A stretch of 64,000 nucleotides of DNA. Source: an uncultured Eubacteriales bacterium (GTDB lineage Bacteria; Bacillota; Clostridia; Oscillospirales; CAG-272). Where the stretch lies: assembly GCA_905205065.1 (NCBI GenBank), contig CAJLCI010000005.1, forward strand, positions 1,813 through 65,812, in the 5' to 3' direction. Positions 1 to 64,000 of the stretch are shown here, piece by piece. Each line of letters opens with the position of its first letter. The first letter of the stretch is position 1. A program made the translations under genes and the position numbers. The notes beneath the pieces were generated by a model. The model saw only the letters and a list, made by a program, of their open reading frames with translations. It was not told the origin of the DNA and did not search any database.

Positions 1-1
1 C

Positions 2-490
2 AATATAACAGATGTAAAACAGATTCTTCAATTTGCAATAGATGCGGAGATTAAAGTCTTTCTTGATGGTGGCTGGGGTGTAGATGCTCTTCTTGGATAT
101 CAGTCAAGAGCCCATAATGATATTGACATTTTTGTAGAAAAGAACGATTATCAGAACTTTATAGAAATAATGAAAGCTAATGGCTTTTATGAGATTAAGA
201 TGGAATATACAACATTGAACCATACTGTATGGGAAGATTTGAAAAACAGAATTATTGATTTGCATTGTTTTGAATATACGGACGAAGGTGAAATTCTTTA
301 TGATGGGGATTGTTTTCCGGTAGAAACTTTTTCGGGTAAAGGAAGAATTGAGGAAATAGAGGTTTCCTGTATTGAACCATATAGTCAAGTAATGTTCCAT
401 CTGGGATACGAGTTTGATGAAAATGATGCACATGATGTGAAGTTATTGTGTGAGACACTTCATATCGAAATTCCAAATGAGTATAGATAA
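2..490 (+). CDS. lnu: Lnu-family (LinA/Lnu(C)/ANT(2'')-like) lincosamide nucleotidyltransferase; 5' end clipped by the window edge (only a few codons missing)
   Basis: Frame 2 is open from nt 2 to TAA 488-490; the ORF track lists it only from the internal Met at 170. The translation NITDVKQILQFAIDAEIKVFLDGGWGVDALLGYQSRAHNDIDIFV... carries the DGGWGVD and HxDIDI nucleotidyltransferase signatures. The ~163-aa size is typical of Lnu enzymes. Confidence 0.8.
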   Translation, partial: NITDVKQILQFAIDAEIKVFLDGGWGVDALLGYQSRAHNDIDIFVEKNDYQNFIEIMKANGFYEIKMEYTTLNHTVWEDLKNRIIDLHCFEYTDEGEILYDGDCFPVETFSGKGRIEEIEVSCIEPYSQVMFHLGYEFDENDAHDVKLLCETLHIEIPNEYR

Positions 491-508
491 CTGCAAATAA
501 CAGTTTGT

Positions 509-530
509 AGGGGAGTTCTGATACTCCCCT
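509..530. terminator. Perfect 8-bp hairpin between convergent lnu and hydrolase genes (possible bidirectional terminator or cassette end)
   Basis: AGGGGAGT-tctgat-ACTCCCCT. Flanks are A/T-rich but neither strand has a long U tract. Confidence 0.35.
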
Positions 531-540
531 ATAAAAATGG

Positions 541-1194
541 CTATTTATCAACTGTTTGTTGTGACATAGCCATAAATAAAATGTTTCCCTGGATGTTCTC
601 CACATGAATGGCTGTATCCTCATCAAAATGTTTCAGCGGTTCTTCGTAGATGTAGGATAATTCGAACTGCTGATGGAGGATGAGGTTCCGGATTGCCGGC
701 CCATATTTCAGATGCGCTGTCATACACGGAAAATCTTTTCCCCTGTATGTGAATTCGGAGGCAGATGAAAAAGTTTTCGATGCCATGCTTTTATTCCCGT
801 ACATGCCTCCCCATATACAGTGCATCGGGGAGAGGGCAACAACGCCGCAGATATCCGGCATAAGGGAAGCGCAAAGCAGCGCCAGTTCAGCGCCTTTTGA
901 AATGCCGTACATGATAATCTTCTCATGTCCCTTGTTTTTCAGCCACAGGATTGCTTTTTCAAATGGATCGACAGGCACCCGAACCAATTCTTTCGGCAGC
1001 CCGTCTACGTTCCAGTAACAAATGCCTAACGCGGCGATGCCGCACCTGGCAAACATAGCGCCCACATTCATCGGGATATTTTCATTCCCTTCGCTGCCGC
1101 CTACTACGATGACGACCTTTTTGGGATCATGATCCTTAACAGGGACATGATAAAGTCCATAGAATCCCTCCTGTGCAACCGTCACATATTCCAC
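541..1194 (-). CDS. alpha/beta hydrolase, BAAT/acyl-CoA thioesterase C-terminal-domain-like; appears 3'-truncated
   Basis: GxSxG nucleophile elbow GISKGAELAL follows VVIVVGGSEG. The ORF stops shortly after the strand IQGNILFMA, before the Asp/His of the catalytic triad expected in this family. The stop abuts the hairpin and lnu 3' end. Confidence 0.55.
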   Translation of the reverse strand: MEYVTVAQEGFYGLYHVPVKDHDPKKVVIVVGGSEGNENIPMNVGAMFARCGIAALGICYWNVDGLPKELVRVPVDPFEKAILWLKNKGHEKIIMYGISKGAELALLCASLMPDICGVVALSPMHCIWGGMYGNKSMASKTFSSASEFTYRGKDFPCMTAHLKYGPAIRNLILHQQFELSYIYEEPLKHFDEDTAIHVENIQGNILFMAMSQQTVDK

Positions 1195-1892
1195 TTTCCC
1201 AACTCTCCCTGTTTTTGCAGCTTGGATTGCTGTCCGTATTTTCTTTCTTTATCCCATTTAGAGTCCTTTTTGCAAACATAGAAATCACACTTTTCTGCGC
1301 CATCTGCAAGTGTACCTGTCCTGTATAACACGCCGCCCATGAGATCAGCAGAAATAAAATCCATGGCACACATATAGGGTATCAGTTCTTCCAAATGCTC
1401 CTGTTTTCCAAGCGCACACAGGCCGCACCTGTGATAGTTGATGGTGTATTCGTCTGCATCCCTTCCGGGAATCGTCTCCGTCATCCAGTTGAATTCGCTG
1501 TCGGATATGGCATTTGCAATTCTGTCCTTCTTGACTTTCTTTTTTTGATATTCCATATCAAATGGATTTTTACTCCCGAAAGCTTTTTTAATGAGCGACG
1601 CCTGCATCGTGGCTGTCACCATTTCCCCGAACTGCTCATGGCTCATCGCCCCATCCATTGCCTTATAAACTGCCATCCAGACAATTCCGCCGGAAAGACA
1701 GATTCGCAGAGGATTTTTCGTAAAACCGCCTATGTCGGGTGTCCTCGCCAACATATCTTTAAAGTTTTTACGCGATTTCTTCTTCACCCTGAATGTATCC
1801 GTATTTTTGCAATTGGCTGCGATATATTTGAAAATAGCAGGTGTCATCGCTGACCACATCAGTTTTTCACAGATGGTGTTTTTCATATTCAT
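1182..1892 (-). CDS. L-2-amino-thiazoline-4-carboxylate (ATC) hydrolase-like family protein
   Basis: 236-aa ORF overlapping both neighbours (13 and 26 nt), which suggests an operon. The Cys-rich C-terminal half (YHRCGLCALGK...YMCAMDF...KCDFYVCKK) resembles the ATC-hydrolase family. This is recognition from memory, not a search. Confidence 0.4.
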   Translation of the reverse strand: MNMKNTICEKLMWSAMTPAIFKYIAANCKNTDTFRVKKKSRKNFKDMLARTPDIGGFTKNPLRICLSGGIVWMAVYKAMDGAMSHEQFGEMVTATMQASLIKKAFGSKNPFDMEYQKKKVKKDRIANAISDSEFNWMTETIPGRDADEYTINYHRCGLCALGKQEHLEELIPYMCAMDFISADLMGGVLYRTGTLADGAEKCDFYVCKKDSKWDKERKYGQQSKLQKQGELGKWNM

Positions 1893-2520
1893 GCTCCTTC
1901 AAAACGTACTCATAAACGAGGGACTGATTGCCGGAGCCATCCTGAAAGGGCTTCTCTGCCACTTTCTTAAATCCACGTTTTTCATAAAACTCCCACGATG
2001 CAAGAGTGTTCGTAAAAAGCCGCACACGATCTGCTCCATCAGCTTTTGCCCGATTCAAAAATTGTGTGACCAATGCGGTTCCCAGCCCCTTTCTGTAATT
2101 CCTTCTGGACGAAAGGGCAACGAGTTCCAGATCACATTTCCCAAAGGTTTCCTTAGCCCTTTCCCGTAGCTGGCGGAAAAAAGCATCAAACTGCTTCTGG
2201 AATGGCGCTGACATTTTATATCTTTTCAGATAGAACTTGAGGAACATTTTACACCAACAGCCATAGTGCTTTTTTGCTTCATATCGAGCTGCCAGATCCT
2301 TGCTGAAATGTTTATCATATTTTCCGCAGATAAATCCTACGACCTGATGATCCTCCGTTTCCGCAACATAGGTAAAATTACATTTTTCAATCAGAACCTG
2401 TGCGTAATCACGTAATAGTATTTTATCGTTCTGATCCACAGGGCATGAAAAAAATCCTTCGTAAAAGCAATCCCCGCAGGCCGCAGCATCTTCTTCCTTA
2501 TATGGACTAACAGTAAACAT
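1867..2520 (-). CDS. GNAT-family N-acetyltransferase
   Basis: Acetyl-CoA binding motif A RRNYRKGLGTALV; C-terminal WEFYEKRGFKKV typical of GNAT beta-bulge/helix region. Confidence 0.8.
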   Translation of the reverse strand: MFTVSPYKEEDAAACGDCFYEGFFSCPVDQNDKILLRDYAQVLIEKCNFTYVAETEDHQVVGFICGKYDKHFSKDLAARYEAKKHYGCWCKMFLKFYLKRYKMSAPFQKQFDAFFRQLRERAKETFGKCDLELVALSSRRNYRKGLGTALVTQFLNRAKADGADRVRLFTNTLASWEFYEKRGFKKVAEKPFQDGSGNQSLVYEYVLKEHEYEKHHL

Positions 2521-2566
2521 GGGTATATCCTCCTATGCGCAAATAGGTTAGATATTACTAACTAAT

Positions 2567-2595
2567 ATTATATCAGAAGATATATGGGACTGCAA
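2567..2595 (-). promoter_or_regulatory. sigma-A-type promoter for the GNAT operon
   Basis: Minus strand reads TTGCAG - 17 nt - TATAAT, ~45 nt upstream of the GNAT ATG, which is preceded by AGGAGG. Confidence 0.45.
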
Positions 2596-2667
2596 TTCCT
2601 TTTTTACCTGTTAATCATTTGATAGTGACAAGACGGATCATGAGAATCCTCCTTCCGTTTTAGAGTA

Positions 2668-2703
2668 AAGAAAAAGCAGGAGACCTCGTAAGAGATTTCC
2701 TGC
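2668..2703 (-). terminator. Rho-independent terminator of the TIR gene
   Basis: Minus strand reads GCAGGAAAUCUC-uuac-GAGGUCUCCUGC (12-bp stem with one mismatch and one G-U) followed by UUUUUCUUU. A (TA)n-rich run at 2722-2741 lies between the stop codon and the hairpin. Confidence 0.7.
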
Positions 2704-2751
2704 CGGGATACTATATTCCCTTATATATATTATATATATAATAGGCTGATA

Positions 2752-3777
2752 CTAGTTTTGAGCCTTCAATCGTTTAATCAGTTGTCGAGCAAAGAGTAAA
2801 GCAATTTCATCACAAGAATATGCTTTAGAATCTATAGCTTGAATATCTGCAACCGAGGGATACTTCTTCCTTAAATCTTCGTTAGTAATATTGTGAACAA
2901 TCGGCAATATCAATTTCTGTCCATTTCTATTTTGCCTATTCAGGAATTCATTCAGTTCCTTTTCTGTCCATTCACGGTCAAAGAAATTTTCAGAAATTAC
3001 AATAATAGCAAATTCAGCTTTTTTCGTTCCATCTAAAATACGGTCTTTCCATTTATCTCCCCATTCAAGAGATTTTTTATCATAAAATATTTTCACGCCA
3101 AGTTTTTCAAGAGAATCATTCAACTCATCTACGAGATCAGCTTTGTCCTTGTTGGCATGAGAAAGAAAAACATCATATTCTGGAAGCATATTGGCTTGGT
3201 ATACTGGAACCGTTGTTTTTTCGATACCATTCATTTTATCAATAAATTCCTGATCCTTACTAATACTTTTAAGACACGATACAAGTTGCCTATATGCGCC
3301 TAAGTTACGATGAAATAAAATAGTTTTAATTCTTGAACCAAGAGCATGTTCTTTCAAATATTTGTTATAAAAAATTTCAAAATCATTTATCCAATCCTCA
3401 CTTGGCTGATTATACTTATGTAAATCAAAATCCCCCGCTGCTGCATTAGCCGGAGGTTGAATGCTTTCTGTTCTTTTTAATAAATCATGTAGTTCCTTTT
3501 CAAATTGCGACATGCCTAATCTTCTTTCTTGCTCTTTCTTTTCCTCATACAAATAACCATCTTTAAGGATTTGTATTTGATAAGGATAGTTATCTCCCCA
3601 TTGAACATGTATCAAACCAGATTCTCTTAATTCCTTAAAACAGCCTCTGAGAATCGTATCATCTCGATTACTTAAATTTTCAAATCTATTTTTCCAATAA
3701 TCCGATACTTTCTCATTATCTACTATCTCTTTCAACACACTTTCTGCCTCATCGGAAATAACAATTCTATTCTCCAT
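2752..3777 (-). CDS. TIR-domain protein with ~200-aa N-terminal domain of unknown function (candidate stand-alone defence gene)
   Basis: The C-terminal ~140 aa is a TIR domain: YDVFLSHANKDKADLV... IIVISENFFDREWTEKEL, with the conserved Glu. The start is moved to the second ATG at 3777 (GGAG 6 nt upstream); the track start is 3783. The gene is visibly more AT-rich than the ICE backbone. Confidence 0.85.
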   Translation of the reverse strand: MENRIVISDEAESVLKEIVDNEKVSDYWKNRFENLSNRDDTILRGCFKELRESGLIHVQWGDNYPYQIQILKDGYLYEEKKEQERRLGMSQFEKELHDLLKRTESIQPPANAAAGDFDLHKYNQPSEDWINDFEIFYNKYLKEHALGSRIKTILFHRNLGAYRQLVSCLKSISKDQEFIDKMNGIEKTTVPVYQANMLPEYDVFLSHANKDKADLVDELNDSLEKLGVKIFYDKKSLEWGDKWKDRILDGTKKAEFAIIVISENFFDREWTEKELNEFLNRQNRNGQKLILPIVHNITNEDLRKKYPSVADIQAIDSKAYSCDEIALLFARQLIKRLKAQN

Positions 3778-3832
3778 ATGCATCTCCTTCTACATATTTT
3801 TCTCATTCTCTTTTCCAAACAACTTGAAAATT

Positions 3833-3861
3833 ATTATATCATACTGTACGTTAAATTGTAA
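3833..3861 (-). promoter_or_regulatory. sigma-A-type promoter of the TIR gene
   Basis: Minus strand reads TTACAA - 17 nt - TATAAT, ~55 nt upstream of the ATG. Confidence 0.45.
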
Positions 3862-3876
3862 TCTACTTTATCCATT

Positions 3877-4314
3877 TCACTCGTCTTCCTCCCATCCCTT
3901 CTGCCAGCTCACCGCATCATCAAAAGAGAAGGAGCCATTCAGCCTTTTGACCTCCTTGACACATTCTCCCCGCAAGCGTTCCAGTGACACCGGATCGATG
4001 TTGTTATTCGCCGCGACCACATTCATCATCACCGCCAGCTCCACAGCCAGCTTGAAGATCATCCGGTTCTGCCGGTGATCGCTCTCCGCCACAATGCTTT
4101 TCAGTGTGGATGTGACGATATTGGGGAGATAGATTTTGTTGTCCTCTGCGGAAAGATATCCCGCATAAAAAATGACAGCCTTTTCAATGAACTCGCTCTT
4201 ACTGTCGCAGTTGTCTTTTTTATAGAGAGTGTCCGCCAACTCCAGGGTGGATGGCCTGATCCAGAGCTGGAAGCGGCGTTTGATTTCTTTCTTTTTTGCC
4301 TCTGTATCCTGCAT
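3877..4314 (-). CDS. Ribbon-helix-helix (CopG/MobC-like) DNA-binding protein of the ICE
   Basis: The N-terminus KRRFQLWIRPSTLELADTLYKK..SKSEFIEKAVIFYAGYL fits a strand-helix-helix pattern. AGGAGG RBS present. The gene lies immediately downstream of the structured intergenic region. Confidence 0.55.
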   Translation of the reverse strand: MQDTEAKKKEIKRRFQLWIRPSTLELADTLYKKDNCDSKSEFIEKAVIFYAGYLSAEDNKIYLPNIVTSTLKSIVAESDHRQNRMIFKLAVELAVMMNVVAANNNIDPVSLERLRGECVKEVKRLNGSFSFDDAVSWQKGWEEDE

Positions 4315-4717
4315 GTCTGAAATCCTCCTTCTTATTCATAGGAACCTGCCAAAGCACCGTAACATTCCTTGAAACCTCTGGTTCTCAGGGAATGGAAGCA
4401 CCTGACCAGGAACCTTTTTCCCAAATCCGGCACCGTAATGCTATTTCTTTCGAAATCGGCGGAATGCCTTGAAGTGGCCGGCTCTGCCGGACACAGTGAG
4501 CTGGGGCGGGGCCGCCATGCGGCACCGCCCCTTTCTCCTGCTTGATTTTCGACCCTGTATCCGCACGGGGAACCGTTGCTTTTCCATGGGCGGAGCCTGC
4601 CTTCACACGGGGCGCAAACGTCTCGTAAACCAGCGGGGAGGGATAACTTCCTCGACCTCGCCCACAAAATCGCAACACGGGGTCGACAGGCGGCTCACAG
4701 GGGTGTTCCTTTTCGCA
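4315..4717 (-). promoter_or_regulatory. GC-rich structured non-coding region: candidate oriT / ssDNA-active element or ncRNA
   Basis: ~400 nt with no credible ORF. There are four direct copies of CAC(A)GGGG on the plus strand (4564-4570, 4606-4612, 4676-4682, 4696-4703). A very stable hairpin sits at 4503-4531 (GGGGCGG-g-GCCGC-cat-GCGGC-a-CCGCCCC). A second hairpin sits at 4474-4494 (GTGGCCGGC-tct-GCCGGaCAC). Confidence 0.35.
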
Positions 4718-5401
4718 TCACATCTCCTGAACCGGCGGCGTTGTTTCTTCTGCCTGTTCGGGAGAATGCCAGTCAATCTCACGATCCCGCAATGCTTCTT
4801 CGAAGATCAGCTCTTTTGCTGCTATTGGGATTGTAGATTTGCGCTCAGCACGGTAGACCGCAGTAGAAACATCTTTCAGACGATAAGCCCGCCACTCCGG
4901 ATCGCCCTGCTCTTTTACGCTGATCGTTCCATCGTCAAAATCAAATTCCAGGAGCGCGGTAATTCGATCATCATGCTCCATAGCGGTGCATAAGACAGAG
5001 AAGGTCAGGTCATCAATAGGCTGATGTTCTCCAAAAGAAAGCGCCAGACTGTCCAAGGTCAGCCTGCCCTCATTCTCCCGCATAAAATTCCGATAGAGAT
5101 AAGCCGCACTGTAGAAGTTGTTTCGCAGGTCGGAAGTGAAATGAAAATCATCCCCGTCCTCATGGAAATGGATCACAGCAAATCGTCTGGCAGCTTCAGC
5201 CTCACGTTGTGCTTTCGCTTCTTCCTGACAGATCAGTGTTTCGATTTCCTCACGCTTTTCTTCCGGGACGAGAGACGCATAGGTTTCTTCAAAACATTTC
5301 CGCAGCACACCTTCGATGGTACGCCCCTGATCAGTCAGGATCTCGTCCAGAGCAGCGAGCCGATACTCGTTAAAATATACGGTAACATCGATATCATTCA
5401 T
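4718..5401 (-). CDS. hypothetical ICE protein (acidic, no recognisable motif)
   Basis: 227-aa ORF, 24 nt downstream of the methyltransferase stop; same strand and composition as the backbone. Confidence 0.6.
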   Translation of the reverse strand: MNDIDVTVYFNEYRLAALDEILTDQGRTIEGVLRKCFEETYASLVPEEKREEIETLICQEEAKAQREAEAARRFAVIHFHEDGDDFHFTSDLRNNFYSAAYLYRNFMRENEGRLTLDSLALSFGEHQPIDDLTFSVLCTAMEHDDRITALLEFDFDDGTISVKEQGDPEWRAYRLKDVSTAVYRAERKSTIPIAAKELIFEEALRDREIDWHSPEQAEETTPPVQEM

Positions 5402-5424
5402 TGGTTATGCCTCCAATCTTCGAT

Positions 5425-7106
5425 TCAGTTTTTCTGTTTCTCTGCAAACTCTTTCTCCATAATCAGAACAATCCCACGCAGAACAAAAGTAACACACGGG
5501 ATTGCCACACTATTGCCCAGGGCTTTATACCTTGGCGAGTCAGATGCCCCATCGATCAAAGTCCAGCCATCCGGGAAACCCTGCAGCCGCTCACACTCCA
5601 GAGGAGTGAGACGGCGGATCAGATTTCTGTTTACCTCAGGCTGGCAGATTAGGTCAGTTGCATCTTTATATTGTCTGGCGCTTTCTGTGCCAGCGACTTT
5701 GCTTTCCTGGAATTCATCCACTCGCTGGCGGCTATAGACTGCATGCCGGTCTGTTGTATTCAGGGTGTAACTGATATCTTCCTGATAGCCAAACCCATTC
5801 CCGCCATTTTTACTCTGCCGGTCAATGATATTCCCGGCAATACAATAGCTGTCCGGTTCCTCCGCAATCAGAGGAAGATTATTGCCACCTGTGCCGCTTC
5901 TGGCTGACAGTGTCGGGGATACCGGCAGCGGTCCGGTATAACGTCCATCGATCCCGTGGTTTTCAAATAGTACCAGGGATTGCGTATTGCCTCCCATCCC
6001 GTAGGATGCAGTTACCGCCTGTGCTTTTTCAACGGGGCCGGTGAATCGGAGATCCTGCCCATGGTTATCAAAAACCAGCGGAGGATGACCGGACATCTGC
6101 GCCCGAAGTGTTCCTGCCACATCTACACTGCAGTCCATCACCTGGCCGCCCTGATCGTTCAGGCAGAGAGTCGGCTCTTTCTGCTGGTCAGGGAATCCGG
6201 CGATAAAGGTCTGCATCTGCATATTTCTTGTTGCCATCAATGCGCCGGAAACATGGCCCAGGTTAATCGTTTCCTCTCTTTGATTAATATGGAAAGCCAT
6301 GAATCCTTCCTGACCTATTTGATCCCCGCCTGGATCTCCAGTGCTTTTTTGAGTATCTCCGGAAGCTCCTTGCCCCGTTCTGCTGATCTCCGCAGAATAC
6401 CCAGGCAGGCTTTCCTGCTTAAATAATATTTCCGGGGCGGATGTTCCTCCAAAATCTGCGACAAGAAAGATTCTCTTACGTCTCTGGGGGACTCCCCAGT
6501 ATTGAGCGTCCAGGACTCTCCAAGCGACAGAGAATCCACTTCCCAATATGGCCCCAGCAGATTTCCACCTCCCGGCCGGAGGTCGAGGAACAGATATGGT
6601 ATGGTCGGCGATCCTGCAGATTTCCTCCAGGACCGCTCTGAAATCTTCTCCGTTTGAAGATGAGAATGCTCCGGGGACGTTTTCCCACACCATGAATCGG
6701 GGAACAATTCCGCAAGGGTTAACTGTTTCATTTCCTCGTTGTCTTTTTGCATCTGTCTTTCTCATCTCCTTTACGATCCGGATCTGCTCCATAAATAGTC
6801 CGGAACGCTCCCCGGACAAGCCTGCGCGCTTTCCCGCGATGCTCAGATCCTGACAGGGTGATCCGCCCGTAATGATATCTACAGCCGGAAGTTCCGCCCC
6901 TTTTAATTTCGTAATATCGCCCACATGGAGCATCTCCGGGAACCGCTGCCTGGTCACCTGGATCGGAAAAGGTTCTATTTCACTGGCCCATATCGGAAGG
7001 ATTCCGTTCCGGACAGCAGATAAAGGAAAACCGCCAATCCCATCGAACAGGCTCCCAAGCCGCAGTCTGATTCCCGTTGATTTTCCTATTACAGAACTTT
7101 TCGCAT
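5425..7106 (-). CDS. DNA (cytosine-5)-methyltransferase with several tandem TRD-like modules; 5' end disrupted by an apparent 1-nt frameshift
   Basis: Motifs present: IV GGSPCQDLS, VI ENVPG, VIII QRRKRIFLV, IX/X TPLECERLQGFPDGWT..YKALGNSVAIPCV. Motif I (LGSLFDGIGGF, ~7027-7059) lies upstream of the track start (GTG 6957) in the same frame. That frame has no ATG/GTG/TTG back to the stop at 7108-7110. An ATG at 7106 with a GAGGTG RBS is in the other frame and stops after 5 codons. The two frames meet at an A4 tract (7098-7101). Confidence 0.85.
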
Positions 7107-7153
7107 GTCAATCACCTCACGATTCGTTATTCATTGGTCTTTCAGATGCGTTG

Positions 7154-7414
7154 TTAAGGATTCCCTCCCGCAGCTGTCGGTGTCTGTTCTTTTTTCTCCG
7201 GTCTGGGCCGCCTTACTCTGGGCGCAGGATCTGCTGGTTCGCTGGAGCGCATCTCAATAAAATCCCGCACATTGGACGGGACATGTTTGCCATAGAATCC
7301 TTCCATGGCTTTGGTTAGCTCATCTTCAAGCTGCAGATCTTTCTGCTCCATGTAGAGCCGGAGCGCAGTCAGCTTTTCTTCATCAAAAGAAATTGTTACA
7401 TTGGTTTTCTTCAT
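7154..7414 (-). CDS. hypothetical small ICE protein (Pro/Arg-rich tail)
   Basis: AGGAGG lies 5 nt upstream of ATG 7414. The track start at 7429 is a GTG overlapping the upstream stop. Confidence 0.55.
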   Translation of the reverse strand: MKKTNVTISFDEEKLTALRLYMEQKDLQLEDELTKAMEGFYGKHVPSNVRDFIEMRSSEPADPAPRVRRPRPEKKEQTPTAAGGNP

Positions 7415-7425
7415 AGGTTCCTCCT

Positions 7426-8475
7426 TCACATGGAAAGAGCAGGCCCGGAGTCTTGGCTCCAGTCCTGCTCGTCCTCACTTACATGAATCATTTTTGCCTG
7501 CCCCATGGGTGTCTGATGGAACACAGTACTGTCTGTACAGCAGTTCGTCCAGTCGGTCTGTTCCATGCGGCAGCTCTGGATCAGTGCGCCGGAAAAGTTG
7601 CTGTGGGTAAAGATGGCTCCCCGGAAGGTGCAGCCATCAGCCACCATCTTTTTAAAGCATGTTTCCTCAGCAGTGACGCCCTTGAGATCACAGGAGAACA
7701 AGGTTGCCTCAGTAAAATCAGAGAAGCACAGCTCCGTCTGCGCCAGATTCGTTTCATACATTCTGGCTCCTGCGAAGATGGCGCTGTTCAGATTCCGATG
7801 GCTCAGATTCAGTCCGGACAGATCGTATCCGGAGAAGTCAGCCTGTTCGCCGCCTGCATCGTGAAGCCAGAGGACATGTTTGGCGCAAATCACATCGACG
7901 TCCTCCTGGCTGAGCCGGGGAAGTTCTTTTTCTTCATGAGCATATTCCGGGTTCAGCTTGATGCACAGCTCATCGCCCAGGTCATCCAGATACGCAATCT
8001 CCGGGCGATCCTCCAGCATTCCAACGAGAAGCTGGGTTTCAACTTTATCCAATGCCATCTCATCTGTCAGTATCCGGTACATTCCGCTCTGCTGGTCGAT
8101 GATGGCTTTTTGTGTGTATTGTTCCGCCATTTCCGCCATCTCCTGATTGAATTTTGCTATTGTAGGGTACTGATCCAGAAGATAAAGTTGGCGGGCCTTG
8201 GGAAGAAAAGCATGGTAGCGGGCATAGTCATAGCCTTCTGCGTCAACGAGGATACCATCCTCCTGGTTTTCTCCCAGCACCAACAGGCAGTGCCGGGTTC
8301 CGTCCGCATCCTGACGCATGGCTCCACGGTGTTTGGAAATAAAATCATATTCTGCCAGCGGTGATTGATAGAAGCGGGCATACTCGCTTTCGGAAAGTTC
8401 CACAACCTTTTCTACCATACAATGCTGAGAGCGGATTTTTTCATCCTTTCGATGGAAAAATGCATAGAGATCCAT
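7426..8475 (-). CDS. Pentapeptide-repeat protein with N-terminal unknown domain
   Basis: The C-terminal ~120 aa is tandem A(D/N)LxX-type pentapeptides: ADFSGYDLSGLNLSHRNLNSAIFAGARMYETNLAQTELCFSDFTEATLFSCDLKGV... Confidence 0.75.
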   Translation of the reverse strand: MDLYAFFHRKDEKIRSQHCMVEKVVELSESEYARFYQSPLAEYDFISKHRGAMRQDADGTRHCLLVLGENQEDGILVDAEGYDYARYHAFLPKARQLYLLDQYPTIAKFNQEMAEMAEQYTQKAIIDQQSGMYRILTDEMALDKVETQLLVGMLEDRPEIAYLDDLGDELCIKLNPEYAHEEKELPRLSQEDVDVICAKHVLWLHDAGGEQADFSGYDLSGLNLSHRNLNSAIFAGARMYETNLAQTELCFSDFTEATLFSCDLKGVTAEETCFKKMVADGCTFRGAIFTHSNFSGALIQSCRMEQTDWTNCCTDSTVFHQTPMGQAKMIHVSEDEQDWSQDSGPALSM

Positions 8476-8489
8476 TCCTGTTACCTCCT

Positions 8490-8915
8490 TTAGCGCATAA
8501 CAAGATTCGATGCCATATCCTCGGTCTGCTCCTTGGCTGCGTCCGGTTCTGATGGATTCTCTGGTACGCCTGCATTCCCCTGGGGGAGATGGGCATCGTA
8601 GATATTACAGCCCAGCAGAGAGAATACACTCCCCATACCGGATGAGCCGCCCTGATTACAGGCCGGACAGTATTCCAGATGGTAAGACATTTCAATATGA
8701 TCCTCCGTCATGATCAGCTCGTTGATTTTTTCTTCCTGCTTTAATGCGATCAGCATCAGCCTTCCGGCATCGCTGTCAGCAGAGAGATTGATCCCAAACC
8801 GTTCCCGGATTTCCTGAAAACTTATTGACCATGTTCCTGTGGTAGTGCTTTGGATTCCTCCCTGGACGAGCGCATCCGCAATCTCTTTAAGAGTGAATTG
8901 TTTTTTCTTATTCAT
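8490..8915 (-). CDS. hypothetical ICE protein
   Basis: 141-aa ORF in the operon; no motif recognised. Confidence 0.5.
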   Translation of the reverse strand: MNKKKQFTLKEIADALVQGGIQSTTTGTWSISFQEIRERFGINLSADSDAGRLMLIALKQEEKINELIMTEDHIEMSYHLEYCPACNQGGSSGMGSVFSLLGCNIYDAHLPQGNAGVPENPSEPDAAKEQTEDMASNLVMR

Positions 8916-8933
8916 GTGGTTTGCTCCATTTCT

Positions 8934-9356
8934 TTACATTTGAAATTGGATATCTTCGCTATTAACATCACTATCATTTTCAGGAATGTCGTTAGGATAC
9001 TGACCATCTTCAAGCGTTCCTTCTCGTTCCATCTGTTCGATATCAGAAAGGTTCCCTCCATTGGCGAGATGCTCCGCAGCCAATCTCATTTCCCAAGGGA
9101 AGGGGCAGGCCGGAATATCCGCAAGGGAAATGATTTGTCCTGCAATTTCATCCCCGTGTCGTTCCTGGATTTTTTGGAGCTGCCGGGAGAACTCCTGAAG
9201 GAAATTTTCCGCTGTTTTATATGCGCCTTTCGGTAATTCATATCCGCTGCTATCCATTCCTTCCAATTCTTTCGCCCATTCCAACCATCTTGCTGCAGTA
9301 GCGTCGCTGCCAGGACGGATGGAATTCAAATAGGCAGTAAAATCTTCATATCTCAT
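8934..9356 (-). CDS. hypothetical acidic ICE protein
   Basis: 140-aa ORF with a strongly acidic C-terminal third (EDGQYPNDIPENDSDVNSEDIQ). Confidence 0.5.
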   Translation of the reverse strand: MRYEDFTAYLNSIRPGSDATAARWLEWAKELEGMDSSGYELPKGAYKTAENFLQEFSRQLQKIQERHGDEIAGQIISLADIPACPFPWEMRLAAEHLANGGNLSDIEQMEREGTLEDGQYPNDIPENDSDVNSEDIQFQM

Positions 9357-9368
9357 TTTGCTTCTTCC

Positions 9369-9590
9369 TTACATCCGTACTCGAAGCCCCGCAAGATGAT
9401 CCGTTTTTACACCGACCAGGTACCATCGGTCACTCATCTCAATGCGGGTAGGCACCCATCGGCTGCCGATGAGGACATCAAAGCATTCCCCGCAGTGAAG
9501 TCCGCCATAGTAATGTTCCAAGGAGAAGCGGATATCATATCGTCCGCTTTCCTCATCGTAAACCAGAGTTCCATGTCTTTTTCGATCCAT
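9369..9590 (-). CDS. small conserved ICE protein (DUF5348-like)
   Basis: 73 aa; GRYDIRF...LHCGECFDVLIGSRWVPTRIEMSDRWYLVG resembles the DUF5348 family seen in Firmicutes mobile elements (from memory). Confidence 0.5.
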   Translation of the reverse strand: MDRKRHGTLVYDEESGRYDIRFSLEHYYGGLHCGECFDVLIGSRWVPTRIEMSDRWYLVGVKTDHLAGLRVRM

Positions 9591-9599
9591 AACATCCTC

Positions 9600-10550
9600 C
9601 TATTGTGTTGGTGTTTCATTGCTACTGTTATCAGTTTCACCGCCCACCTGCAGAACGCCATAGCCCAGGATTTCATAATAGCCCACGCTGTAGGAGCGCT
9701 CCCGGCAGGCATCCCCGGAGTTTCCTTCGATGGTGTGGACGGTTCCATTCTCCACGCTGGCTACAATTCCCACATGGTCGGACACGCCATCCTGCCCATT
9801 GTCCGCCCAATCAAAGAAGATAATCATGCCGGGGGAAGGTGTTTCTGTTCCCGCCAGCCATTGGTTCCTTTGCTGGAACCAATTGACGCCATCGGAGCAG
9901 AGGGAGAACTTCGGGCAGATACCACGGTCAATGTAGCCGCACTGATCGGCGCACCAGGAGACGAAACAAGCGCACCATTCCACACGGGATTCGAATCCGT
10001 ACCAGCTCCAGTAGGGCTGCCCGCCTTCGTTGCCAAGCTGAGACTGGGCCACGGAGACGATCTCTTGATTGACGCCCACGATGAGCTGGGTAAACTCTGC
10101 CGCATCAATGTCCGTTCCGAAGGCGGCGTTGACGGCAGCAATAAGCTGCTCGTCTGTCTGATCCGGCGCGAAGCAGCCCACCAGCTTATTCACGAAATCT
10201 GAATCAAAGGAAAATTCATAGAGGGCGGTCACATACAGCACCTGGGCCTCCCGCACCTTCTGCCAGTCATAACCGGCGGCGGTCATGGCATCCTCGATGG
10301 CATACATCGTGTCCTCCACGCCTTGGAGCTTGGCGATTTCCTCGGCAGAGAGGTTCTGTTCCACCATCTGCTGAAGCTCGGCGGTATCGAATTCAATGGT
10401 TCCATTGAAGATGGACACGATGGCCACGATAGGCATGACAATGATGATAATGATCCCCAGGACGATCCCGCCCACCACCTTGAGTACCTTTTTATCTGTG
10501 AGAAGGGATACGGCAATCTTTTTGAGCGCCGCACCCACAGTGGCGCTCAT
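9600..10550 (-). CDS. Membrane-anchored CHAP-domain peptidoglycan hydrolase (T4SS cell-wall hydrolase)
   Basis: N-terminal TM helix (VVGGIVLGIIIIIVMPIVAIVSIF). C-terminal CHAP with catalytic Cys in VEWCACFVSWC and His in SDHVGIV. Overlaps the VirB4 stop by 4 nt. Confidence 0.8.
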   Translation of the reverse strand: MSATVGAALKKIAVSLLTDKKVLKVVGGIVLGIIIIIVMPIVAIVSIFNGTIEFDTAELQQMVEQNLSAEEIAKLQGVEDTMYAIEDAMTAAGYDWQKVREAQVLYVTALYEFSFDSDFVNKLVGCFAPDQTDEQLIAAVNAAFGTDIDAAEFTQLIVGVNQEIVSVAQSQLGNEGGQPYWSWYGFESRVEWCACFVSWCADQCGYIDRGICPKFSLCSDGVNWFQQRNQWLAGTETPSPGMIIFFDWADNGQDGVSDHVGIVASVENGTVHTIEGNSGDACRERSYSVGYYEILGYGVLQVGGETDNSSNETPTQ

Positions 10551-12382
10551 CGGCCTCCGGCCTTTCCGAAGATGGCCGATTTATAATCCGGCGCAATGAC
10601 CTGTAAAAGATACCGCTCAATCCCGCACCGGTACAGGCAGGTGCCTCGCTCCGGATATTTGATCAGTTCAAACTCCGATGGCTCCACCTGGAGGGCATCC
10701 ATAAACTCTGCCGGGTTGATCTGGCCGGGGTTAAAGAGGAACTGATGGGTGGGGATGGAAAACAGCGGTTTCGTCATCTCGCAGACCTCCGGCATCAGGA
10801 AGTCATTGATGTTCTGGCTGGCGATGATGATCGCTGACTCCTTCTTCCGGACACGCTTCATGGCGTTTCGGATATACTCGATGGAGGTCAGGTTGGTCAA
10901 GTACATATACAGCTCGTCGATGGCGGCTGCGGTATTTCCTTTGCCCAGGAGCTGGTTGGACATAAAGGAAAGCAGATTGAAGAGCATGGCATCCTTCAGC
11001 CTGCGGTTGGTATCCATCAGCCCCTTCACGCCAAAGCACAGGAAGGCATCGTCCGTGATGTTGGTGTAGCCATTGAAATACTTGCTTTCCGATCCCACGC
11101 ACATGGAGTGGATGCCAAGGCATACCTGCTGGAGGGTTTCCTCTGTGTACAGGTACTTCCGCTGCTTGTCGTAGGTCATGAATTCTTCCTCGCACAGCTT
11201 ATAGAAGTCCTCCATGATAGGAAAATCCGTAGGCTTTTTGGCGCTGTAGTCCGTGCTGTCGGTAATGCCGAACCGAGCATACAGCTTGGCCAGCAGGATC
11301 TCAATGGTGTCGATCTGCACATCCGTGAAATCCTTATAGGCCCGGAAGAAGTCCTTCAGGTAGGCGATGTGCTGGGAGAGCCTGGTCACTTTCCGGAAGG
11401 CCAGCGGTGTGGTAGCGTCGATCTCGCCTTCCGTACCATCGCCCCATGCCTTTGGCTCTAAGGGATTGACGATGTACTCACCGCTCATAAAATCGATGTA
11501 GCAGCCGCCCAAGGCCTCCGTCAGTTCCTCGTATTCTGCCTCCACATCTAAGGCGATGACCAGCTTTCCTGCCTCCCTTAAGTTGGTCAGGATCAGCTTT
11601 AAAAGATAGGATTTCCCCTGGCCGGAGTTGCCAAGGATCAGGATATTGCTGGTGGTCTTATCCTCGCTGCGCCGGTCAAAGTCCACCAGGATATTGGTGC
11701 CATACTTATCCCGGCCCAGGTAGATACCACGGGGATCGGTCTTTCCAGAAAAGTTAAAGGGGTACAGGTTGGCTACGGAGCTGGCGGGCAGCACACGCTC
11801 GAACTGCGCCCCGAACTGATTGGCCCCCACAGGCAGAACAGAAAGATATCCTTCCTTCTGCCGGAGGGTGAGCCGGTCAACCGTGATCTTGGAGCGAGTC
11901 AGCTCCATGGCGATCTCTGACTGCAGCTCCTTTAAGGCATCCATGCCCTTGGCTTTCAGCTCAATGAACACGGAGCAATGGAGAAGCGGTTCCTTGTTTT
12001 TCCGAAGGTTGGCCAGAAGCTCAACCACATCCTGAAGATTTCCTTCGGCTTCAATGGTTTCATTCACATCGCTGCCGGTACTCATCAGCTTGTTCTTCCG
12101 GGTGGCGTTCTGCAGGATCTTCCTCTGTTCCATGGCCTCCACCAGCCGGTGGTAGATCCGAAGCGTTACGCCATTGCGGTCAGCAAGCTGGGAAAGGATG
12201 GCCTGTTCCTCGGTGGAAGGCGGGTATTCCCGGATGGCCCACACACAGCGGTAACTGTCTCCAACGATATAGTGGTCGGAAAGGAACTTGATGGTACCCG
12301 GCAGGATGCAGTCGAAGAAGTCCTTGGTGCGGATTTCCTCCATCTGCTCCGGTGTCAGCACCTTGGGTTTTCGTTTGAACAT
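10547..12382 (-). CDS. VirB4/TrsE-like conjugative T4SS ATPase
   Basis: Walker A GNSGQGKSYLLK, Walker B-like LVIALDVEAEY, IIIASQN motif. The 611-aa size and the position next to PrgI-like and CHAP genes fit. Confidence 0.85.
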   Translation of the reverse strand: MFKRKPKVLTPEQMEEIRTKDFFDCILPGTIKFLSDHYIVGDSYRCVWAIREYPPSTEEQAILSQLADRNGVTLRIYHRLVEAMEQRKILQNATRKNKLMSTGSDVNETIEAEGNLQDVVELLANLRKNKEPLLHCSVFIELKAKGMDALKELQSEIAMELTRSKITVDRLTLRQKEGYLSVLPVGANQFGAQFERVLPASSVANLYPFNFSGKTDPRGIYLGRDKYGTNILVDFDRRSEDKTTSNILILGNSGQGKSYLLKLILTNLREAGKLVIALDVEAEYEELTEALGGCYIDFMSGEYIVNPLEPKAWGDGTEGEIDATTPLAFRKVTRLSQHIAYLKDFFRAYKDFTDVQIDTIEILLAKLYARFGITDSTDYSAKKPTDFPIMEDFYKLCEEEFMTYDKQRKYLYTEETLQQVCLGIHSMCVGSESKYFNGYTNITDDAFLCFGVKGLMDTNRRLKDAMLFNLLSFMSNQLLGKGNTAAAIDELYMYLTNLTSIEYIRNAMKRVRKKESAIIIASQNINDFLMPEVCEMTKPLFSIPTHQFLFNPGQINPAEFMDALQVEPSEFELIKYPERGTCLYRCGIERYLLQVIAPDYKSAIFGKAGGR

Positions 12383-12469
12383 TTCTTACCTCCTTGCCGC
12401 CGCTTTGCACCGGCAAGGGGATCAGAAAAGGCCGCTTTGCCTGATGCAAAACGACCGATAGTTGATTGG

Positions 12470-13252
12470 TTATTCCGTTTTCGTAGCCACAATGAGCAGA
12501 CGCCCATCCCCGCCGGACGAACCATAACAGGTGGACAGGGTGAGGAGCTGCTGGCCATATGTCGGGATGATCCCGGTGTCATAGAGGGCACACTCCCTGG
12601 CATAGCGGATCTGGTGCAGGAAATCCGTTTCCGTATCCACGGTAAGGAAACGGTACCAGGCATCCTCCTTCTGCACCTTCATCACGGAAAAAATGGTATA
12701 GAGTGCTTTGCCAGCGGCAGTTTCCAACTCAATGGTGGGATGCTCGGCATAGTAACTGGCGTCCGTATAGTTTTTCAGGCTCCCGAACATGGTGCCATTC
12801 TTCATGTTGTGGCCATAGATGATTAAGTTGGCGCTCTCCAGGCTGCACCGGCCATCCAGGAAGGGGACGCCATTTATGCTGTACGCCCCATAGAAATCCT
12901 TTCGAAGATATTTCTCAGAATCCTCCGGGGTGTGCATCAGCGGATAGTCCACCGCTGTGCCGGGGATGCAGATCCAGCCGATGCAGTCTGCGTTCTGCTC
13001 GAACAGTAAAGAGAGATTTCTCTGTTCCTCCTGCGGCTCCTGGGCTTCTGTGGATTCCGCCGGCGCAGAGGATTCCGCCTGTGGTTCCTCCGGATCTTCC
13101 GGCGCAGTGACCAGATCCGCCAGATCCTCGAAGGTATCCTGCGCCTGTTTCTGCCGCCACAGGTCATGGCCTGCCATGAAAACCGACAGCAGAACAAGAA
13201 AAACCAGGACAGTGCCGATGACCGCCCTGGGAATTTTAGGTTTCTTCTTCAT
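12470..13252 (-). CDS. Sortase (class B-like) encoded inside the T4SS operon
   Basis: Active-site TLSTC (LLTLSTCY), catalytic His in IIYGHNM, N-terminal membrane anchor. The start is moved to ATG 13252 (MKKKPKIPRAV...); the track start is 13309. Confidence 0.8.
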   Translation of the reverse strand: MKKKPKIPRAVIGTVLVFLVLLSVFMAGHDLWRQKQAQDTFEDLADLVTAPEDPEEPQAESSAPAESTEAQEPQEEQRNLSLLFEQNADCIGWICIPGTAVDYPLMHTPEDSEKYLRKDFYGAYSINGVPFLDGRCSLESANLIIYGHNMKNGTMFGSLKNYTDASYYAEHPTIELETAAGKALYTIFSVMKVQKEDAWYRFLTVDTETDFLHQIRYARECALYDTGIIPTYGQQLLTLSTCYGSSGGDGRLLIVATKTE

Positions 13253-13865
13253 CGGAATCCTCCCCGTCAAAGAACTGCTCCCCATCCGTATCCGGCATCT
13301 GATCCCCATTCATGGATGCTTCAAAGTAGACCGCCAGGAAGCGTTTGATCTCCGCTTTCTTCATCCGATGGGTTTCAAAGCCCTGTTCCGAGACCACCTT
13401 TTCGATCCGGTTGGCAGTATTAAATACCTGTTCCGGCTTCAGATTTCGGCAGCGGCCAATGAGCAGGAACTGTCTGGCGGTAGCCATTTCCGTCTGGATA
13501 TCATCCAGGAAATCAATATCCTTTTTGATGATCTTCCGTACCTTGGGATTGGTTTCTTCCTCAAGCCGGGCCTGCAGATAGGTCTTATTGTCATCGAAGC
13601 ACTCGCAGGAGTCGGTACAGGTGATCTCGATATCCGGCACGGCGGACAGCACCATCATCAGGTGATGGATCTTGATCTCGATATTGGCCCTGGACAGCAC
13701 GGAGATATTGGTGGGCGCAATCATATAAAATAAAAGTTCATATTTCCCCACCGCAAGCCCATACTTGGTAAAGGTCTTGATGCCGAGAAGCTCCTGGGTG
13801 GAGCGTCCTTTTTTCTTTTTCTGGCGGGTTCCTTTTTCCTTCTTCGCCACAGGGATCACCTCCAT
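13236..13865 (-). CDS. hypothetical conjugation protein (resembles the extra N-terminal region of long Gram-positive VirB4-type ATPases)
   Basis: Lys-rich N-terminus followed by LLGIKTFTKYGL...ELLFYMIAPTNISVLS. Acidic tail overlaps the sortase start. Located between the PrgI-like gene and sortase/VirB4. An alternative GTG start at 13850 has GGAGG upstream. Confidence 0.45.
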   Translation of the reverse strand: MEVIPVAKKEKGTRQKKKKGRSTQELLGIKTFTKYGLAVGKYELLFYMIAPTNISVLSRANIEIKIHHLMMVLSAVPDIEITCTDSCECFDDNKTYLQARLEEETNPKVRKIIKKDIDFLDDIQTEMATARQFLLIGRCRNLKPEQVFNTANRIEKVVSEQGFETHRMKKAEIKRFLAVYFEASMNGDQMPDTDGEQFFDGEDSDEEET

Positions 13866-14116
13866 TCAAAGTATTGCTGGGTAGAAATAAAGTAACGTAC
13901 CGCATACCGCATAAAGTCCAGGACAGTGGTATCATCCATCCGGATGCTTAAGAATCCAAAGCACAGGGTAACCGCAGCCGGGACAAAAAAGCCGAGCTGC
14001 ACCAGAGCCAGCACCGACAGCAGTGTTGCGATACACAGGATGGCAAAATCCCGCAGCCCCCACAGCCACAGGTTGGCGGTAGCTTTTAAGTTTTGCGGGT
14101 AAAGATAGGTTGTCAT
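13856..14116 (-). CDS. PrgI/VirB3-like small T4SS membrane protein
   Basis: 86 aa with two hydrophobic helices (ILCIATLLSVLALVQLGFFVPAAVTLCFGFL); lies directly upstream of the VirB4-related genes. Confidence 0.6.
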   Translation of the reverse strand: MTTYLYPQNLKATANLWLWGLRDFAILCIATLLSVLALVQLGFFVPAAVTLCFGFLSIRMDDTTVLDFMRYAVRYFISTQQYFEWR

Positions 14117-14490
14117 GAAATTCCTCCCTTCATCGTCATGTCATCATCCTGGACATATTCCAACAGGGAACAGCCATGATGTTTCTGGCAGCATTCCTCC
14201 ATCATATCGATGAGAAGCTGTTTTTCTTTCTCTGTGGGATGATACGCATGCCATTCACTCCCGTCCAGACGGTCAATTTGATATTCTGCCAGAAGTTCCC
14301 CGGATTCCGTATTGTATTTGGCATAGAAATTGATCCATGTCTCCGCATCGTCCACAGTGTGGGTGCCAAACTTCCGATCCACATCGAACCAGGTTTCCAC
14401 ATAGGCAGTGACGATACAGCCATCATCATCTATCTCCATATCCGGATCGATCACAAGATCATCCCGTGTCAGCTCCCCTGTTTCCGTCAT
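14113..14490 (-). CDS. hypothetical very acidic ICE protein
   Basis: 125 aa, rich in D/E (DLVIDPDMEIDDDG...); 4-nt overlaps with neighbours. Confidence 0.5.
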   Translation of the reverse strand: MTETGELTRDDLVIDPDMEIDDDGCIVTAYVETWFDVDRKFGTHTVDDAETWINFYAKYNTESGELLAEYQIDRLDGSEWHAYHPTEKEKQLLIDMMEECCQKHHGCSLLEYVQDDDMTMKGGIS

Positions 14491-14729
14491 AGTGTTTTCT
14501 CCTTAATCGCCTCTGCTTTTTCCAGCAGATCATCCTGCAACCTTCCGGGCGGCACATAGCCCGCCATTTCTTTTAGGGCTTCTTCATCCTCCCACAAATG
14601 GAAGATGGTCAGATATCCTTGCACGAAGCGATCCAGTCCGGCCTGTTTGGTAGACAGATGTTTCCCCTGGCAGACCGCCGCCATCTTTCGGATGCTGGCC
14701 ACAGCTTCTGGTTTGATTTTCATACTCAT
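14487..14729 (-). CDS. hypothetical small ICE protein
   Basis: 80-aa ORF, translationally coupled to the downstream gene. Confidence 0.45.
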   Translation of the reverse strand: MSMKIKPEAVASIRKMAAVCQGKHLSTKQAGLDRFVQGYLTIFHLWEDEEALKEMAGYVPPGRLQDDLLEKAEAIKEKTL

Positions 14730-14741
14730 ACGTTTTCCTCC

Positions 14742-15689
14742 TTATCTTACGGAACGGGCAAGCCCCCTGGTCAGGTTGACTGCTGTGGTGGTAGCATGAA
14801 CCACGCTCATGACGTTGACACGCACCGAGCTGTCCAGGCCGAACTGCTGGGCAATCCGAGGCACCTCGTTGGCCGCCAGCATGATACCAAGCCCCAGGAG
14901 CATATTTCCGGGAAAGGTCAAAAGCCCTAAGAACAGGAGTGTGGTCTGCATAAAGGAGGTCAGGCACAGGGCCGCCACCTGCCGCATCCACTGCACAAAG
15001 CCATCCGTATAGCCTCTGGGAACGCTGAACATATACAATGCGCCCACGGACATCTGGATCAGCAGGATGCCGCCGCGTTTGATGTTGGCAAAGAAAATCT
15101 TGATCACACAGTAGGCGAATGCGATTAACGCCAGGATATTGAACAAGTTAAAATTTAAGGTTGCAGTTACCGCAAAGGAACCTTCCAATACGCTGGTGCT
15201 TTCCCCGGCCAGCCCCAGGCTCTGCTGTCCGGCAAAGATCCGAGTGAGATCCCCGGAGAAAGTGTTCTGCAGGCTGATGCAGAACTTATATAGCTCAATG
15301 GGTACCACGCCGATCAGGGAGCAGGCAAAGAAGCCTTTCAGTACGTTGATGGCGGCGGATTTGATGTCGGCCCGCCCATGCTGGTACTCGATGGCTACAT
15401 CGAACACCGCCACCACTACGCCTGCTACAAAGAGCGCCCAGCCAAACAGGGTAAAGAGTTCTACGGTAGCCTTTACCCAATCCAGATCGAAGATCTCGGC
15501 TCCCATATTTCCCATCATGGTAAAGAACTGCGCCACCGCATCATAAATGGTGGTGTAGAACCATTGGAGCATGGTATCCCAAATCACGTTGGAGATCTGC
15601 TCACCGAGGAAACTGAACACGCTGCCAATGGCGTCGCCAATCCCGCCGATGAGGTCACCTAACCAATCAAATATTGTAATCACCTCCAA
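14742..15689 (-). CDS. VirB6/TrbL-like polytopic T4SS membrane protein
   Basis: 315 aa with at least six long hydrophobic segments, in a T4SS context. Confidence 0.65.
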   Translation of the reverse strand: MEVITIFDWLGDLIGGIGDAIGSVFSFLGEQISNVIWDTMLQWFYTTIYDAVAQFFTMMGNMGAEIFDLDWVKATVELFTLFGWALFVAGVVVAVFDVAIEYQHGRADIKSAAINVLKGFFACSLIGVVPIELYKFCISLQNTFSGDLTRIFAGQQSLGLAGESTSVLEGSFAVTATLNFNLFNILALIAFAYCVIKIFFANIKRGGILLIQMSVGALYMFSVPRGYTDGFVQWMRQVAALCLTSFMQTTLLFLGLLTFPGNMLLGLGIMLAANEVPRIAQQFGLDSSVRVNVMSVVHATTTAVNLTRGLARSVR

Positions 15690-15748
15690 AGGGAAAGGCT
15701 GCTTTTACTGATCCGGCAGCCTTCCCGCCATGTTGTCTGTTTTTGAAC

Positions 15749-16183
15749 TTACATTCCCGGCCCGGTCATACCGATGGATTCGTCCTGATACATTCCCACA
15801 TAGTCAAGGATCGTATCCGCGATCTGTGTCCGGTCTGCCTGGGTAATGGGAAGATACCAAGAGGGCTTGCCATCGTATTCCCATATGTGCGGTTCGATGG
15901 CATCCCTTCCATTTCGGAGCTGTTTTCCAATGATATCAGAAAAGCGGAAAAGCTGCTGATCCACCACGCCATCGGTCCGGTTGATGATGGACAGCTTGAT
16001 GGCATCGTATTGGTCTATGATGCCAGTGGTCGTAAGCTGCAGCTTTACCCTCAGATCCTCATCCAGCCGGGCCTGACAGGTTCTCCCACAGAAGTGGGCA
16101 TCCTGTAAAAGTTCACTGTTTCCAAAGAAATCCCGCATTTCCTTTTCGTAAAAATTCATGCTGTTTCCTTTCTGCCTTTTCAC
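15749..16183 (-). CDS. hypothetical ICE protein
   Basis: 144-aa ORF. The track start is a GTG overlapping the upstream stop; an ATG at 16159 (MNFYEKEM) is an alternative. Confidence 0.5.
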   Translation of the reverse strand: MKRQKGNSMNFYEKEMRDFFGNSELLQDAHFCGRTCQARLDEDLRVKLQLTTTGIIDQYDAIKLSIINRTDGVVDQQLFRFSDIIGKQLRNGRDAIEPHIWEYDGKPSWYLPITQADRTQIADTILDYVGMYQDESIGMTGPGM

Positions 16184-17616
16184 TGGCTCATGGCAGGGCC
16201 GGGTTCTTCCGGTGCCATGTCAGGCGAGGTATCCTCCTTTGCCGGAGGAGCCAGGATTGCCGGATTGACAACGCCTTCGCCGCTGTATCCAAACATCTGA
16301 TTATGCCATTGCCGCAGTTCCTCGCCATGTTCCCAATAGTGACACAGCAGATTGACCGCCTGCCCGTACATAAAGCCGGTAATGCCATCCGTATCCGCCG
16401 GATGATTGGTGCGCTCGGCGGCCTCCGCTACAGAAGCCCCGTCTTTGATTTCCTGTTCCATCATCCGGCTCCAACGCTCGGCATAGCGGACAATCCCGTC
16501 ACTGCCTTTTTCTTTTCTCAGTTCCAGATAGTTTTTTTCCATTCCATCCCGGATGCAAAAAGGCGGAACAGAGCTGGTTCCCGGATCAGATAACATATCC
16601 TTTCGGGTAAAAAGTTCCCGGTTGCTGAATCTGCCCCAGGGATCGTCCTCCGGGACAACGTCCGGATATAACCGGGGAAGGAGCTGGCTGATTTCATCCA
16701 AGCTCATTTCATATAAGACTCGTTCCCCAATCATCCAGTCCTGATTTTCCTGCATTGGCTCTTTTAATTGCGCCATCAGATCCAGGCTACTGGCTGGATA
16801 TTCGTCTTTCTCAAACCGGAAGGTCTGATAAAACTGCCGGAAAGTATGCATTTCGACAGCGTGATCCAACGCTCCCTCAACATCCAGGGAAGACCATTGC
16901 TGTTCCATGAGGGCATATTCCTGATCCAAATGAACGTCCAAAAGCTCCATGAGGGCAGCATGATCAGTCATACCGGCTGCGGTCTCATCCAGCTTGTAAT
17001 ACTCCGCCAGCTTCTCCCTGTTCAGTTCCACATCTTCTAAAAGGAGCCTTGCGTTAGGGCCGATTTCAAAATATCCGCCCTGGTCATATGCCTGCGCCAG
17101 CGTAGCCAGAGGCGATTCTTCTTCTGCCAGGGCCGCTAAATATCCCTGATCGTAGCTGGCGCTGCATTGCTCCAGGTTGCGATAGACGGTCTGCACCACA
17201 CAAATCTCAGGGAGCTTTTCATAGAAGGCATCTTTCCCTTGCGAAAAAGCAGCGTTCCAGTGACTCTGATAGGCTTCGTATTCTGCCTGCAGTTTCGGAT
17301 GCAGCGTATCCAATACCTCCGGATTGCCAAAGTAGCGGTAATAGTGAGTCGGCGGCAGGACGGTCATCCCCGGCATGTGCAGATAGGCATCCTCTTTCGT
17401 CCATGCGGCGATTTCCTCCAGGGTAGCGTTCCGGTTTGGCTCCCCGTTTTCATACCAACAGGGATGGTCTACGATCTGAAAACTGCGGAGCTGCTCCCTG
17501 GCAAGCAGCTCCTGAATCGCCGGGTGCTGATCCAATTCTCCGCTATCCGGCACGAACAGATCCAGCATGGTTTCTCCAGGTTTTAAGCGGATCTCACATC
17601 GATGGAATATGACCAT
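16180..17616 (-). CDS. hypothetical large ICE protein
   Basis: 478-aa acidic ORF with no catalytic motif recognised. Confidence 0.55.
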   Translation of the reverse strand: MVIFHRCEIRLKPGETMLDLFVPDSGELDQHPAIQELLAREQLRSFQIVDHPCWYENGEPNRNATLEEIAAWTKEDAYLHMPGMTVLPPTHYYRYFGNPEVLDTLHPKLQAEYEAYQSHWNAAFSQGKDAFYEKLPEICVVQTVYRNLEQCSASYDQGYLAALAEEESPLATLAQAYDQGGYFEIGPNARLLLEDVELNREKLAEYYKLDETAAGMTDHAALMELLDVHLDQEYALMEQQWSSLDVEGALDHAVEMHTFRQFYQTFRFEKDEYPASSLDLMAQLKEPMQENQDWMIGERVLYEMSLDEISQLLPRLYPDVVPEDDPWGRFSNRELFTRKDMLSDPGTSSVPPFCIRDGMEKNYLELRKEKGSDGIVRYAERWSRMMEQEIKDGASVAEAAERTNHPADTDGITGFMYGQAVNLLCHYWEHGEELRQWHNQMFGYSGEGVVNPAILAPPAKEDTSPDMAPEEPGPAMSQ

Positions 17617-17636
17617 TCCTTAATTGCCCCCTTCCA

Positions 17637-17978
17637 TCAGAGAATCGACCAGATGTACATGGGAGCGGTCAGGGTAAAGATCAGGCAGGCGAACAGGATG
17701 CATGGGGCTGCGAATTCAAACTGCCCATGCTTTCTGTAGTCGAAGTAAGCGGTGCCGACCTTGACAAAGAACAGGATGGCCAGGATCATATCCACCACCG
17801 GGAATACCACGTTGTTGACGACCGTTTTGATCTGTGTCTGGGCCTGCGTCCAGGTCTGTTCAATGGCCCCGGCCACGTCACCGGCGGCGAAGGCGGGCAT
17901 GGCGCTGGCTGCCACCAGCAAGGTCACCATGGCTGCAGACAGAAGAATCTTCGTAGTTTTTTTCTTCATAAGTTGCAT
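17637..17978 (-). CDS. Maff2-like / pilin-like small secreted membrane protein
   Basis: The start is moved to M29 (AGGAGG upstream). Signal peptide KILLSAAMVTLLVAASAMPAFAAGD, followed by two hydrophobic helices. Confidence 0.5.
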   Translation of the reverse strand: MQLMKKKTTKILLSAAMVTLLVAASAMPAFAAGDVAGAIEQTWTQAQTQIKTVVNNVVFPVVDMILAILFFVKVGTAYFDYRKHGQFEFAAPCILFACLIFTLTAPMYIWSIL

Positions 17979-18090
17979 TATCCTCCTATCAAAATGGGGA
18001 GGAATGTCTGGCGGCAGACGCCTTCGGCATACAGGAACCGCTTTATAACGTCTGCCGCACAAAACGATTCCTCTGTGTCGAAGTTACATT

Positions 18091-18420
18091 TTACGGCGCT
18101 TTGCCGCTTGCGAATTGTTTCTCCGTGATTGTCCGGATCTTCAGACCTAAGTTCTGGCAGAAGCGGATTTCCTCGCGCATGCCCGCCGAAACATGATCCC
18201 CGAAGATCCACAGCTCATCGCACAGCCAGAGTAGACTCCTTCCGGCCTGCATACCGAGCTGCCTTTCCTCTGGATTGCCATCCTCCAGAACAAGGGCATA
18301 AAAATGAGGGACAACCGGAGCTGCCCCACAGGAGAAAACATATCTTGCATACTGCCTGGCCCGTTCCAGGTTGGCGGTAACATCACCGCCCAGCGGGGAG
18401 CAGATATACACCTTCTTCAT
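18091..18420 (-). CDS. DUF4406 / nucleoside 2-deoxyribosyltransferase-like superfamily protein
   Basis: MKKVYICSPLGGD...APVVPH...CDELWIFGDHVSAGMREEI matches the pattern I recall for this family. The ATG at 18420 sits 1 nt after the adhesin stop (coupled). Confidence 0.5.
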   Translation of the reverse strand: MKKVYICSPLGGDVTANLERARQYARYVFSCGAAPVVPHFYALVLEDGNPEERQLGMQAGRSLLWLCDELWIFGDHVSAGMREEIRFCQNLGLKIRTITEKQFASGKAP

Positions 18421-18421
18421 C

Positions 18422-21400
18422 TTACTCGTCATCCTTGTTCTTTTTACGGATAATGAAAAGAGCGACCAGGCCGCCCAGGGCGATGGCACCCAGGCCGATC
18501 CAGAAGCCTGTCATGCTGTTGTCACCGGTCTGCGGCACATCCACAGTCGGGATCTTTTCGTTGGTCATTTCCGCTTTCACAATCTCACCATCCTCTCTGA
18601 TCTCAAAGGAATGCGGTGTCGTGTCGATTTGGTAACCATCCGGCGCATCGAATTCCTCGTAGGTGTATTTTCCATACTCCAGCGTGAAGCGGGCAATCCC
18701 GTTCTCATCGGTATAGCCCTCGGCCACCACGTTGCCATCCTCATCCTTAATGCGGAAGCCCGCATTCGGCAGGAGCTTTCCATCGGAGATGTCCTTCTTG
18801 GTAATTTCCAGCTCGCCGGTGATTGGCTTGTTCTCAATGTTGCCCAGCTCGATCACCTGGCCGTCCTCATCGATCTGTACCTCGAAGATCTCATCGGAAA
18901 GGACATAGCCCTCCACGGTAGAAATCTCTTTGATCTGCCAGATTCCATAAGGCACATCTGCAAAGGAGAAGCTGCCATCCTCCGCGGATTCCGCAGTCAG
19001 GATCGCATTTTCCTCTGTAAACTCCGTGCAGTCTGCTTTAAACAGCCCAAAGACTGCGCCGGGGAGCGGCTCTCCGTTTTCATCCACCTTGACGCCGCTG
19101 ATGCTGCCACGGATGATCTCGTTGAGGATTGCATCGCCATCATTGACCACGATCTCCACCACAGCGGTGTCCTCGCCGCCATACTCAAAGACCACCGGAT
19201 AGGTTTCCTCAGAAATCAGGTAATGCTCGTTGGTGGAGTATTCCTTCACATAGTAGGAGCCAATGGGCAGGTCTGCCGAGAAGGTCAGGGTGCCATCCGC
19301 CTGTACGCCAGCGATCTCAATCAGCCCATCCTTCGGGATGATTGTGCCATCGGCGGCAGTCAGGTCTTCGGATGCGTAGAGGGCGAAGTAAACATTGAGG
19401 ATTTCATCGCCGGTGCCGATCTCGAACAGCTCATCCTTCTCCAGATCCTTATAGAGCTTCACCAGGACTTTCTGGCGCTCATTGTAGATGGAGACGGAGG
19501 TGCTGGTGACTGCCACTTCCTGTCCGGCGTACTTAAGCTCTACAGAAATGGGTTCCTCATTCAGCACCATGCCATAAGGCGCTTTGGTTTCTACGATTTC
19601 GTATTTGCCCAGGTACAGCTCCGTGCTGGTGGCAGTGCCATCCGCCGCAGTAGTCAGGGTATCCACAACCTCGCCTGCGCTGTAACGGAGGGTGCCATCC
19701 GGCGTAACAATGTCTTCCGCAGCCCGGATCTCAAATTCGGCTCCTTCCAGACCGGATTCCGCGTAGATTGGCTTATACCGGTCCTGCAGCTTTCCTTCCT
19801 GAATCTCCACGGAAGAGAACACCTCGCCGGTTTTCTCAATGGTGATGGTCCCTTTCTGCGGGGCGTTTTCTTTCTCTGCAATGACCAGGACAATGCCATC
19901 TTCGCTGACCGCATTCTCCGGTGTCACATCAAAGAATACGGGATCGGAATTCAGGACATATCCGTAAGGCGCTTTGACCTCAACGATAGAATAGCCTTCC
20001 CCAAAAGGAAGTACCTCCGGCGTAATGAGCCAGCCTTCCTCATTGGTCACAAACTGGGTATGCTCCTGTACCTCCGGATAGGTGGTGGTCATAGTAACCA
20101 GGTTGCCATCGGGATCGTAGATTTCAAAGGTAGCCCCGGCGTAGGGAATGGTTTCTCCCGTTTCCGCATCCACCTTGACGATCTTCAGATAGGCTTCAAA
20201 CTCAGCGTTGTTGATGAGGTACTTATAGGTCTTTCCATGTTCGTTGATCGTGACCGTAAAGGCGGGCATATACTCGGTGCCATCCCAGCCCTTGGTCTGT
20301 TCCACAACATATTCCCCATAGGGGAGCTTCTTGCTCTGAGCGAAGCCATCGGCATCACAGGTCAGGATATCCCGCTCATCCGGATCGGCGGCATCGTAGC
20401 TGCCTGCGGACTTCAGGTAAATCTGGAATTCGGCCCCTTCCTCCGGTGTCTCGATCTGAGTGCTGCCATCGTCCGTGTGCTTGATGATGGCAATATCGCC
20501 CTTGATCACATCTTCGCCTACGCCTACCGGGATGGTGTTATGCTCGATGGTGAAGTTCCCGGCATCGGCTCCCACCTCATGGACGGTTTCATCCAGCAGA
20601 TAGCCCGGACTCGGCTCGATCTCCCGGATTGTCCAGTCAGGACCGCAAATGTACTCCGCTGTCGTAAAGGAGCCATTTTCATCGGTGGTATAGGTGTCCA
20701 CAAGATCCTCTCCGTTGTAAAGGCCATATTTCGCTCCGGCAAGGGTTGCATCGCCCTGGGCCTCGCCCTTTTCACTGTCGCTCTTGGTAAGCTCCACGGT
20801 GAATTTCTTCAGGATATTAGAAAATTCCACAGTAGCCACCTGACCGGCATAAACCGTCACGGTCTGGGAATCCTGCGGCACATAGCGGTCTTCCGACAGC
20901 TCGGTGATGGTGTAATCCCCAGGCTTCAGGTTATCGATCTGGATCTCCCCATTCGGACCGGTCTGGACAGTCTGGTCTACACCATTCCCTGTGATCTGGA
21001 AGGAAAGACCCTCCACGATGCCATCCTCGGAAGTCTTAATAATCTTGGCGGAGCCATAGCTTACCTTCAGGTTCACAAAGCCCTGAACGGAATCGCTAAC
21101 GGTTTCAGCAAATGTGGCCACGTCCTGGACGCCGCCGCCCATGTTTCCATCTGTCCAGGTGATTACGCCATAACGGGTGGCCTCTTTATAGGCGGTGATG
21201 GTCATGAACTCGCTGGGCGCTTCGGCGGCTGTGATGATGAGCTGGTTGCCCTCCACAGAGCAGTTAACGCCGGACTCACTGGCAGAGAAACTGAACGATC
21301 CCACTACATTGTTCTCATCGGTAAGAACCGCCTTGTACTGGCTGCCATCCCATTCAAACTCAAAAGCCTGGGCGCTGTCTGCGGTCTTGCTCATAAAGCT

Positions 21401-22072
21401 GGGCAGTTTGGTATGGTTCTGTACGTTTGCGGCCATGCTGTTGTAGTAGTTCATGATCTGGCTGTACAGCGGATGTCCGGTGCTGATCTGATCCAGCACT
21501 GCGTCGTAGCCGCCGGTGTCCACCTTCTGGAAGTTGGAATCCCGTTCCCCAACTACCGTTTCCCAAACAAGGAGCTGGGTTGCGATCAGGTGGGACAGGT
21601 TATCCGCTCCTGCATTCTGGCTGCGCCAGTCCAGGGAGATGTTGCCGGTATAGCCATACTGAAAGATCCGGCCAATAAAGGTCTTGATCTCATCCGGCGA
21701 GATGGTGCTGTTGAGATTCGAGGGATAGTTATCCCAAAAGTTCTCATCCCACTTGGTCAGCACATCCCCGGTATTCTGCGTGATACCAGGCTCGATGCAG
21801 TAGCAGGCGGTTCCTGAATAGGAGCCCATAGCCCGGATGGTAGTAACGTCAGAGCGCCCGCTTGACCAGCCATTCATGTACTGGAGATTTGGATGGCCCC
21901 AATCGCCGTTATAGTTAGCATCCCCGTCACGGGGGAAAGAGATCATATAGACCTCCGCCTGCTCGCCAGCGGCATAGGCAGTGGTCGTTCCAAGACCGAT
22001 AAAACTGGAGAGGCACAGAATCATCGCCATAAATGCAGTGAGGCCCCTCTTGAAAACGCTTGTTTTCGACAT
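18422..22072 (-). CDS. Sortase-anchored surface adhesin: thioester (TIE) domain plus about eight Cna-B/SpaA-type repeats
   Basis: Signal peptide (start moved to ATG 22072, AGGAGG upstream). Thioester motifs CYCIEP and ATQLLVWE. Repeats of the G(A/T)xFx(I/L)...DENG type. C-terminal VPQTG, then a TM helix, then RKKNKDDE. Confidence 0.85.
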   Translation of the reverse strand: MSKTSVFKRGLTAFMAMILCLSSFIGLGTTTAYAAGEQAEVYMISFPRDGDANYNGDWGHPNLQYMNGWSSGRSDVTTIRAMGSYSGTACYCIEPGITQNTGDVLTKWDENFWDNYPSNLNSTISPDEIKTFIGRIFQYGYTGNISLDWRSQNAGADNLSHLIATQLLVWETVVGERDSNFQKVDTGGYDAVLDQISTGHPLYSQIMNYYNSMAANVQNHTKLPSFMSKTADSAQAFEFEWDGSQYKAVLTDENNVVGSFSFSASESGVNCSVEGNQLIITAAEAPSEFMTITAYKEATRYGVITWTDGNMGGGVQDVATFAETVSDSVQGFVNLKVSYGSAKIIKTSEDGIVEGLSFQITGNGVDQTVQTGPNGEIQIDNLKPGDYTITELSEDRYVPQDSQTVTVYAGQVATVEFSNILKKFTVELTKSDSEKGEAQGDATLAGAKYGLYNGEDLVDTYTTDENGSFTTAEYICGPDWTIREIEPSPGYLLDETVHEVGADAGNFTIEHNTIPVGVGEDVIKGDIAIIKHTDDGSTQIETPEEGAEFQIYLKSAGSYDAADPDERDILTCDADGFAQSKKLPYGEYVVEQTKGWDGTEYMPAFTVTINEHGKTYKYLINNAEFEAYLKIVKVDAETGETIPYAGATFEIYDPDGNLVTMTTTYPEVQEHTQFVTNEEGWLITPEVLPFGEGYSIVEVKAPYGYVLNSDPVFFDVTPENAVSEDGIVLVIAEKENAPQKGTITIEKTGEVFSSVEIQEGKLQDRYKPIYAESGLEGAEFEIRAAEDIVTPDGTLRYSAGEVVDTLTTAADGTATSTELYLGKYEIVETKAPYGMVLNEEPISVELKYAGQEVAVTSTSVSIYNERQKVLVKLYKDLEKDELFEIGTGDEILNVYFALYASEDLTAADGTIIPKDGLIEIAGVQADGTLTFSADLPIGSYYVKEYSTNEHYLISEETYPVVFEYGGEDTAVVEIVVNDGDAILNEIIRGSISGVKVDENGEPLPGAVFGLFKADCTEFTEENAILTAESAEDGSFSFADVPYGIWQIKEISTVEGYVLSDEIFEVQIDEDGQVIELGNIENKPITGELEITKKDISDGKLLPNAGFRIKDEDGNVVAEGYTDENGIARFTLEYGKYTYEEFDAPDGYQIDTTPHSFEIREDGEIVKAEMTNEKIPTVDVPQTGDNSMTGFWIGLGAIALGGLVALFIIRKKNKDDE

Positions 22073-22096
22073 TGATTTTTCCTCCTTGTTGGCAAA

Positions 22097-22126
22097 CAAA
22101 AAAGGACGCATCCGCAGATGTATCCT
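22097..22126 (-). terminator. Rho-independent terminator between the SpoVG-like gene and the adhesin gene
   Basis: Minus strand reads AGGAUACAUC-ugcg-GAUGCGUCCU followed by UUUUUG. It overlaps the over-extended track start of the adhesin ORF. Confidence 0.55.
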
Positions 22127-22182
22127 TTCATGCTGCCTGATTCCGTTTTCGTTACGTGCTTTGCCGGAATGCTCCGGCTGCT

Positions 22183-22557
22183 TTACATCTGAGGAGCCAT
22201 CCCTTCGGATGCATCCTCACTTTCGTCCAAGCCTTCCGCATCGTTTTGTTCCAGCTCCTGCTGATAGGCGGACAGAACCGCCTCATTGATGGCAGTGCGG
22301 TCATTTGCGTTCAGTGGGAAGAAGGTGTCCGAGTAATGAGTGTTTCCCTGCCTGTCCTGGTAGGATCGGCACGGCATCCGGGCAAAAAGTCCGTTCTTAC
22401 CCTCCATCACCGCAATGTCACGGACAACAAAGCGTCCGGAAATGCAGACACTGGCAAACGCCTTGGTATTGGAACCGGTGTCGCATAGGGCATCAATCTT
22501 GGCGCTGAAAGCCGGGGCTTTTTTCTTCTGCCCGGTTTCTGATTGTTTCGTTGCCAT
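22183..22557 (-). CDS. SpoVG-family nucleic-acid-binding protein (ICE-borne)
   Basis: FASVCISGRFVVRDIAVMEGKNGLFARMPCRSYQDRQGNTHYSDTFFPLNANDRTAINEAVLSAY matches the SpoVG fold pattern. Acidic tail. Confidence 0.65.
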   Translation of the reverse strand: MATKQSETGQKKKAPAFSAKIDALCDTGSNTKAFASVCISGRFVVRDIAVMEGKNGLFARMPCRSYQDRQGNTHYSDTFFPLNANDRTAINEAVLSAYQQELEQNDAEGLDESEDASEGMAPQM

Positions 22558-22578
22558 AATGGTTACCTCCTGTTTGAT

Positions 22579-23322
22579 TTACTGCAAAGTCATGCCTTCG
22601 GACGGGGTTTCCTCCGCCTCCGGCATCTCCATTGCCTCAAGTTTTTCTTTCGCCCAATCCGGCAGATATTCTGCGCTCAGGACTCCGATAAAATCGGAGC
22701 GGTTGAAAAAGGTAATCTGATCCTTTTCCCCGCTTAAGAATCTTCCAAACACGGTCTGCCTGGGAGCGCCGGGGATGCATCCCCATCCATCCTTGGCAAG
22801 GAAGAGCTGACGCTCCGGCGTCTGGTAGGCGCTGCCCAGGATATGGGGGTTCAGCACCAGCAGTTTCCCGGTATAGTCCTGATTCTGGCTGTTCTCCACG
22901 CAGTGGGCGGCGGTAAACAGGCCCAGGGCCTGCCATGCTTTCCGCACATCGCTGATGAACAGATCCGTCAGCCCCGGATGGGAACTCACTACAAACTGCC
23001 AGTTCTGATCCTCCTGTGGGATCGGGAAGGTTTCTGCCCATTGCCGGTTTTCCGGGGAGATACGGCCATCTTCCTTTTTCTGCTGTACGGTATTGGCCAG
23101 CACCCAATTCACACGGTTGAAGCCATACTGCCTAATGATCGGCTCCGCCAGATCCGGCCCCAGCCTTTCGCCATCATAATTTTCGGCAATGATCCGCTCA
23201 ATGGCCCTGGCGCAGTCGCAGTTGATCTTATAACTTTCCCGCCAGAGATCTTTTTCCTCATGCTGGACAGCCTCCTTCAGAGAATGACGGTAGAGGGGCT
23301 TTTTGCTATCCATAAAAATCAC
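22579..23322 (-). CDS. hypothetical ICE protein (DUF3849-like N-terminus)
   Basis: 247 aa; LYRHSLKEAVQHEEKDLWRESYKINCDCARAIE resembles DUF3849 (memory-based). Confidence 0.45.
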   Translation of the reverse strand: MIFMDSKKPLYRHSLKEAVQHEEKDLWRESYKINCDCARAIERIIAENYDGERLGPDLAEPIIRQYGFNRVNWVLANTVQQKKEDGRISPENRQWAETFPIPQEDQNWQFVVSSHPGLTDLFISDVRKAWQALGLFTAAHCVENSQNQDYTGKLLVLNPHILGSAYQTPERQLFLAKDGWGCIPGAPRQTVFGRFLSGEKDQITFFNRSDFIGVLSAEYLPDWAKEKLEAMEMPEAEETPSEGMTLQ

Positions 23323-23605
23323 CGCCCTTTTTCTCCGCCCATTTGACGGATAAATGGATCAGGGCCGCATGCTGTTCCTCCGGGGTAAGGCTGTTTAGGA
23401 ATTCCAGCAGTGAAACCTCATCATCCTTGGCCCGTTCCTTTGCCTTGCACTCATCGCAGATCTTTTCCCGTTTTACCACTACGGTGCGGTCATCCTGCTC
23501 GGTGAAAGACAGAATGTCATTGTAGGCAAAGCCCACACGCTTGCGGATTTCAAAGGGGATGGTAATGCGCCCCCGTTTACCGAGGACACGGTACATCGAC
23601 CCCAT
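23306..23605 (-). CDS. AbrB/MazE/SpoVT-family DNA-binding protein
   Basis: GKRGRITIPFEIRKRVGF..NDILSF is the looped-hinge SpoVT-AbrB motif. The ATG at 23605 overlaps the upstream stop (ATGA). Confidence 0.65.
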   Translation of the reverse strand: MGSMYRVLGKRGRITIPFEIRKRVGFAYNDILSFTEQDDRTVVVKREKICDECKAKERAKDDEVSLLEFLNSLTPEEQHAALIHLSVKWAEKKGGDFYG

Positions 23606-23823
23606 CAGAACACCTCGCTTTCCTCGCAAGTATCCGCATGAGGGCAGTTCTCGCAATCGCCGTCACAGGCGATACCGTCTTCCATGCCATCCATCACCTC
23701 AATGACGATCCGGCCCTCCGAGGCGGAGTAGCGAAGCAGCGACAGCGGTTCGATGCCGGAGGCCATGAACAGATCGGCGGGGACAGGCATGAAAATAAAT
23801 CCCTTTACGATTTTTTCTTGCAT
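23605..23823 (-). CDS. small AbrB-like / Cys-rich acidic protein
   Basis: PVPADLFMASGIEPLSLLRYSASEGRIVIEV followed by CDGDCENCPHADTC. Start taken at ATG 23823. Confidence 0.4.
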   Translation of the reverse strand: MQEKIVKGFIFMPVPADLFMASGIEPLSLLRYSASEGRIVIEVMDGMEDGIACDGDCENCPHADTCEESEVF

Positions 23824-24785
23824 GATATAATACACTCCTTTAAGGTTTTTTCGTAATCGAAACTGGGATCGGAAAACAGCGTCATCTGATGCGGTTTCCG
23901 GCGTTCCCTCTCATACAGGTCATAGTTACCGATGAGCAGCTCCGGGAATTCCTTGCCCGCCTCGTATTTCTGCACCATGGAGTGGATGCGCTTAAAATCA
24001 AAGAACTCCGATCCCCGGTACAGATCCCGGATCTGTGGGCAGTCGTTGTAGGACACCAGCCATTTGCCTTTCGCATCTGCCAGGGCGCTTTGGAGCCGCA
24101 CATGATCTTCCCAGGTAAACCCGCACTCGTACACATACTCGCTGCTGAAATAGGGCGGATCACAGTAAAAGAAGGCGTCTGGACGGTCATAATGGCTGAT
24201 CAGCACTTCAAAATCCTGATTTTCGATGACAGCGTTCTCCATCCGGATGCTGAAATCCTGGATCAGCCCGAACAGGCTCCGGACAGAGAAGGGCTGGCAG
24301 GCAAAGCTCTTTCCCGAACTGGAATAGCTGTAACGGATGAGTTTTAGGAACATCACCGCCCGGCGCAGGTCATAATCATGCATGGCCTTTTTATACAGCT
24401 CCCGGATTTCCTCCGCTTTGATCTCTGGCAGGACAATGGTGGTCAGATCCAGCTCCTGATTTAAGAATTCATCCGTAAATTCTTCCTTCTGGAAAAACTT
24501 CTTTAAGACCAGGAAGTCATCCCTGGCGTTTAGAGGCAGAAAGCCCAGTTCCCGGATAAAAGACAGAGGCCGGTCACGCATACAGCGGAAGAGGTTTACC
24601 AGGTTCCCATTGTAATCGTTATAAACCTCGAATTTATCCGGCTCGGCCTTTCCGAGCAGCACTGCGCCGGAACCGCCGAAGGGTTCGATGTACCGCTCAT
24701 AGCGGATTGGGAACAGCGCATAGAGAATGTGGAGGATGGACGTTTTATTGCCCACCCAGCTCACAGGTGTTTTAATATTCACCAC
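23805..24785 (-). CDS. Orphan N6-adenine DNA methyltransferase (Dam/D12 class)
   Basis: Motif I EPFGGSGAV, motif IV DPPY (FYCDPPYFSS), N-terminal WVGNK. No endonuclease gene is adjacent. Confidence 0.85.
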   Translation of the reverse strand: MVNIKTPVSWVGNKTSILHILYALFPIRYERYIEPFGGSGAVLLGKAEPDKFEVYNDYNGNLVNLFRCMRDRPLSFIRELGFLPLNARDDFLVLKKFFQKEEFTDEFLNQELDLTTIVLPEIKAEEIRELYKKAMHDYDLRRAVMFLKLIRYSYSSSGKSFACQPFSVRSLFGLIQDFSIRMENAVIENQDFEVLISHYDRPDAFFYCDPPYFSSEYVYECGFTWEDHVRLQSALADAKGKWLVSYNDCPQIRDLYRGSEFFDFKRIHSMVQKYEAGKEFPELLIGNYDLYERERRKPHQMTLFSDPSFDYEKTLKECIISCKKKS

Positions 24786-24875
24786 CTCCTTGGCGGCACC
24801 AACCGCCCGGAAAGCAAGAAAGCCGGTACCAACCGTCTTAAAGGGCGATTGATACCGGCGTAAATTGATAGATAC

Positions 24876-24983
24876 TCAAAGTTTCGGCATATCCCGGTCA
24901 GCGCGGGATGCCGCCTGGCAGAGGGATAAAACCACAATCCCCATAATCCCTCCAACCACAGTTCCAGATAAAAATGCAGCCAT
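24876..24983 (-). CDS. 35-aa single-TM peptide (DUF3789-like)
   Basis: Not in the ORF track (below its size cutoff). AGGAGAGGTGA RBS, then ATG; translation MAAFLSGTVVGGIMGIVVLSLCQAASRADRDMPKL. Confidence 0.45.
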   Translation of the reverse strand: MAAFLSGTVVGGIMGIVVLSLCQAASRADRDMPKL

Positions 24984-25014
24984 CTTTCTTCACCTCTCCT
25001 TCGTTTCAAATGGT

Positions 25015-25596
25015 TTATAAGTCCATGTCCATCCCTTCCTCGAAATCCTCATCCATTTCATCCACAGAAGTGATGTTGACATAGTCTCCGATAATTACCA
25101 GGGCCTTATCATAGCTGCCGGATTCCCGAATGCGGCTCCGCATTTCCCTGGCTTGTTCCTCCATGCCATGTTCCTTGAGTGTCCGGCTGGCAATCCCCAT
25201 CAGGTTGAAGACGTTTCCGTTCTGCCCAATGAGAGGGCAATCCGGCTTTTGTGCCGGGGCTTTTTCTTCCAAAGGGCCTCCCAGCCGGTTATCCACGTAG
25301 TCGGAACACCACATGCTCCCGAACTGTTCACGGGTGTTCAAGCGCCAGATTGCCAGCTTTCCCATATCCAGCTTGACATCCTTAAAGGGGAAGAACAGGT
25401 TTGTCAGGCCCTGATGCTGAAAGACGGAAACGTGTTCGAACCGGCTCCCGTTTAATAAAATGTTTTCTTCGGCCAGCATGTCATTGATGCCGGTCGCCCA
25501 TTCCTGAAGATCCCCGCCGCAGCCCTGAAGGATCAGCCCTTCCGGAGTATCCGGACGCCGGAGCTGCTCGGCTTTGATTTCAGTGATTGTTGCCAT
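25015..25596 (-). CDS. hypothetical ICE protein
   Basis: 193-aa ORF with an acidic tail (DEMDEDFEEGMDMDL). Confidence 0.55.
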   Translation of the reverse strand: MATITEIKAEQLRRPDTPEGLILQGCGGDLQEWATGINDMLAEENILLNGSRFEHVSVFQHQGLTNLFFPFKDVKLDMGKLAIWRLNTREQFGSMWCSDYVDNRLGGPLEEKAPAQKPDCPLIGQNGNVFNLMGIASRTLKEHGMEEQAREMRSRIRESGSYDKALVIIGDYVNITSVDEMDEDFEEGMDMDL

Positions 25597-25783
25597 GAAT
25601 CCTTCTCTCCATTTCTACTTGGTTCATCATCGCCTGTGTTTCGTTCAGGCGCTTATTCAGCTTTTCAATTTCCGCAGCGGTTTCCCGCTGATATTCCCGG
25701 TAACTGAACAGTGCCATGGCTGCCAGGGCGGTAATCGCCGCTCCCAGGATCAGGCCAAGAACAAAATCCAGAGCAAACATCAT
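25580..25783 (-). CDS. small membrane-anchored coiled-coil protein
   Basis: 67 aa; N-terminal TM helix (FVLGLILGAAITALAAMALF). Confidence 0.45.
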   Translation of the reverse strand: MMFALDFVLGLILGAAITALAAMALFSYREYQRETAAEIEKLNKRLNETQAMMNQVEMERRIHGNNH

Positions 25784-27369
25784 GACTGTATACCTCCCAT
25801 CTGTGGGGCAGTGTCTTCCTCCTGGGCATCCGTCTGGGTAAAATCTGTTTGCAGGAATTCCTCCGGTGTCAGGTCGTAGCCCAGGAAGTTAGGGCTGGTA
25901 TCGTCATCGAATACAAAATATTCCTGGCCGCCAAAGTCCAGCGGCGCTTTGGTCAGGATCGTACCAGCGTGATTTACCGCCACGTTCCTTTCAATGGTGG
26001 CGAAAGCCAGATTTTCTCCTTCCCGCAGGTCATAGCGGTAAAGCCCATCCGGAAGCTCCTGTTCGGTTACCCGGCCATTGGTAAACAGGGCGGTCTGCCC
26101 AAGCACCTCCACCACTTCCAGCTTTTCATCCGTCAGGGCCTGGGTGGATAGTTCTCTGGACGACTCCCCATAAGGAACCAATTCGTACAGGGAATGCCCG
26201 CGGGCCGATAGGATTCCATATTCTGTCTGTGATGCGCTCAGACTTTGCAGCAATCTGGCTCCTTCGGCCTGTGTTGCAATGGTGGACAGCCACCTCCGAT
26301 CCATGCGGGCGTCCAAGTGATGGGACAGATATTCTTTGAAAAAGTTCGCCTCATCACAGGGCAGAGGTGTGAATTCATACTCTGGAAGATGAGAGGCAAG
26401 CTCCAGGGCCTTTTCCATTGTCAGGTGCGGCTCGGCCTCCAGTACCGCCTTGTATTTAATCTGCTCCGGTTCGTCCATGGCCTGATACTGCATGGCAATC
26501 TGGTTCAACCGGGCAAAGTGATCCATGCTGTCGAAGACCTGGTCATCGATCTGTGGGATGGCGGATTCCATGTCGAAATAAACACAGTCTTCCATGCAAA
26601 CCTCGTTTTGTCGATTTGCCGCCTGATCTGCCTGTTCCTGCGAAATCGGCAGGCTGATCCACTCGGCACTTCCAATGGTTTCTTCCGGATCGTCCATGGG
26701 CGTTTGAGCGACCAAAAGCCGGAACACAGTATCCTCCGGTTCTTCCTTTATTTCCGGCAGATGGGTTCCATCATAAATCTCAGCCAGCTCATATGCCCCG
26801 GCTACCACGTAACAGCCCTCCACGAACACGCCGCCATCATTTTCCCTCTGCATTTTCCCGATCTGAGCCAAATCCAGCAGATAGAGGGAGGACTCAGGGA
26901 TGGCGTTTACATCTTCATTCAGCTCATTCTCGATGACAAACCGCCCCAAGGCTTCATCATCGCCGACATTCGAGGCGATCATGACCGCTTCCAGTCCATA
27001 GGTCAGGTTGATCAGATCCTTCATGGGGATTCCGTTCTCATACCGGACATCTTCCATCCGGTAGCGGAATACGCCTTTCAGAAGCAGGATATCCTCATCC
27101 GGCATGGACGCCAGCCGGCGGGCAAAAAAGTTTAGCTCCGGAAGCGTGGGAGCGATCAGGATAGTATCGGCCAGCTCCGGGAGTTTTGGGCTTTCCCGGA
27201 TGCTCACGTTGAAAGAGGGGGCCGGATTTTCTGTAGCCCGGAGTCTCTGGAGAGCGTCCTGAATGCGGCCGCCCATGGCAGGAAGGTCTAAGGCTGTAAA
27301 ATAAACGCCGCTCTGGTCAGCATTTTCTGTGACTACTTCAATCTGTAAGGTTTTTCTATCGGATTCCAT
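25780..27369 (-). CDS. hypothetical large ICE protein
   Basis: 529-aa ORF with 4-nt overlap to the downstream gene; no motif recognised. Confidence 0.55.
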   Translation of the reverse strand: MESDRKTLQIEVVTENADQSGVYFTALDLPAMGGRIQDALQRLRATENPAPSFNVSIRESPKLPELADTILIAPTLPELNFFARRLASMPDEDILLLKGVFRYRMEDVRYENGIPMKDLINLTYGLEAVMIASNVGDDEALGRFVIENELNEDVNAIPESSLYLLDLAQIGKMQRENDGGVFVEGCYVVAGAYELAEIYDGTHLPEIKEEPEDTVFRLLVAQTPMDDPEETIGSAEWISLPISQEQADQAANRQNEVCMEDCVYFDMESAIPQIDDQVFDSMDHFARLNQIAMQYQAMDEPEQIKYKAVLEAEPHLTMEKALELASHLPEYEFTPLPCDEANFFKEYLSHHLDARMDRRWLSTIATQAEGARLLQSLSASQTEYGILSARGHSLYELVPYGESSRELSTQALTDEKLEVVEVLGQTALFTNGRVTEQELPDGLYRYDLREGENLAFATIERNVAVNHAGTILTKAPLDFGGQEYFVFDDDTSPNFLGYDLTPEEFLQTDFTQTDAQEEDTAPQMGGIQS

Positions 27370-27393
27370 TGTTCCATCTCCATTTCTTCTTTC

Positions 27394-28110
27394 TTATAGC
27401 TGCATCCCCGGCATTTCGTCCTGCCCATCCGAAAGCGCGCGGTTTACCATTTCCTGAAACCGCTCCGGATCATCGCAGATAGCCTTGAACGCAAGCCCCA
27501 TGCGTTCCAGCAGTTCGGCATCCGGGCAGTAGCAGTAAAATCCTCCGGCCTCACTGTCAAACGAAATCCTTCGCAAGCCCGCATCATCCTGAAAGGCGGC
27601 CTGGAAAACTTTTTCCCATTCGTAGCCGCTCCCATGGGTATACAGGCCGAAGGAATTCTTTGCTTCTTCGCCATGTTCCTCCGCGAACCGGTTAAACGCC
27701 GCCTGTCCGTAATTCTCATAGGGTTCCTGCAGAAAAGAAAAAGGAAGAGACAGCCCATATTTCCCGTTGCCGCATTGGTACAGTTCAAATGGCTCCAGCC
27801 TCTTATTGACTTCTTCCAGCCGCTCATCCTCCTGGCTGGGTTCCTCATCGATCTCTGCTGTACCGTCCAGTTCCATCTGCATGGGGATCAGCACCTTCAG
27901 CAGCGCCTCACGATATTCCATGTCGGCAATCCGGTCAATGTAGATGCCGAAGGTGTTCAAAAAATAGGAGCCATCCTCCTGGGTAATCAGCAGGTCGCTT
28001 TCCAGCCCCTGGGTGCAGATAAAATCCGCCACCTCCTGAATGCTGTGCAGTTCATGATTTCCCTGGCTGGAATGCCCAATGAGAAGGGGATATCTTTCTT
28101 CGATGTTCAT
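27394..28110 (-). CDS. hypothetical ICE protein
   Basis: 238-aa acidic ORF. Confidence 0.55.
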   Translation of the reverse strand: MNIEERYPLLIGHSSQGNHELHSIQEVADFICTQGLESDLLITQEDGSYFLNTFGIYIDRIADMEYREALLKVLIPMQMELDGTAEIDEEPSQEDERLEEVNKRLEPFELYQCGNGKYGLSLPFSFLQEPYENYGQAAFNRFAEEHGEEAKNSFGLYTHGSGYEWEKVFQAAFQDDAGLRRISFDSEAGGFYCYCPDAELLERMGLAFKAICDDPERFQEMVNRALSDGQDEMPGMQL

Positions 28111-28730
28111 GGTTCACATTCCTCCTTTTTTTCTGCCGGTTCTATGGCTTTCAGGCCGAATCTGCGGATTGCCATGGCATTGCAGATGGCGGCAAACTGC
28201 TTTGGGGAGATCAGCTCCCTGTCAGCCAGATCCCGGATGGTAAGATGCCTGGTTCCCATATATAAATCCTTGGCCGCACAGTAGAGGGGATAGGTGTATT
28301 CATTCAAACCGCACAGTTTCCTGCGGTCAAACCGGATGAGGTTGCCATCCACCTGATGTTTCATCATGCGCCAGAGCCTTTGGTCGGCGGTAAAAAGATA
28401 GAGCGCAGACAGCAGCGCATAATTTTTCCTGTCCTTTTTCTGTATAGCTATCTGAAAAAGGTTCTGATGGTGACTGCTTAGATAGTTCATGGGCCTCATC
28501 TCGCTTTCGATTAGAAGTTCTTCCACTCTTTGCAGGAAGGGGCGGTATCGGACAGCATGCATGGTATCCGCGATCATCTCCTGATAAGTGGGAGGGGACG
28601 GTTCCTGCAGACAGATATAAATCTGATCCGGCATGACCATGCTCCCATAGCCCTTGGGCTGGAAACCGGGGATCATCTGCATGAGGATCTCCAGCTCACG
28701 GAGGGCTTCGGTTTCGGTAAAATACATCAT
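28107..28730 (-). CDS. hypothetical ICE protein
   Basis: 207-aa ORF, 4-nt overlap. Confidence 0.55.
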   Translation of the reverse strand: MMYFTETEALRELEILMQMIPGFQPKGYGSMVMPDQIYICLQEPSPPTYQEMIADTMHAVRYRPFLQRVEELLIESEMRPMNYLSSHHQNLFQIAIQKKDRKNYALLSALYLFTADQRLWRMMKHQVDGNLIRFDRRKLCGLNEYTYPLYCAAKDLYMGTRHLTIRDLADRELISPKQFAAICNAMAIRRFGLKAIEPAEKKEECEP

Positions 28731-28791
28731 TCATGGTTCCTTTCATAAAAAAAGCCCTCGCTTCATCAACAAAGCAAGGGTGCCACTTCAG

Positions 28792-29448
28792 TTACAGATT
28801 CAGTTGTGGGCCATCCTCCGGTTCAAAGGTGGGGGGATTTTTCTCAATCTCCGGATAGCCAAACGACAGCTTTTCCGCCAGCTCATCCAGCGCTTTCGAC
28901 TGCTCAAAGGTGAGGGAGCCGCAGTGATTTCTGGCGTAGTCCACACAACGATAGAGATTTTCTGCTTCTTCCGGCTGGAACAGGCGTTGTTCCTGGATCA
29001 GCCCCGAACGTCGGACGAAAGATTCTTTTGCATATGCATAATTGGGAGAATAATCGCCGCCGGATACATAGCTGCGCTCTTTATCCTGATCCCATGTGGT
29101 AAACATGAAACCATGGTTTTCATTATACGTTCCGGCCAGGACGATATTCCCATACTCCGCCAGTTTCCGGTAATCATGGACGCCCTCTGCCTCCATCTGC
29201 GGGGCTGCTTCATAGAGGCCCACATACTCACGGATGGCTCTGACCTCTTGATGAATTTTATCATAGAGTTCCGTCTGGCTTAGTGCCTCAAACTGATCCT
29301 CATAAAACCGGAGAAAGCCTTCGGGTGTCTGACGACAGAAAGGATCGTCTCCGTGAAAAATGTGGAGCAGACCATCCCGATAACCATAATACCCAGTACA
29401 GTCTAATTGAGGGAGGCGGCGGAGCAATTCTGCCTGATAGATTGTCAT
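28792..29448 (-). CDS. hypothetical ICE protein
   Basis: 218-aa ORF. Confidence 0.55.
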   Translation of the reverse strand: MTIYQAELLRRLPQLDCTGYYGYRDGLLHIFHGDDPFCRQTPEGFLRFYEDQFEALSQTELYDKIHQEVRAIREYVGLYEAAPQMEAEGVHDYRKLAEYGNIVLAGTYNENHGFMFTTWDQDKERSYVSGGDYSPNYAYAKESFVRRSGLIQEQRLFQPEEAENLYRCVDYARNHCGSLTFEQSKALDELAEKLSFGYPEIEKNPPTFEPEDGPQLNL

Positions 29449-29462
29449 AGGCTGTATTCACC

Positions 29463-30173
29463 TCACATTCCCATGGCGAAACCTACATGTTCATCTTCCG
29501 ATTCATCCTCAATCTCGGATTCATCCTCGTATTCGTCCTCCAGGGCTTCTTCGGTTTCTTCCTCGCCCTCATCCTCCAGGGCATCCTCTGACATATCTTC
29601 ATCGTCCTGATCCTCTGACTCGCCGGTTTCCTCTAATGGAGACATCTCATCATCCAGTTCTTCGGCATCAGGGCCTTCCTCAGATGTCTCCGGTTCTTCC
29701 TGATCGGAGATAGACGGTTCCGCTTCATCCATTTCCTCCGCAGAAGAAGCAGTTTCCGCATCTTCCAGTAACTCCTGATCAGCGTCCAACTGCTCAGTAT
29801 CCTCCAGTTCCTCTGTATCCTCGAAGTCACCCTGGGCCTCGCCGGTTTCCTGACTCTCAGCCAGATCCCGATCCAGCTCCTGCTCAATCAGGCCGATGAC
29901 AAAGTCTTTCTGTGTCATGTTATTGCGGTGCAGATAATCCTTGATCCGCTGGAACAGGCTTTCCGGCACCTGAAACGCCAGTGTCCTCATTTTCTCCATG
30001 TTTTTCCCTTCCTTTTCATCAATTTTAGGATGCAGTTCATCCTGCAATGCCAGTGTGACAAACTCCGTCATCGTCATCCCGTGGTCTTGCAGATATTGTG
30101 TAATCTCGGCATGCAAAGCCGCATCGACTTTGACCGTAATGCCTTTCTTCCCGTCAGCAGCCACTGTGTTCAC
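29463..30173 (-). CDS. Tandem RHH-like DNA-binding protein with ~130-aa poly-acidic tail
   Basis: Two strand-helix-helix-like units (ITVKVDAALHAEITQYLQDHGMTMTEFVTLAL and LAFQVPESLFQRIKDYLHRNNMTQKDFVIGLI). These are followed by an almost pure D/E/T/S tail. Confidence 0.55.
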   Translation of the reverse strand: MNTVAADGKKGITVKVDAALHAEITQYLQDHGMTMTEFVTLALQDELHPKIDEKEGKNMEKMRTLAFQVPESLFQRIKDYLHRNNMTQKDFVIGLIEQELDRDLAESQETGEAQGDFEDTEELEDTEQLDADQELLEDAETASSAEEMDEAEPSISDQEEPETSEEGPDAEELDDEMSPLEETGESEDQDDEDMSEDALEDEGEEETEEALEDEYEDESEIEDESEDEHVGFAMGM

Positions 30174-30294
30174 CTCTTTCCATGAATTTCTGAATTGCCC
30201 TTGTTACAATTTCCTCCACAGGCACTTCCTCAATGGCAGCCTGGATCAAAAGCGGCTCCACCAGCGCCTCTGGAATCTCAATTTCCATTTCCAA
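30154..30294 (-). CDS. possible 46-aa RHH-like protein
   Basis: Not in the ORF track. GGAGGT lies 7 nt upstream of TTG 30294, with an ATG at 30288. Translation ...MEIEIPEALVEPLLIQAAIEEVPVEEIVTRAIQKFMERG... Confidence 0.3.
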   Translation of the reverse strand: MEMEIEIPEALVEPLLIQAAIEEVPVEEIVTRAIQKFMERGEHSGC

Positions 30295-30306
30295 ATGATT
30301 TACCTC

Positions 30307-30603
30307 CTACATTCCCATGACGGGGCCTTGATCCTCAGTCATGCCGGATTCCTGTTCCTCTGCCAGTTCTTCCTCTGTCAGCTTGCGGAACGAGTCCTCA
30401 CCAGGCACAACTCCGAGAGACCTTCCATTGTCAAACGAGCAGTGCAGTGTTCCGATATCATCCACTACTTTGACAGTACCTCTTGTCTGATCCTCGACAG
30501 GATTCGGATCTCTGCCCATGCTCAGTAACATGATCCGGGTACCGGGAGGATACTCTGTCTGGTACCGTTTGGCCTGCTGGTGCAGGCGTTCCCATTCATT
30601 CAT
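30307..30603 (-). CDS. DUF4314-like small ICE protein
   Basis: PPGTRIMLLSMGRDPNPVEDQTRGTVKVVDDIGTLHCSFDNGRSLGVVPGEDSF matches the DUF4314 pattern as I recall it. Confidence 0.5.
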   Translation of the reverse strand: MNEWERLHQQAKRYQTEYPPGTRIMLLSMGRDPNPVEDQTRGTVKVVDDIGTLHCSFDNGRSLGVVPGEDSFRKLTEEELAEEQESGMTEDQGPVMGM

Positions 30604-30606
30604 CAG

Positions 30607-30969
30607 CTACATCTCCATTCCTAAATCACTATTTTCTGAATCCATACACTCCGTGTCATCCCAATTATCTTTACGAAGGGCAAAGTTCTCCACAAGCTGT
30701 CTGGGCGTTAAAGGAATATTCGCAGGCTGATTTGTGCGCTCAAACCCATCTTCGCTGATTTCAAACCAGCAATGATCGACCTCGGTATCATACTCATCGA
30801 ATCTCCTTTCCGGCATCCCGACCTGTCTTGGGATAAAATATTCCCCCATGTCACAGCAATCAAGAATGCTTTGGATTTGCTCCTTGGATAATTCCCCCTG
30901 GATAACGCACTCATTATGAACCTTATAGTTACCTGCATCCCGATATAGATAGCAGATCTTGGTGTTCAT
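30607..30969 (-). CDS. hypothetical ICE protein (first gene at the right end)
   Basis: 120-aa ORF with a GGAGG RBS; the last GC-rich gene before the junction. Confidence 0.5.
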   Translation of the reverse strand: MNTKICYLYRDAGNYKVHNECVIQGELSKEQIQSILDCCDMGEYFIPRQVGMPERRFDEYDTEVDHCWFEISEDGFERTNQPANIPLTPRQLVENFALRKDNWDDTECMDSENSDLGMEM

Positions 30970-31020
30970 GGATATGACCTCCTATCCTTATAGCTTGTAG
31001 GATAGGGGGATTTTTCCCAT

Positions 31021-31047
31021 AAAAAAAGCGACCACTCTCATGGTCGT
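31021..31047 (-). terminator. Terminator at the ICE right end (blocks read-in from host flavodoxin gene)
   Basis: Minus strand reads CGACCA-ugagag-UGGUCG followed by CUUUUUUU. Confidence 0.5.
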
Positions 31048-31129
31048 TCCTACCTTACTCTATACACACTTTTTCTTTCTGTTGTGTTTCCTGTACCTAT
31101 TCGCCCTCCTTCCTCCACGCAATACACCG

Positions 31130-31594
31130 CTATACACAGATATAACCCTGCTCCATTTTAGGATATCCTATAAATACGGTGTCGTAAGTGTCAAAGTTTT
31201 CTGCATTGGGAGTTTTGAGAACGACATTTCTTTCTGTCGGATTATCGTGCTCATAAGAAACACGGCTGTTATTATTTGTCCAGTCCAGATCTTCACTGCT
31301 GTAAATTTTTTCAGGAATAATTTCAAATAAATCTCCGCCGGTTGTAGAAGCAATGTATTCAGCAATTTCTCTTGTGTTTCCTGTTGCGGAGAAGTACACG
31401 ACAAGCGTTTTTTTGTCTGAATTTTGCGTTGTATTGTCTGCTGCAGTCTGCTCCGAGGTGCTATTTTCATTCTCGCTTTGCGATGTTTCCGAAATAGCGG
31501 AAGTGATTTCTGCATTTTTTTTAACCTGATTGACGCAGGACGAAAAAGCAAGTATGAGAAATACGTTTAAGATAGTTAATAAAGTTTTTTTCAT
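31130..31594 (-). pseudogene. Lipoprotein-type flavodoxin, 3'-truncated at the conserved GYP(x)WW motif
   Basis: Lipobox LILAFSSC, then a flavodoxin core (TLVVYFSATGNTREIA...YDTVFIGYP). After GYP the reading frame runs into unrelated sequence (KMEQGYICV*). The intact paralog at 32908-33411 continues LGYPNYWSTMP...FCTHEGSG. Confidence 0.55.
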
Positions 31595-31690
31595 TGTTTC
31601 TGTTTATCCTTTCATTATTTTTTGATTTACTATTTATTTTAACGTCAATAAGTATGCAAACCGCTTTATGAAATTTTTTGATACTGTATT

Positions 31691-32227
31691 TTATACATTC
31701 ATTCCCATTCGGTATGCTTCATCATATGCTGAGGTATTTTTTATTTCACCTGCTTGCCAGGCTCCTACACCGTATATAATGCCGGCTTCTTTTGAACCTG
31801 ACAGACAATCTTCTGTAAAACCTCTGAAAGACTCTATTGTACGTTTCATATTAGATACTTCGGTATCAGCTGCAGTCACGATAAAGTAAAAATCTTTGTC
31901 TTTAATTTCCGTGTATCTTGGGACTGTTCGATCGATAAAGACTTTCATCTGTCCGCTCATTGTATAGAAATATACGGGAGTTGCCAGAACGATTACATCG
32001 GAGGCAATCAGTTTATCAATGATTTCCGTCATATCGTCTTTCTGAACACATTTATGTATAGAGTTGCATACACCGCATCCGCGGCAATAACCAATATTTT
32101 TCGACGCCAGAAAGATCTTTTCAACATTATGTCCTCTTTCGGACGCTCCCTGCGCAAACCTGTTGCACAGTATATCTGAGTTTCCGTTTTTTCTGGGGCT
32201 TGCCGAAATAATCAATATATTTTTCAT
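31691..32227 (-). CDS. NADPH-dependent FMN reductase / iron-sulfur flavoprotein-like
   Basis: ILIISASPRKNGNSD...VLATPVYFYTMSGQMKVFIDR; Cys cluster CRGCGVC. Confidence 0.75.
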   Translation of the reverse strand: MKNILIISASPRKNGNSDILCNRFAQGASERGHNVEKIFLASKNIGYCRGCGVCNSIHKCVQKDDMTEIIDKLIASDVIVLATPVYFYTMSGQMKVFIDRTVPRYTEIKDKDFYFIVTAADTEVSNMKRTIESFRGFTEDCLSGSKEAGIIYGVGAWQAGEIKNTSAYDEAYRMGMNV

Positions 32228-32228
32228 T

Positions 32229-32552
32229 TTATTGATCCTTCCATATTTCTTTAGCGATACACATCGCAGCCCATGCTTTTGGCCATCCTGCGTAAAATGC
32301 CGTATGTGTCAATATCTCGGATATTTCTTCTTTTGTCACTCCATGATTTTTTGCGTTTGACAAATGAAACTTTAAAGAATTATCCAAAATTCCGCTTGAG
32401 ATTAATGCCGTTACCGTAATTATACTTCTATCTCTTGCCGATAGCTTTTCCTCTCTTGACCATACCTCGCCGAAAAGTATGTCATCATTTAATTCGGCAA
32501 ACTTCGGAGCAAATTCTCCGAGCTCATCTCTTCCAGCCGTTACTTTTTCCAT
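32229..32552 (-). CDS. Carboxymuconolactone decarboxylase (AhpD-like) family protein
   Basis: Start moved to ATG 32552 (GGGAGGG RBS). LSARDRSIITVTALIS...HGVTKEEISEILTHTAFYAGWP is typical of CMD. Confidence 0.75.
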   Translation of the reverse strand: MEKVTAGRDELGEFAPKFAELNDDILFGEVWSREEKLSARDRSIITVTALISSGILDNSLKFHLSNAKNHGVTKEEISEILTHTAFYAGWPKAWAAMCIAKEIWKDQ

Positions 32553-32907
32553 ATTAAGCCCTCCCAATAATTTTTTTATTATAATTAAAATTGTTATGTT
32601 TACGTTTGTAAGACGTTCGCCACGTAGTCGGCGTTTTTCATTCACTATTCCGGTGCCGGTATACTCTATCTACCGTCGGAACTCCTTATAAAGGTTTTTT
32701 CCCTTATTGAATTTTTCCTTAAAAAGAAGAATTGCAATAGCTCTGCCTGATAAAGTATTGTGCAAAAGTTTTATTTTTCTCCTGCGGCAAATATGTTCAT
32801 TTCATTTAAGCGCGAATTAATTACCGCGCCTTGCGAATGACATATAAATTATATGCTAAAGAAAGTATACTGCCATTTATTGATTTTTGTATCTTTATGT
32901 TATTTTG

Positions 32908-33411
32908 TTAAATCCATTTTTCTATATCTTTTCTTGAACGGTTTACGCTTCCTCCCTGAATTGCAAGTCCTTTTTCAATTTTGGCTGAAGGACAGATCCG
33001 TTTTATATCGCTCATGCTACTTCCCATACCGCTGCCTTCATGGGTGCAAAACGGCTTTATTGCTTTTCCGCTGAAATCAAAATATTCAAGAAAAGTAAAT
33101 ACTGCCATAGGCATAGTACTCCAGTAGTTTGGATATCCGAGATAAATAACGTCATATTCTCCCAGATTTTTAGGGTAATGCTTTAAACTCGGACGGACGT
33201 TATTCTGTTGATCATACTGTGCTTGAGCAATGCATTCATTGTAAATTTTCGAATATGGAGTTTGCTGTTCGATTTTAAAGGTGTCGGCACCTGTAAGCTC
33301 GGCTATAATTCCGGCCGCCATTTCTGTATTTCCGAGCTTCAAGGTCTTAATCAAGCCGTTTACATAGTTTTCACCCGCGCGCGAATAAAACGCTATTAGT
33401 TTTTTTGTCAT
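32908..33411 (-). CDS. Flavodoxin
   Basis: LIAFYSRAGENY...LGYPNYWSTMP...PFCTHEGSGMG. Confidence 0.8.
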   Translation of the reverse strand: MTKKLIAFYSRAGENYVNGLIKTLKLGNTEMAAGIIAELTGADTFKIEQQTPYSKIYNECIAQAQYDQQNNVRPSLKHYPKNLGEYDVIYLGYPNYWSTMPMAVFTFLEYFDFSGKAIKPFCTHEGSGMGSSMSDIKRICPSAKIEKGLAIQGGSVNRSRKDIEKWI

Positions 33412-33649
33412 ATAAATTCTCCTTTCTTTTTAGTTATAACAACTTTTTCGGTCGGTTTGCAATTATTTGTACTCCTGTATTATTTTCATTCCTGTATTTC
33501 AAATCCGAGGATTTCCGACAGTGAAGTAAAAATTACGCAACCGCAAAGTAAGCCTTTATGCTTATTATATCATGTGTTCCCTTGACATGGAATCTCCGAT
33601 ATGTTATTATAGTATTAACTTTAAGTTTATAGAGATTATGAGGCAATAT

Positions 33650-34552
33650 ATGTATAATCCTGCTCTTGATACGTTTATATGCGTAGCTGACTGCGGAAGT
33701 TTTACTAAAGCGTCAGAACGTCTTTACATTTCACCGACCGCTGTTATGAAGCAGATTAACTCGCTTGAAAGTCATCTGAATTTGAAATTGTTAGAGAGAA
33801 AATCGTCAGGAGTTTATCTGACATCTGCCGGAGAAATAATTTACAGGGATGCAAAGTTCATAATAAATTATTCAAAAAAATCAGTTGATGAAGCAATTAG
33901 TTTAGTTCACAGCAATGATACAACATTTTGCGTTGGCACATCATTACTGAATCCCGCAAAACCATTTATGGATTTATGGTATCGAGTAAATCAAAGCTTT
34001 CCTGATTACAAGCTTCACCTTGTTCCTTTTGAGGATAATCATGAAGGTATTTTATCGGAGATAAAAAAGCTGGGAAAAAAGTTCGATTTTCTTATTGGTG
34101 TTTGCGACTCCAAATCGTGGCTTTCACTGTGTAAGTTTTTACAGCTTGGTACTTATAAAAAGATGATAGCGGTATCAAGAGAACACCGTCTCGCGTCTAA
34201 AAGTATTATTGATTTAGAGGACCTGTATGGAGAAACTTTAATGATGGTTTGTCGCGGAGATTCCGGCGTAAACGATTTTATTCGCAATGATCTTGAAAAG
34301 AATTACCCCAGAATTAATATAGAAGATACTCCGCAGTTTTATGATTTGTCTGTCTTTAACCGCTGCGCGGAAACAGGAAATGTTTTGCTCACAATCGAGT
34401 GTTGGCAGGAGGTTCACCCTGGCCTTGTTTCTATTCCCGTAAAATGGGATTACAGTATACCGTACGGTTTGCTTTACAGCAATGATGCGCCGGACGATGT
34501 GCTTCGCTTTGTAAGTGAAACAGAAAAATTGGTATGTAAAATTAATATATAA
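33650..34552 (+). CDS. LysR-family transcriptional regulator (divergent from flavodoxin)
   Basis: N-terminal HTH LDTFICVADCGSFTKASERLYISPTAVMKQINSLE. Start chosen at ATG 33650 (GAGG 6 nt upstream). Confidence 0.85.
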   Translation: MYNPALDTFICVADCGSFTKASERLYISPTAVMKQINSLESHLNLKLLERKSSGVYLTSAGEIIYRDAKFIINYSKKSVDEAISLVHSNDTTFCVGTSLLNPAKPFMDLWYRVNQSFPDYKLHLVPFEDNHEGILSEIKKLGKKFDFLIGVCDSKSWLSLCKFLQLGTYKKMIAVSREHRLASKSIIDLEDLYGETLMMVCRGDSGVNDFIRNDLEKNYPRINIEDTPQFYDLSVFNRCAETGNVLLTIECWQEVHPGLVSIPVKWDYSIPYGLLYSNDAPDDVLRFVSETEKLVCKINI

Positions 34553-34601
34553 ATTCATTTCTTTTTTTGTTAAATTTTAATTTATACTATAATTCAACTT
34601 T

Positions 34602-34651
34602 AACAGATTGTTTTACTGTAAAAACAGTAATTGCAATCTGTTTTATTTTTT
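34602..34651 (+). terminator. Terminator of the LysR gene
   Basis: AACAGAUUGUUUUACUGU-aaaa-ACAGUAAUUGCAAUCUGUU followed by UUAUUUUUU. Confidence 0.7.
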
Positions 34652-34887
34652 CTGACACTTTATCTGAACAAATCTAAAAAAATATTTTTTGCTGTTTACA
34701 AAATTAAAAAAAAATCATCTTTAATATATAGAACGAATTCAAAAAAAAACGATTACAGAAATAAAAAAAGATTTTGTAAGGAAACCTTTTGAATAGCGTT
34801 CTCAGAAATAAAGGTCTGCAGAAAAAACGCTTTATAAGCGGAATATAAAAAAGACCTGACTTATTAAAGAAAGGAATAGTATTAAAA

Positions 34888-37800
34888 ATGGAAGAAAAAA
34901 TAAAAGACGGTGATATTGATATACAGCTGTCAGAGAAAAAAGAAGTATATCAAGTTAAAGAGAAGAAAAATATGCGCGAGAAAAACCGAAAGATATATCG
35001 GATGAGCGACGGAAGCGAGCGCGCTGTATTTTACGCCGCCTCTGTGCATGAATTGAATGAAGAAAACGGAAGCTATGAAGAGCCGGAGAATTCTATTACT
35101 GAAGAATCGGGCGGAGAATATGCGCACGGAGAAAACCGATTGTTTAAAGTTGATTTTAACTGCGCAAAGGATAACGGCGAGCTTTTTGAAGTTGAAAGCC
35201 GGGGACATAAAATTGCAGTGTCATCTGTCAGACCGAAATCTAAAAAATCAAATGATGTATACGGAGCGGCGGGACACCTTCTCAGAAGGATAAATCCCGG
35301 AAAGAAACCTCAGGATACGGTTTCTTTCGAAGGACGGCATAAAGGCGAGACATATGAATACTATATGGAAAACAGCCGGCTTAAAGAAAACATCATAATC
35401 ACTGAAAAGTCAGAGTCATACAGATATTCGTTTAATCTAAAAATGGATAATCTGAATTATGAATACGTTGAAAAAGACAAACGTATATACTTCAAGGACA
35501 CAGAAACAAACGAACTTATATTTACAATACCGGCGCCGTATATGTATGACGCCGTGGGCGCTGAATCAGAAAATGTATGTTATGAAATAAAAACCGGTGA
35601 AAACGGAGAAATCCGTCTGTCGGTAATAGCGGACTGCGGCTGGATAAACTCTGAAGAACGTGTATTTCCGGTTACGGTAGATCCCCAGATTGATGTAAAT
35701 CAGGAAGAAAATATTGTGCTGTATCCGTGGAAAGATGGTACCGTTGGTTCAAGCGGAACATGTCATGTAGGATTTGATGGTGATACAGTCCAAAGAACGT
35801 ATATAGTAATAAACAAGCCTGAGCTTTCCGGAAATCCGCGGATAAAGAAAGTATGGATGAAGCTTTACGGTTATACTTTCTTTACCGGAAATACAAAGCC
35901 GCTTGTAGCGCTTTACAGAGTAACCGATAGCCTTACTGTTGGGCAATGCACACCTGAAAACAGTACGGATATGATTGACTATTCTCATATCGGCGGCGAT
36001 ATGGAAGATGGAAAATATGTATATACGTTTGATATAACTTCGGTGTATGATATTTTTGAAAAAGAAGACATTTCTCAGATTACTCTTGTACTTAAGCTGA
36101 TTGATGAAGATATTACCGATTTGTATGATTCGTATGTTTACTTGAGAAGAACCGGACACATTCCCGAGCTGATAGTCGATTATGAGAAAAACGATGTTTT
36201 TTCAGGTTCACACGACAGCGACAGCTTTCAGATCGGAAGTATCGGAAGAGAAAATATTGATTTGCTTTGCGGAAACGCAACGCTTACATTAAATGATTTT
36301 GTATGGGCCGGAAATAGAATGCCGGTTACACTGCGTCATATGTATAACAGCGTATATGCAGAATATGATTATACGGCAAACAGCGCCGCGGATATAGAGG
36401 AAGCGGATTACAGCCAGATGAAACTGGGAAAGGGCTGGAAGCTGAATATAATGCAAAGTGTAATTGAATCGGTATTCCAGCTTGACGGAACAACGTATGA
36501 CGGCTACATATTTTTAGACGAATACGGAAAGAAGACGTATCTTGTTGAGAGAAGCGAGGACCGCTGCGAAGGAAACTGTGAGAACGGCGAATATACATAC
36601 GAAGATTACAACAAAAGCGGAATACTGTATGAGCCGACGTGCCGCAATCTTCTGCTCGGAACAGACATATACAAGTTCGATACGTCCGGCAGGTTAATAT
36701 CAATAACCGACTCGTACGGAAACGTGATGAGTATAACATATACGCTTGGGAAAATCACATCGGTGACTGACGGAGCAGGACGGGAATTTGAATTTACATA
36801 CTCCGGCGATTATCTGAGCATGATAACGGCTCCGGACGGGAGCAGTATAAGCTATACATATCTTACCGGTCTTCTTATCAGGATAAACTATGCTGACGGA
36901 AATTGTCTGAGACTTGCATATGATTTTGACTCTCTGATCGGAAGTCTTGCCGTGGCGGATAAGAACGGCCGTGTTATTGAGAACTGTACAAATGTTTATA
37001 CAGGAAAAAATATCACAGAGGTCAGAAGCTACGGATCCGACGGAAATGAATTGAAGCTCGGAAAGGTAAAAAAATATGTCAGATCCTTTGCGTCGAACAC
37101 AGTGACTGTAACGGAAAGATATCCGGCGGACGCGGATTTGTGCGAGACAGAGGATATCGTCAGTACGACAGTATATAAATATGACGGAGACGGAAATCAA
37201 ATCAGCAACTACAAAAAAGAATCGGAATGGAGCTGTAATAATTATCTAAGCGGACATGACTTTGAAAACCTGGACGCGTGGACTGCGGAAGCTGTAAACA
37301 CGGTAGACACTATTCTTATACAATCCAGGGAAACTGACAACGCCAAATACGGAGATTATGTTCTTCGCATGCAGACATTGGACAAAAACGCTACGGCAAA
37401 CGGGGTATATCAGACAGTGACGCTGCTGGCAGGAACTTATACGGCTTCGGCATATCTTCGCCTGATGAATATATCGGGAAATCCAAGTATGTATATACGC
37501 GTAACTTCATCCGACGGCACAACGCTCGCGGAAAGTGAACATTTGGATAAGAAATACTCGGATTATATACGCGTCTCGGAAGTATTTACACTTACACAAA
37601 GCACAAGTGTAACAGTGCATATACTTATGGATGGAAGAGGAATCGCGTATGCAGACGCTGTACAGCTTGAAAAAGGAGGATGTGCCGGAGAATACAGCCT
37701 CATAGAAAACGGCGGATTTGAAAATGCAGCCACAGGATGGATAAGAACATCAGCGTTCAGGACTAACGCAGGAACCGGAATTGAACAGTCGTTTTCATTA

Positions 37801-40791
37801 AAGGGAGAAGTCGATACAGGCACGTCGGCGTATATATCTCAGTATATACCGGCTAAGAAGTCACGCGGAACTAAGGAAAGCTTTACGCTGTCAGGCTGGG
37901 CTAAGGGATACGGACTTACCAATTTGGAGCGCAGCGACTGCTATACACCGTCGTTTCGGCTTCGTGCTGAAATAAAGTACAACGATACGGAATATAACGA
38001 GACGGGGACCGAGACATATACAGCTGATTTTTCTCCTCAGACAGAAGAATGGCAGTTTGCTTCGCTGCAGTTCAGTAAGGAAAAGTACTGTAAAATTGAA
38101 TATATCTGTGTATACTGTGATTACGGATATAATAACGGGGAAATATACTTTGATGAAATTAAACTTGTCAGAGACAGTATAGAAACCGGACTGGGAGAAG
38201 ATGATTTCAAAAAAGATACTGAGGAAAATACAGATTCCGAAACCGTGGAAGAATCGGAAGAAAACGAAACAAATGCCGAAATTTTTGAAGAGGTCCGCGA
38301 TATATACGGAAATGTAATAACCGAAACAGACTTCAGAGAAGGCGAATTCGGAACTCTTTACAGTTCTTCCATATACGGCAACAACGGAAACGACCATGTA
38401 GGAAGCAGAGATACAAGAGGAAATACAACAAACTATAGCGTTGACGCGGATACATCCAAGACCGAAAAAATAACTGACAGAATGGGAAATATTACGGAAT
38501 ACGAATACGATGTATCCGGAAATATAATAAAGGCTGTAAAGAAAAATTCGAACAATGCCGAGCTTTCAAACATATCCTATTCGTACAACGAAGTGAACAA
38601 GCCTACCGGAATAACGCGCGGAGACGGAATGAAATACGCGGTGGAATATGACGCGTTCAAAAATTTGAAGTCAATAGGTATTAACGGCAAAACAGAGAAG
38701 CTTATCACTTATGCATACAAATCAGGTTCCGGAAGGGTTAAGTCCGCGGTGTATGCAAATGGTGATGTTATGAAGCTCACATACAATAAGCTGGGACAGG
38801 TTACTTTTGAAAAATGGTATTCAAGTGACAATTCAATAGTTCCGACAGCGTCGTATGAATATGTATATAACTCAGATGGAAAGTTGATTTCAACTATTGA
38901 CTTTAAAGCCCTGAAAGAGTATACTTATACATATGATATGGGCAATCTTTCCAAGTATACAGAAAAAAGCTTCGTTCTTGACGGAAATGTAATAAAATCT
39001 CGGACTGTGGATTTTTCAATTGTATATGAATATGAGGACGGAAAGCTTGTCCGTACAAACTATATTTCTTCTGACGGAAGCGCAAGAACAGTAAGTACAG
39101 AATATCCTGAAAAAGAAAACAGACTTGTCAGGTTTGAAGCCGGAGGAAAAACCGTTACAAGCCGCAGCAAGACAGACGGTTTCGGACGCAAGATGTTTGA
39201 CGAGCTTCAGCTCGGAACAGGATTCGTATCAAGACAGTTCAGCTACTACGGCGGACAGGTAACCGAAGAACATTCGGAAAACGAGAAGCTGAAGTCAAGC
39301 CCGACAACGGCGCTTGTGAGTCAGATAGTATATACTGACGGAAGGACTATCAGCTATGAATATGACGCGGAGGAACGGATTACAAAAATTACGGATACCG
39401 AAAACGGAGTAACCGAGTATACATATGACGCTTTGGGACAGCTTCTTACAGAGACGAAAAATGGAACTGCCGTAAATACAATGACATATGATGAGTACGG
39501 AAATATTCTCACAAAGAATGACATTGTATATACATACGGAAACGGAGTATGGAGAGATTTGCTTACCGGATACTGCGGTAAGACAATAACTTATGACGCG
39601 CAGGGAAATCCGCTTATGTATCTTGGAGAATCTCTGAGCTGGAGCAAGGGAAGACAGCTGAAGGCGTTCGGAAATAACTCGTATACCTATAACGCAAGCG
39701 GGGTCCGGACATCTAAGACTGTAGGACTGACAAAACACAATTATACCCTTGACGGAACTAAAATTCTGAAGGAAGCATGGGGAAATAATACGATAATTCC
39801 GCTGTACAGCAATGAGACAGATATATGCGGAATTATATACAACAGCGAACCGTTTTACTTTATTAAAAATCTTCAGGGAGACATTTTATCGGTAACTGAT
39901 AAGAACGGAACTGCCGTTGCCGGGTATTCATATGACGCGTGGGGCGTTTGTACAATAGTCAGCGATTTGTCGAACTGTAATATTGCAGAAGTTAATCCGT
40001 TCAGATACCGCGGTTATTATTACGACTCTGAAACTAAGCTGTATTATCTTCAGAGCAGGTACTATGATCCCGCTGTCGGTAGATTTATTAATGCGGACTA
40101 TATGTTCTTTTGGGATATTGATAAATCATCTTTTGCAACTAATCAATTTCATTATTGTCATAACGATCCTATAAATAATATAGATCATAACGGAAGAATC
40201 ATTGAAAAGATTATTGCCAGAGCAGTAGTCGGAGCTTTGTACGGGGCTCTTATGCAGTATATTACTGATGTTTTAGAAAACTTATCAAATTGTATTATAA
40301 AATGTGAAAGAATTACATCAAATATTTGGTATCCATGCAGTGGAATTGCTCAATATCTACTTTCTATGGGTGATTCAGCTTTAGATGCTACTTTATATTT
40401 AGGTCGTGTTGCGGATATAATAAAAACAGTGCTTGCTACGTTTATTGAGCATGTTATAATTTTTGTGGAGAGAAGAGAGATAAATTGGGGCAAACTTGTT
40501 AAAGATTTAATTTGGGGGTTCTTACTTGGTGAAATAACCGATAAAATATGTCAAAGATTTTCCCCTAAAAAAACAAAGGAATTATATAGATACATACGAA
40601 ACACATATAATGTTAAAGGAACAAGAAACTACGAAAAATATTGGGAACTATTTTGTGAATGTATTGAGTGGAATGGATTTATGATTTCTTCTGTTATAGA
40701 TTCTATAAAATCCGGCTGTGAAGCCTTAATCGATTTTATTGAAGGAATTTGTCGGGAAGCATTTATATCTGCTTTTGAAAGCGTTTCTTAA
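34888..40791 (+). CDS. Rhs/YD-repeat polymorphic toxin (main gene) with two CBM-like domains and an unclassified ~190-aa C-terminal toxin domain
   Basis: Many YD repeats (e.g. ITDSYGNVMSITY, YDALGQLLTE). Two NGGFEN/galactose-binding-like modules at ~aa 790-1090. Core end YYLQSRYYDPAVGRFINAD...YCHNDPINNIDHNG (DPxG-type boundary). After that comes a hydrophobic helical CT. Confidence 0.9.
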   Translation: MEEKIKDGDIDIQLSEKKEVYQVKEKKNMREKNRKIYRMSDGSERAVFYAASVHELNEENGSYEEPENSITEESGGEYAHGENRLFKVDFNCAKDNGELFEVESRGHKIAVSSVRPKSKKSNDVYGAAGHLLRRINPGKKPQDTVSFEGRHKGETYEYYMENSRLKENIIITEKSESYRYSFNLKMDNLNYEYVEKDKRIYFKDTETNELIFTIPAPYMYDAVGAESENVCYEIKTGENGEIRLSVIADCGWINSEERVFPVTVDPQIDVNQEENIVLYPWKDGTVGSSGTCHVGFDGDTVQRTYIVINKPELSGNPRIKKVWMKLYGYTFFTGNTKPLVALYRVTDSLTVGQCTPENSTDMIDYSHIGGDMEDGKYVYTFDITSVYDIFEKEDISQITLVLKLIDEDITDLYDSYVYLRRTGHIPELIVDYEKNDVFSGSHDSDSFQIGSIGRENIDLLCGNATLTLNDFVWAGNRMPVTLRHMYNSVYAEYDYTANSAADIEEADYSQMKLGKGWKLNIMQSVIESVFQLDGTTYDGYIFLDEYGKKTYLVERSEDRCEGNCENGEYTYEDYNKSGILYEPTCRNLLLGTDIYKFDTSGRLISITDSYGNVMSITYTLGKITSVTDGAGREFEFTYSGDYLSMITAPDGSSISYTYLTGLLIRINYADGNCLRLAYDFDSLIGSLAVADKNGRVIENCTNVYTGKNITEVRSYGSDGNELKLGKVKKYVRSFASNTVTVTERYPADADLCETEDIVSTTVYKYDGDGNQISNYKKESEWSCNNYLSGHDFENLDAWTAEAVNTVDTILIQSRETDNAKYGDYVLRMQTLDKNATANGVYQTVTLLAGTYTASAYLRLMNISGNPSMYIRVTSSDGTTLAESEHLDKKYSDYIRVSEVFTLTQSTSVTVHILMDGRGIAYADAVQLEKGGCAGEYSLIENGGFENAATGWIRTSAFRTNAGTGIEQSFSLKGEVDTGTSAYISQYIPAKKSRGTKESFTLSGWAKGYGLTNLERSDCYTPSFRLRAEIKYNDTEYNETGTETYTADFSPQTEEWQFASLQFSKEKYCKIEYICVYCDYGYNNGEIYFDEIKLVRDSIETGLGEDDFKKDTEENTDSETVEESEENETNAEIFEEVRDIYGNVITETDFREGEFGTLYSSSIYGNNGNDHVGSRDTRGNTTNYSVDADTSKTEKITDRMGNITEYEYDVSGNIIKAVKKNSNNAELSNISYSYNEVNKPTGITRGDGMKYAVEYDAFKNLKSIGINGKTEKLITYAYKSGSGRVKSAVYANGDVMKLTYNKLGQVTFEKWYSSDNSIVPTASYEYVYNSDGKLISTIDFKALKEYTYTYDMGNLSKYTEKSFVLDGNVIKSRTVDFSIVYEYEDGKLVRTNYISSDGSARTVSTEYPEKENRLVRFEAGGKTVTSRSKTDGFGRKMFDELQLGTGFVSRQFSYYGGQVTEEHSENEKLKSSPTTALVSQIVYTDGRTISYEYDAEERITKITDTENGVTEYTYDALGQLLTETKNGTAVNTMTYDEYGNILTKNDIVYTYGNGVWRDLLTGYCGKTITYDAQGNPLMYLGESLSWSKGRQLKAFGNNSYTYNASGVRTSKTVGLTKHNYTLDGTKILKEAWGNNTIIPLYSNETDICGIIYNSEPFYFIKNLQGDILSVTDKNGTAVAGYSYDAWGVCTIVSDLSNCNIAEVNPFRYRGYYYDSETKLYYLQSRYYDPAVGRFINADYMFFWDIDKSSFATNQFHYCHNDPINNIDHNGRIIEKIIARAVVGALYGALMQYITDVLENLSNCIIKCERITSNIWYPCSGIAQYLLSMGDSALDATLYLGRVADIIKTVLATFIEHVIIFVERREINWGKLVKDLIWGFLLGEITDKICQRFSPKKTKELYRYIRNTYNVKGTRNYEKYWELFCECIEWNGFMISSVIDSIKSGCEALIDFIEGICREAFISAFESVS
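38866..40053 (+). repeat. Direct repeat copy 1 (~1,188 bp, Rhs core 3' part)
   Basis: Offset of 2,542 bp to copy 2. The sense translation (396 aa) and two antisense track ORFs (38903-39085 = 41445-41627; 39295-39738 = 41837-42280) are identical between copies. Confidence 0.9.
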
Positions 40792-40799
40792 GGGGTTAT

Positions 40800-41288
40800 A
40801 TGATGGATAATACTTATTATGTAGAAGTTTTAAAAAATATAAGATCATTCTTTATAAGTCAAACGGATGATATTTTTGGGATGCTACTTTTTGTTTTAAT
40901 ATTAATATTATTAATATTGATATTCTCAAAAAAAATCAAAGATAAAAAGTATGTAATTGCTTTTATAATAATGACTATTATATTGCCTGTTATTACTTTT
41001 GCCATATATAGATATAATATAAATAGTATGAACTATGATATAAAAAATGAAACTTTTGATAGTTATAATGGGGAAGTCTATATTAGGTTTTATAAATCAA
41101 GACATGGAAGTTATGAAAATACAGGGAAAATATTGGGGACTGATCTAATAATAGTAGATTTAAATAATAAGTATGGAACATATCCCAATTACACATCTAT
41201 TACTTATGGTAGGTATAGTGGAACAATAATATATGGAAGAAATAGTAAGAACGTAGTCTACTGGAACCTTGTTAGATTAGATTGTTAG
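40800..41288 (+). CDS. Putative cognate immunity protein 1 (two-TM membrane protein)
   Basis: Starts 9 nt after the toxin stop, with an AAGGGG RBS. Hydrophobic helices LLFVLILILLILIF and VIAFIIMTIILPVITFAIY. Confidence 0.6.
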   Translation: MMDNTYYVEVLKNIRSFFISQTDDIFGMLLFVLILILLILIFSKKIKDKKYVIAFIIMTIILPVITFAIYRYNINSMNYDIKNETFDSYNGEVYIRFYKSRHGSYENTGKILGTDLIIVDLNNKYGTYPNYTSITYGRYSGTIIYGRNSKNVVYWNLVRLDC

Positions 41289-41347
41289 TTAAATTCATTA
41301 ATGTGTTTATTTGCTAAATATAAATGTAAAATTTAAGGCAATAGCTT

Positions 41348-41385
41348 ATGGCTGCTCAAATATTGAGCGGCCATATTTTATATTT
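41348..41385 (+). terminator. Terminator after immunity gene 1
   Basis: AUGGCUGCUC-aaauauu-GAGCGGCCAU (10 bp, one G-U) followed by AUUUUAUAUUU. The track ATG at 41348 lies inside the 5' arm of this hairpin. Confidence 0.7.
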
Positions 41386-41404
41386 AGTAAAAAAACAATT
41401 TTAT

Positions 41405-43480
41405 GTGTATAACTCAGATGGAAAGTTGATTTCAACTATTGACTTTAAAGCCCTGAAAGAGTATACTTATACATATGATATGGGCAATCTTTCCAAGTAT
41501 ACAGAAAAAAGCTTCGTTCTTGACGGAAATGTAATAAAATCTCGGACTGTGGATTTTTCAATTGTATATGAATATGAGGACGGAAAGCTTGTCCGTACAA
41601 ACTATATTTCTTCTGACGGAAGCGCAAGAACAGTAAGTACAGAATATCCTGAAAAAGAAAACAGACTTGTCAGGTTTGAAGCCGGAGGAAAAACCGTTAC
41701 AAGCCGCAGCAAGACAGACGGTTTCGGACGCAAGATGTTTGACGAGCTTCAGCTCGGAACAGGATTCGTATCAAGACAGTTCAGCTACTACGGCGGACAG
41801 GTAACCGAAGAACATTCGGAAAACGAGAAGCTGAAGTCAAGCCCGACAACGGCGCTTGTGAGTCAGATAGTATATACTGACGGAAGGACTATCAGCTATG
41901 AATATGACGCGGAGGAACGGATTACAAAAATTACGGATACCGAAAACGGAGTAACCGAGTATACATATGACGCTTTGGGACAGCTTCTTACAGAGACGAA
42001 AAATGGAACTGCCGTAAATACAATGACATATGATGAGTACGGAAATATTCTCACAAAGAATGACATTGTATATACATACGGAAACGGAGTATGGAGAGAT
42101 TTGCTTACCGGATACTGCGGTAAGACAATAACTTATGACGCGCAGGGAAATCCGCTTATGTATCTTGGAGAATCTCTGAGCTGGAGCAAGGGAAGACAGC
42201 TGAAGGCGTTCGGAAATAACTCGTATACCTATAACGCAAGCGGGGTCCGGACATCTAAGACTGTAGGACTGACAAAACACAATTATACCCTTGACGGAAC
42301 TAAAATTCTGAAGGAAGCATGGGGAAATAATACGATAATTCCGCTGTACAGCAATGAGACAGATATATGCGGAATTATATACAACAGCGAACCGTTTTAC
42401 TTTATTAAAAATCTTCAGGGAGACATTTTATCGGTAACTGATAAGAACGGAACTGCCGTTGCCGGGTATTCATATGACGCGTGGGGCGTTTGTACAATAG
42501 TCAGCGATTTGTCGAACTGTAATATTGCAGAAGTTAATCCGTTCAGATACCGCGGTTATTATTACGACTCTGAAACTAAGCTGTATTATCTTCAGGCAAG
42601 ATATTATGATCCTGCTGCTGGCAGATTTATTAATGTCGATGATATAAATCTAATTTTAGCATTTGAGAGTTCATATTGCAGAAATTTATATTCTTATTGT
42701 AAATGTGATCCAATGAATAGAAGTGATCCTCTTGGATATTTTGATTATATAATTAAACCTCTCTATGGGAAAGACCCATATGAATCGAATTTTTCAATGT
42801 CTTTTGTTACGGCAAATAGTAGTTTAAACTTTACTTTTTCTGATTCATATTTTCGTAAACCAATACCAGATACATCGTGGCAAAATTCTTTTCTTTATTT
42901 AGGTTTTTCAACAGGCAAATTAATTGCCGGATCCGTTCTTCCAAATGGAGCAGCGTTTTATAGCTATTTTATGAGCGGAAACGCTGGTATACTATACTAT
43001 GATTATTTAACTGCATTTGAAGAAGATGATCTTATTAGAAGACAGATATTAAAGTATATTGAAAGTCTATATACGTATGTTTCTGAAGATCCAATTTTAA
43101 AATGTTCTAACAATTTAAAAAATGAATTTGAATATATGTATTATGTAACAAGTAATATCTGTTCAGTAAATTGTAGTTCGTCTGACTGGAGGTTCGCTTT
43201 AAATACTCATAGAGTGGGGATTAAAGCTTTGGTACATAAATTTGGTGTTATAAAATATATATACTTTACAATTTATGCTTTTGACAGATATCAATTTGAA
43301 AAAGGACAGTCCTTTGAAGTATTGGGATTTAATATTCCAGATAAATGGAATGGTAGTTTTATTGAAAGTGGATTAGCAAGTAATTTCATATCCTTGGGAA
43401 CAATGTATGGACGTATTACTATGCTTGATAAAGCAATAGTTTTGGAAACAAAATTGTCATCAACGCCTATATACTATTAG
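41405..43480 (+). CDS. Orphan Rhs C-terminal cassette (396 aa of Rhs core + alternative ~255-aa CT toxin domain); no RBS or proper start
   Basis: Identical to the main gene up to ...KLYYLQ. It then diverges (ARYYDPAAGRFINVD...YCKCDPMNRSDPLGY) into a different CT. The upstream sequence is terminator plus an A-run. The only in-frame start-like codon is GTG 41405, which has no SD. Confidence 0.8.
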   Translation: MYNSDGKLISTIDFKALKEYTYTYDMGNLSKYTEKSFVLDGNVIKSRTVDFSIVYEYEDGKLVRTNYISSDGSARTVSTEYPEKENRLVRFEAGGKTVTSRSKTDGFGRKMFDELQLGTGFVSRQFSYYGGQVTEEHSENEKLKSSPTTALVSQIVYTDGRTISYEYDAEERITKITDTENGVTEYTYDALGQLLTETKNGTAVNTMTYDEYGNILTKNDIVYTYGNGVWRDLLTGYCGKTITYDAQGNPLMYLGESLSWSKGRQLKAFGNNSYTYNASGVRTSKTVGLTKHNYTLDGTKILKEAWGNNTIIPLYSNETDICGIIYNSEPFYFIKNLQGDILSVTDKNGTAVAGYSYDAWGVCTIVSDLSNCNIAEVNPFRYRGYYYDSETKLYYLQARYYDPAAGRFINVDDINLILAFESSYCRNLYSYCKCDPMNRSDPLGYFDYIIKPLYGKDPYESNFSMSFVTANSSLNFTFSDSYFRKPIPDTSWQNSFLYLGFSTGKLIAGSVLPNGAAFYSYFMSGNAGILYYDYLTAFEEDDLIRRQILKYIESLYTYVSEDPILKCSNNLKNEFEYMYYVTSNICSVNCSSSDWRFALNTHRVGIKALVHKFGVIKYIYFTIYAFDRYQFEKGQSFEVLGFNIPDKWNGSFIESGLASNFISLGTMYGRITMLDKAIVLETKLSSTPIYY
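41408..42595 (+). repeat. Direct repeat copy 2 (~1,188 bp)
   Basis: See copy 1. Weaker homology continues ~45 nt past the repeat (RYYDPxxGRFIN). Confidence 0.9.
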
Positions 43481-43519
43481 CAATTACTGCAAAATGTTTA
43501 TGCTATTAAAAGGAGATGT

Positions 43520-44020
43520 ATTGTTATAAGAAGAAAATATTTAAGTATTATATTAATTATTGCTGTTATTATTGTTATTGCTATAATATTGTATTCTGCT
43601 GTAGATGTATATCGCTCTGGGTTTTTGAATGATATCATAATTGAATTAGGTCAGGGCAAGGCATATTTACCAGAGCGACGAGCAGATATTTATTATCACG
43701 TTAAGTTTGGTTATCCTTGCGATGCATATCAATTTTTGTTGACGTCACAAGAACAAGACATTATTAAGTCATATGTAAATAGTAATTCGGGTATTTGGAG
43801 ATTAGTTGATTATAATGTAATGACTGCTGTTGAGAACTATAACTATTCATATGGTAATAAAAAAATGGATTTTTCATCTATTGCTGTTGAAGATACATAT
43901 TGCTGTATTATCACTACACGCAATGATGATTGGATAGGAGAGTTAATATTCCCTGCTGCGTTGTTTTTATGGGATAGCTGTAACGCGCAGTACTATTGTT
44001 TTTATATTTCAGGTAGGTAA
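43520..44020 (+). CDS. Putative immunity protein 2 (N-terminal TM anchor), probable non-canonical start
   Basis: The frame is open from the orphan stop. AGGAGA at 43511-43516. The in-frame sequence (I)VIRRKYLSIILIIAVIIVIAIIL gives a classical positive-inside TM anchor. The first canonical start is only TTG 43589, in the middle of that helix. ATT 43520 is the best-placed initiator. Confidence 0.5.
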   Translation: MVIRRKYLSIILIIAVIIVIAIILYSAVDVYRSGFLNDIIIELGQGKAYLPERRADIYYHVKFGYPCDAYQFLLTSQEQDIIKSYVNSNSGIWRLVDYNVMTAVENYNYSYGNKKMDFSSIAVEDTYCCIITTRNDDWIGELIFPAALFLWDSCNAQYYCFYISGR

Positions 44021-44128
44021 ATGATTTGTTTACTTGTTTTAATGATGTTTATATAATTTAATGAATTGTTTTTTATTACTATTTAAATAAATACCATTAA
44101 TATATAGGCTCAATAATTGGAGAAAATA

Positions 44129-44581
44129 ATGAAATATTTAAAAATAATTATTTTGATAGTTATAATTATATTGCTATATCTATATCTTCCAAGACATTCT
44201 TGGGTGGAACAAGATGTAATTAATGAATTAAATAATAATTATATCTATATTCCCAATAGAAAGTCCGATGATTATTTTAAAGACATTATTTTTAAAGAAC
44301 AACAGGTATGGAAGTATGAGCTTTCTGAACAAGAGATGAAAGAGATTAACGAGTATATTGATAATGGGAATTTTGTAAGATTAACGGAAGATTCGTTTGA
44401 TTATTTAAAACTATGGTGGTATGGTTCATATTCTTTAGTAAATTTTGATTTCCGGATAGGATTCAAAAACATAGATGTAGATAACTCTTACAGATGTTGT
44501 GTTTCATATCGAGGAAACTATGCAGAATTTGTTATAGACGCATCAAATTATAATTATTATATTTTAATATACGATAGTTGA
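44129..44581 (+). CDS. Orphan immunity-like protein (N-terminal TM anchor)
   Basis: GGAGA RBS 6 nt upstream of ATG 44129; MKYLKIIILIVIIILLYLYL followed by a soluble domain. Confidence 0.5.
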   Translation: MKYLKIIILIVIIILLYLYLPRHSWVEQDVINELNNNYIYIPNRKSDDYFKDIIFKEQQVWKYELSEQEMKEINEYIDNGNFVRLTEDSFDYLKLWWYGSYSLVNFDFRIGFKNIDVDNSYRCCVSYRGNYAEFVIDASNYNYYILIYDS

Positions 44582-44653
44582 GCTGTCATTTTTAAGTAAT
44601 ATCATTAATTTAACAATATATTTATCGCATTTTTTATTAGAGGAAATTATTTT

Positions 44654-45250
44654 ATGAAAAAATTATCTTTTCTCAATCTATGTTGTATTTTGATTAGTAC
44701 TCTACTTTTGGGGGCGTGTTCGGCAATAAAAGACGAAATTTATAATTCTATTTTTATAAATGAACAAGAGCTTGCACATAATAAAACCGAACAATTATTG
44801 AAGGCTATTGAAAATAAAGATAAGGATAGCATTAAACAGATGTTTTCAAAAGCTGTAATATCTGAGGGAGAAATATTTGACGAAGAGATAGATATGCTAT
44901 TTGAATATTTTCGCGGAGAAGTGAAAAATGTTATTGATGCAAGTTGTGTAGGATCTGGGGAACTCGGAGAGGAAGGCAGTATAAAAATTGCAGATTTTCA
45001 AAGCGTAGTAACGACGACGGAGGATAAATATGTACTTACAACGAGATACTATATTTCTGATACTGTTACTCGTGATAGAGTTGGAATATATTCCTTTAAT
45101 ATTTTAAATCTTGAAGAATATCGAAAATATGATAAACCGGAGAAACAAGAAAATATAGAGTATGAGCCCGGAATAAACTTTAGTTATATAAAGCAATGGG
45201 CAGATTATCATGGTATAGGTATTGCAGAATATGGTAAAGAAAATTCATAG
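44654..45250 (+). CDS. Lipoprotein (DUF5104-like), possible orphan immunity protein
   Basis: Lipobox LLLGACS; KQMFSKAVISEGEIFDEEIDMLFEYFRGEV resembles DUF5104 (memory-based). Confidence 0.55.
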   Translation: MKKLSFLNLCCILISTLLLGACSAIKDEIYNSIFINEQELAHNKTEQLLKAIENKDKDSIKQMFSKAVISEGEIFDEEIDMLFEYFRGEVKNVIDASCVGSGELGEEGSIKIADFQSVVTTTEDKYVLTTRYYISDTVTRDRVGIYSFNILNLEEYRKYDKPEKQENIEYEPGINFSYIKQWADYHGIGIAEYGKENS

Positions 45251-45364
45251 AATATTTTATTATTTGTCAAAAGAAACATGTGTAAATTTTGTATAATTTT
45301 ATATAAATTGACAAATAATTTTCACTTTAAGTTTATATAAATTATAAAATATTTCACGTGGTTT

Positions 45365-45400
45365 ATGGCTGCTCTATAATTGAGTAGCCACAATTTTTTA
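45365..45400 (+). terminator. Terminator closing the Rhs locus; sequence-related to the 41348 terminator
   Basis: UGGCUGCUC-uauaauu-GAGUAGCCA followed by CAAUUUUUUAU. It shares the UUAUGGCUGCUC...UUGAG..GCCA module with 41345-41385. Confidence 0.6.
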
Positions 45401-45881
45401 TATTCTCTTTTAGAAAGATGATGGATAGCGATGGTAGTGTGACCGTACCAAATTAGGTTATATAATTGATATTACCTGTTAGTTGTCTTTATATTTTTGA
45501 GTTTTGTTATGTTTTACAGATATATTTTTAAGAGTAATTTTATTGAAAAATGTAAGTAATACAACCAATACACCAATTTCTATTACTCTTAGTCTTTCTT
45601 GTTAAAACTGTAAATATTAAGTACGTCTAATAGCACTAAAATTAAGGTTAACTGGGAAACAAGAAACCAACATATACATTTTAATAGTCTTTTCGACGTT
45701 TCTTTTTAGTGAATTTCTTTGAATTTTTGATAGCCATACTAATATCGTTGCTTATATTTTTATTGGAGTTTATTCTTATTGATTTTTTAATGGACAATGT
45801 GGGATCGATAAGATACTGAGAAATGAATATAAACCGGCATAAATCCATATTTAGATATGTTTATTGTAAAAATAAAAGCAC

Positions 45882-45931
45882 CTATTGAAAAGGACCTTTG
45901 TTCCAAAGGTTATTTTCAATAGATGTTTTTT
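45882..45931 (-). terminator. Terminator of the XRE-family gene (bidirectional hairpin)
   Basis: CTATTGAAAAGGACCTTTG-ttc-CAAAGGTTATTTTCAATAG with T-runs on both sides. Confidence 0.65.
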
Positions 45932-45945
45932 TATTTATAATAAGG

Positions 45946-46317
45946 TCAGTATCTGACAAATCCCACGGTTCCGTTTAAAACATCAATAATTATGATTAGT
46001 ATTAAACTAAGGATTAAAATACCACATAATATAATGAGAAGTTTTATGTACCAATTCTTTTCGGATATAACCTTTTCATAAAGTTTAATAAGCGGAGACG
46101 TATCGTCGTTATTGGTCTTAATATCATTTTCAAAGACCGAATCAAGGGAACCACCCATTGCTTTTACAATAGCATAAATGGAATCGAAAGAAGGGTTATC
46201 GGTCTGACCGGACAGAATTCGGCTTATCGTACTTTCGGGAATTCCGCTCTTTTCCGATATTTGTTTTGTTGTTAGTTTAGACTCATCCTTTAATTTCTTT
46301 AATGTTTCTGCTTTCAT
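45946..46317 (-). CDS. XRE-family HTH regulator with C-terminal TM anchor
   Basis: HTH LTTKQISEKSGIPESTISRILSGQ. C-terminal helix YIKLLIILCGILILSLILIIIIDVL. Start at ATG 46317. Confidence 0.75.
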   Translation of the reverse strand: MKAETLKKLKDESKLTTKQISEKSGIPESTISRILSGQTDNPSFDSIYAIVKAMGGSLDSVFENDIKTNNDDTSPLIKLYEKVISEKNWYIKLLIILCGILILSLILIIIIDVLNGTVGFVRY

Positions 46318-46611
46318 AAAAATACCAACTTGCAATATGTATTTAATTAAAAATCGTGTAAATACTTACCTTTCAGCGTATGTAAAATACGAAAATGAAA
46401 TTATATTTGCAATTATGAAACCGAAAATTGCATTCATGCAAGTGTATTTCATATTTGCGTATTTACAATATGTAATTAATGCGTTATAATTGTGTCAAAC
46501 AATTACTTATATATTATACTATATTTAAAAATATTTTGCAATATCTAAGTTCATTGTCAGATAAAAAATCTGGAAAAAAATCTATTTCAATCCATTATTA
46601 GGAGTATTAAA

Positions 46612-46917
46612 ATGAAAAATTCTAAAATTTGCAGATTTATCAACAGCTATTCAGAAATTAAAGGACTGCAAGAATGCCGTGCAGTTATATACTGCGCAGA
46701 GTTAGTATCTGAAGGAGTATACATGTCGGTAACACAAGAAAGTAAATCAGGTACGCTGATAGAAAATTGTATTTGTAAGTCGGCTACTTTTGAATTTATT
46801 ACAGACCTTTTAAAGTATATAAGTGAAAACAGAATTGATCTTGGCTGTTGGTATGGTGTGCTTGACGATATGAATATAGAGTATTCAATTTGCAGCGAAA
46901 TTCCTAATATGGCTTAG
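46612..46917 (+). CDS. hypothetical small Cys-rich protein divergent from the XRE gene
   Basis: 101-aa ORF with a GGAG RBS; no motif recognised. Confidence 0.45.
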   Translation: MKNSKICRFINSYSEIKGLQECRAVIYCAELVSEGVYMSVTQESKSGTLIENCICKSATFEFITDLLKYISENRIDLGCWYGVLDDMNIEYSICSEIPNMA

Positions 46918-46954
46918 AATTGCATTTGTTTCAATAATAATAGTTAGACAAACA

Positions 46955-47008
46955 ATAAAAAACAGCACAATGCAGCCACTAAAACGGCAGCAAATGTGCT
47001 GTTTTTAA
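46955..47008. terminator. Bidirectional terminator between convergent genes
   Basis: AACAGCACA...TGTGCTGTT stem (46961-46969 / 46995-47003), flanked by an A-run and a T-run. Confidence 0.6.
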
Positions 47009-47013
47009 TTCAT

Positions 47014-48243
47014 TCAGCTGCTTCCTAATTTTTTTCTAAAATCATGGTAATCAAAATTTGTAAGTTTTACAAGCTGTCCGCTAAAATTTCTTTTCCATAT
47101 GTCCGGAAGCGGAATTCCGTTAAAAGTATTATTTTTGCATGTCGAATATATTGCCATATCTCCAAAAATCAAAATATCGTTTTCATGAAGTTCACGCGGA
47201 AAATTATAGTCTCCGATTATATCGCCTGCGAGGCAGGTAGGACCAGCCAGACGGTATAAAAAAGCAGAATTATTTGTTCTCTCCTGACTCCCGGCGTTTT
47301 CGGCGCCGTAGAGAGGCGGTGTATACGGCATTTCAATAACGTCCGGCATATGGCAGGCTGCGCTTGTATCAAGAATTGCAATCCGATAACTGTCATTTTG
47401 AACTATATCAAGTACACGGCATACCAAATATCCTGCATTTAACGCACACGCTTCTCCCGGCTCAAGGTATACTTTCACATCCCACTTTGTCTTAGCTTCC
47501 TCTATACATTGTTCTAACAACGGCATATTATAGTCTGCACGGGTGATGTGATGTCCTCCACCCATATTAAGCCATTTCATTCCGGGAAGTATATCTCCGA
47601 ATTTTTTGTTTACGGCGTCTAAAGTTTTTCTGAGCGCGTCTGAATTCTGCTCGCAGAGAGTGTGAAAGTGGAGACCGTCCAAAAGTCCGATCAGTTCATC
47701 ATTCATTTCACGCTCCCACTGCATTCGGGTAGTACCGAGACGGCTTCCCGCAGCGCATGGATCGTATATCTCATGTTCTTTTTGCGTGGAACATTCCGGA
47801 TTTATACGAAGACCTATACTTTTTCCCGAATGCTTTGCTTTGGCTCCGAATTTTTTAAGCTGACCGGGAGAATTGAACACAATATGATCAGCGTAATTCA
47901 TAAGCTCGTCAAATTCTTTGTTTTGATATGCCGCGCAGAAAACATGCACCTCTTTATCGGGCATTTTTTCCGCACCGAGTCTTGCTTCAAATAATCCGCT
48001 TGCTTCCGTACCGCTGAGATATTGAGACAAAAGCGGATAAAAGTCGTAATTTGAGAAAGCCTTTTGGGCAAGTAAAATACTGCATTCTGTTTTTTTTATG
48101 ACGGAAGCAAGAATTTCACAGTTTTTACGGAGACCAGCTTCGTCTATAACATAACAGGGAGTAGGAATATTTCCGAAAAGCGATTCCGGAGTTTTGCCCT
48201 CAAGCATAGCAAAGGGCGGACGATTATCTGTAATTTTATTCAT
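47014..48243 (-). CDS. nspC: Carboxynorspermidine/carboxyspermidine decarboxylase
   Basis: TPCYVIDEAGLRKNCEIL...LLAQKAF...SGTEASGLFEARLG...HIVFNSPGQL is typical of the NspC (CANSDC) family. Confidence 0.85.
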   Translation of the reverse strand: MNKITDNRPPFAMLEGKTPESLFGNIPTPCYVIDEAGLRKNCEILASVIKKTECSILLAQKAFSNYDFYPLLSQYLSGTEASGLFEARLGAEKMPDKEVHVFCAAYQNKEFDELMNYADHIVFNSPGQLKKFGAKAKHSGKSIGLRINPECSTQKEHEIYDPCAAGSRLGTTRMQWEREMNDELIGLLDGLHFHTLCEQNSDALRKTLDAVNKKFGDILPGMKWLNMGGGHHITRADYNMPLLEQCIEEAKTKWDVKVYLEPGEACALNAGYLVCRVLDIVQNDSYRIAILDTSAACHMPDVIEMPYTPPLYGAENAGSQERTNNSAFLYRLAGPTCLAGDIIGDYNFPRELHENDILIFGDMAIYSTCKNNTFNGIPLPDIWKRNFSGQLVKLTNFDYHDFRKKLGSS

Positions 48244-48346
48244 CAGTATAGCAATACCTTTTTGTATACTAAAGTCTTGTCCTTACTTTGAATTGCCGAA
48301 AAAATGACCTGAACAGAACGTGATGTAACCTATCTTATTGTTGTAT

Positions 48347-49609
48347 TCAGGATTCTACTAATACCGGATTACGGTTTTCTCTACGTGGGAGTCCGTATTT
48401 GTCGAGAGCGTCGAGAAACGGATCCGGATCAAACTCTTCTACCGTATAAACGCCCGACTTACTCCATTTTCCGGTCAGCATCATAAGAGCGCCGCACATT
48501 GCCGGTACGCCTGTTGTATAGCTGATTGCCTGGCTGCCTACCTCTTTATAGCATTCCTGATGATCGCATACATTATAAATATAATAATTCTTGGTTTCGC
48601 CGTCTTTTTTGCCTGTAAAAATACAGCCGATGTTTGTCTTTCCGTGTGTACGCGGACCGAGGCTTGCAGGATCAGGGAGTAACGCTTTTAAAAACTTAAT
48701 CGGGACTATTTCCCGTCCTTCAAAGTTTACCGGCACCGTTGAAAGCATACCGACATTTTCAAGACATTTCATATGCGTAAGATAACTTTGACCGAATGTC
48801 ATAAAAAACCGTATTCTTTTAACTTCGGGAATATTTAAAGCTATAGATTCAATTTCTTCATGATGCAGCAGATACATGTCCTTGTTTCCGACACAGTCGA
48901 AATTGTATTCACGCTTTATGCTCATTGCGGGAATTTCAATCCAATGCCCGTTCTCCCAATAGCTTCCGGGTGCGGAAACTTCCCTAAGATTTACTTCGGG
49001 GTTAAAGTTTGTTGCAAACGGGTATCCGTGATCTCCGCCGTTGCAGTCGAGAATATCAATTGTATCGATTGTATCAAACTCATGTTTTTTTGCGTATGCA
49101 CAGTAAGCTTGGGTAACGCCGGGATCAAAGCCGCAGCCAAGTAATGCGGTAAGTCCGGCCTTTTCAAATTTTTCACGGTACGCCCACTGCCAGCTGTAAT
49201 CAAAATATGCAGAAAATCCCTTTTCTCTGCACCTTTGTTCATAAATTTTTCTCCACTCAGGATCATCTGTGTCTTCAGGCTCATAATTCGCCGTGTCCAT
49301 ATAATTTACGCCACAGGCAAGACATGCATCCATTATAGTAAGATCCTGATAGGGAAGAGCTATATTCATTACAAGCTCCGGCTTATAATCGTTTATAAGT
49401 TTTATCAGCTGATTAATATCGTCTGCATCTACCTGCGCTGTTGAAATTTTTGTATTTGTTTTGTCTGCAAGCTCAGATGCAAGCTTATCGCATTTTGATT
49501 TGGTTCGGCTCGCAATGCACAGCTCTGTAAATACGTCGCTGACCTGACAGCATTTTTTTATGGCGACGGAGGCAACGCCCCCACACCCGATCACTAATAC
49601 TCTGCTCAT
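48347..49609 (-). CDS. Saccharopine-dehydrogenase-family carboxynorspermidine/carboxyspermidine dehydrogenase (synthase)
   Basis: Rossmann N-terminus MSRVLVIGCGGVASVAIKKC...IASRTKSKC. Adjacent to nspC. Start at ATG 49609. Confidence 0.8.
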   Translation of the reverse strand: MSRVLVIGCGGVASVAIKKCCQVSDVFTELCIASRTKSKCDKLASELADKTNTKISTAQVDADDINQLIKLINDYKPELVMNIALPYQDLTIMDACLACGVNYMDTANYEPEDTDDPEWRKIYEQRCREKGFSAYFDYSWQWAYREKFEKAGLTALLGCGFDPGVTQAYCAYAKKHEFDTIDTIDILDCNGGDHGYPFATNFNPEVNLREVSAPGSYWENGHWIEIPAMSIKREYNFDCVGNKDMYLLHHEEIESIALNIPEVKRIRFFMTFGQSYLTHMKCLENVGMLSTVPVNFEGREIVPIKFLKALLPDPASLGPRTHGKTNIGCIFTGKKDGETKNYYIYNVCDHQECYKEVGSQAISYTTGVPAMCGALMMLTGKWSKSGVYTVEEFDPDPFLDALDKYGLPRRENRNPVLVES

Positions 49610-49655
49610 TTTTATGACCATTCCTTTCAATGTATAATATATACGTTTGGTAGGT

Positions 49656-50534
49656 TTATTTGCTCAATGCCAAAATCAATTCCCGGAGAATCTTGCATGC
49701 GGTTGCCGTAGAAACTCCGCTGTTATCAAGTGCGGGGGCGAGTTCGTTTATATCTGCTCCGACTACTTTAGTCTCACAAACCTTGAATATTGCTTCGATA
49801 AGCTCTTTAAAAGTGATTCCTCCCGCTTCCGGTGTACCTGTACCGGGAAAAGCCGACGAATCAAGGCAGTCAAGATCTATAGTAAAGTATACCGGAGTAC
49901 CGGATATCTTCAGGCTTTGCGTCAGTGTATCAAGCCCTTTAAGATTAAACAGTGTCATATCGGTATGTTCTCTTGCAAACTGAAATTCGCTTCGATCTCC
50001 GCTTCGTATACAAAACTGATGAATCCGTCCGTCTCCTGTCAGTTCGTAAACGCGTCTCATCACGCATGCGTGGCTTAATTCGGCTCCGAGATAATCACTG
50101 CGCAGATCGGCATGCGCGTCGAATTGTATTATGTGCAAATCCGGATACTTTCTTGCAACCGCATTTACCGAAGCCAGCGTAACAAGGTGTTCGCCTCCTA
50201 TTAAAAGAGGAAATTTTCCGTCTTCAAGAATTTGCGAAGCTCTTTCTTCAATATCATGAAGGGCAAGCTCTGTGCGTCCGAAGCACAGCTCCAAGTCGCC
50301 GCTGTCAAAAACACTATAATCGCACAAATCTTTGTTTTGATACGGACTGTACGTTTCAAGACCGAAGCTTTCATGACGGATTGCAGACGGACCAAATCTC
50401 GCGCCCGGCCGAAAACTTGTAGTAGAATCAAACGGAGCGCCGAACAAAACAATATCAGAATTTTCGTAATTGCCCTCGCAGCCTATGAATGTTTCAACAT
50501 TAGGTTTCAGCATATTTTTATAAATTCCTTTCAT
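49656..50534 (-). CDS. speB: Agmatinase-family ureohydrolase
   Basis: Mn-binding motifs GGEHLVT, QFDAHADLR, TIDLDCLD, GTGTPEAGG. Confidence 0.85.
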   Translation of the reverse strand: MKGIYKNMLKPNVETFIGCEGNYENSDIVLFGAPFDSTTSFRPGARFGPSAIRHESFGLETYSPYQNKDLCDYSVFDSGDLELCFGRTELALHDIEERASQILEDGKFPLLIGGEHLVTLASVNAVARKYPDLHIIQFDAHADLRSDYLGAELSHACVMRRVYELTGDGRIHQFCIRSGDRSEFQFAREHTDMTLFNLKGLDTLTQSLKISGTPVYFTIDLDCLDSSAFPGTGTPEAGGITFKELIEAIFKVCETKVVGADINELAPALDNSGVSTATACKILRELILALSK

Positions 50535-50547
50535 CCGAATTCAAAAA

Positions 50548-51399
50548 CTATTCGACCTCTTCCAGCATATTTTCAAGAAAAGCAGGAAGATAAAATGCTC
50601 CGACATGCAATTTGGTAGTGTAATATTGCGTGCGCAGATTCAGCGACATCCATTTTTTTGCATCAAGGTCGTCTATTGGGTGATATTTTTTACTTGCAAA
50701 TCCGAAGAGCCAATAACCCGCGGCGTATGTCGGAATGTGCGCCTGATATACTCTGCTTATAGGAAAGGTACTTGCAATCCGCTTATGGCTTCTCTGCATT
50801 GCTTCCGCGTCATGCTTATAGAAGGGACTCCCTTGCTGATTCACCATAATTCCGTCTTCGCGCAGGGCATTATAACAAATACCGTAAAACTCACGGGTAA
50901 AATAGCCCTCGGAGGGACCGAAAGGATCGGTGGAGTCTACTATAATTAGATCGTATTGATCCTTGCACCGCCTTATAAATCTCAGCGCATTGTCAAAATA
51001 TATATTCACTCTGCTGTCGTCAAGGCGACAGGCGTTTTCCGGAAGATATGTCCGGCATGCCTCTACAACCTGCGGATCCATTTCGACAAGGTCAATACGT
51101 ATTATTTTATCGTATCTTGCAAGCTCTCTGACCACTCCTCCGTCTCCGGCGCCTATCACCAATACGTCAGTTATACCAGGGTGTACGGCCATGGGAACAT
51201 GTGTTATCATTTCATCGTATATAAATTCATCGCGTTCTGTAAGCATGACATTTCCGTCAAGCGCCAATACACGGCCGAATTCAGGAGTGTCAAAAATATC
51301 AATTTGCTGAAAATCGCTTTCCTTAGAGTACAGATGCTTATTAACACGGATACTGTGCTTTACATCCGGCGTGTGAAATTCGCTGAACCATAATTCCAA
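50548..51399 (-). CDS. speE: Spermidine synthase-family aminopropyltransferase
   Basis: MELWFSEFHTP...VLVIGAGDGGVVRE...IIVDSTDP. Confidence 0.85.
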   Translation of the reverse strand: MELWFSEFHTPDVKHSIRVNKHLYSKESDFQQIDIFDTPEFGRVLALDGNVMLTERDEFIYDEMITHVPMAVHPGITDVLVIGAGDGGVVRELARYDKIIRIDLVEMDPQVVEACRTYLPENACRLDDSRVNIYFDNALRFIRRCKDQYDLIIVDSTDPFGPSEGYFTREFYGICYNALREDGIMVNQQGSPFYKHDAEAMQRSHKRIASTFPISRVYQAHIPTYAAGYWLFGFASKKYHPIDDLDAKKWMSLNLRTQYYTTKLHVGAFYLPAFLENMLEEVE

Positions 51400-51502
51400 T
51401 TTTACTTCCTCCGTACCGCTTTCCGGCTAATTAAGACAAGACTATACAGACTTGACAAATTTGACAGACTGTACAGACTTGGCAAACTTTACAGCATTGT
51501 TT

Positions 51503-52969
51503 TTATTTTAATACGTTGATATTCAGAATATCCGGATCCTCAGGACCTGTCATAGAACAGCCTTTAGCCTTAGCGTATTCTATGTAGTCAAGAATTTCCG
51601 AGGTAATTCGTTCACCCGGCGCGAGAATCGGAATTCCCGGAGGATAACACATAACGAATTCACTGCATACGCATCCCAGACTGTCCCTGAGAGGAAGACT
51701 TTTTTTATCAGCGTAAAAAGCGTCCTGCGGGCTTGCGACAACCTCAGGAGCTATATACTCCTGGCTCAGAAGTCCGCTGCTGTCGGTTTGATACAGACGT
51801 CTGATTTCAGCAAGTGCGCTTACCAAGCGTTCCAGCTCCTGAGGACGATCTCCGATTGATAAATATGCAAGGATATTTCCAATATCTCCGAATTCGATCT
51901 GAATATCGTATTCATCGCGCAGTATATCATATACTTCGATTCCGGCAAGACCGATATCACGTGTATGAACGCTGAGCTTTGTAGGATCAAAGTCAAAAAT
52001 GGAATTTCCGTTTATAAGCTCTTTTCCGAAGGCATAATATCCTCCTATTGCATTTATTTCTTCGCGCGCGTAATCTGCCATGCGGATAACTCTTGCAAAT
52101 ACTTCTTTGCCGCGCAGAGCAAGATTTCTTCTGCTGATATCAAGACTTGACATCAGCAAATAGCTTCCTGACGTGGTTTGTGTAAGATTTATAATCTGAC
52201 GAACATGTCCCTTGCTTATATTCGGGCCTATCAGCAAAAGACTCGACTGCGTAAGGCTTCCTCCGCTTTTATGCATAGATACCGCCGCCATGTCTGCCCC
52301 GGCTTTCATAGCGGATACGGGCATATTGTCTCCGAAATAGAAATGAGTTCCATGCGCTTCATCTGCCAAAACATACATATTCGCATCGTGAGCCATCTTT
52401 ACAATCGCGCTTATGTCACTGCATATGCCGTAATACGTCGGATTATTTACAAGAATAGCCACTGCATCTGGATTTTCTTTGATCGCTTTGGCAACCTGTT
52501 CACGCTGCATTCCGAGAGAAATGCCGAGATTTCTATCTACCTCCGGATTCACGTATACCGGTACGGCTCCGCAGAGAACAAGGGCATTAATGACGCTTCT
52601 GTGGACATTTCTCGGAAGAATTATTTTATCTCCTCTTTTACAGACGGACAAAACCATGCTTTGAACCGAACTTGTTGTTCCACCTACCATCAGAAATGCG
52701 TAAGCTGCCCCGAAAGCGTCTGCGGCAAGAATCTCGGCTTCCTGAATGACGGAAATCGGATGACACAAATTGTCAAGGGGTTTCATGCTGTTTACATCTA
52801 TACTGACGCATTGCGCTCCGAGGAATGCCGTGAGCTCGGGATTTCCTCTGCCGTGCTTATGTCCGGGAACATCGAAAGGAACTACCCTCATTTCACGAAA
52901 GGTCTGCAGAGCTTCATAAATGGGCGCTCTGTTTTGATTTATATTGAACTTTTCCTTTTCCATTTCCAT
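51503..52969 (-). CDS. speA: PLP-dependent Orn/Lys/Arg decarboxylase family (arginine decarboxylase-type)
   Basis: PLP-lysine motif SMHKSGGSLTQ; PGHKHG near the N-terminus; first gene of the operon. Confidence 0.8.
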   Translation of the reverse strand: MEMEKEKFNINQNRAPIYEALQTFREMRVVPFDVPGHKHGRGNPELTAFLGAQCVSIDVNSMKPLDNLCHPISVIQEAEILAADAFGAAYAFLMVGGTTSSVQSMVLSVCKRGDKIILPRNVHRSVINALVLCGAVPVYVNPEVDRNLGISLGMQREQVAKAIKENPDAVAILVNNPTYYGICSDISAIVKMAHDANMYVLADEAHGTHFYFGDNMPVSAMKAGADMAAVSMHKSGGSLTQSSLLLIGPNISKGHVRQIINLTQTTSGSYLLMSSLDISRRNLALRGKEVFARVIRMADYAREEINAIGGYYAFGKELINGNSIFDFDPTKLSVHTRDIGLAGIEVYDILRDEYDIQIEFGDIGNILAYLSIGDRPQELERLVSALAEIRRLYQTDSSGLLSQEYIAPEVVASPQDAFYADKKSLPLRDSLGCVCSEFVMCYPPGIPILAPGERITSEILDYIEYAKAKGCSMTGPEDPDILNINVLK

Positions 52970-52992
52970 ATTTATCGTCCTGCCTTTCTCGT

Positions 52993-53025
52993 AAAAAAAC
53001 GCAAGCTGTAATTACACAGCTTGCG
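52993..53025 (-). terminator. Intrinsic terminator inside the polyamine-operon leader (attenuator)
   Basis: Minus strand reads CGCAAGCUGU-guaauu-ACAGCUUGCG (perfect 10 bp) followed by UUUUUUU. It ends ~24 nt before the speA ATG. Confidence 0.8.
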
Positions 53026-53384
53026 ATAACATCACGACAGCATTATGATTATTTTGTGTCTGCTTACAGAATACAGATAATACGATAATCATAATAGGCA
53101 CCTATGGAAAAGAAAAAACAAGGCAGGGCGATATTGTTAGGTACATAGAGTCTATATAGCAATAATACTTTTACTACTCTTTATTGACCGTTTCACAAGT
53201 CTGCGTAAATGCGCATTTCGGTTATAAAGTAACCAACTTATAAAATTTGAGCTTTTAACTCAATCAATAAGGCGGCAAACCGCCGGTTGGCAGCGAACAA
53301 ACGTTCGTATGGCCTCAACTCATTTAATGAGTGACCCGTAATAATCGCTTGGAAAGACTCCATGTGAAAATTAATGTGTCATAT
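53026..53384 (-). promoter_or_regulatory. Long 5' leader of the polyamine operon (unclassified riboswitch/attenuator candidate)
   Basis: Lies between a consensus promoter and the attenuator terminator. It contains several local hairpins (e.g. GGCGG-uuug-CCGCC). I found no T-box, lysine or guanidine riboswitch core. Confidence 0.4.
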
Positions 53385-53413
53385 ATTATACAATATTCAT
53401 CATATTTTGTCAA
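53385..53413 (-). promoter_or_regulatory. Consensus sigma-A promoter of the polyamine operon
   Basis: Minus strand reads TTGACA - 17 nt - TATAAT. Confidence 0.7.
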
Positions 53414-53488
53414 TAGCTCTGATACAATCAAATAGAAAAAATTTATGCTTTTTTCTGCAAAAGTATGTTATTAATGTTTAAAATTAGC

Positions 53489-54010
53489 TTATCTTGTGAT
53501 CCGATTAATTATTCCGCATGCAATTTTTGCGCCGGAATTTCCTGATGGCTGCGTCGTAAAATCATCCGGATTGTCGTGAATTATAATTGTTTTTCCGATG
53601 ACATTGTCTAAAGAAAAACGATTTGTCAGGAAAAGAGAGAGTGCGAAACCGTTGTTGCCGAACAGGGGCGGAAGGTCACCTGCATGATACGTGTGATTGC
53701 ATCCGTTCGGATTATAATGCGCCATTGCATTTGAAAAGGGATCGTTCATATTTCCGCTGCAGGATGTGCCCTCATGAATATGAAAACCGAATATGCGGCT
53801 GTTACAATTGGATTTTGCTTTGGGCAGGCCTCTGATTTCAGCGTAGACAATTACTCCGGCGTCCGTCTGATAAAACCTGACAACACCGGATATTTCCGGC
53901 TGTGATTCGCTTCCCTTGACGAAAGCCACTGCCTGTGGACGGCCTCTTAGAATAGGAAAAAGCGGAAACTGTATGTTATTATCCCAAAATCTGTTGTTCA
54001 TTAAATTCAC
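53489..54010 (-). CDS. sodC: Cu/Zn superoxide dismutase family protein (no signal peptide)
   Basis: Metal ligands are conserved: FHIHE, AHYNP, HTYHAGDLP, IIIHDNPDD, and C-terminal GAKIACGII. Confidence 0.8.
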   Translation of the reverse strand: MNLMNNRFWDNNIQFPLFPILRGRPQAVAFVKGSESQPEISGVVRFYQTDAGVIVYAEIRGLPKAKSNCNSRIFGFHIHEGTSCSGNMNDPFSNAMAHYNPNGCNHTYHAGDLPPLFGNNGFALSLFLTNRFSLDNVIGKTIIIHDNPDDFTTQPSGNSGAKIACGIINRITR

Positions 54011-54169
54011 CGTACCTTTATATTTATATATAGATTTTCTTTCTGCGCCAATTGATAAAATTATGATATGGGCAGTAATCTATATGTCATTTTATGCGAA
54101 TTAAAATAAAGAGTGATTTTTTGTTAATTCAAATTTATAATATAAATATTAATTAAATTAAAAAAAGAG

Positions 54170-54198
54170 TTGACAAATAAAATAATAAATTATATAAT
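54170..54198 (+). promoter_or_regulatory. Consensus sigma-A promoter (plus strand)
   Basis: TTGACA - 17 nt - TATAAT. Confidence 0.6.
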
Positions 54199-54276
54199 AA
54201 GAAACAGCAAAAGAAAGTATCCCATAAATTATCTGTATATAATGCAGCAGTATTATATAATTTGGAGATATTTGTC

Positions 54277-54408
54277 ATGAAAGAGTTTTATGTAATTTTG
54301 CAAAGCTTAGATATATATTTATATACCATTTCGGGCGAATTTTGTCGAAAAGATTCGCTTGGTGAAAATGTTGTTATAAACAGTACACCGCTTGCCGCGT
54401 ATAGGTAA
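54277..54408 (+). CDS. Possible 43-aa small protein
   Basis: Not in the ORF track. GGAGA lies 8 nt upstream of the ATG; translation MKEFYVILQSLDIYLYTISGEFCRKDSLGENVVINSTPLAAYR. It is followed by a hairpin (54379-54387 / 54413-54421) plus a T7 run. Confidence 0.3.
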   Translation: MKEFYVILQSLDIYLYTISGEFCRKDSLGENVVINSTPLAAYR

Positions 54409-54867
54409 GCTTTGTGCTGTTTTTTTGTTATTCAATTTAAGAAATTTCAGGGAGGTAATAATTAAGCTTCCCCATTGGCAGTTTTATCGGTTTTACCTGC
54501 CGTTACTCCCATTTACTTTTTCAAGGTGTTTGGAATGCCTTGCGAGTAGGGGCTTTTTGTTCGCCATCAGGCTCAGTTTCTATTTTTCATTGAAAGCCCA
54601 TAATATTATCTGCTCGATGGCAAATAAGACGGTATTTTGCTGATGAGATAACGGGAAATACGAACATATTGTTCCTAAGTTCAACCAATTATCTCAACAC
54701 CCTATTCGCCTGAATATACCACAAGTGTGACTGTTGGCAAATGGCGCAATATATGTACAAAACAATTCCTCCCTAAAATAAATTACTCCTTACTTTCTGC
54801 AAAAATAAGACCTGTAATATATGAAAGGGCGGTTAGAAAAGCAAGTAATTTGTTCTGTCTAAATTTT

Positions 54868-54899
54868 AAGGCGATAGTGATTGATTTCACTATCGCCTT
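54868..54899 (-). terminator. Hairpin downstream of the surface-protein gene
   Basis: Perfect 13-bp stem AAGGCGATAGTGA-aatcaa-TCACTATCGCCTT; the U tract is weak. Confidence 0.5.
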
Positions 54900-54914
54900 A
54901 ATTTTACAGGTTAT

Positions 54915-57900
54915 TTATCTTTTTGCTACTCTTTTCTTTCTATCGTATATGGCAAGCGAGATAACTGCACCACCGCTGACAGAGAGAAGGGCTATCCATA
55001 GGAACGTATTGCTGTTGTCGCTAGTTGCAGGAGAGTTCGGCTTGTTCAGTTCTGCAAAAGCCGCCTTTGCTTCGTCCAGCTTCTCCTTTGCGTCCTTGTC
55101 AACCAAAGACTTCTCGTAGTCGGTAAGAGCATTGTAGGCATCTTCAGCTGCCTTGATTGCATCGGCATCATCTTTCTTGATGATATCAGGTAGTTTGTCG
55201 ATTAGTTCTTCAACCTTTTCTACATTGCCGAAAACTTCAAGAGCATCGTCAATGCGGTCGATTTCATCCTGAACGGCTTTCTTTTCGTCCTCGGTCATAT
55301 TGTCGCCGGTTGTAGGAGAGTTCGGCTTGTTTAGCTCTGCAAGAGCTGCTTTTGCTTCGTCCAGCTTCTCCTTTGCGTCCTTGTCAACCAAAGACTTCTC
55401 GTAGTCGGTAAGAGCATTGTAGGCATCTTCAGCTGCCTTGATTGCATCGGCATCATCTTTCTTGATGATATCAGGTAGTTTGTCGATTAGTTCTTCAACC
55501 TTTTCTACATTTCCGATAACTTCAAGAGCATCGTCAATGCGGTCGATTTCGTCCTGAACGGCTTTCTTTTCGCCCTCGGTCATATTGTCGCCGTATTCGT
55601 CAAGAGCCTTTTCCAAATCGTCCTTTGCTTTTTCAAGGTCGCTCTTATCTTCAGATGTTACATTCTCGGAAGTGATATCCTTAACCTTGCCGGTGTTCTC
55701 GGTTTCGGTCGACTTGTCTGCATCATCAATCTTCTCAAGCAGATCTTTAACCTTATCCTTAGTTTCCTCCAATGCCTTTTTACCGTTGTCGGTAATATCG
55801 TCATCATCAAGGATAGTGTCGATTTCACCGAGCATTTCTTCAAGCTCTGCCTTATCGTCGCTTGTTACGGTGTCGGGGTTGTAATCTTTCAGTTCTTCAT
55901 CGTAACCCTTTGCCGCATCTACTGCGTTGTCGGTAAGAACAGTCAGCTTTGCATGAACATACTTAATCGTGTAATTGTCTCCTGCATCTGCACCGCTTGC
56001 GGTAATTTCGTACTCACCGATAACAGCAATATCTGCATCAGAGGTAAGGGTTGGTACAACAACGAATGTATACTCATCAACAAATCCATCTGCCACGTAG
56101 GTGTAGGGCGGGAGAGTGGTGTTGACGATGGTGTTCTTTGCTTCAACCGTAATAACAACCTCACGCTTGGTAATCTCATAAGAATCGGTTTTGTTAGCAA
56201 AGGTAATATCATAGTTGCTATCAAGAGCAGTACCTTCAATCGCATACTTGCCGACATTGCTTGTACTTGTCGCGGTAGTTGCAAGGCTGTAAACTTCCTT
56301 ATCACCGTTCACAATACCGTTATCGGTGGCTTTCAGTTCCGCAATGTCATTACCATAAACGCTTGTAGCGTTCTGAATAGTAACGATAATCGGTTTAGCA
56401 AAAACAGTCAGCGTACCGTCAACATACTCAATATTGTAATTGTCGGAAGTGTATCCATTTGCCTTGATGGTGTAGTCGCCCTTATTGGAGAATTGTACAT
56501 AATTACAAGCAAAATCAAGTGTGCCGCTAAGAACATTTTTGTCCTCGTTGTTTACAAAGCCTTCATATTTTACAGTATAGGTCGGAACGGGATCACCGTA
56601 GGTAGCGGTTACTTTATCAACGGTTACAGTAAGGTTAGCTTTATTAACTTTGATATCAATATCTGCGGTTTTACCAGCATATGTTACGGTGATCTTTGTT
56701 GTGGCTACAGTTATATCCGCAGGTTTGAAGCTAAAATCATTTTTATTTGTATCATTATATGCAATATCATTTGTCGTGCCATCATCGTAAGTAACAGTAA
56801 TCACGAGTCCTGTGGGATTAAACCTATCTCCATAGGTATATTCAACAAGATTGGGCTTTGTTGTAACTGCAATACTTTCGGGAACTGCTGCACCTGTCGC
56901 TGAAAACTTTGCTGTTACGGAAAGCGTTCCGTCACTATTAAGCGTTTTTGTAACGACCGCACCTTCTACGGTAACTGTTGTATCTAAAACGAAAGCGAAT
57001 CCTGCGTTAGCGGTAAGTGTAAATGTTGCCGTATATTCGGTGCCACCAAGGAATTTATTTGGACTGCCATTCCAGTTTACAGCAGATACAGTATAATTTG
57101 CATCATTTTTGATTTCTGCCGTTGTGTCAGGTGTGCCATTTTTGACAGGGGCATTAATTTCAACAACTGTTTCTATAATGGGAACAAAATCAATTGCTTC
57201 AACATTAAAATATCTCCAAGAGGATTTATCATCAATCTTTCCTGTAACAGTAAAATACTTTGCTTCGGCAGTATCTTTGGTTTTACCGTATTTAACCTTA
57301 TAAACTTTGCCAGCGGCAGGTGTTACAGTACAGGGATCATAAATTACACGGGTATCCACAGATGTTGCCGTCAGTGTTGCAGTATCCGCTACAGATATGT
57401 CACCATAAATAGCGTTATCGCCTGCCGCATTAACTGTAGCAGAAGCATTTTCTGACAAATTGAGTGCGTTAACATAAACTCCGTCATAGGTTGTGCCGTC
57501 AATTGTTACAACTGCATTTCCCGACACATTGACCGTACCGCTATAATCATATAATCCGCGAACTTTTGTGCCTTTTGTTACATCAATATCCACCGTTGCG
57601 TTATTGGTAATAGTAAGAGTATCATCAAAGCTAAACGCATATTCGCTGTACGCTGAGTTTGTGTCGATTATGATAGTGACCTGTGCGTTATCTATGATCG
57701 ATGTCTTGCCGCCGCTAATTCCATCATTTGCGGAATATATCTCAACGACTGCATTCTTGCTGATTTCTACCTCACCGGATGATCCGGTGCTAATAAGCGG
57801 AAATTTGTCAGCTTTTGCGATTTTATTGCTGTCCGTATCTGTTGAATAAGCTTTGTATTTTGCGTTGTCGGTAATCGTGATCTTGCCGCCATTGGTTCGC

Positions 57901-59368
57901 AAACCACCCCGAGCCTCTATGATATGCAGATCTGCATTGCCGCTGAGCGTGATATTTGTTTCGCTGCCATCACAGACGGGATAACCGTCGTCACTTTTAA
58001 TCGTGATCTTGCCGCCGGAGATATTAATACCGTATGCATAAATAGCATATTTGGCAGAATCAATGTTAATAACCGGAGTTCCGCTGATAGTCAAAGCACC
58101 GCATTTACTTCCGCTTGAATAGATAGAATGAGAAGCGCAGTCCTTAATATCAAGCCGGAGACTGCCATTGATTACAGTACTTCCGCCTGCGGTATAACCG
58201 TTTGTATAAATACCGAAACCTACTTTGCTAATTGAAAGAGTTCCTTCGTTGGAGCTTGTAAGCACAAACGGAGTTTTACTGTCTATAGAGATGCCGAAAA
58301 CTTGTTGATATTCACCCTCCACATCAGATGAAATAGAATTGTTTCCGATAAAATCAAGCGTCACCTGATTTTCACCTTTTACGGTAATGGGAGTGTTAGT
58401 TCCTGAATTGCCTAAATTATCTGTTCCTATTTCGATATTATTAAGGGTAACATATGTCGCCCCCACCGAACTATTAACTACAATCGTATCATCCGTTGTA
58501 GTCACTCCGTTCTTCATTGCAACAGTAGTAGGTGTTGTTGTAGTAATTGTCAACACGCCGTCTGTATAGGTATAGTCGGTATTTTGAACCAGATTTTTTG
58601 TGCCGAGTATTGTAAAATCGCCCACCTCTATGGGAACGGGAATTTCACTTACTGTATAGGAATCGTCTGTGTTTTTCTCTACTTTATGCGTTGTTCTGTT
58701 CACATAATATCCGTACAAATATGTAGCAGTATCTGGATAATCGCCCACTTTGAATGTGCCGCCCGTAACAGTAGTCCCTTCACCCCAAAGACCGGTATCT
58801 ATGGTATCCACCGTAAAACTACCACCACTTATTGTGGATATTGCATTGGAGCTCTGTCTTGCGAGGATATTGTCCAACATAAAAGTACCGCCGGAAATTT
58901 CGGTTACAGCATTATCATCTATATAAACAAGATCATAATTCGGCTTATTAAATATGCCTCCTGTTATTTTAAGTTTGCCGCAATTTTTAAAGAAATACCA
59001 ACCAGAGCCTTTTGTTACAGTACCTGTGCCGACACTGTCCGAAATCGTAACATCATCTGCCGCATCTATAATAATAACATTGCTACTAGCTGTAGGCTTA
59101 TGCAGATCAGATTATGACCGTTAAGGTCAATGTTAACAGGTGTGTTATCAGGGAAAGTCAGCATAGTGTTTCCTAAATCGATATCGCCGCCTAATTTTAC
59201 AGTGCCACCGTTGTCAATGGCACTTTGCAACTCTGTCGCATTAGTAGGATTCGTTGCTGCAGATGCAGTCATATTGCTCACCGGCACCAACCCTACCATC
59301 ATAACAAAAGCCAAAAATATACTTAAAAATCTTTTTGAGTTAAATATACTTGTTTTCATAAAAGTCAT
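54915..59368 (-). pseudogene. Giant cell-surface protein (signal peptide, beta-helix-like region, MBG/Ig-like domains, helical repeats, C-terminal TM anchor) interrupted by a frameshift
   Basis: The signal-peptide ORF 59066-59368 (…VPVSNMTASAA) and the 1,321-aa ORF are consecutive. The large frame stays open upstream of its track Met to 59111, and the two frames overlap over 59069-59111. MBG-like units are present (TATYGDPVPTYTVKYEGFV...). C-terminal PNSPATSDNS, then a TM helix, then RKKRVAKR. Confidence 0.7.
55024..55592 (-). repeat. Tandem duplication, 2 x 285 bp (95 aa) in the 3' end of the surface-protein gene
   Basis: The units at 55024-55308 and 55309-55592 are near-identical. Each encodes GDNMTE.EKKAVQDEIDRIDDALEV.GNVEKVEELIDKLPDII...AELNKPNSP.T.DN. 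Confidence 0.9.
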
Positions 59369-60068
59369 TTCCTTTCGTTTGGTTATTCAAAACCGCCAAA
59401 TTCACCAAATGAGAAATTAGCTATTATAATAAATGTATTATAGCATAACATCCTCAATTAATCAATATTTTTTTACGTTTAAAACTTACTGTTGTCATAA
59501 AAAAGTTACAAATGAAATTAGCGACAGAAAGAAGTTATACCAAAAACGCCCCTGCGTTAGTTTTAGTACCTTCGCAGGGTGCATCACATCACACAGATTC
59601 GCTTGCCATTGTTAAAATTAGAATAAAATTCTTTCCCTTAAATTTGCCCTTAAAAACCCGTCATTGTTTCTTATATTTTCTGCATAACAGGTAGTGAGGG
59701 CGTGTTGGCTGCAAAGTCAGGTAATATCAATGCTTTTATGATTTTCTCATATTATCTCTTGATACTCTTTGCAACAATATAATTTTTATGTTTCAAAAAA
59801 TGTTTTAAATAATGTGCGCTGCATTTTTATAATAACTATTCTGAATATTTATATAGACATATATATGGGAGAATATGAAAGTCTGATATCTCTTATCGGA
59901 TATATAGCAATATTATTTACATTCAATTGGCTCATGCTCTTTATTGTCTTGGCTGTTGTAGTTATTAATTTGTTTTGTAATAAGAAAAAAATAAATATAA
60001 CTATAAAATAAATAAGGCGATAGCCCCTCATAACAGAAAATTTTCTTATATGGCAAATATTAATGCTT

Positions 60069-61388
60069 TCACTTTTGATTATTGTTTTCAATATTATATA
60101 TAATATCATTCAGACTTATATTATTTTCTCTTGCGGCTTTTGCGATATCCTCGTATTCATATTTTTTTCTTACCGTACCGTATCCAGTGGAAACTTTTTG
60201 TCTGATTTCGCCATAAGGAGTCATAATATTTCTTGTCTCTCTTGACAGCGTGTAGCGTTTTTTTACGCTTTCGCGGATTCCAAGTGTTGTTGTGTATTTG
60301 AAAATAAGTTCTATCATACGATTCCGCTCTGACGCTGCGCAAATAACATTCAGCAATATTCCGGGGCGAGACTTTTTCATTTCTGCGGGAACAGTATACA
60401 CATCAAGAGCACCTGCTTCAAAGAAGCGTTCTGAAGCAAAGGCGATTTCTTCAGGAGTAATATCGTCAAGATTACAGCTCAGCTGCACAACCGTCTCTTC
60501 TTCTTTTTCGGCTTCTCCGATAAAGACACGGACGCAGTTTGCGGTATCAAAATCTTTTTTTCCCATTCCGCAGCCGATTGCTTCGGTCCGCATGACTGGC
60601 ATATTTCCGAAGAAATTCGCAAAATGCTTCAGAAGAGCTGCGCCAGTAGGTGTGCAGAGCTCATCTCTGATTCTGCCGCTGTAAATCGGAACATTTTTAA
60701 GAATATTTGCGGTTGCAGGGGCCGGAACCGGAAGAACTCCATGCGCGCAATGGACATGACCGCTTCCTACATTTATGGGAGAAACAATAATTTGATCCGG
60801 TTGAATTTCATTAATAAGCATACAAACCGATGTTATATCAGCAATCGCATCCATTGTACCTACCTCGTGAAAATGTATTTCGGTTACCGGTACTCCGTGC
60901 GCTGTTCTCTCCGCTTTGGCAATTAACGTATAAACTTCAATAATATCATTTTTTACTTTTTCCGGAAGCGTCATTCCGTTAACGATTTGAATTATATCGT
61001 GCATTCCTGCATGACTATGTGCATGTCCGCGGCTGTCATAACTGTGAGTATGTTCATGATCATGTTCGTGGGTATGTTCGTGAGTATGTTCATGATTATG
61101 TTCGTGGGTGTGTTCGTGAGTATGCACATTAATATACTCGTGTTTTTCATAACAACTATAGGACGATGAATTATCTGCATTCTCCTCTTTACCGAAAATT
61201 TTAACTGAAAATTCCGTTCCGGTGATACCGCATTTCTGCGATGTTTTATACGATACTTTAATTCCGGGAATATTGAGACTGTTGATTCTATCTATTATTT
61301 TATCTTTATCCGGTATAAGCTCCAAAAGCGCAGCGGCCAGCATATCGCCTGCTGCCCCCATTCCGCAGTCAAAATAAATGGTTTTCAT
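60069..61388 (-). CDS. larC: LarC, nickel-pincer cofactor nickel insertase (DUF111 family) with His-rich insert
   Basis: MKTIYFDCGMGAAGDMLAAALLEL; HFHEVGTMDAIADI; His-rich tract HTHEHTHEHNHEHTHEHTHEHDHEHTH. Start at ATG 61388. Confidence 0.85.
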   Translation of the reverse strand: MKTIYFDCGMGAAGDMLAAALLELIPDKDKIIDRINSLNIPGIKVSYKTSQKCGITGTEFSVKIFGKEENADNSSSYSCYEKHEYINVHTHEHTHEHNHEHTHEHTHEHDHEHTHSYDSRGHAHSHAGMHDIIQIVNGMTLPEKVKNDIIEVYTLIAKAERTAHGVPVTEIHFHEVGTMDAIADITSVCMLINEIQPDQIIVSPINVGSGHVHCAHGVLPVPAPATANILKNVPIYSGRIRDELCTPTGAALLKHFANFFGNMPVMRTEAIGCGMGKKDFDTANCVRVFIGEAEKEEETVVQLSCNLDDITPEEIAFASERFFEAGALDVYTVPAEMKKSRPGILLNVICAASERNRMIELIFKYTTTLGIRESVKKRYTLSRETRNIMTPYGEIRQKVSTGYGTVRKKYEYEDIAKAARENNISLNDIIYNIENNNQK

Positions 61389-61498
61389 TTTAATAACTCC
61401 TTCGATTTGATGAAAATCTTTGCTTAAATTCAATAACTTATGAAACGTTCAATCACATTATAACTTAAAGTAAAATTTTCCCGACTGCCGCCGCTTTC

Positions 61499-62266
61499 TC
61501 ACTTACTTTCTCCTTTATTTTCTGACATATGATTTATCATACTTGCGGAATATCCCGCTCCGAAACCATTATCGATGTTTACAACCGTTACACCGCTTGC
61601 GCATGAGTTAAGCATTGATAGGAGGGCCGAGACGCCTCCGAACGAGGCTCCGTATCCAACGCTTGTAGGCACAGCAATTACAGGGCAATCGGAAAGACCT
61701 CCGATTACACTTGCGAGAGCGCCTTCCATTCCGGCAACTGCAATTATTACGCTGGCATTCATTATCTCATCGAGATGCTTTAGCAGTCTGTGGAGTCCGG
61801 CAACACCGACGTCGTACAGCCTTTCTACTTGATTTCCAAGAACTTCTGCAGTTAGAGCCGCTTCCTCCGCAACCGGAATATCGCTTGTTCCGCCGGTGGC
61901 AACAACAATTTTCCCGATCCCATCGGGCGCTGGAATCTGTCCTATGATTCCGATTTTAGCGTCTTCGTGATAGTCAAGTTCAACTGTTTTCTTTAGAAAT
62001 TCAGCGGCCTTGGGGTCAAGGCGCGTAATCAGAATATTTTCCTGACCGTTTTTGAGCATTGTTTCTGTAATTCCGGCGATCTGTACAGCGGTCTTTCCTG
62101 CGCCGTAGATTACTTCCGCGGCTCCTTGGCGAATTTTGCGGTGCAAATCAATTTTCGCGTATCCTATATCCTCAAATGGGGTTATTTTTAATTTCAAGGC
62201 CGCTTCTTCAACTGTCATGCTGCCGTTTTTAACAGAGTTTAGAATCTGCGTCAATTCAGTTTTCAT
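61499..62266 (-). CDS. larB: LarB, pyridinium-3,5-biscarboxylic acid mononucleotide synthase (PurE-like)
   Basis: IDLHRKIRQGAAEVIYGAGKT...VVATGGTSDIPVAEEA...IAVAGMEGALASVIGG. Confidence 0.85.
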   Translation of the reverse strand: MKTELTQILNSVKNGSMTVEEAALKLKITPFEDIGYAKIDLHRKIRQGAAEVIYGAGKTAVQIAGITETMLKNGQENILITRLDPKAAEFLKKTVELDYHEDAKIGIIGQIPAPDGIGKIVVATGGTSDIPVAEEAALTAEVLGNQVERLYDVGVAGLHRLLKHLDEIMNASVIIAVAGMEGALASVIGGLSDCPVIAVPTSVGYGASFGGVSALLSMLNSCASGVTVVNIDNGFGAGYSASMINHMSENKGESK

Positions 62267-63009
62267 ATGCGTTCCTCCAGATCAAGCAGCACAGATGAGT
62301 AATATTTTTTTAATTCTAAGTTTATTTGATTTTTCGTCGAGATAAGCTTAAGCAACTGATTGTCGGAAATTTGAATTTTGGCATTATCGCCAAAAGATCG
62401 GATTCTAAAATTTGAAAATCCGAGAGAGGCGAGGTAGGCTTCGGATATTTCAGTACGTCTGAGTTTTTCACGTGTTATTAACTCGCCTGAGGTTATTCTT
62501 GTAGCAAGACATGCATATGCAGGCTTGTCCCATGTAAAAAGTCCGGCTTCCTTTGACAGACGTCTTATATCATCTTTAGTAAGTCCGCACTCTCTCAGCG
62601 GGGAACGTACAGAAAGTTCTGCAAGAGCTTTCATTCCGGGACGATCTGTAATTTTATCTGAAGCGTTTGTTCCGTCGGCAATTACATTAAAGCCTGATGC
62701 CGCGGCCTCTTTCATTATGGTCGAGAAAATCTTTTTTTTACAGTAATAGCACCGGTTATCAGGATTAGACGCGATTTCCGAGGAGCTTAACACATCAACA
62801 TTAATAATTTTGAGTGTTACGTTCAGTTCGCCAGCTATTCTTTTTGCATCGTTGAGCTCAAATTCCGGCTGAAAATCCGATTTCACATAATAAGCGCAAA
62901 TAACGGCGGAAGAATGTGCTGCCTCGTAAAGCAAATATGCAGAATCGACACCGCCGGAGAAAGCGATTGCGACATTTTTATTGTTATCAAAAAATTCCCG
63001 AAGCTTCAT
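62263..63009 (-). CDS. larE: LarE, ATP-dependent sulfur transferase (PP-loop ATPase)
   Basis: PP-loop AFSGGVDSAYLL; conserved Cys in NRCYYCKK. Start at ATG 63009; 4-nt overlap with larB. Confidence 0.85.
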   Translation of the reverse strand: MKLREFFDNNKNVAIAFSGGVDSAYLLYEAAHSSAVICAYYVKSDFQPEFELNDAKRIAGELNVTLKIINVDVLSSSEIASNPDNRCYYCKKKIFSTIMKEAAASGFNVIADGTNASDKITDRPGMKALAELSVRSPLRECGLTKDDIRRLSKEAGLFTWDKPAYACLATRITSGELITREKLRRTEISEAYLASLGFSNFRIRSFGDNAKIQISDNQLLKLISTKNQINLELKKYYSSVLLDLEERI

Positions 63010-63088
63010 ACCATAAAAACCTTTCGTCAACTGAGACTTGATTTATACAAGAAACGGTTCTGCAATAATTTTGCAGAACCGTCTGAGA

Positions 63089-63454
63089 TTACGGCTTCTT
63101 TTTAAACAGTGACGCCTTTATAACTCCTTTAGGATCCTTCGCCAACAAAATGATTACCCATATAACCAGTCCAAGCGCAGCCACTGACAGTCCGAGATAT
63201 AAGTCATTCAGCATATCTGCCGGAGACGGTGTAAAATATTCCGCACCGAGCTCGCAGTACTCAAAGATAGCATCTACAAGCCACATAAGCGATGCTCCCC
63301 AATAGAGCCAGCAAAGAACTCCCACCTTCATAGTATTATCAGGCGCGTTTTTATACCAAATTACAGTACATATTACAGCGGCAAAAATTGTCGTAAGTAA
63401 TGTCATATAAATTCCTCCCATAATGAGCATTGTCCGCACTGTACGTACGGCCAT
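63089..63454 (-). CDS. small polytopic membrane protein
   Basis: 121 aa, 3-4 hydrophobic helices; weakly similar to the upstream neighbour (LYWGASLMWLVDAIFEY vs LLWGGSALLAFEHIWHG). Confidence 0.5.
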   Translation of the reverse strand: MAVRTVRTMLIMGGIYMTLLTTIFAAVICTVIWYKNAPDNTMKVGVLCWLYWGASLMWLVDAIFEYCELGAEYFTPSPADMLNDLYLGLSVAALGLVIWVIILLAKDPKGVIKASLFKKKP

Positions 63455-63467
63455 TGCTGTCTTTAGT

Positions 63468-63902
63468 TTAAGAGTTTAAGCTGCAGCCGGTTTTATTGTC
63501 TGCAAATTCGGGTTTTGAATTTTCTTTCTTCTCCCAGGAATGTACCGCAAACAGCATAATACCCCAAACAGCGGTAACAAGAAGCGCCATAGATACCCCG
63601 GTGCTCGCCATCTCTCTAAGCATTTCGGCAGCGCTCTCAGGATTTTCGGCGGCCGTCAGAAACGGAAACCACGGTACAACTTCACCATGCCAGATATGTT
63701 CAAAAGCGAGAAGCGCTGAACCGCCCCACAGTAAATTTGTGAGCCACTTGAGCTTACGGGAAAACTTTATCTTTTGTATTTTTCCGGACTCCTCATTAAT
63801 TTCCGTCTCTGCAGAAACATTTGTGTTTTCCTTTTTTCTGATAGCCTTTGCTGCAATCGCAGTTACTACTGCTTCTGCGGCAGGTACAATAAAACAAGCC
63901 AT
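63468..63902 (-). CDS. small polytopic membrane protein (paralog-like of 63089-63454)
   Basis: 144 aa with a GGAGG RBS and hydrophobic helices. Confidence 0.5.
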   Translation of the reverse strand: MACFIVPAAEAVVTAIAAKAIRKKENTNVSAETEINEESGKIQKIKFSRKLKWLTNLLWGGSALLAFEHIWHGEVVPWFPFLTAAENPESAAEMLREMASTGVSMALLVTAVWGIMLFAVHSWEKKENSKPEFADNKTGCSLNS

Positions 63903-64000
63903 TTTTTTCCTCCTGAATAAAAGTATTTACTATCCTATAAATAATATAATAAGACATGACAGTTTTCCCTCAGAAAAACCGCATGTCTTCATGACATACC

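Follow-up and report, generated by a model that had tools for sequence, protein, structure and literature searches.

The locus lies in a minus-strand operon of a GC-rich ICE carried by an uncultured Eubacteriales bacterium, within a 64,000-nt window (the whole stretch of DNA that was analyzed). The ORF map and the sequence define a non-coding spacer of 403 nt (4315–4717), bounded by the stop codon (4718–4720) of a 227-aa ORF and the ATG (4312–4314) of a 145-aa ORF, both on the minus strand. An earlier note on this DNA had described the spacer as GC-rich, non-coding and the only long gap in the operon, and these descriptions were borne out. Its GC content was 56.8% (60.7% in 4438–4717), compared with 52.3% for the ICE, and it was the longest gap in the operon according to the ORF list, the runners-up measuring about 250 nt. 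One minus-strand frame runs uninterrupted for 110 codons; it was rejected as a gene, being disrupted by 1-nt indels in relatives that are 88–94% identical, and no start codon or frame was conserved across the spacer in distant relatives. Conservation in related ICEs, which the note had proposed to examine, was evident both in the spacer of close relatives, where 1-nt indels occur, and in the core that distant relatives retain. The features of the locus are listed below from the upstream gene to the downstream gene.

4718–5401, minus strand: 227-aa upstream gene whose N-terminus weakly resembles DUF6103; many relatives have a homologue upstream of the spacer
4315–4717, no strand assigned: intergenic spacer from the 227-aa gene to the RHH gene; 88–98% identical in 20+ close relatives
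4666–4703, minus strand: four TGT-containing repeats at an exact 11-nt spacing, CCCCTGTG, CCGCCTGTC, CCCCGTGT and TTTTGTGG, with TGT at 4699, 4688, 4677 and 4666
4606–4612, plus strand: extra CACGGGG copy, in the window's clade only
4564–4570, plus strand: extra CACGGGG copy, just 5' of the core as read on the minus strand, in the window's clade only
4438–4564, minus strand: conserved core of 127 nt, candidate minimal oriT; sole match of covariance model R1 in the window
4530–4557, minus strand: 28-nt block CAGGGTCGAAAATCAAGCAGGAGAAAGG, nearly invariant across relatives; proposed nick region
4531–4542, minus strand: 12-mer AGCAGGAGAAAG within the 28-nt block (plus strand CTTTCTCCTGCT); 11 positions invariant
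4503–4531, no strand assigned: inverted repeat IR1, 13-nt arms with 92% complementarity and a 3-nt loop; the outer stem covaries, and the block-proximal arm holds pentamer B0
4522–4526, minus strand: B0, GGTGC, inside the 5' arm of IR1; offset from the 12-mer +16 in every lineage, and the site reads GGGGT in the GGGTY group
4495–4502, minus strand: IR1–IR2 linker AGCTCACT (family consensus GCTCACAGC); conserved columns in alignments A3 and A5
4474–4494, no strand assigned: inverted repeat IR2, GTGTCCGGC aga GCCGGCCAC; nine pairs, an internal mismatch that is conserved, and compensatory changes in four of the nine pairs
4430–4434, minus strand: B1, GGTGC within TTACGGTGCC; offset about +108 in all lineages
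4410–4414, minus strand: B2, GGTTC; offset about +128
4398–4402, minus strand: B3, GGTGC, 12 nt from B2; offset about +140
4354–4358, minus strand: B4, GGTGC within TTACGGTGCT; offset about +184
4342–4346, minus strand: B5, GGTTC, 12 nt away from B4, with the RBS about 10 nt downstream; offset about +196
4324–4331, minus strand: RBS of the RHH gene, GAAGGAGG; strong by sequence
3877–4314, minus strand: 145-aa protein with an N-terminal RHH domain, shown by Pfam RHH_1 matches in its family; candidate relaxosome accessory factor, in the place that Aux2 has in pLS20 and TraM in F

Comparison of about 110 related loci revealed that the core is present in a single copy per locus or element, and the one match of R1 in the window scored 120 bits (E about 1e-25). 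The 28-nt block was 100% identical in close relatives, whose flanking genes were 81–96% identical, and 81–100% identical in distant relatives, whose RHH gene was 67–77% identical, so that its conservation exceeds that of either flanking gene. The 12-mer occurs once per locus, always in one orientation, and the RHH ATG lies about 230–250 nt downstream of it; two surplus matches (L082, L083) lay in unrelated sequence. Both the 12-mer and the 28-nt block are unpaired, and they are the best-conserved part of the region. A small ORF at this position, with AGGAG inside the invariant 12-mer and a GTG 9 nt further on in the window, was rejected as a conserved feature because in relatives the GTG is lost or directly followed by a stop codon. 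In deletion derivatives the core is gone but the RHH gene is kept, presumably together with the downstream relaxase gene.

The two hairpins that the earlier note had placed at 4503–4531 and 4474–4494 were confirmed there, the larger with a 3-nt loop and 13-nt arms, and the comparison across related ICEs that it had suggested showed that the stems of both covary. Across the alignment 90.5% of cells were paired, and 8 of 16 pairs showed compensatory changes; none of 500 shuffles matched the observed score, and slid controls gave 27–50% pairing. The outer stem of IR1 occurs in ICEs as GGGGCGG/CCGCCCC, GAGTCG/CGACTC, GACTCGG/CCGAGTC and GACACG/CGTGTC, and as CGAGGGG/CCCCTCG on the defence islands described below, while the IR2 apex CGGCAnnGCCG is invariant across ICEs and islands alike. 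Wobble pairs could not be used to assign the stems to a strand, as there were 18 on the coding and 16 on the template strand, and this lack of bias fits a DNA repeat better than an RNA. The hairpins are stable as single-stranded DNA (z = -4.9 on the plus strand), and the fold of the whole spacer on that strand gave z = -3.29, whereas the RNA fold of the transcribed strand was not unusual (z = -1.65). In several lineages, including L036, L037, L079 and L092, TTTT follows IR2; the window's own IR2 has no T-run. A further hairpin at 4363–4394 was rejected, since changes in relatives break its pairing and it is not maintained.

The earlier note had also drawn attention to four direct repeats as iteron-like protein-binding sites. 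The repeats are real: CACRGGG is present at 4564, 4606, 4676 and 4696, always on the plus strand, and 4 of the window's 13 matches fall within 139 nt (Poisson probability about 6e-9, or about 3e-6 allowing for all positions). They are not a family-wide determinant, however. The copies at 4676 and 4696 are part of the helically phased TGT array, which many relatives retain (the histogram of TGT lags in 31 diverse relatives peaks at 11, 10 and 22 nt) and which is absent from lineage L049 along with the whole 5' part of the spacer. It is instead the six pentamers B0–B5, one inside the IR1 arm and five between IR2 and the RHH start codon, that look like the candidate protein-binding sites. Most elements have GGTGC as the pentamer, one group has GGGTY, and all six sites switch together with their offsets unchanged. 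The predicted DNA-facing residues of the RHH beta-strand differ in step with the pentamer type, KRRFQxW(I/L)(R/K)PS accompanying GGTGC and KRKFALWI(K/R)(E/Q)S accompanying GGGTY. This switch carries small statistical weight, as it possibly reflects a single evolutionary event.

The 145-aa protein belongs to a family of more than 1,800 clusters at 50% identity, 22 of 50 diverse members of which matched Pfam RHH_1 (best E 7.4e-8). The window's protein alone fell below the threshold for an RHH domain, and the best PDB matches of the family profile were RHH proteins over residues 8–52, at sub-threshold E values of 0.07 and 0.5. An AlphaFold monomer model was left out of the fold search because its mean pLDDT was 49. 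The plasmid collection contained no match to the spacer DNA or to the RHH protein (no plasmid in PLSDB encodes the latter). The statement that an RHH gene follows the spacer immediately is correct in the direction of transcription, since all genes lie on the minus strand, and in ICE relatives the core is always followed by this gene. In all distant relatives with an intact module, a MobL relaxase gene starts 7–15 nt past the RHH stop codon and is followed by a DUF3991/Toprim gene. The relaxase matches Pfam MobL (E 5.5e-32), its 3-histidine motif aligns to that of RelLS20, and its C-terminus bears Sel1 repeats. The earlier note had named an oriT elsewhere, for instance next to a relaxase outside the window, as a refutation. 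In the window's genome (L001) the relaxase gene, of which 589 aa are available and intact, does start past position 1, at a distance of about 270 nt, but all that separates it from the RHH gene is a cargo insertion specific to this clade, and in the intact distant relatives the two genes adjoin.

The core was also found on integrase-bearing defence islands, with 21 R1 matches of 69–88 bits, and the invariant columns of the block are common to ICEs and islands in the alignment. The islands share a backbone of DUF6809, HTH_17, HTH_36, the core and two tyrosine integrases, the core sitting between the HTH_36 gene and a tyrosine integrase gene. As interchangeable cargo they carry, among others, restriction-modification, AIPR/Z1, PRTase plus reverse transcriptase, TIR and HerA/NurA-like systems. 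A tblastn search of the island loci from the pattern scan found no RHH or MobL homologue, and no relaxase family turned up in Pfam searches of the 5–10 kb upstream, which covered either the larger ORFs or the called genes. The island core keeps its pentamer sites, and the islands have no RHH gene in the loci examined. Presence of the core on islands whose examined loci lack RHH and MobL genes points to a cis-acting signal and, because no relaxase gene is nearby, the islands may borrow the transfer machinery of the ICE. Two hybrids, island-type on the left and ICE-type on the right (L061, L063), were considered for mapping the nick and set aside; both contigs start inside the element and may be assembly chimeras at a common 25-nt repeat.

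We consider it probable, from these sequence comparisons, that the spacer is the oriT of a MobL-relaxase ICE of gut Clostridia. The earlier note had left oriT, single-strand promoter and structured RNA side by side, and it is the oriT reading that is supported, because the spacer is conserved, lies directly upstream of RHH and MobL genes, and contains covarying repeats beside a near-invariant block; the core on islands adds to this. Counting against it, the pLS20 oriT, the one MobL oriT compared, shows no sequence similarity, Aux2 of pLS20 has no detectable homology to the RHH protein, and the deletion derivatives have lost the core. The best reading, in which we have fairly good confidence, is an oriT whose specificity would be set by the RHH protein. 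Oligomers of this protein would bind the pentamers, both the one beside the invariant block in the IR1 arm and the five (including the two pairs 12 nt apart) that lie between IR2 and the RHH start, thereby shaping the DNA and setting the oriT subtype recognized (GGTGC or GGGTY). The MobL relaxase would recognize the invariant block, IR2 or both, and nick one strand, most likely the plus strand, which is the template of the operon, at a point within CTTTCTCCTGCT (4531–4542) about 9 nt 3' of IR1. If the plus strand were nicked there, the 227-aa gene and an orphan C5 methylase gene would be the first to reach the recipient, while the RHH gene, cargo and relaxase gene would arrive last. We infer the nick site, the nicked strand and mobilization alike. 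Binding by the RHH protein probably also autoregulates RHH and relaxase expression, because the last sites adjoin the RBS.

The T-run after IR2 in some lineages resembles a terminator, so a regulatory role may coexist with oriT. That the spacer could be a regulatory region only, in which the RHH protein represses its own operon through the pentamers and IR2 is a terminator or attenuator between the mating-pore and relaxase genes, appears unlikely. Such a region would explain why the pentamers reach to about 10 nt from the RBS and why TTTT follows IR2 in the lineages named above, and autoregulation by an oriT-binding RHH protein is known for TraM (PMC8136818). However, the core and pentamers also precede an integrase gene, unrelated to the ICE genes, on islands without an RHH gene in the loci examined, and operator function leaves the 11 invariant positions of the unpaired 12-mer unexplained. 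A scan of both strands of 4315–4717 found neither a sigma-70-like promoter nor a terminator. The same scan bears on the single-strand promoter of the earlier note, for which it found no -35 or -10 boxes on either strand. A single-strand signal in the transferred DNA, whether a promoter like Frpo of F or a priming site for the Toprim primase of the ICE, would accord with hairpins that are stable in single-stranded DNA, more so on the plus strand, and with a primase gene downstream of the relaxase gene. The hairpins are nonetheless short (13 and 9 pairs) compared with the long stem that forms such a promoter, and no pairing involves the invariant block; a signal of this kind could exist alongside oriT but leaves the array of RHH sites unexplained, and we regard it as quite improbable on its own.

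A structured RNA on the operon transcript (a cis-regulatory leader, a processing site or a small RNA) is suggested by two covarying hairpins inside a co-directional operon and by a sub-threshold resemblance to nrdJ in a permissive scan of the region (23.7 bits, where the threshold is 40.3). The Rfam scan that the earlier note had recommended did not bear this out, as no Rfam 15 family reached its gathering score in the whole window or in the permissive scan of the region. Moreover, wobble pairs are equally frequent on the two strands, the fold of the transcribed strand is unremarkable, conservation is highest in unpaired sequence, the short repeats switch in step with a DNA-binding beta-strand, and unrelated genes follow the element in its two contexts; we therefore hold an RNA to be very unlikely. 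HTH_36 domains are found in proteins resembling replication initiators. Given that an HTH_36 gene lies directly upstream of the island core and that the direct repeats are iteron-like, a vegetative replication origin could be imagined, bound by HTH_36 proteins on islands and by the RHH protein on the ICE. Yet no HTH_36 gene flanks the ICE core, and the repeats track the RHH beta-strand, so that such an origin seems highly improbable; in any case, replicating ICEs usually start replication at oriT through their relaxase, which amounts to the oriT reading itself.

Taking the oriT reading further, it is possible, though we would place it somewhat short of even, that the core is a shared oriT, with which a very abundant family of relaxase-less integrative defence islands of gut Clostridia would ride MobL ICEs, the RHH beta-strand and the pentamer code picking which ICE moves which island. 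If this were so, the spread of anti-phage defence in the gut could be predicted from sequence, and the finding of the core on defence islands hints at a concrete way for anti-phage systems to pass between gut bacteria. To our knowledge, few origins of transfer are known for Gram-positive ICEs, and the literature searched contained no mapped MOBL oriT besides that of pLS20. A sequence-defined candidate oriT core for a widespread family of gut ICEs would make it possible to recognize such elements and to predict mobilizable partners. It also supplies precise units, namely the 127-nt core, the 12-mer in which the nick is predicted, and three residues of the beta-strand that are expected to determine specificity.

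Among MOBP oriTs, such as those of R64 (NikA/NikB) and RP4, the RP4 nick ATCCTG/C (slash at the nick) lies 8 nt 3' of an inverted repeat. On the plus strand of the spacer, an invariant CCTGCT about 9 nt after IR1 recalls both this geometry and the CCTG/C of MOBP, a likeness that comes down to one shared 5-mer and is not significant; the nick sequence of pLS20 differs. MOBL relaxases have been reported as nearest to MOBP (PMC5313138). The pLS20 oriT is a 362-bp region upstream of RHH genes, with direct and inverted repeats, a GC-rich stretch and a nick on the template strand (PMC5313138, PMC5675868). Its order, oriT, aux1, aux2, mobL and DUF3991/Toprim, matches that of the ICE, and both lie inside the conjugation operon. 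Both regions are non-coding and about 360–400 bp long. The 5' half of each carries phased direct repeats of the TGTG type, and both contain inverted repeats as well as a GC-rich stretch (PMC5313138). The accessory protein of the ICE (about 145 aa) and Aux2 of pLS20 (147 aa) each have an N-terminal RHH domain (PMC5675868). However, pLS20 is a plasmid with two accessory genes, whereas the ICE has one downstream of the oriT candidate, and the ICE relaxase differs in its C-terminal Sel1 repeats. At the sequence level, R1 has no match in pLS20 (L094) and the two oriT regions show no detectable similarity, the pLS20 nick context GAATCGGGGGCCGG/CTTTTTGC has no counterpart in the spacer, and the RHH protein gave no BLASTP alignment to Aux2 and an hhalign probability of 0.8–4.6%.

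Aux2 has been reported as an analogue of TraM. TraM of F, like the ICE protein, combines RHH with a helical C-terminal part and is encoded just downstream of oriT, and its sbm sites, like the pentamers, are multiple short sites between the nick region and its own gene, with motif pairs 12 bp apart (PMC3159463, PMC8829557). There is no sequence homology between the two, and the sbm sites are palindromic GANTC motifs rather than the direct repeats of the ICE. The plasmid pWBG749 is unrelated in sequence, relaxase family and hosts, and its binding and mobilization have been measured, whereas for the ICE we infer them. In both, an identical core adjoins a divergent inverted repeat whose core-proximal arm carries an RHH site (in the ICE a candidate site), with further sites at a fixed distance (PMC8136818). 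In both, oriT or its candidate is separated from the relaxase gene by the RHH gene, and specificity subtypes are tied to beta-strand residues, as predicted for the ICE (PMC8136818). Finally, each has the same oriT, or candidate oriT, on elements that lack a relaxase gene, here within the loci examined (PMC8136818), the hitchers of pWBG749 being plasmids and the candidate hitchers here being chromosomal, integrase-bearing defence islands.

Spacer 4315-4717 runs from the stop of a 227-aa gene (4718-5401) to the start codon of a 145-aa gene (3877-4314, minus strand, strong RBS), and sequence comparisons suggest that it is quite likely an uncharacterised oriT belonging to a known type, in which a MobL relaxosome works with a ribbon-helix-helix (RHH) accessory factor. 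It is the longest gap in the operon, as an earlier note had observed, and every element listed there was found in it: four CACRGGG copies (4564, 4606, 4676 and 4696), a large hairpin (4503-4531, 13 pairs) and a smaller one (4474-4494). The clustering of CACRGGG, with 4 of the window's 13 matches inside 139 nt, has a Poisson probability of ~6e-9. The spacer is also non-coding, as had been proposed: its 110-codon open frame was rejected as a gene because 1-nt indels break it among close relatives, and farther out ORF conservation is absent. Just past the upstream stop codon, TGT-containing repeats occur at 4699, 4688, 4677 and 4666 with exact 11-nt spacing. This phasing is widespread across the family, since TGT-to-TGT lags in 31 diverse relatives peaked at 11 nt (23 pairs), 22 nt (16) and 10 nt (11), and were near zero elsewhere. 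The CACRGGG and TGT repeats are therefore real, yet not universal: two of the four CACRGGG copies fall in the TGT array, those at 4564 and 4606 are clade-specific, and the L049 lineage lacks the whole 5' part bearing the TGT repeats.

A search with the 145-aa protein, whose family comprises 1,570 clusters at 90% identity and 1,873 at 50%, recovered 13 genome loci and 80 metagenome loci. Close relatives retain the whole spacer at 86-98% identity, and those with a protein only 66-74% identical retain its central part alone. Each locus has a single copy of the 12-mer AGCRGGNGAAAG, 230-250 nt before the start codon and on a constant strand; the two further matches (L082, L083) fall in unrelated sequence. 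A covariance model, R1, built from 47 distinct cores matches the window exactly once (4438-4564, minus strand, 120 bits) and each related locus once. The candidate oriT is now defined at nucleotide resolution across a large family. The core sequences were absent from the papers of the literature collection searched. The parts of the core, 5' to 3', are:

4557-4530, minus strand: 28-nt block CAGGGTCGAAAATCAAGCAGGAGAAAGG, first part
4531-4503, minus strand: inverted repeat IR1, second part
between IR1 and IR2: conserved short linker, third part
4494-4474, minus strand: inverted repeat IR2, fourth part

In close relatives the 28-nt block is 100% identical, against 81-96% for the flanking genes, and where the RHH gene is 67-77% identical the block is 81-100% identical, indicating that it is more constrained than the neighbouring coding sequence. 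Across related integrative conjugative elements (ICEs) IR1 and IR2 covary, with 90.5% of cells paired versus 27-50% when partner columns were slid, double changes in 8 of 16 pairs, and an observed score reached by none of 500 shuffles. These patterns indicate that both inverted repeats are maintained by compensatory change. In five lineages (L036, L037, L079, L084, L092) a perfect IR2 stem runs straight into TTTT, resembling an intrinsic terminator of the coding strand; no such tail follows IR2 in the window. An Rfam match to nrdJ RNA at 4463-4534, minus strand, fell short of the threshold (23.7 versus 40.3 bits, E 0.06) and was judged to be a chance effect of two neighbouring GC-rich hairpins.

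The window matches Sellimonas catena (L001), in which the RHH protein is 100% and the spacer 99.75% identical. The region from 3877 to ~30200 is a GC island (52% versus a background of 35-42%) with all of its genes on the minus strand, encoding a VirB4-like ATPase, CHAP hydrolase, TrbL_5, sortase, SpaA adhesin, ArdA-LPD28, a Tad4-domain protein and two orphan methylases; it is an ICE. Its likely anti-defence genes are:

5425-6957, minus strand: orphan C5 methylase
7426-8475, minus strand: DUF6329/pentapeptide-repeat protein
16180-17616, minus strand: Tad4 (Thoeris inhibitor) domain protein
23805-24785, minus strand: orphan N6-adenine methylase
25780-27369, minus strand: ArdA-LPD28 polyvalent protein

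The 227-aa protein, which weakly matches DUF6103 (E 0.14), and the product of the ICE's first gene (29463-30173), which matches RepB-RCR_reg (E 7e-5), both start with a strand-helix-helix-like segment. The ICE may thus have additional DNA-binding proteins of RHH type, including one that could bind the phased TGT repeats. In 223-aa fusion proteins (P0012 and similar; L033-L035), the first 86 aa of that first gene's product are joined to RHH residues ~6-145 (gene 3877-4314 in the window). Such a fusion implies a deletion of ~25 kb that removed the mating-pore genes and the oriT core, and retained the RHH gene, cargo and presumably the downstream relaxase gene. Another locus (L004:5934-6438) has an RHH gene with 96% identity to that of the window, retains just the final 67 nt of the spacer, and has LysR and acetyltransferase neighbours with ICE genes absent around it; it looks like an isolated remnant.

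In every distant relative with an intact module, a MobL gene (Pfam domain) begins 7-15 nt past the stop of the 145-aa gene, and a DUF3991/Toprim gene follows. In the clade of the window, the RHH and relaxase genes are separated by an inserted, variable low-GC segment of 1-5 kb with cargo (TIR, GNAT, TetR and similar genes), and the L001 relaxase gene starts ~270 nt beyond window position 1. This slot is found only in this clade (1-3876 in the window; downstream of the RHH gene also in L002, L005 and L006). In the window it holds a TIR-domain gene (2752-3783) that has a promoter-like site of its own (3833-3862, minus strand), together with a GNAT gene and thiazoline-hydrolase-like genes, and in relatives TetR or methyltransferase genes take their place.

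Alone, the window's 145-aa protein falls below every Pfam threshold. At the family level the N-terminus is clearly an RHH domain: RHH_1 is matched by 22 of 50 diverse family members, and the family profile finds RHH proteins as its top PDB hits (residues 8-52, sub-threshold E 0.07 and 0.5). Its putative sites are pentamers located, in all lineages, at +16 from the 12-mer, in the IR1 arm adjoining the invariant block, and then at about +108, +128, +140, +185 and +197. Two pairs lie 12 nt apart, a spacing that matches the description of TraM sites (PMC3159463). Most elements have GGTGC (or GGTTC) as the pentamer and one group has GGGTY, a switch that involves all six positions together. The RHH beta-strand reads KRRFQxW(I/L)(R/K)PS in GGTGC elements and KRKFALWI(K/R)(E/Q)S in GGGTY elements; the differences lie at alternate positions expected to face DNA (R14, Q16 and R20 in the window), and the buried hydrophobics are retained. 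That beta-strand residues track pentamer type is suggestive rather than statistical, as the split is possibly one evolutionary event. The candidate oriT brings a testable specificity code.

The core is also portable. A DNA-pattern scan of IMG/VR, using no protein query, yielded 17 loci that match R1 at 69-88 bits, none with RHH or MobL homologues. Here the core has an HTH_36 gene of 146-156 aa on one side and a tyrosine integrase gene on the other; upstream of HTH_36 are DUF6809 and HTH_17 genes, and beyond them variable defence cargo, including restriction-modification, Z1/DUF4420/AIPR with a methylase, a HATPase-TIR protein, PRTase-CE with a reverse transcriptase, and Schlafen-like and HerA/NurA-like genes. 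Loci fetched via the HTH_36 protein (a family of >3,700 clusters), on chromosomal contigs up to 640 kb, have the same backbone, and the four tested with R1 (L113-L116) carry the core in the same place, with chromosomal genes past the integrases. Islands with the core (L095-L119; e.g. L109:10089-10215, L113:10448-10573, L098:8770-8895) run DUF6809, HTH_17, HTH_36, core, and one or two tyrosine integrases. Island and ICE cores have the 12-mer, IR1 and IR2 in common; the island IR1 arm and two downstream repeats are of GGGGTT type. No relaxase family was found among genes examined in the 5-10 kb upstream of the island core, a range beyond which the islands' far ends lie. A structure that stays constant while its neighbouring genes change completely looks like a cis-acting site for trans-acting proteins, and it is plausible from this shared sequence that the core links the ICE to mobilisable defence islands. 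Two loci (L061:13-139, L063:54-180) combine an island-type left half (12-mer flank, IR1) with an ICE-type right half (pentamers, RHH gene), the crossover falling within 25 nt that both types share around IR2. They may be oriT-to-oriT recombinants or, as both contigs begin inside the element, assembly chimeras.

Among the three readings offered by the earlier note, linkage to RHH and MobL genes together with portability favours the oriT. A purely regulatory role is weakened by the island context, which speaks against an operator or leader dedicated to the RHH gene, and promoter or terminator signals were not found in the window's spacer. The single-strand promoter likewise lacks promoter boxes and is not supported. 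A structured RNA is weakened in several respects: no Rfam family reached threshold, the invariant block is unpaired, the repeat switch is linked to the protein, and wobble pairs are equally frequent on the two strands (18 versus 16), a balance more in keeping with an inverted repeat in DNA than with a one-strand RNA. The replication-origin reading mostly reduces to rolling-circle replication driven by oriT.

The comparisons show the architecture of the core, its conservation and covariation, its linkage to RHH and MobL genes, and its portability; the mechanism that follows is proposed. For the oriT, we envisage that RHH oligomers would bind the pentamer array, setting subtype specificity, and that MobL would recognise the invariant block and/or IR2 and then nick. 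RHH binding beside the RBS probably also autoregulates expression. In MOBP, MOBQ and MOBV systems the nicked strand carries an inverted repeat ~8 nt 5' of the nick. Because of this arrangement in known relaxase systems, because the B. subtilis plasmid pLS20 is nicked in the template strand, and because the invariant core of pWBG749 adjoins a subtype-specific repeat arm, the nick would be placed on the + strand within CTTTCTCCTGCT (4531-4542); alternatively, it may lie beside IR2 or on the other strand. With + strand polarity, the 227-aa and orphan C5 methylase genes would enter the recipient first.

The founding MOBL system, pLS20, has the same gene order (oriT, aux1, aux2, mobL, DUF3991/Toprim). 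Its 362-bp oriT, with direct and inverted repeats, lies upstream of two RHH accessory genes, and its template-strand nick has been mapped (PMC5313138, PMC5675868). Sequence similarity was not found between the pLS20 oriT and the window's candidate, or between the 145-aa protein and Aux2; the likeness is one of organisation, without demonstrable DNA homology. It extends to the repeats, as Aux2 binds TGTGCAT repeats (PMC5675868) that are 21 and 55 nt apart in pLS20, in the same half of the oriT as the TGT array here. The pairing of beta-strand with pentamer type follows the same pattern as SmpO and oriT subtypes of the staphylococcal pWBG749 plasmids (PMC8136818).
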